Source of the DNA: Plasmodiophora brassicae
Lineage: Eukaryota
NCBI GenBank assembly: GCA_036867785.1
Contig: CP145426.1
Span: 727,441-747,440 of the forward strand
Length of the DNA stretch: 20,000 nucleotides
Reading direction: 5' to 3'
A model generated the notes under the pieces. That model saw only the letters and a list, made by a program, of their open reading frames with translations. It made no database searches and was not told where the DNA came from. The position numbers and the translations under genes were made by a program. This document shows, in pieces, positions 1-20,000 of this stretch (positions are counted from its first letter, which is position 1; each line of letters begins with the position of its first letter).

Positions 1-2
1 TG

Positions 3-1007
3 ACGCGTTCGAAACGCGTCACAACGCGGCGCAGGACAACGGAATACGGGACTCGATACCCGACGACAACGAGCGGCCGTCGTCCAGGTCCCCGCGGGGC
101 AACAACGTCGCGTCGTCTGGCGCCCGGGCGTGCAACCTCCCGCCGCCTGCCTCGACAGACGACCCGGCGCGGGACGCCCGGGCTCGCCACCCGACGACGA
201 ACGACGGGTGCCCCGCCCAGGCAAACCGTCGCGATGCCGGGCGTCCGTCCTGCAACGACACTGCAGACGGCTACAGCAGAAACAACAACGACGACGACGA
301 CGACGAGGAAGTCCGTCAAGCGGTTGTTGTTGCTGGAACGTCAGCGCGTCTGACGCATGCCCTGTTGTGTGCAGGGCGGGAACAACGGCACGGCCGATGC
401 CTCCGGTCAAGCTTCCATTGTCGTCCCCACATCGACCGTCGACGGCATCAGGTGCGGGGAAGGCACCCCTGTGGATCGGTCCCATGTACTGAATCGTCGA
501 TGGTTTGCGTCAGGGGCGGCGTCGACGACGACGGGTCGTGAGGGGATCGCCCAGGCGGCTCTGAGCGCCATCAACGCCATGAACGTGTACGTCGTCCTGG
601 GCGCGTCCGCCACGGTCCTGTTCGCGCTGCTGGCCGTGTACGCGTGCGCCGTCACGCGCCTGCGCCACCTGCAGGACCGGCGCCGGGCGTTCATGCACCG
701 GATCCGGGCCGAGGGCATGCTCGACCTGCACGACAACCGCGACAGCATGGTCGGCAACTGGCGGCAGCACCCGAGCCTGTCGCCCAGCCTCAAGGGCAGC
801 CTCGCCCGGCGCCCGAAACCGAACGCGGCCGACCTGCCGACGTCACCCGTTCCTGTCAGCAGCAACAAGCAGGACGACGTCGTCGTCGTCGCGAAAGCGT
901 TCGACATCCCCGATACGTTCCGATCGGCGGCCGCAACGACGTCCCCCCAACACAACGCCGCCTTCGCCATACCGGCCGCCTTCCAGATGCCCAAGCCGCC
1001 ATCATGA
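3..1007 (+). CDS. 5'-partial single-pass (type I) membrane protein with Thr/Arg-rich stalk; exons <3..310, 375..451, 514..1007
   Basis: Introns 311-374 (gtccgt...ctgac...gcag) and 452-513 (gtgcgg...ctgaat...tcag) join three frames into ...ETTTTTTTTRK-AGTTARPMPP...STASG-AASTTTGREG. A hydrophobic segment VYVVLGASATVLFALLAVYACAV follows, then basic residues. Stop TGA at 1005-1007. Confidence 0.65.
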
Positions 1008-1045
1008 CGCGACGCACCAGTTTGAAGGGGAAGGCGATATGTATA

Positions 1046-3307
1046 CTATGCCTGCGACGACAACGACGACGGCGATGGTTCGGTTTGGTTGCCGTCGGCA
1101 GACTTCACAGCAGCAGCGTCCTTGTCGTCGCCGCCGCCCGGTTCCTGCGACAGGGCGGCGGCGCCCTTGTCAGCCTCGGCGACGACGACGACGGCCTGAT
1201 CCGGCGGCGGCTCAGGCACGGGCGGCGCGGGTATCGACGTGCGCTTCGACAGGTTCCTGGACTTGAGGTCGAACGACTGCCCCAGGGACGCCGGCCTGGC
1301 GTGCCCGGCCGGGTCCGTGTCGGCGGGGGCGGCGAACCAGCCGACGACGGAGCCGATCAGCGGCACCGCCCGGATGAGGTCGATGGCGCTGTAGTGCCGC
1401 TGCTGCATCTCCTCCAGGTGCGTCTGCGCCTCGACGATCCCCGTCTGCAGGGCGTCGGACAGCAGGGCGATGACCTCGTCCGGGTAGTCGATCTGGGCCT
1501 GCGTCCGGGCGACCAGGTCGTAGATCGACCTGGCGACCTGGTCGTCGTCGTCGGCCGGGCACGGGTCCGGCACCGTCAGGATGGCGACGCCGACGCACCC
1601 GTCGTCGGTGATGCACCCGCGGAACACGTTCGACAGGTCGAACAGGCGCCGCGCCAGGCAGTCGTTCAGGCCGTTGACGGCGTCGCGCGCGTCGGCGCCG
1701 TCGGGCAGGAACGGCGGCACCAGGCGGATCACGCCGATGCCGACGGGCGACGACGACACGCGGGCGCCGTCGACCCAGTCGAACTCGGCGGACGCGTCGA
1801 CCAGGGCGCGCAGCGCGTCCCGGCAGGCGATGCCGGCCGCCATCCGGTCGACCTGCGCCGACACGCCCGCCAGGAACGCGTCGACGACGGGGAACAGCGC
1901 CGACGCCGACGACGCCGACGCCAGCGGCTGGACGAAGACGACGATGTCGTCGGTGAGGTCGTCGAGCGCGACCGACCAGCCGAGCTGCGCCAGGGCGCCG
2001 GCGACGCGCTCCAGGATGATGCCGTTCAGCGTCGTGCTCCTCAGGGACAGGTCGCCGACGCCGGCCGCGACGACGACCTGGAACGACGGGCGCACGTCGG
2101 TATGCGACGACCAGCGCAGCGCGAACTGGTCGCCGTACGTCGTGGCCGCGCGCATCGCCGCGTACCGCACCTGAACGACGCACCCGGGTCAGGCGACGAC
2201 GACGACGAACGGGCGGCCCAGGCGGACGTACGAGCTCGACGTGCGCGTCGGCGCTGCGTTGCAGGGGGCCGGCCAGGGCGGTGACGGCGATCCAGAGCGG
2301 GGCGGCGACGGTCCAGGGGGCGGCGGCGTCGGCGGCGACGGCGGGCGGCGCGGGTGCGGCGCCGACGCGCACCATGACGACGACCGTGTCGGGGCCGGCG
2401 CCGAACGACTGCCAGTCGCGGCCGGGGCGCACGACGAACGAGTCGGCGGCGTCGAGCGCGGTGACGACGACGTCGGGGCGGTCGTCGGCGGCGGCGAAGC
2501 GCAGGTCGGCGCCGTGCACGTGGATCCAGACGCCGTGCGCGTCGCACAGCGCCTTCAGGCGCACGAGGTCGTCGTCGCGGTGCACGAGGCGCCCGTCCCG
2601 GTTCAGCGTGGTGGGCACGGCGGCGAACACGATCAGCGGCATGGCGCCCTGCGACTCGTCGTCGTCGATGGCGCGCGACAACGCGTCCAGGTCGAGGCCG
2701 GCGACGCCGGTCGTCGTCGCGGGAACCGTGACAGGGACGACCTTGATGCACTTGTCGGGCGGCAGCAGCAGGCGGCGGCAGGCGCGGCGCAGGGCGTCGA
2801 CGTACGGGAACGTGTCGGAGATGTATACGACGGGGAGGCGGTGGGCGCCCAGGCACGGGTACCCCTCGGTGTCGAGCAGCGGGCAGCGCTGGCGCAGCGC
2901 CTGCAGGACGGCGACGTGCAGCATGGCGACCGGGGATTCACCTGGCGCGCGCGTTAGGAACCCGACGACGTGCAGGGCGCAGGTGCGTTCGCGTCTTACA
3001 GATGTGCGCGACGAACGCGTCGTCCAGGTGCAGCAGGTCGTTCATCAGCGCGTTGCACGAGGCCGACATGGCCGACGCCAGGTGCGACAGGGCGGACCAG
3101 CGGTCCCGCAGGCGATACGCGATCCTGGCCGTGCCGGTCGCGTCAGAGCGCCTGTCCGACGACGATCACAACGACGATGTGTGCGAGAGCGTACTGTGCG
3201 GCCGTGACGTCGTCGCCATCGTCAGGGCCGATGTCGAACGCGGCCAGCTCGGCCACGACGTCGGCGTCCGCCACCGCCCAGTGGATCACGCTATCGTCGA
3301 CCACCAT
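1046..3307 (-). CDS. PDXDC1: PDXDC1-like pyridoxal-dependent decarboxylase domain protein, ~699 aa; exons 3307..3195, 3151..3000, 2941..2232, 2170..1046
   Basis: Group II decarboxylase-like core (LDLDALSRAIDDD...PLIVFA...DDLVRLKALCDAHGVWIHVHG...ADSFVVRPG). The C-terminus LIRAVPLIGSVVGWFAAP...GQSFDL resembles the PDXDC1 motif as I recall it (LRQIPVVGSVLNWFSP...GRTFNL). Three GT-AG introns (43, 58, 61 nt) keep the frame. Confidence 0.8.
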
Positions 3308-3508
3308 CGGGGCGGTGCACGCTGCGCCACCGGGGCAGGCGCGTCCTGCGACGTCCACAACCCGTAACCGACCGCGTTTCGGATCTGGACGGCACCGGGC
3401 CCCCACACTGGGACGGTTCGTGGTTGCCGGGAGGAGGCCCCCCGCACCAGGCGATGCCTAAATATAGGCCATGCTGGACCCGCCAACGGCACGTCTGATG
3501 TCGCTTCA

Positions 3509-4468
3509 TTAGCTCTTGGACCTGGTGTTGGCGGTGCTGTCGTCGTGGAGGTAGCGCAGCGCGCCCGTCAGACAGACGCGCCACTTGTTTGTCGCGTACA
3601 GGAGCGCGGCCGTGTTCACGAACACGTCCAGGGCGTACAGCATCGGGACCTTCACGCCCGACTCCGTCGATCCCGAGACGCCCTCGCTGGAGGCTGACAC
3701 GCTGACCAGGACGGCCACCGAGGTCATCGTCGCCACCGAACACGATACCAGGTTGATCTTGGCGGTGCGAACCAGGTCGCGCTGGCGACGGTACCGGTCG
3801 TCGTGCACCGTCGTCGACCCCGTTAGTGTCGATGGGTCTGCTGTCGGCGCCGCCGCCTCCTGATCATGATCGGGAGCGCTGGACACTGCCTGCTGGCTCC
3901 GCGGCTGGATCGCAACGACTTTGCGAGCGAAACGACGTGTGCTGAAGATGTGCTGCAGGACGGTGACTGTGAACATGTACAGGTACGATGTGGACAGCGA
4001 CATGTCCGCGCTCATCCACGCCATAGCCATCAGCCAGTGGACGCTGACTGAGCAGGCCTGCGTGTCGGTCAGGGCGCCTTGCGTGACGACCGCGCCGGCG
4101 ACGAGCAGCGCCAGCGTACTGGCCAGCGTCACCCGGCGGATCCTGTTCCGAAACGTATCGGTGGATTTGTCGCCCAGGTCGGATTTCCCGATCAGGAACG
4201 TGTACACCAGGTACTTGAGGACGATATACGTGCAGGTGGACGTCGTGGCGAACACCTGGCAGGCGCTGGCCGATAGCGTCGTCGTTGTACAGTAGAAGAG
4301 GGCGGACAGCCACCCGACCTGCGACACGAGCAGCACCGTGACAATCTGAATGAGGAACTTCAACGTGCCTTGCGAATAGAGCTGCCAGGCGGACACCATT
4401 GCGACCACGGCGGTTGGCACGACGCTGCCCAGCAGTACGCCGATCACAACAGCGGGCCCGGACGTCAT
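3509..4468 (-). CDS. Seven-transmembrane GPCR-like protein, 319 aa, intronless CDS
   Basis: Seven hydrophobic segments, Cys before TM3 (SASACQVF) and in the second extracellular loop (TQACSV), a long polar third intracellular loop, and TM7 LYALDVFVNTAALLY. Confidence 0.75.
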   Translation of the reverse strand: MTSGPAVVIGVLLGSVVPTAVVAMVSAWQLYSQGTLKFLIQIVTVLLVSQVGWLSALFYCTTTTLSASACQVFATTSTCTYIVLKYLVYTFLIGKSDLGDKSTDTFRNRIRRVTLASTLALLVAGAVVTQGALTDTQACSVSVHWLMAMAWMSADMSLSTSYLYMFTVTVLQHIFSTRRFARKVVAIQPRSQQAVSSAPDHDQEAAAPTADPSTLTGSTTVHDDRYRRQRDLVRTAKINLVSCSVATMTSVAVLVSVSASSEGVSGSTESGVKVPMLYALDVFVNTAALLYATNKWRVCLTGALRYLHDDSTANTRSKS

Positions 4469-4710
4469 CGCCTACCGTACGTTCGCGCTTCGTGGCGCGC
4501 CTGACTGGTGAAGATGCCTCAGGGACTACGTCCGGTAGAGAGGAGCCGTAATTGGTGGTCCACTATGTAACTGTGTGCCAGCAGCTGTTTGGGATATGGC
4601 GCCGCAAGAGTACGCCATGACGTAATAAACCACCTGTGACTGCGAGGCCAGCAAGGCTATCGTCTCTGCTGACCCGTCTCCCATCGGCAGAATTCGGACC
4701 GAGACGAGGC

Positions 4711-6756
4711 ATGACGACGCTGCTGCCACAGAGCGCCGGCTGGATGGTCGTCATCGTCTTCTCGGTGACGTTCGGCGTCCTGACCATCGCAATCGTGAAA
4801 ATCCAAGAGGTGATTGTCGGGCGGCCGCAAAGCTTCGACGTCTTCAATGTGGCGGGTCGAGCGGCAGGCATCGGCCTTAGCGCCTCTGTCGTCGTCTGCA
4901 AGTGGACGTGGGCGGCCACCCTCCTGCAGAGCTCGACGGTGACCTGGAAGTACGGACTGTCGGGGGCGTACTGGTATGCGGCCGGCGCCGCCATCCAGAT
5001 CACGCTGTTCGCCGCCGTGGCCGTCAAGGTCAAGGAGCGTGCGCCGAACGCCCACACCGTCCTGGAAATCGTTCGGGCACGATGGGGAACCGCGGCGCAC
5101 CTCGTGTTTCTCGTGTTCGCCCTGATGACGAACCTGATCGTGACCGGCATGCTGCTGCTGGGCGGGTCTGCGGTCGTCAACGCCGTCTGCGGCATGCCGC
5201 TCGAGGCGGCAGCCTTCCTGATCCCGATCGGCGTGACGGCCTACACATTAGTCGGAGGCCTGCGCGCCACCTTCATCGCCGGGTACCTGCAGAGCGCCAT
5301 CATTTTCATCATGCTGACCGCCTTCGTACTCGTTGTGAGTCATTCTCATATTGGCGTACGAATGGTGGCGTGGCGGGATTGCACGTTGACCGCCCAGCAC
5401 GCACAGGTCTACACTGGCGAAACGATCGGGGGCGCCGCTGGCATGTACGACAAGGTGGCCGCGCTGCAGCCGGATCCTATCGCCAGCACATTCCTCCAAG
5501 GCAACGCTGGCAATTCCTACCTGACGGTAACCCATATTCACGCTTCCCGGCAACCCCGCATGTCCCCCGTCTGATCAGCGCTTTGCACGTGCCAGATGTC
5601 GAGCACGAACGGGCTCATGTTCGGCGTGATCAACGTAGTCGGCAATTTCGGGGCGGTCTTCATGGACAGCTCGTACTGGTCGTCGGCGATGGCGGCCGAC
5701 TCGAGCCGCACCGCATCGGTATCGTTCCTGGTGGCCAGCGTATACTGGTTCTCGATTCCGCTGGCCATGGCCACCAGCCTCGGGTTGGCATCACGCGCTC
5801 TGCAACTGCCGATGACGGTCGACCAAGTCGACTCAGGGCTGGCGCCCGCGTTCGCTGCCATCTTCCTGCTTGGCCGGTCGGGCGGCTGGATGATCCTCAT
5901 CATCGTGTTCGCGGCAGTCGCCAGCACCGGTGCCGCCGAGCTCATGGCCGTCTCGTCCGTGATCACGTACGACGTGTACAAGGCGTACGTGAACCCGGCG
6001 GCCACCTCCGAGCGGCTCCTGCAGGTCTCCAAGGCATCCTGCGCCGTGTTCGGCGCCCTGATGGGCGTCTTCGGCCTTGTCCTGAACGAGACCGGCGTCA
6101 GCCTGTCCTACGTGTACCTCGGCATGGGCATCTGTATCGGGTCGGCCGTGGCACCCGTCGTCTGCGCGATCCTCTGGCGCCAGTGTACGGGCCTGGCCGC
6201 CGTCTGCGCCGCCGTCGCCGGCCTCGTGCTGGCCGTCGCCAGCTGGATCTGGACCGCCCACGCCGTCTATGGGACCGTGAACCTGCAGACCACCGGTGCC
6301 GACTACCCGATGCTGGTCGGCAACGTGGTCGCCCTGGTATCGTCGACGGTGTTGACGGTGGCCTTGACACTGATCCGGCCCGATCCCGGAACGGACTGGT
6401 CGTCCACGATGAGTATCGCGGACACGGCGGACGACGACGTTCAGCGTCGCGACAACTCGGGAACCGACGTCGCTGCCGACGATCGGGCGTGGATGGCGCC
6501 GACGTCGACTGCGGGCGTCGAAGACTTTCGACAGGAATGGGTGCGGTCGGTGCGATGGTCAGCCTTCATCACGTTCGTGATGGTGCTGGGCGTGCCTATC
6601 CCGTTGTACCTGGCCGACTGGGTCTTCACGAAACCATTCTTCATCGCATGGATCGTGACGACGTGCCTGTGCGCCATCGCGTCTGCCCTGCTTGTCATTG
6701 GCATCCCTCTCTGGGACTGCTACCGCCTGATCAGCCGAATCTCGACGGACCTCTAG
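4711..6756 (+). CDS. DUR3: DUR3-like urea active transporter (sodium:solute symporter family), ~634 aa; exons 4711..5334, 5407..5526, 5596..6756
   Basis: DUR3-family motifs LPQSAGW, WTWAATLLQSS, YGLSGAYWYAAGA, APNAHTVLEIVRARWG, YTLVGGLRATF, GNAGNSYLT|MSS, NVVGNFGAVFMD, AELMAVSSVITYDVYKAYVNP. Introns 5335-5406 (gtgagt...cag) and 5527-5595 (gtaacc...cag). Confidence 0.92.
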
Positions 6757-6900
6757 CCGTCGTCGCGCGTCCTCGTGTATGTACCCAGAACCAGATGTTT
6801 ACCGCTGGCCTCCCGACCCGGCCACGGCTTGAACGTACATACATAACGGAAACTGGCACGAATCTGGTCATCGGTCAAGCCAGTCGCTACAAGATAGGAG

Positions 6901-7461
6901 TTATAACGCCCAGCCATCATTGCCCTTGCCACCATTTATCCACACCGATAGGCGTGGCTCCCGTAGAAGAGAGACATCGCCGGTACGGGTGGCGACCCTG
7001 TGACCTGTGTCGGCTCTGATTTGACATAGGAAGTCCCATCCAATATGATGTCCGGGGCAAGCCGTATTTGTGACCGCTTGCGGGCGAATCAAGATGTCGA
7101 TCCATAGCTGGGGACCGCCATCTGGTGCGCGGGCGTGGACCTGGCCACCTGCAAGCATATTGTAAAACAAGGCGTTGATTGCGACATCGAGCCACCGTCG
7201 GCGCCCAAATGAAAAAGTACCGTTACAAAGGGCAACACAAGTAAGAGGCAGGTGGGCTATTTGCATTACCATGCGTCTCACCGCTCTTCGCGTATCGCGA
7301 AGAATGTCTCGCAACTTGTCCAGGTATGCTGATTTCACGAAGTCAAAAGCAGTGCGCAAAATGCCACGCGTGTCCTGCTTTGGCGCAGCCGCGCGCTGAA
7401 CCATGGATGACGTCACAGGGCGTCTCGTTGTGGAGAAGCCGGTGACCTGATGATCAACCAA
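6901..7461 (-). CDS. Hypothetical ORF or gene remnant of unknown function
   Basis: 186-codon ORF in lower-GC sequence, where long chance ORFs are less common. Non-ATG start (first ATG internal) and no recognisable motif. Confidence 0.25.
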   Translation of the reverse strand: MVDHQVTGFSTTRRPVTSSMVQRAAAPKQDTRGILRTAFDFVKSAYLDKLRDILRDTRRAVRRMVMQIAHLPLTCVALCNGTFSFGRRRWLDVAINALFYNMLAGGQVHARAPDGGPQLWIDILIRPQAVTNTACPGHHIGWDFLCQIRADTGHRVATRTGDVSLLREPRLSVWINGGKGNDGWAL

Positions 7462-7519
7462 GGCTATACGGCGGGCTTCATTACTGCCCGTGTCCTGCCA
7501 TGGTCAGAGCGCGATGCGT

Positions 7520-7850
7520 CGGCGACGGCAGCTGCCGGTCGCCAGCACCGCCGCAACGACGCCCAACATGGCCGCCCGGCATGCCGTTGTGTTCGGCATC
7601 ACACGGAGCAGGCCATTTGCGATCCTGACACGCCTGCCTTCCCTGCCTGCACCTGCGCCGGCGTCGCCGCCGACCAGCGGCACGGGCCAGCGGACCCACA
7701 CCACAACACGTCCTGCTGGACATTCGCATCCACGACCATAACATGTCCTGCTGGAATATGCCTGCCGTTGCGTCCGGCTGTCTGGAAGGACGCCTTACAC
7801 CTCCAGGAAAGGTACGATTGGTCACCTGATCAACAGACCGGCCAGGTCCA
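7520..7850 (+). pseudogene. Subtelomeric family X remnant, copy 1 (boundaries approximate)
   Basis: 7634-7675 (ctgccttccctgcctgcacctgcgccggcgtcgccgccgacc) aligns with 12980-13020 and 14418-14459. cacctccaggaaaggtacga (~7797-7817) aligns with cacctcgaggacaggtacga (~12260-12279). Confidence 0.55.
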
Positions 7851-7909
7851 CTAACTCGTGGCGACAGGGCATGCCTGCCGTCGTCTGCGGTCCATCATCC
7901 AGAATGAAC

Positions 7910-8194
7910 TGGACCACGTTCGGCCATACCGTGCCGTGCACGAACTTGGCCGGTATCATTACTTGCAGCAGCAAAGTTCAAGGGCATCGGCCAGGAAGCG
8001 CTGCGGAAAATGTGGCACAATTCGGAAAGCGGTCATCGAATGCGAGCCTCTCTGGTTCGCCATTGGTTGGGCTGGCATTTTCGAAGGGATTAATGTCGAA
8101 ATCCGCATGTCTGATTCCACGATGACAATGGACGACGTCCTTAGCCACTTGGACCACGTTCGGCCATACCGTTCCGTGCACGAACTTGGCCGGT
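7910..8194 (+). repeat. 45-bp direct repeat pair, 7910-7954 and 8150-8194
   Basis: tggaccacgttcggccataccgt(g/t)ccgtgcacgaacttggccggt occurs twice, 240 bp apart, with one mismatch. Confidence 0.95.
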
Positions 8195-9200
8195 CAGCAA
8201 ATGTATTTTATTACCCACTTAATATTTGCATTGAGCAAATGGGCGGCTTGTCGCCTCGACCCACAACTGTTTCCCGAGGAATTGACCGCTCTCTTACTCA
8301 GCGGCATCCCCACCATGTGCAAGTGGTCCGCGTCGCTCGAACTGGTGAGTGAGATCGCACACTACTTGCGAATTCTGCGGGTCCCGAGCCACCATAGATC
8401 GCTGAGAAAGTGTGTCTCGTACCTCCTCGACAAAGAGGTGAAGGGCTCGGGCGGCTGCATGCCCAAAGGCAAGCATGTCAAGTCGACGTTCTATTTGCGC
8501 GCGATGCCAATCGATATATACGTCTATGGCGGGGCTGCTCAGTTTGGTGAACAATTGGGTGCGAACGCCCGGAAAACGTACTGGTACCAAGAAGGCTACG
8601 GTTTCCCGGCGTTCGTATCCGGTTGTTCATCGAACTGCGTCTCTAGCAGCCCTACCACTGACGTGCATATCGATTGGTATCGCAACTAGAACGTCGACTT
8701 GACATGCTTGCCTTTGGGGATCCAGCCGTCCGAGCCCTTCACCTCTTTGCCGAGGAGGTACGAGACACACTTTCTCAGCGATCTATGGTGGCTCGGGAAT
8801 TCGCAAGGAGTGTGCGATCTCACCCACCAGTTCGAGCGACTCGGACCACTTGCACATGGTGGGGATGCTGAGCAAGAGAGCGGCCAATTCCTCGGGAAAC
8901 AGTTGTGAATCGAGGCGACAAGCCGCCCATTTGCTTAATGCAAATATTAAATGGGTTATAAAATACATTTGCTGACCGGCCAAGTTCGTCCACGGAACGG
9001 CCGGTATGATCGAACGTGGTCCAAGTGACTAAGGACGTCGTCCATCGTCATCGTGGAATCAGACATGCGGATTTCGACATTAATCCCTTCGAAAATGCCA
9101 GCCCAAACAAGGGCGAACCAGAGAGGCTCGTATTCGATGACCGCTTTCCGAATTGTGCCACATTTTCCGCAGCGCTTCCTGGCTGATGCCCTTGAACTTT
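7973..9200. repeat. ~1.23 kb imperfect spacer-less palindrome (fold-back inverted duplication), centre at 8585/8586
   Basis: 7973 aaagttcaagggcatc... is the reverse complement of ...gatgcccttgaacttt 9200. The match continues inward to tggt|acca. The same peptides appear on both strands (ORFs 8186..8689+ and 8783..8983-; 7858..8352+ and 8956..9303-). Confidence 0.97.
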
Positions 9201-9401
9201 TCTGGTAGGGCCACAGGTCGGGCATACCATGTACGGTTCGTACGGAATGCCACAGCCGGGAGCAAACGCGAAAAGACTTGCCAGGTGGTGCTGAGCCAGA
9301 CATTGACGGAGTTCATCAGCTTTAATTTGTCGGGCCCACGTCTCGGGATCTGGCTGAGTCACAGCATTCATGTAAACGAACTCGGAGCGCCTCGTCGACA
9401 A
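8586..9401 (-). pseudogene. Frameshifted gene remnant with paired CxxC motifs and a helical domain (mirror copy at ~7973-8585, + strand)
   Basis: Reading across frameshifts gives CPTC...RCGKCG...EPLWFALVWAGIF...YFITHLIFALSKW...LFPEEL...LELVGEIAH. Both arms carry frameshifts. Confidence 0.6.
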
Positions 9402-10376
9402 TACAGGACTTCTGATTGTTTATTGTGGGAACAAACAAAGCTGGAGGTCGCCCGGCGAGGCTGTTATGCAGCGCCGGGTCGTCAGCGATACCGGTCGCCC
9501 GAGCACTTGGTGATGGTACGCACTGCGCCGCTCAGCCAGATACGGCGAGCGGCGCGGTGCTCGACGCGCTTTACGCGGGCCCGGCCAGCGCCCCGACGCC
9601 CTGGACCGAAATCGACAACGGCGCGCCGTGCAGGCACTTGGCAACGGTCGCCCGAATCACCGTGCCCAGCACGTGCATCCACCGGCGCCGGCGCCCGCCG
9701 CCGATCGAGGTCGCGATATCGTCCTCTCCTGCGTGACGACCTGCATGGCGAGACAGGCAAGATGTGCAACACCACAGGCATGTACGGCGTTGTACGTAGC
9801 ACGCACGTACGACACCTGGTGGCGCCCGAATTCCAGCAAGCCTCTCGGGTTCACTGTGGCTAGGTGCGCCGCCGGACCAGAACTGTCGCGACTCGACACC
9901 GATCGTGAACGGGCCTCGTGTGATTGTTCTGTAGAAGGGCGGTTTCCGTGGTGGCAAGTCCATATACGACCCTCCCAGGTCTGTTCACAAGCATCGAATG
10001 AAGGTGGACGTCGGCCATCGTGAAGCAGGCGCTGACCCCGTGCGCTGTGGGCAACGTTGGCGCGCGATCAACGATCCGACGACGCTGACGGCCGCCACGT
10101 AGCCCACTGCAACGTCGTAGACGGTCGTCCAATATGCCGATGTGTGTTCGGCATCGCAGGTGTCGACCCCCTGCTGCCAACACGAGATGGTGGACGCGAT
10201 CTGATTCGTGTCCTACCGTTGATCGGACGCCCTGTACTTGCAGGTCAGGTGCGATTCGTCGCCTGATGTAAGTCTCCCAAGATCTCTGACATTCTCGACA
10301 GGACGCGCCTGCCGTCGGCGCAGGTCGGACATGAATCCCCTGGGCACCGGCAGGGCTCCCATACCGATGACGATCA

Positions 10377-11257
10377 GTGGCTGACATTCAGTTCGTCCTG
10401 GATGACATCGACGATGCTGTGGCGATGTTGCCAATAACCCTCCCGAATCGTTGCAGTCCGGGTCGACCTTCAGGCGATTGCAAGCTGCTTCCAACATTGC
10501 AGTCAGGTACGTCGCCCTTCGTTTCCCTTTGCCAGCGATTTTCCCAAGGTGTTTGCAGGTCGTTTCCATATCATGACGGTAGCTGTATCACCATCCTCCG
10601 ACTGCTGCCGACGATGCGTGCCGGCTCATGCGGGCGGCGTGCCGTCAATGCGTTTCGCCACCTGCATATCAGCGTGCTGGCCATCGCATGTGACGTCAGG
10701 CACGTCGCCGTCGCCAGAACGCTGCTGAGCGACAGCAGGAACGACCCGACGCGGATCGAAACGTATCACTGGGTATCGTGGCGCGACGTGGCCCTGTTGG
10801 CATCGTCCGGCTGCTGGTCGGCGACGCTCGCCTCGTGCGCGCCCTGGATTGCCCCGGCCTCCTCGTGGCCTGCAATTGTTCGGCCATTTCAACATCGTCG
10901 ACAGTACCCTGGTGAGTGTTCGCGACGATTTCACATTGCCTCGTGGACCGGCGCTAAAGGTCGCTATCAGGAACGGCAACCTGAGCGTCCTCAATGCCCT
11001 ACTAATTGCCGATGCCCAACTGGACTTACGCGGTGACGTCGATATCGCCCTGCTCTCCGCCGGTCGCTCCAATTCCGATGCAGGCGTCGCTCAGCGGCCA
11101 TTGTGACGTTGTGCGGCTACTGACCGACGGAACGCGAGTTACGGACCGAGCAACACTTCTCAGGGCCATCACGGTCGCCAACGCGCGTCGTCTTACCGGT
11201 GTCGCTGACCTGCTCGTCGGAAAATGGCGGGACCAACGTGCCATCATTCACACATAG
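10377..11257 (+). pseudogene. Ankyrin-repeat protein, probably a frameshifted pseudogene
   Basis: Ankyrin-like units in three different frames: LAIACDVRHVAVARTLLSD, ALKVAIRNGNLSVLNALL, QASLSGHCDVVRLLTDG, plus a terminal LLRAITVANARRLTGVADLL. Confidence 0.7.
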
Positions 11258-11379
11258 CGGTGCTTTGAGGAGGGGCTGGTGCGCGTCCATTCGTGTGCCT
11301 CATGGTCGGCATGACGCCTGTTGGCACGTGCCGCAACGTGACGTTCGCATGCCATTTCGATCGGCGTCTCGAGCAGATC

Positions 11380-11826
11380 ATGATGTCCAGGCGGGACTAC
11401 TTTCGTCGCCTATGGTTCTCTTCGAATCCACAACTGACGACGTTGGCCGGCATGATAATGGCCATCGCGCCTCTCGAACTTTGTTACGTCATCTCTGCCT
11501 GTGCGCTCGCGTCCGACCTGTACGTAGGCAACAGCCTTCTGCTGCTGCTCACCATCGGTATTCACACATCCAGGTTTATCTGTGTGTTGAGCGTGTACGT
11601 TTCCCTGTTCACGCCAAACCCGACACCGTGTTCTCTTGTGACTCTTTCAATTTTCAGTCTCTCCCAAGGCCTGGTCGCCTTGAGCTCCAGCGTACCGTTC
11701 GCGGATGTCCGGATCCCATCGTCAACGGCAAAGACGGTCTTCGCCACTCTGCTGGCCATCGACTATACAGTGATCGCCCTCCTGCTGTTCCGCAAGCGCG
11801 GTGCCCTCGTGACACTGAATGAGTAG
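11380..11826 (+). CDS. Small multi-pass membrane protein (~130 aa if the in-frame intron 11520-11573 is removed)
   Basis: ATG at 11380/11383, three to four hydrophobic segments, canonical 54-nt intron gtacgt...ctcac...tccag, and a basic tail FRKRG after the last TM segment. Confidence 0.5.
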   Translation: MMSRRDYFRRLWFSSNPQLTTLAGMIMAIAPLELCYVISACALASDLYVGNSLLLLLTIGIHTSRFICVLSVYVSLFTPNPTPCSLVTLSIFSLSQGLVALSSSVPFADVRIPSSTAKTVFATLLAIDYTVIALLLFRKRGALVTLNE

Positions 11827-12099
11827 GGCCGTCTGACAGCTGACAACGCATGACGCAAGAAGAAATCGGCCCAAAAAAATCGCATTTATGGACCCAGTTT
11901 TTTGGGACGTTAAGCCCCTTTGCCGAGCAACGTTGCCGCTTTAGCTTTCGCCCACGCCGGTGGCGGCAGTATGGGACCTGTGGACGACATCGCGCCTCCG
12001 GCCGACGGATGCCGTGTCGGCGTGAATCAGTCGCCGACTCCGTGTTGCGCTGCGACTGACGACGCTGACGATGCAGCCGATCGCCCACGTCCCCTGCCA

Positions 12100-12350
12100 A
12101 TCGCCGACGATCCGACGACCAAGCCGGTGGTCGACGCCGCCCACTACATCGCCGTACACGGCTTCCCGATACGCCACGATGTTCACCATCGCACCTCGCC
12201 GATCGCCGACGACCTGTCGCGACCGCGTGCCCTGCCAGTGTCTGCGCCGTAAGCCGTTGCACCTCGAGGACAGGTACGAGTCATCGTTTGTTGCACAGTG
12301 TCCCAGGCCCTCTGACGCGTTCGACACCGCCCTTATGCAGTCTCATGCCG
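12100..12350 (+). pseudogene. Subtelomeric family X remnant, copy 2 (boundaries approximate)
   Basis: gccggtggtcgacgccgcccactacatcgccgta (~12123) matches ~12738 and ~14324 (peptide PVV[DN]AAHYIA). Shared donor context gaggacag|gtacga. Confidence 0.6.
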
Positions 12351-12710
12351 TCGAGTCGGACCAGGTCCAACATGACCCCGGCGTGGTGGCTTCCGACGCT
12401 TGGAACAATTGGTCATGCACGCCCCATGCCCGGCACCATGCGTTGATAGCGGGCTAACCAGTCGATGTCGTCGCCGGCCTCCCTGTCTGCGTGTCGAGCG
12501 GTGCCTGCCTGCTGCGTTGTGTTCGTCCTCGCGTCTCTCGAGTCGTCGACGTCCCGAGGCGCCTGCTCGCTGTTCCTGCGATCGACTGTGACGTAATCGA
12601 TGCATCCCACTGGACGTATGCCAACGCGCCCAACACGTCTGGACGACGCCATGCTCCGGTACGGACCGCTGTCTAATGCAAATGATCACGGCCTCACACG
12701 TTCTGCACAG

Positions 12711-13498
12711 GACACTGCCGTCGCCAGTTACGACGCTGCCGGTCGTCAATGCCGCCCACTACATCGCGATATTCGACTAAGTTCGCGTCTGCAGGCTGCG
12801 GGTCCCCAACGACCCGTCGTGCTGCTCGCCGTGCTTACGTCCGCGTCGAAGTCACCGCCGAGCACCGACATGGGCCAACGGGATCACCTGCAACGCGACC
12901 ATAAGGGGGCCTGCTGGGCTTCTGTGCATCTCCTGGTCAGGAGCGTGTCGTTGCCAAGATGCCCCATCGCCTGATACGGCTGCCTGCCCTGCTTGCGTCC
13001 GCGCCGACGTCGCTGCGACCGGGCCAACACATCGTCTACTAGGACAGCGGAACGTGATCATCTTCCTTAAGCGCGCCCAATATCTCTGGGTGCGATTCCA
13101 GGACAGGTATAGTTTCTCGGCTGATGCGATATGACCTTCGCCTCTGACATGTGATGAACAGGCTAAGCCAGCTGCCGTGGGACGTCGCTTGTCCATCATG
13201 GGAGCCTTCAAGCAGCCGTGGTTCTGCCAAATTGTCATTCTGCTCCACACGTGACGCGGTCGACTGCCCCACCCTAGCCGCCGGATGCAATTCGCCGTCT
13301 GCCCTGAACCGTCCTGCGATGACGGGCACTGGTGCAAATGCGTCGCCGGCCCCCCATCTGCCTGGTCGGCTGCCTCTGCCAACTCTGCTGGTTGCCCAGC
13401 AGGGTAGCGGTGCCCAGCGCCCGTTGCTGCCGGAAGCCTCGCGGACACCTGACTTTCGACAACGATCGTGCAGCATCCTTGACGCTATATCCCGATAA
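12711..13498 (+). pseudogene. Subtelomeric family X, most complete copy (copy 3), with one in-frame stop and intron 13107-13161
   Basis: One frame reads TLPVVNAAHYIAIFD*(TAA 12778-12780)VRVCRL...CPACVRADVAA...KRAQYLWVRFQDR, then splices in frame to LSQLPW...LPTLLVAQQ...ISR*. Confidence 0.6.
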
Positions 13499-13559
13499 CC
13501 GTGGCCGTTCAATACACGCTGAACATGTTGACATGCGCGTACACCCACACGTGAAGAGC

Positions 13560-14150
13560 GTAACCAAGGACCAGTACATTCGTATGTGTGAGACCCGCTG
13601 CCCGCAACGGGCGGAGGGTGCCGTGTTGCTCCTCGACGTAAGCGGGCGTTAATACATTTTCAGAATTTCAGTAAGGTGCAGGTGCCGTACATGTACGAGT
13701 TGATGACAATAAGACCAACCGAAGGGGATCGTAGCCAAGGAACAATACTCTCGATCGGATGTCTCAGACCCGCTATCCGCAACGGGGAGACAGTGCCGAA
13801 TTGCCCTTCGTCGTAATCGGGAGCGTTAACACACTTTACGAATTTCAATACGGTGCAGAGGCCATCCCTTTACAAGTTTACGACAATAAGACAAACCTAA
13901 AGGGAAGGTAACCGAGGAACAATACACTCGGAGGTGTGTGGCCCGCTGTCCGCAACGAGGAGAGAGTGCCGAATTGCTCCTCGTCGTAACCGGGAGCGTT
14001 AACACATTTTAACAATTTCAGCAAGATGCAGGGGCCAAACGTTTACGAGTTCCCGACAAACGTAAAGGGAACGTAACCGAGGAACAATACAGTCGGATGT
14101 GTGGGACCCGCTGTCCGCAAAGGGTGGAGAGTGCCGAATTTCTCTTCGCG
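13560..14150. repeat. Degenerate tandem repeat, ~3.5 units of 165-177 bp
   Basis: Unit anchors gta(a/g)cc(a/g)agga at 13560, 13731, 13908 and 14073. Conserved blocks cccgct..ccgcaa, gtgccg, gcgttaa and aatttca. More AT-rich than the flanks. Confidence 0.92.
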
Positions 14151-14299
14151 GTTCTTCGGAGGGAAGGTACTCGACATTAAACGAGGGCAGTCGAGTTCGT
14201 ACCTACTGATCTAGTTCCATCTCGGTATATGGATTTCCAATGAAGGCTGGCCTCGGCGAAAGTCCAGCAGGGCGCACCACTCCGTAGTTGCGTCGTCGT

Positions 14300-15128
14300 C
14301 GTCGCCGACGACCCGGCTACGCTGCCTGTCGTCAACGTCGTCCACGACATCGCCGTAAACGGTTCAACGGGTGTTCTGCGCCGTCGCACATCGCGGGTCG
14401 CCGACGACATGTCGTGCCTGCCTGACCTGCTTGCGTCCCCGCCGCCGTCTCCGCCGACCATATCGTCACGGGCCAAGGCGTCCCCAACGAAGGCAACGCA
14501 ACCTGCTGCGGCTCAGTACCTCTGGATGATGAATTGTATTCAGAACAGGTAAGTAGTATCGCGTATGACAAGCAACCATGGGCTGAGACATGTGCTGGAC
14601 AGGAGACGGCAGCCGTCGATGCCGGGCGGTGCCAGGCGGTCCGACCACCTGCTCCACACCTGGGGCTATCGCATGTCGCGTATCCCCGACGACAGGTCCA
14701 CGCCGACGTCGCCGCCGACCATATCGGCACGTGTAAAACGCATCCCCGGGGAAGGCAATGCAACCTGCTGCTGGTGTGTCAACGCGCTCAGTACCTCTGG
14801 ATGAAGTATATCCAGAACAGGTACGCCGTAGCGCGTATGACCAGCGACCATGACCTCTGACATGTGATGGACAGGAGACGGCAGCCGTAGCTGTACCGCA
14901 TCGTCAGGCTTGCGACCACCTGGTCCCACGCCTGAGGCGACGCCTACCCCCTGTCGATCGCTGCGGTTGGTCGTTCGCGTCCCTGCCATAAACCCGTCAT
15001 TCCATGTCGGCCACAGCGAGCAAGGGCGCCGCCAGCGCCACCGTCCGCAAGCCCAGCTGCGCATGCCTACGCTGCTGGTTGCCCAACGTCCATTTCTACC
15101 GGCCGCCACGCGAACGCCTGCTATCTGA
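14300..15128 (+). pseudogene. Subtelomeric family X remnants, copies 4 and 5 (tandem duplication, ~260-270 bp offset)
   Basis: cgccgaccatatcg...gaaggcaa.gcaacctgctgc...gctcagtacctctggatga...cagaacag|gta...acatgtg.tggacag|gagacggcagccgt occurs twice (introns 14549-14602 and 14821-14874). Peptides QRAQYLWMKYIQNR and MPTLLVAQ match copy 3. Confidence 0.7.
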
Positions 15129-15454
15129 TGACGATCGCCACCATCCCGGCCGGCGTATCGCGGCAAACAGGACCGTTCAATACAGGCAGAACCAGTTGTC
15201 ACGCGTGTACACCGGCCATGCATGGCTTCCTGGCGTCAGCTGGTGCCGACCAGAGCAGGGCGGGACGCCGTCCGTCCCCAGCGTGTTCATCGACGTTGCG
15301 CCCGTCCCTTCATGTCGACGCATATGAAACCCATCCCATGACGTTGCCATGCCTGGTTAGGCCAAGCAATGCCTACCCTTACAATCGACCATCGACGCTC
15401 TCGATGCTGCACCTCAAACAGACCCGTCCCGTGTGTTAAGTTACAAATACAAGT

Positions 15455-18400
15455 TTATGAACGGATACCATTGCATCTGTAGAAGAGCAGCCTGTAGACG
15501 CGCTTGTGGAGCAGGCTAGCCACTTGGGACTCTCCATACCGCACTAGGCGATTGGTGTCGCAGAAGACCCAGGAACCACCGGGTTGCTTGACCCAGGATA
15601 TATAATGCCCTTCATCGTGCCCAGCCAATTGGGTGTCACTACCCTGGTAATCGACCAGGCCAACGAGATCGAAGTACGCTCTGCCAGTCTGAAACGTCAC
15701 TTCTGGCACCACGTCCTGCCCACAGGAGATATCAGACATCCAAGAGATCCACCCATCATCATCGCTTGATGTCCTGCACCTACCACCGTGGTCCTACGAC
15801 GCGCCATGCTGATCTGCGCTCCGTCAGGGCCGGGTTTCTGGACGATCTCCATCGGATCCTGCCGAACAATCAACAGTGACCCCGGCGTTGGACTCCTGGC
15901 CATGTGGCGGAACGTTGTCGACCGGTGCTCGACATCGTGACCAGGTTGGCAGGGAACGTTGGAGGTGCACCTCCTGGTGATCGTCTCCGACTGCTCCCCG
16001 ACCAGAACCGTTGAGAGTTTGACTCGCCGGTGGCAGCCCTGCAGCATGACGACGGGCTGCTGACAAGGCGGGCGCGACGAGGCATGGCCGCAGGTGGCAC
16101 ACGTATCAACCACGTGTTCGACGAACTCGACGAGACTGCCAACAATCGGCTGTCCATCAGCGCCGACCATACGGTATGCCTCCATCTGCGATAGCAGTTC
16201 CAGGACGAAGTCGTCTGCGTCGTGCTGATGTCCGGCAGGAAACGACCGTGTCGCCCGGTCGGCGTTGCCCAGGCTGCTGATGAGCTCAACGAGCGCGTAC
16301 GACGCCACGTTCGCATCCAGGCGGGGGTTCATCACCTGGTTGAACAGGCCCACCCAGGGCGCGTCGCCCGACACGCGGTGCCATCCAGGCAAACGACGCA
16401 GGATATGGACCGGTGCAATGGCGAAGCAAATCTGCCGGCAGACGCCGGCCGCATCCACGTTCGATATGCCCGCTGGAAGTAGCGTGTCAGCACCACACTC
16501 CTGAACGTCAACTTCAGCAGCGTCGATGACAATTGGATCGCGTTTCGTACCTGCGCAGGAGGTTCCGACCCTTGGGCGGGATCGCTGTGGGCGATTCGTT
16601 CGGTGCGGCTCGAACGGTCGACAGCAGGTCGTTCGTGGACCTGCAGTTATTGCACGCATGTCAGCTGTCTCCCTCGCCACAGTACCGGCGTTGGCAATTG
16701 GCAAACCTGTCTGCGCTTCCTCGCTGGGCGTTTCGCGAGGAGAGCCACTTGAACCCTCCTCCGCTTGCAAGTAAGCTTGGGTGCCTGCAATGTCACGGGG
16801 GTTCAGTCTACACCCCGCTCGCAATACCTTCTAACCCAAATCACCCTGTACTCCGACGACCTGGAGGACGACTCGCAAACGTCGTTCGTGTCCTGGGACG
16901 GTGCGTCGCTGTCGTCGTCGCTCGACATCGGGTCCACATCCATCGTACTCTGTTCAGGCCCACAGTGGATCAGCAGGATTGCACAATCAAGGCGAATATC
17001 ATCAGTACACGTACAGTTCGTCGGCACCTGATTGCCGACCGGTTCTGCAGTAGTGCTGCCCGCCGACTGGTTACTGTCCTGCGTACGGGGCGGCGCTCGT
17101 CACCGGCGTCGTCTCCTGCACCGCCGTCCTCAGATCCGTTGGCACCGGCAACGTCGATGCCGCTTCGCCGCCTTCGGACGGCGTCCAGGTACATCGGCAC
17201 AAGCCGGGCAACGAGCGACGCGATCCGCTCAACGACGACATCGTTCTGGCGCCTCGACGTCAGGACGATGAGTTCGATCGCCACCAGCAAGACGTCGTAG
17301 GTGTGCTTCGTCGCGCACCAGACCTCGTTGAGCTTGGCGCCGACAGCGCCGATCAGCATGAGTTCGTGGGCGAAGTCGTCCCACTCAACCGCGCCTGCGT
17401 CCAGCGACCTGAGGACCGCCGACATGTCGACGACGTGGTCATCGCCGTCCCGCTCGTCAGCGTTCCTCTTCTCACCCACGTACGTCAACACTCGTCGACC
17501 GAGGCCGCGCGCATGGAAGATCATAAGGATGATCCTCTGCTGCAGGCCCCACTTGGACAGGTCCACGGGTGACGGCCACAGACCAGACACGCTCTTGACG
17601 AGTTTGCTGACCTGCGTCGACATCTGCCGGGGCGACTTCGACAGTTCAATCGTGTCGTCGACGCAGGGCCTCTGAACCAGCACCGCGTTGTGTGGATCGC
17701 CCAGGAACCCGTCCCAATCGACCAAGACCGGGGTGCCTTTCCCGTCCTTCCTCGAATGCATCACGCCCATGATCAGGGCCATGGCTTCCCACGGCCAATG
17801 CCGGCGATGCTTGTTCCCGTGGAAGGCGGACGGCAGCGGCAGCTCCGCCCACGACCCTTGAGCCTGCGCCAGGGTGACCGACCGCGACGACAGCGGGACC
17901 TTGCTGATCTGCAGCGATCCAGCTGACGTCAACGGTACGATCAGGTCGGGATCACAGAGTGGCGGGACCAGCATGACGACCTGCTGGAGGATGTTCTTGA
18001 ACTCGGCGGTAGGCACCCATCGACCCGCCGGACGCTGGCGCAGTGCACGACGCTGGGCCGGGCTGCTGTCGCCGGACGCCATGAGCATGCGGAGATAGGC
18101 GTCGGTGACTCGCTCCGGAGGCGCATCAACAAGGACGACGGGAGGATGTACGACACGGCCATCCCAGCGTAGACGCAACGACACGTGAATGACATCACGC
18201 CCCAGGGCTCGGCGCCTGCCTTGTACCCTCGTCACCAACGCGCGCATGACGTCGGCCTCTCGGAAACGACTAAGCGGCACGATGGACATGACGTCACGCC
18301 AGAGCGCTACGTGCGGCAGCGTGTCCACGCCGGGCGACATCCAATTGAATGCCACCCACTCGGCGAACGTGATGTGTTGCATCGACGCGACTGAGGGGTC

Positions 18401-19516
18401 CAGCACGGATCCAGGGCTCGCCAGGCGATGCAGGGCGGCCGGTGACGGAAGGAACGACTTGAACAGATAGTCGTAGTCCTGGTCCAGGTCTGGGCGATCA
18501 AGCGCATGGCTGACGTACGGCGCGAGGACCTTCCTGGACCGCAGCTGGTCGAACGCGTACGCGCCCTCTGTCTGAAGCAGGTTGAGCGCCACAGCGGCTG
18601 GCGTCAACATGTCCGAGAGCATCGACGATAACGTTCGAAACCAGGAGCGGACCAGGTAGGTCAACGCATGCCGGCACCCCTTAACCGAAATCCGAAGGAT
18701 CGTCGACATCACGTCGGCGTTGTCGAACCCATGGATAAAGTTCAGGAACTGGCCCTCGTGAATGCGCAGGTTTAAGGGGTCCATGAAAGCTGGATCGATG
18801 AACACCCTGCCGGCCGACATGCAGAAATTGACGTAATCCAGGCGCGTCCCGGGCGACATCCACACGCCGACATTGCTGTCAGGGGTACCGCCCTGGAAGA
18901 ACCGGCTTGCCGAGATGAACGAACCGTCGAGCAGTGCGTTCAGCAGGTCCTCCATGAACTGCAGGCAGTTCATCTGCCGCCGATCAATGTTCGTGACGAA
19001 CGGTGATCGGCGCCCGCCCTCGATGGGTCGGAACATGGCCCGATACATCAGACGGGGGAAGTGGGCGTACTGCTCATGTTTCCGCAGAAGATGGGCCCAG
19101 AAGTCGTGCGCCGCGATGCACAGGATCGTGTCGTCGTCGTTCAGGTGGGCAACTTCGCGCCACATCGACTGGAACACAGCGCCGCGCATCGACAGGTTTG
19201 CGATGTACTCGCAGCGGTGAACGACGGGGACCCTTTCGCGCATCATCTGGCGGCACCATCGTATTCTCTGCGTCATCGACCTGTGAACCGGCTTGAGGGC
19301 TCGCTTCACGTCCGTCTTGCGGATCGGCCCGTACTTCCTCAGAGACCGCGGCAACGAAGCGATGAATTTACGAGTGTTACCGCGATCGAAAGACGCCCGC
19401 ACACAGGCGCTGAATGTGGCCAGGTGCGAGTAGCGCACAGGCGCCGCCAGTATTCGTGATCGATCTCTTGTGCGTTGAGACACTGTCGCATTGTACGCTG
19501 ATCTCGCTGAAGCCAT
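15455..19516 (-). CDS. Telomere-adjacent ~1250-aa protein: large unknown N-terminal region, NLS-like exon, C-terminal ubiquitin-specific protease (peptidase C19); exons 19516..17015, 16949..16845, 16784..16707, 16640..16551, 16500..15784, 15715..15455
   Basis: USP Cys box (GISN...ICFAIAPVHIL), QHDADDF box, Zn-finger-type CATC...RCTSNVPC, and His box (FDLVGLVDYQG...GHYISWVK...WVFCDT...LLFYR). Five GT-AG introns of 65, 60, 66, 50 and 68 nt are all phase 0 and give an uninterrupted frame. The USP call is strong. Fusion to the upstream 834-codon exon is inferred from splice signals. Confidence 0.72.
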
Positions 19517-19648
19517 TGTCGAGCCGCACCGCGTTTTACATCCCCCAAACGCGGCAACCTCACCGATCGGGTAATAGGAGTGGGATCGCGCAGGAGCGCC
19601 GCGGTTGGCGTCTCGGTCGCGTAGAGCGCTGTAGTCGCGACAGACGGC

Positions 19649-20000
19649 TTAGGGTTTTTTTTAGGGTTTTAGGGTTTTAGGGTTTTAGGGTTTTAGGGTT
19701 TTAGGGTTTTTAGGGTTTAGGGTTTAGGGTTTTTTAGGGTTTTAGGGTTTTAGGGGTTTTTAGGGGTTTTAGGGTTTTAGGGTTTTAGGGTTTTAGGGTT
19801 TTAGGGTTTTAGGGTTTTAGGGTTTTAGGGTTTTAGGGTTTTAGGGTTTTAGGGTTTTAGGGTTTTAGGGTTTTAGGGTTTTAGGGTTTTAGGGTTTTAG
19901 GGTTTTAGGGTTTTAGGGTTTTAGGGTTTTAGGGTTTTTTAGGGTTTTAGGGTTTTAGGGTTTTAGGGTTTTTTTAGGGGGCTTAGGGTTTTTTTAGGGT
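19649..20000 (+). repeat. Telomeric repeat array (TTTTAGGG)n with T-run and G-run variants; right chromosome end
   Basis: About 350 bp of mostly TTTTAGGG running to the window end, with the G-rich strand oriented 5'->3' toward the end. Confidence 0.99.

What the first reader, a model, noticed from the sequence alone, without database searches (positions are those of the whole stretch)
15455..19516. Telomere-abutting gene fusing a large unknown domain, an NLS-like exon and a USP deubiquitinase: candidate telomere-linked element
Seen: the 848-aa ORF, a small acidic ORF and two USP pieces join through five canonical phase-0 introns into one 1250-aa protein. One 26-codon exon encodes a bipartite-NLS-like peptide (KRRRVQVALLAKRPARKRR). 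USP catalytic Cys, His and Asp candidates are present, and this is the only large intact gene in ~13 kb of decayed subtelomere. Known: chromosome-terminal gene families exist (yeast Y' helicase, fungal telomere-linked RecQ), and some transposons carry cysteine proteases such as Ulp1 or OTU. Inference: this may be an undescribed terminal gene family or selfish element encoding a nuclear DNA-binding deubiquitinase. I do not recognise this architecture.
Basis: partly seen in the sequence, partly recalled or inferred. Interest (0 to 1): 0.82.

Follow-up and report, generated by a model that had tools for sequence, protein, structure and literature searches.

The report
Clubroot USP gene cut by telomere
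This is a real, expressed, six-exon gene of the clubroot pathogen that fuses an unknown helical domain to a divergent deubiquitinase, and it looks like an ordinary gene that a chromosome end has cut into in this isolate rather than a telomere-linked element.

Summary
The 848-aa ORF (16970-19516, minus strand) joins five downstream exons through five GT..AG, phase-0 introns (65, 60, 66, 50 and 68 nt) into a 1250-aa product. Spliced contigs show all 5 junctions, including 17015/16949, in 4 of 4 public runs laid, from 4 studies.

The last 872 aa match an NCBI record, "USP domain-containing protein [Plasmodiophora brassicae]", with the same introns. The gene is therefore already annotated, but with a start at Met379.

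The USP assignment rests on Pfam UCH at threshold (24.4 against 23.9 bits) and a clear His box. No tool recognises the Cys box.

The N-terminal domain belongs to a small uncharacterised family: one 990-aa metagenome protein and 8 short fragments.

The telomere-linked element reading is not supported. I found no terminal repeats, no transposase, and no second protein cluster of similar length. In 3 of 4 runs the contigs continue past 19648 with unique sequence, exactly where the window's telomere starts.

Most likely a terminal truncation healed by a telomere, specific to this isolate. Both structure predictions failed, so the N-domain's function stays unknown.

The parts
19649..20000 (+). Telomere array (TTTTAGGG)n with some irregular units, G-rich strand running 3' to the end of the window
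   Evidence: Sequence read. TRF gives period 8, 38.5 copies, 19659-19972. The same repeat is reported for P. brassicae in PMC11191646 and PMC6823432 (passages).
19517..19648 (-). 132 nt (44 codons) between the telomere and the first ATG. It is open in the ORF's frame right up to the telomere; the first in-frame stop is the TAA of the first telomeric unit.
   Evidence: The tblastn alignment to P0003 runs 21 codons into this stretch (that piece alone has E=1.2). RNA-derived contigs cover it and continue past 19648 with other sequence.
17015..19516 (-). Exon 1, 834 codons. N-terminal domain of unknown function, predicted mostly helical, ending in an Arg-rich and acidic Gly/Asp tail.
   Evidence: ORF. 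Homologues P0003-P0011. Contigs cover 17015-19648. Pfam, NCBIfam, PHROGs, PDB sequences and the ESM atlas give nothing.
17480..17545 (-). 66-nt in-frame segment (residues 658-679) absent from the only X10 contig over this place. Probably an isolate deletion polymorphism; its ends are GT..AG on the + strand, not on the sense strand.
   Evidence: (joint 17479/17546, X10 only, 1 of 4 runs). Homologue P0007 also lacks about this segment.
16950..17014 (-). Intron 1, 65 nt, GT..AG. This is the junction that joins the 848-aa ORF to the rest of the gene.
   Evidence: Joint 16949/17015 in 4 of 4 runs.
16845..16949 (-). Exon 2, 35 codons, acidic and Ser/Asp-rich
   Evidence: the same in P0002.
16707..16784 (-). 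Exon 3, 26 codons, basic (42% K+R), with two basic clusters 11 residues apart in a bipartite-NLS-like arrangement
   Evidence: Joints on both sides in 4 of 4 runs. No localisation predictor was run.
16551..16640 (-). Exon 4, 30 codons, linker
15784..16500 (-). Exon 5, 239 codons. First part of the USP-like domain: candidate Cys box (Cys946 of the 1250-aa product), an acidic box at 1016-1023, and two Cys pairs (1059-1062, about 1103-1109) where USP fingers bind zinc.
   Evidence: Motif positions. The Pfam UCH match on P0002 starts at residue 629 (profile position 78), so the Cys box itself is unmatched. Atlas features give UCH clusters at 0.94.
15455..15715 (-). Exon 6, 86 codons plus TAA. USP His box (His1201) and the following Asp1217/Asn1219.
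   Evidence: Pfam UCH E=1.5e-4 on this exon alone, below the cut-off. Alignment to the USP14 His box (E about 0.5).

Best explanation
The locus is a cellular gene of Plasmodiophora brassicae that is lineage-restricted and, as far as could be seen, single-copy.

Product. One spliced mRNA of six exons encodes a basic (pI 9.5) protein of at least 1250 aa. It has a helical N-terminal domain of about 780 aa from a small uncharacterised family, an acidic linker, a bipartite-NLS-like basic exon, and a C-terminal divergent USP (papain-like, clan CA) domain.

Inferred working. The NLS carries the protein into the nucleus. The N-terminal domain selects the partner or substrate. The USP domain removes ubiquitin (or a ubiquitin-like modifier) using Cys946, His1201 and Asp1217/Asn1219.

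Telomere. The adjacency is not a property of the gene. In this isolate the chromosome appears to have been broken inside, or just upstream of, the 5' part of the transcription unit and healed by telomere addition at 19649. In other samples the same sequence continues with unique DNA.

Shown: exon structure, transcription, the fusion, the telomere junction, and its absence in other samples. Inferred: nuclear targeting, catalytic activity, the role of the N-domain, and that coding sequence rather than only 5' UTR was lost.
For: Splicing and transcription. 5 of 5 junctions are seen in 4 of 4 runs from 4 studies. One contig crosses all five and another covers 17015-19067.

Identity. P0002 (NCBI, P. 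brassicae, 872 aa) equals residues 379-1250 apart from one K/Q difference. All four runs also carry that difference.

USP domain.
- Pfam UCH on P0002 scores 24.4 bits against a cut-off of 23.9.
- The His box aligns to USP14.
- Atlas features give UCH clusters at 0.94, and 10 of the 10 best hits share that family or clan.

The N-domain is real coding sequence. P0003 aligns at 25% identity over P0001 residues 8-527 (E 9e-32), and 8 fragments are 30-69% identical.

Not element-like.
- Only one cluster of similar length exists.
- There are no copies elsewhere in the window and no flanking repeats.
- P0001 matches no Pfam family.

Telomere truncation.
- Contigs of X3, X10 and X11 match up to 19648 and then share one non-telomeric continuation of 127-238 letters, which is absent from the window.
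- The ORF frame is open from 19648, and the first 30 continuation letters read on in that frame without a stop (my reading).
- The homologue carries about 330 more N-terminal residues and its alignment passes the ATG.

Differences from the RNA contigs within the CDS are 4 synonymous and 4 non-synonymous (rows outside the CDS and 2 from a minor X3 contig were dropped).
Against: - No tool recognises the Cys box: Pfam profile positions 1-77 are unmatched, the PDB search gave 0 hits at E<=10, and Pfam found no UCH on the Cys-box pieces. The domain could be inactive.
- Both AlphaFold models failed (mean pLDDT 44.3 and 35.6), so neither fold was checked.
- Contigs carry no strand. The cover upstream of about 18190 is on contigs of lower mean depth in 3 of 4 runs and could belong to another or an antisense transcript.
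- 44 open codons can arise by chance in DNA of this G+C content; the window has chance frames of hundreds of codons.
- Four loose ends (19380 in X6, 18113 in X10, 17024 in X3, 15158 in X3 and X6) suggest that near-identical pieces of this region exist elsewhere. That weakens 'single copy'.
- The source organisms of fragments P0004-P0011 are unknown. They could be paralogues.
- Copy number in a whole assembly could not be tested.
Confidence: 0.6

Rival explanations
1. One reading: a member of a chromosome-end gene family or selfish element that sits next to telomeres by its own biology, spreading among subtelomeres in the manner of yeast Y' or fungal TLH genes.
For: - In this assembly the gene abuts a telomere.
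- RNA-derived contigs share near-identical pieces of the locus and then diverge to sequence not in the window: 19055-19380 at contig depth 59 against 22 next to it (X6), around 18113-18187 (X10, X3), and about 16910-17024 with 3 substitutions and 1 insertion (X3).
- Eight short homologous fragments exist. At least one (P0004) ends in what looks like a frameshifted tail, as a decayed paralogue would.
- The surrounding region is patchily duplicated.
Against: - In 3 of 4 runs the locus continues with unique sequence where the window's telomere starts; in the fourth run it diverges at 19380.
- There is one protein cluster only at comparable length.
- No copy lies in the other 15 kb of this subtelomere.
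- No terminal repeats and no helicase, transposase or RT family were found.
- Scans of metagenome and viral contigs found no relatives.
Confidence: 0.15
2. The main product is a shorter protein (the 872-aa database model or less) made from an internal start near 18200-18400. On this view the upstream 378+ codons are rarely expressed or are a decaying remnant, and the telomere truncation has no consequence.
For: - The NCBI model starts at Met379.
- In X3, X10 and X11 the contig that carries exons 1-6 ends at 18179-18216, and the contigs upstream have 2.5 to 10 times lower mean depth. The tool warns that contig depth is a poor measure, so this is only a weak hint.
Against: - In X6 one contig covers 17015-19067 at a single depth.
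- Residues 8-378 are conserved with P0003 and with fragments P0004-P0006 at 40-63% identity, and the HMMER match spans the Met379 boundary (133-525).
- The contig breaks coincide with variant sites at 18141 and 18149, which alone can break contigs.
Confidence: 0.3
3. The USP-like domain is a pseudo-enzyme, that is a ubiquitin-binding or scaffolding module without isopeptidase activity. This reading is compatible with either account of the locus.
For: - Pfam UCH matches only profile positions 78-252.
- The Cys-box region gives no UCH hit even at E<=10 and no PDB sequence hit.
- The spacing between the candidate oxyanion Asn and the Cys is two residues longer than I recall for canonical USPs (recall, not a call).
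Against: - A Cys lies at the expected distance (about 70 residues) before the acidic box.
- The His box and a following Asp/Asn are intact.
- The exon is kept in frame and the gene is expressed.
Confidence: 0.25
4. The telomere join at 19649 is an assembly artefact, for example a telomeric read or small telomeric contig attached to the wrong place. In that case the isolate's real sequence continues as in the other samples.
For: - The junction is unique to the window among the samples seen.
- One published P. brassicae assembly attached small telomere-bearing contigs to chromosome ends by overlap (PMC11191646, passages). I do not know whether the window comes from that assembly.
Against: - The array is long (at least 350 nt) and correctly oriented.
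- Karyotype polymorphism among isolates is reported (PMC6823432, passage).
- No reads of the window's own isolate could be identified or laid.
Confidence: 0.1

Closest known systems
Ubiquitin-specific proteases (USP/UBP; Pfam PF00443 UCH, MEROPS family C19 by recall)
   Same: Same order of landmarks: candidate Cys box, acidic box about 70 residues later, two Cys pairs, then His box and Asp/Asn. Pfam UCH reaches the cut-off on the spliced protein. The His box aligns to USP14. Atlas neighbours are UCH clusters.
   Different: The Cys box is not recognisable by profile. No relative of the domain was found at E<=0.01 in the word-indexed search. The N-terminal 780-aa domain matches no known family.
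NCBI record 'USP domain-containing protein [Plasmodiophora brassicae]' (P0002, 872 aa)
   Same: Same gene: identical over residues 379-1250 except one K/Q difference, with the same five introns.
   Different: The record starts at Met379. It omits 378 conserved N-terminal codons that are open in the window and covered by RNA-derived contigs. Its contig is 747,440 bases long. Where the gene sits on that contig is unknown to me.
Telomere-linked gene families
   Same: A large ORF reads away from a telomere within about 130 nt of the repeats in this assembly.
   Different: No helicase or any other Pfam family in the N-domain. Adjacency is not kept in the other samples. No evidence of many copies.
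Transposon-borne cysteine proteases (Ulp1 in some Mutator-like elements, OTU in some Helitrons; recalled)
   Same: A papain-like cysteine protease domain is fused to a large protein of unknown function.
   Different: The protease family differs (USP). There is no transposase or helicase family, no terminal repeats and no extra copies.
Metagenome protein P0003 (990 aa, JGI 'hypothetical protein') and fragments P0004-P0011
   Same: They share the N-domain: P0003 is 25% identical over about 540 residues, with conserved blocks around residues 155-200 and 300-330 of P0001.
   Different: P0003 has about 330 further N-terminal residues and no USP part within its ORF. It has no Pfam family. Its contig could not be fetched.

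Membership tests
USP deubiquitinases (Pfam PF00443) | Whole-protein score at or above Pfam's gathering cut-off | tested here: met
   P0002 (the spliced product from residue 379) scores 24.4 bits against a cut-off of 23.9, E 2.7e-5. This is marginal. Exon 6 alone scores 21.8-21.9 bits, below the cut-off, and exon 5 alone gives no hit.
USP deubiquitinases (Pfam PF00443) | Cys box with the catalytic cysteine | tested here: inconclusive
   A Cys (946) lies about 70 residues before the acidic box. However, profile positions 1-77 are unmatched, Pfam finds no UCH at E<=10 on the Cys-box pieces, and the PDB search gave 0 hits.
USP deubiquitinases (Pfam PF00443) | His box with catalytic His and following Asp/Asn | tested here: met
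   Pfam profile positions 197-253 are matched by exon 6. The alignment to USP14 places the Gly-His-Tyr of the query on that of USP14 (E about 0.5).
USP deubiquitinases (Pfam PF00443) | USP fold (thumb, palm, fingers) | tested here: inconclusive
   The single-sequence AlphaFold2 model has mean pLDDT 35.6, so no fold search was run on it.
USP deubiquitinases (Pfam PF00443) | Isopeptidase activity on ubiquitin | not testable with these tools
   Needs a bench assay.
Telomere-linked gene family (Y'/TLH-like) | Adjacency to the telomere kept in other isolates or at other chromosome ends | tested here: not met
   In 3 of 4 runs the contigs continue past 19648 with one shared non-telomeric sequence. 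In the fourth run the contig leaves the window's sequence at 19380. The continuation is absent from the window.
Telomere-linked gene family (Y'/TLH-like) | Several copies in one genome | tested here: inconclusive
   Only one cluster of 466-1484 aa was found and there is no copy in the window. Against that, loose ends hint at partial near-identical copies.
Telomere-linked gene family (Y'/TLH-like) | Helicase domain | tested here: not met
   0 Pfam families on P0001 at E<=0.1.
Transposable element | Terminal inverted or direct repeats around the coding unit | tested here: not met
   Only chance-size matches of 18-28 nt at 71-89% identity were found in 14900-19660.
Transposable element | Transposase, integrase, RT or replication helicase | tested here: not met
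   No family in Pfam, NCBIfam or PHROGs for P0001 or P0003.
Classical bipartite nuclear localisation signal | Two basic clusters separated by 10-12 residues (consensus recalled) | tested here: met
   Read from the exon 3 translation: two Arg, 11 residues, then Arg-Lys-Arg-Arg. This is a pattern only; no predictor or localisation test was run.

The most novel reading that the evidence does not exclude
The N-domain-plus-USP gene may be the best-kept member of a subtelomeric family in plasmodiophorids, whose pieces are copied among chromosome ends. The partial near-identical copies hinted at by the loose ends, and the 58-69% identical frameshifted fragments, would be its traces. That would make it a protist counterpart of Y'/TLH-type end-associated genes, built around a nuclear deubiquitinase instead of a helicase.
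Probability: 0.12. Interest if true: 0.65.

Novelty: new member of a known kind. Interest (0 to 1): 0.3.

Why it matters
Three modest points follow.
1. The deposited gene model for this P. brassicae USP protein appears to be N-terminally short by at least 378 conserved codons. The true protein carries a large domain of a family with no annotation anywhere.
2. The window gives a base-exact example of a chromosome end that differs between isolates of an unculturable crop pathogen. The telomere starts inside a transcribed, possibly coding, region. This bears on how chromosome-length polymorphism arises in this species.
3. If the USP domain is active and nuclear, it is a candidate regulator of chromatin or protein turnover in the parasite.

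None of this overturns current knowledge. The striking telomere-linked element reading is unlikely.

Tried and rejected
Structure prediction
- AlphaFold2 of the N-domain with a 10-sequence alignment gave mean pLDDT 44.3.
- AlphaFold2 of the USP part as a single sequence gave 35.6.
- Both models are too poor to use, so I ran no fold search on either.

Family and structure-sequence searches on the N-domain
- ESM atlas: no usable hit.
- PDB sequence search with the A1 profile: only chance-level hits, E 0.32 and 1.
- NCBIfam and PHROGs: 0 families.

Searches for relatives
- Metagenome contigs with P0003 and with P0001, and viral contigs with P0003: pattern matches, but no relative by tblastn.
- The USP-region homologue search found only P0002 itself.

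Sequencing runs
- No listed holder is on record as RNA. That the laid runs are RNA is my inference from the spliced contigs.

Tools not available
- No whole genome for the window.
- The listing of cluster members switched off.
- As a result, the copy number and the sources of P0004-P0011 stay open.

Readings considered and dropped
- A splice acceptor or trans-spliced leader at 19648. The window has AA, not AG, before the exon on the sense strand, and the continuation is 127-238 letters long.
- A sense-strand intron at 17480-17545. Its ends are canonical only on the opposite strand.

Other
- Rfam: no family in the window.
- Paper searches: 'Plasmodiophora brassicae' with 'deubiquitin' gave 12 papers, and with 'ubiquitin carboxyl-terminal hydrolase' gave 5. 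Going by the listings only, none concerns this gene.
- Supplements of the genome papers were not opened. They may hold gene positions that bear on the locus.
Full report
Where the window comes from

The window ends in about 350 nt of (TTTTAGGG)n with the G-rich strand running outward. The only protein of comparable length related to the 848-aa ORF is P0002. NCBI names it "USP domain-containing protein [Plasmodiophora brassicae]", and it is identical over the shared part. TTTTAGGG is the telomere repeat reported for P. brassicae (PMC11191646 and PMC6823432; passages read). The window is therefore a chromosome end of a P. brassicae isolate. All four runs laid, and P0002, carry G where the window has T at 15837 (Lys1147 to Gln). 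So the window's isolate is not the one behind those data.

The observation

The ORF 16970-19516 (-) exists.

I asked for public runs that hold 15300-19650. Twenty of the 24 listed runs hold half or more of its words. I laid four of those, from four studies (X3, X10, X11, X6), on 14800-19650.
- All five predicted junctions appear in 4 of 4 runs, each with GT..AG on the minus strand.
- An X11 contig of 2382 letters runs from 15492 to 18182 through all five.
- An X6 contig covers 17015-19067 and crosses the 17015/16949 joint.

The runs are labelled RNA only by a guess. In X11, however, the depth of the bins that hold introns falls exactly in proportion to intron length (my arithmetic on table 2). 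No unspliced contig lies there, so these are transcripts.

The canonical exons give 834+35+26+30+239+86 = 1250 codons, all phase 0, with introns of 65, 60, 66, 50 and 68 nt. The deposited protein P0002 uses the same five introns but starts at Met379.

What the parts are

C-terminal domain:
- Exon 6 alone gives Pfam UCH at E 1.5e-4, below the cut-off.
- The spliced P0002 reaches 24.4 bits against a cut-off of 23.9, matching profile positions 78-252.
- The His box aligns to USP14.
- Language-model neighbours of residues 548-872 of P0002 are UCH clusters at 0.94.
- The landmarks stand in USP order: candidate Cys946, acidic box 1016-1023, two Cys pairs, His1201, Asp1217/Asn1219.
- No tool recognises the Cys box itself, and the single-sequence AlphaFold model was useless (pLDDT 35.6).

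I file this domain as a divergent USP whose activity is unproven.

Linker. Exon 2 is acidic. Exon 3 is 42% Lys+Arg, with two basic clusters 11 residues apart. That is an NLS-like pattern, but it was not tested.

N-terminal domain:
- About 780 residues match nothing in Pfam, NCBIfam, PHROGs, PDB sequences or the atlas.
- An exhaustive HMMER search of 1.84 billion representatives gave 9 hits at E<=0.001 and none below 1e-30. They are P0003 (990 aa, JGI metagenome, "hypothetical protein") and eight fragments of 52-239 aa at 30-69% identity.
- P0003 aligns over P0001 residues 8-527 (25% identity, E 9e-32). That span crosses the Met379 start of the deposited model, so the upstream 378 codons are conserved coding sequence.
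- The AlphaFold model built with these ten sequences is mostly helical but unreliable (pLDDT 44.3).

Nothing points to DNA binding.

The telomere

The first telomeric base is 19649. The 132 nt between it and ATG 19516 are open in the ORF's frame, and the first in-frame stop is the TAA of the first telomeric unit.

In X3, X10 and X11 (three studies) contigs match the window up to 19648 and then continue for 238, 130 and 127 letters. They share one non-telomeric sequence, which is absent from the window even with 3 mismatches. Its first 30 letters read on in the same frame without a stop (my reading). In X6 the contig leaves the window's sequence earlier, at 19380.

The homologue P0003 has about 330 more N-terminal residues, and its tblastn alignment runs 21 codons past the ATG. 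That short piece alone is not significant (E 1.2).

Taken together, the chromosome of the window's isolate most likely ends inside the 5' part of a transcription unit that is longer in other isolates. That would be a terminal deletion healed by telomere addition. Karyotype polymorphism among isolates is on record (PMC6823432, passage).

The limits of this reading:
- Contigs carry no strand.
- 44 open codons can occur by chance in DNA of this composition.
- I could not lay reads of the source isolate, so a misjoin remains possible.

Is it an element or a terminal family?

Against:
- One protein cluster only at comparable length.
- No P0001-like piece elsewhere in the window.
- No flanking repeats.
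- No transposase, RT, integrase or helicase.
- No relatives in the metagenome or viral contig scans.
- Adjacency to the telomere is not shared by the other samples.

For:
- Several contigs share near-identical pieces of the locus and then diverge to sequence not in the window: 19055-19380 in X6 at a higher contig depth, around 18113-18187 in X10 and X3, and about 16910-17024 in X3 with 3 substitutions and an insertion.
- The homologous fragments include one with a frameshift-like tail.
- The neighbourhood is patchily duplicated.

These hints keep the family reading alive at about 0.12-0.15. A whole-assembly search, which I could not run, would settle it.

Other variation

The only X10 contig over 17480-17545 lacks those 66 nt (residues 658-679, in frame). 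The ends are canonical only on the opposite strand, so I read it as a deletion polymorphism. A minor X3 contig skips 62 nt inside exon 5.

Within the CDS, the main contigs differ from the window at 8 places, 4 synonymous and 4 non-synonymous. I dropped rows outside the CDS and two rows from the minor X3 contig. The numbers are too small for a test.

In 3 of 4 runs the contigs upstream of about 18190 have lower mean depth, which weakly suggests an additional internal start.

Verdict

The gene is a divergent USP with an orphan N-terminal domain. It is already in the databases under a shortened model. Its contact with the telomere looks like an isolate-specific truncation rather than the mark of a telomere-linked element.

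Noticed in passing
window 14490-15213 (+): A spliced + strand unit converges on the USP gene. It has a GT..AG intron at 14822-14874. The exon-end-plus-intron module is duplicated 272 nt apart (14528-14621 and 14800-14893), and different runs join one or the other copy to the same acceptor. The piece 14871-15158 lies on contigs of very high depth (up to 1419 in X6) that then leave the window's sequence at 15158, so a near-identical, highly expressed copy probably sits elsewhere. I found no convincing ORF.
   Followed up: partly
window 7969-9204: A near-perfect palindrome: four adjoining inverted-repeat pairs, 94-96% complementary, with arms of about 530 nt (7969-8499 against 8681-9204) around a 181-nt centre. 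ORFs there have no Pfam family.
   Followed up: no
window 13559-14148: A tandem array of a 173-nt unit, 3.4 copies at 77% matches. In addition, 13133-13545 shares diverged segments with 14846-15213, which indicates a local segmental duplication.
   Followed up: no
window 4621-6756 (+): Two adjacent open frames both match the sodium:solute symporter family (PF00474): profile positions 22-191 and then 209-406. This is one transporter gene split by an intron or a frameshift.
   Followed up: no
window 2200-3041 (-): An ORF in the 70-74% G+C part of the window has a sub-threshold match to pyridoxal-dependent decarboxylase (PF00282, 22.7 bits against a cut-off of 27).
   Followed up: no
window 16274-16335 (-): A minor X3 contig (depth 7.5) skips 62 nt inside exon 5 with GT..AG ends on the sense strand. 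This is an alternative splice that would shift the frame within the USP domain.
   Followed up: no
window 16910-17024: An X3 contig (depth 18.2) covers intron 1 unspliced, with 3 substitutions and a 1-nt insertion, and then diverges at 17024. It is either a partial paralogue or a second haplotype in that sample.
   Followed up: partly
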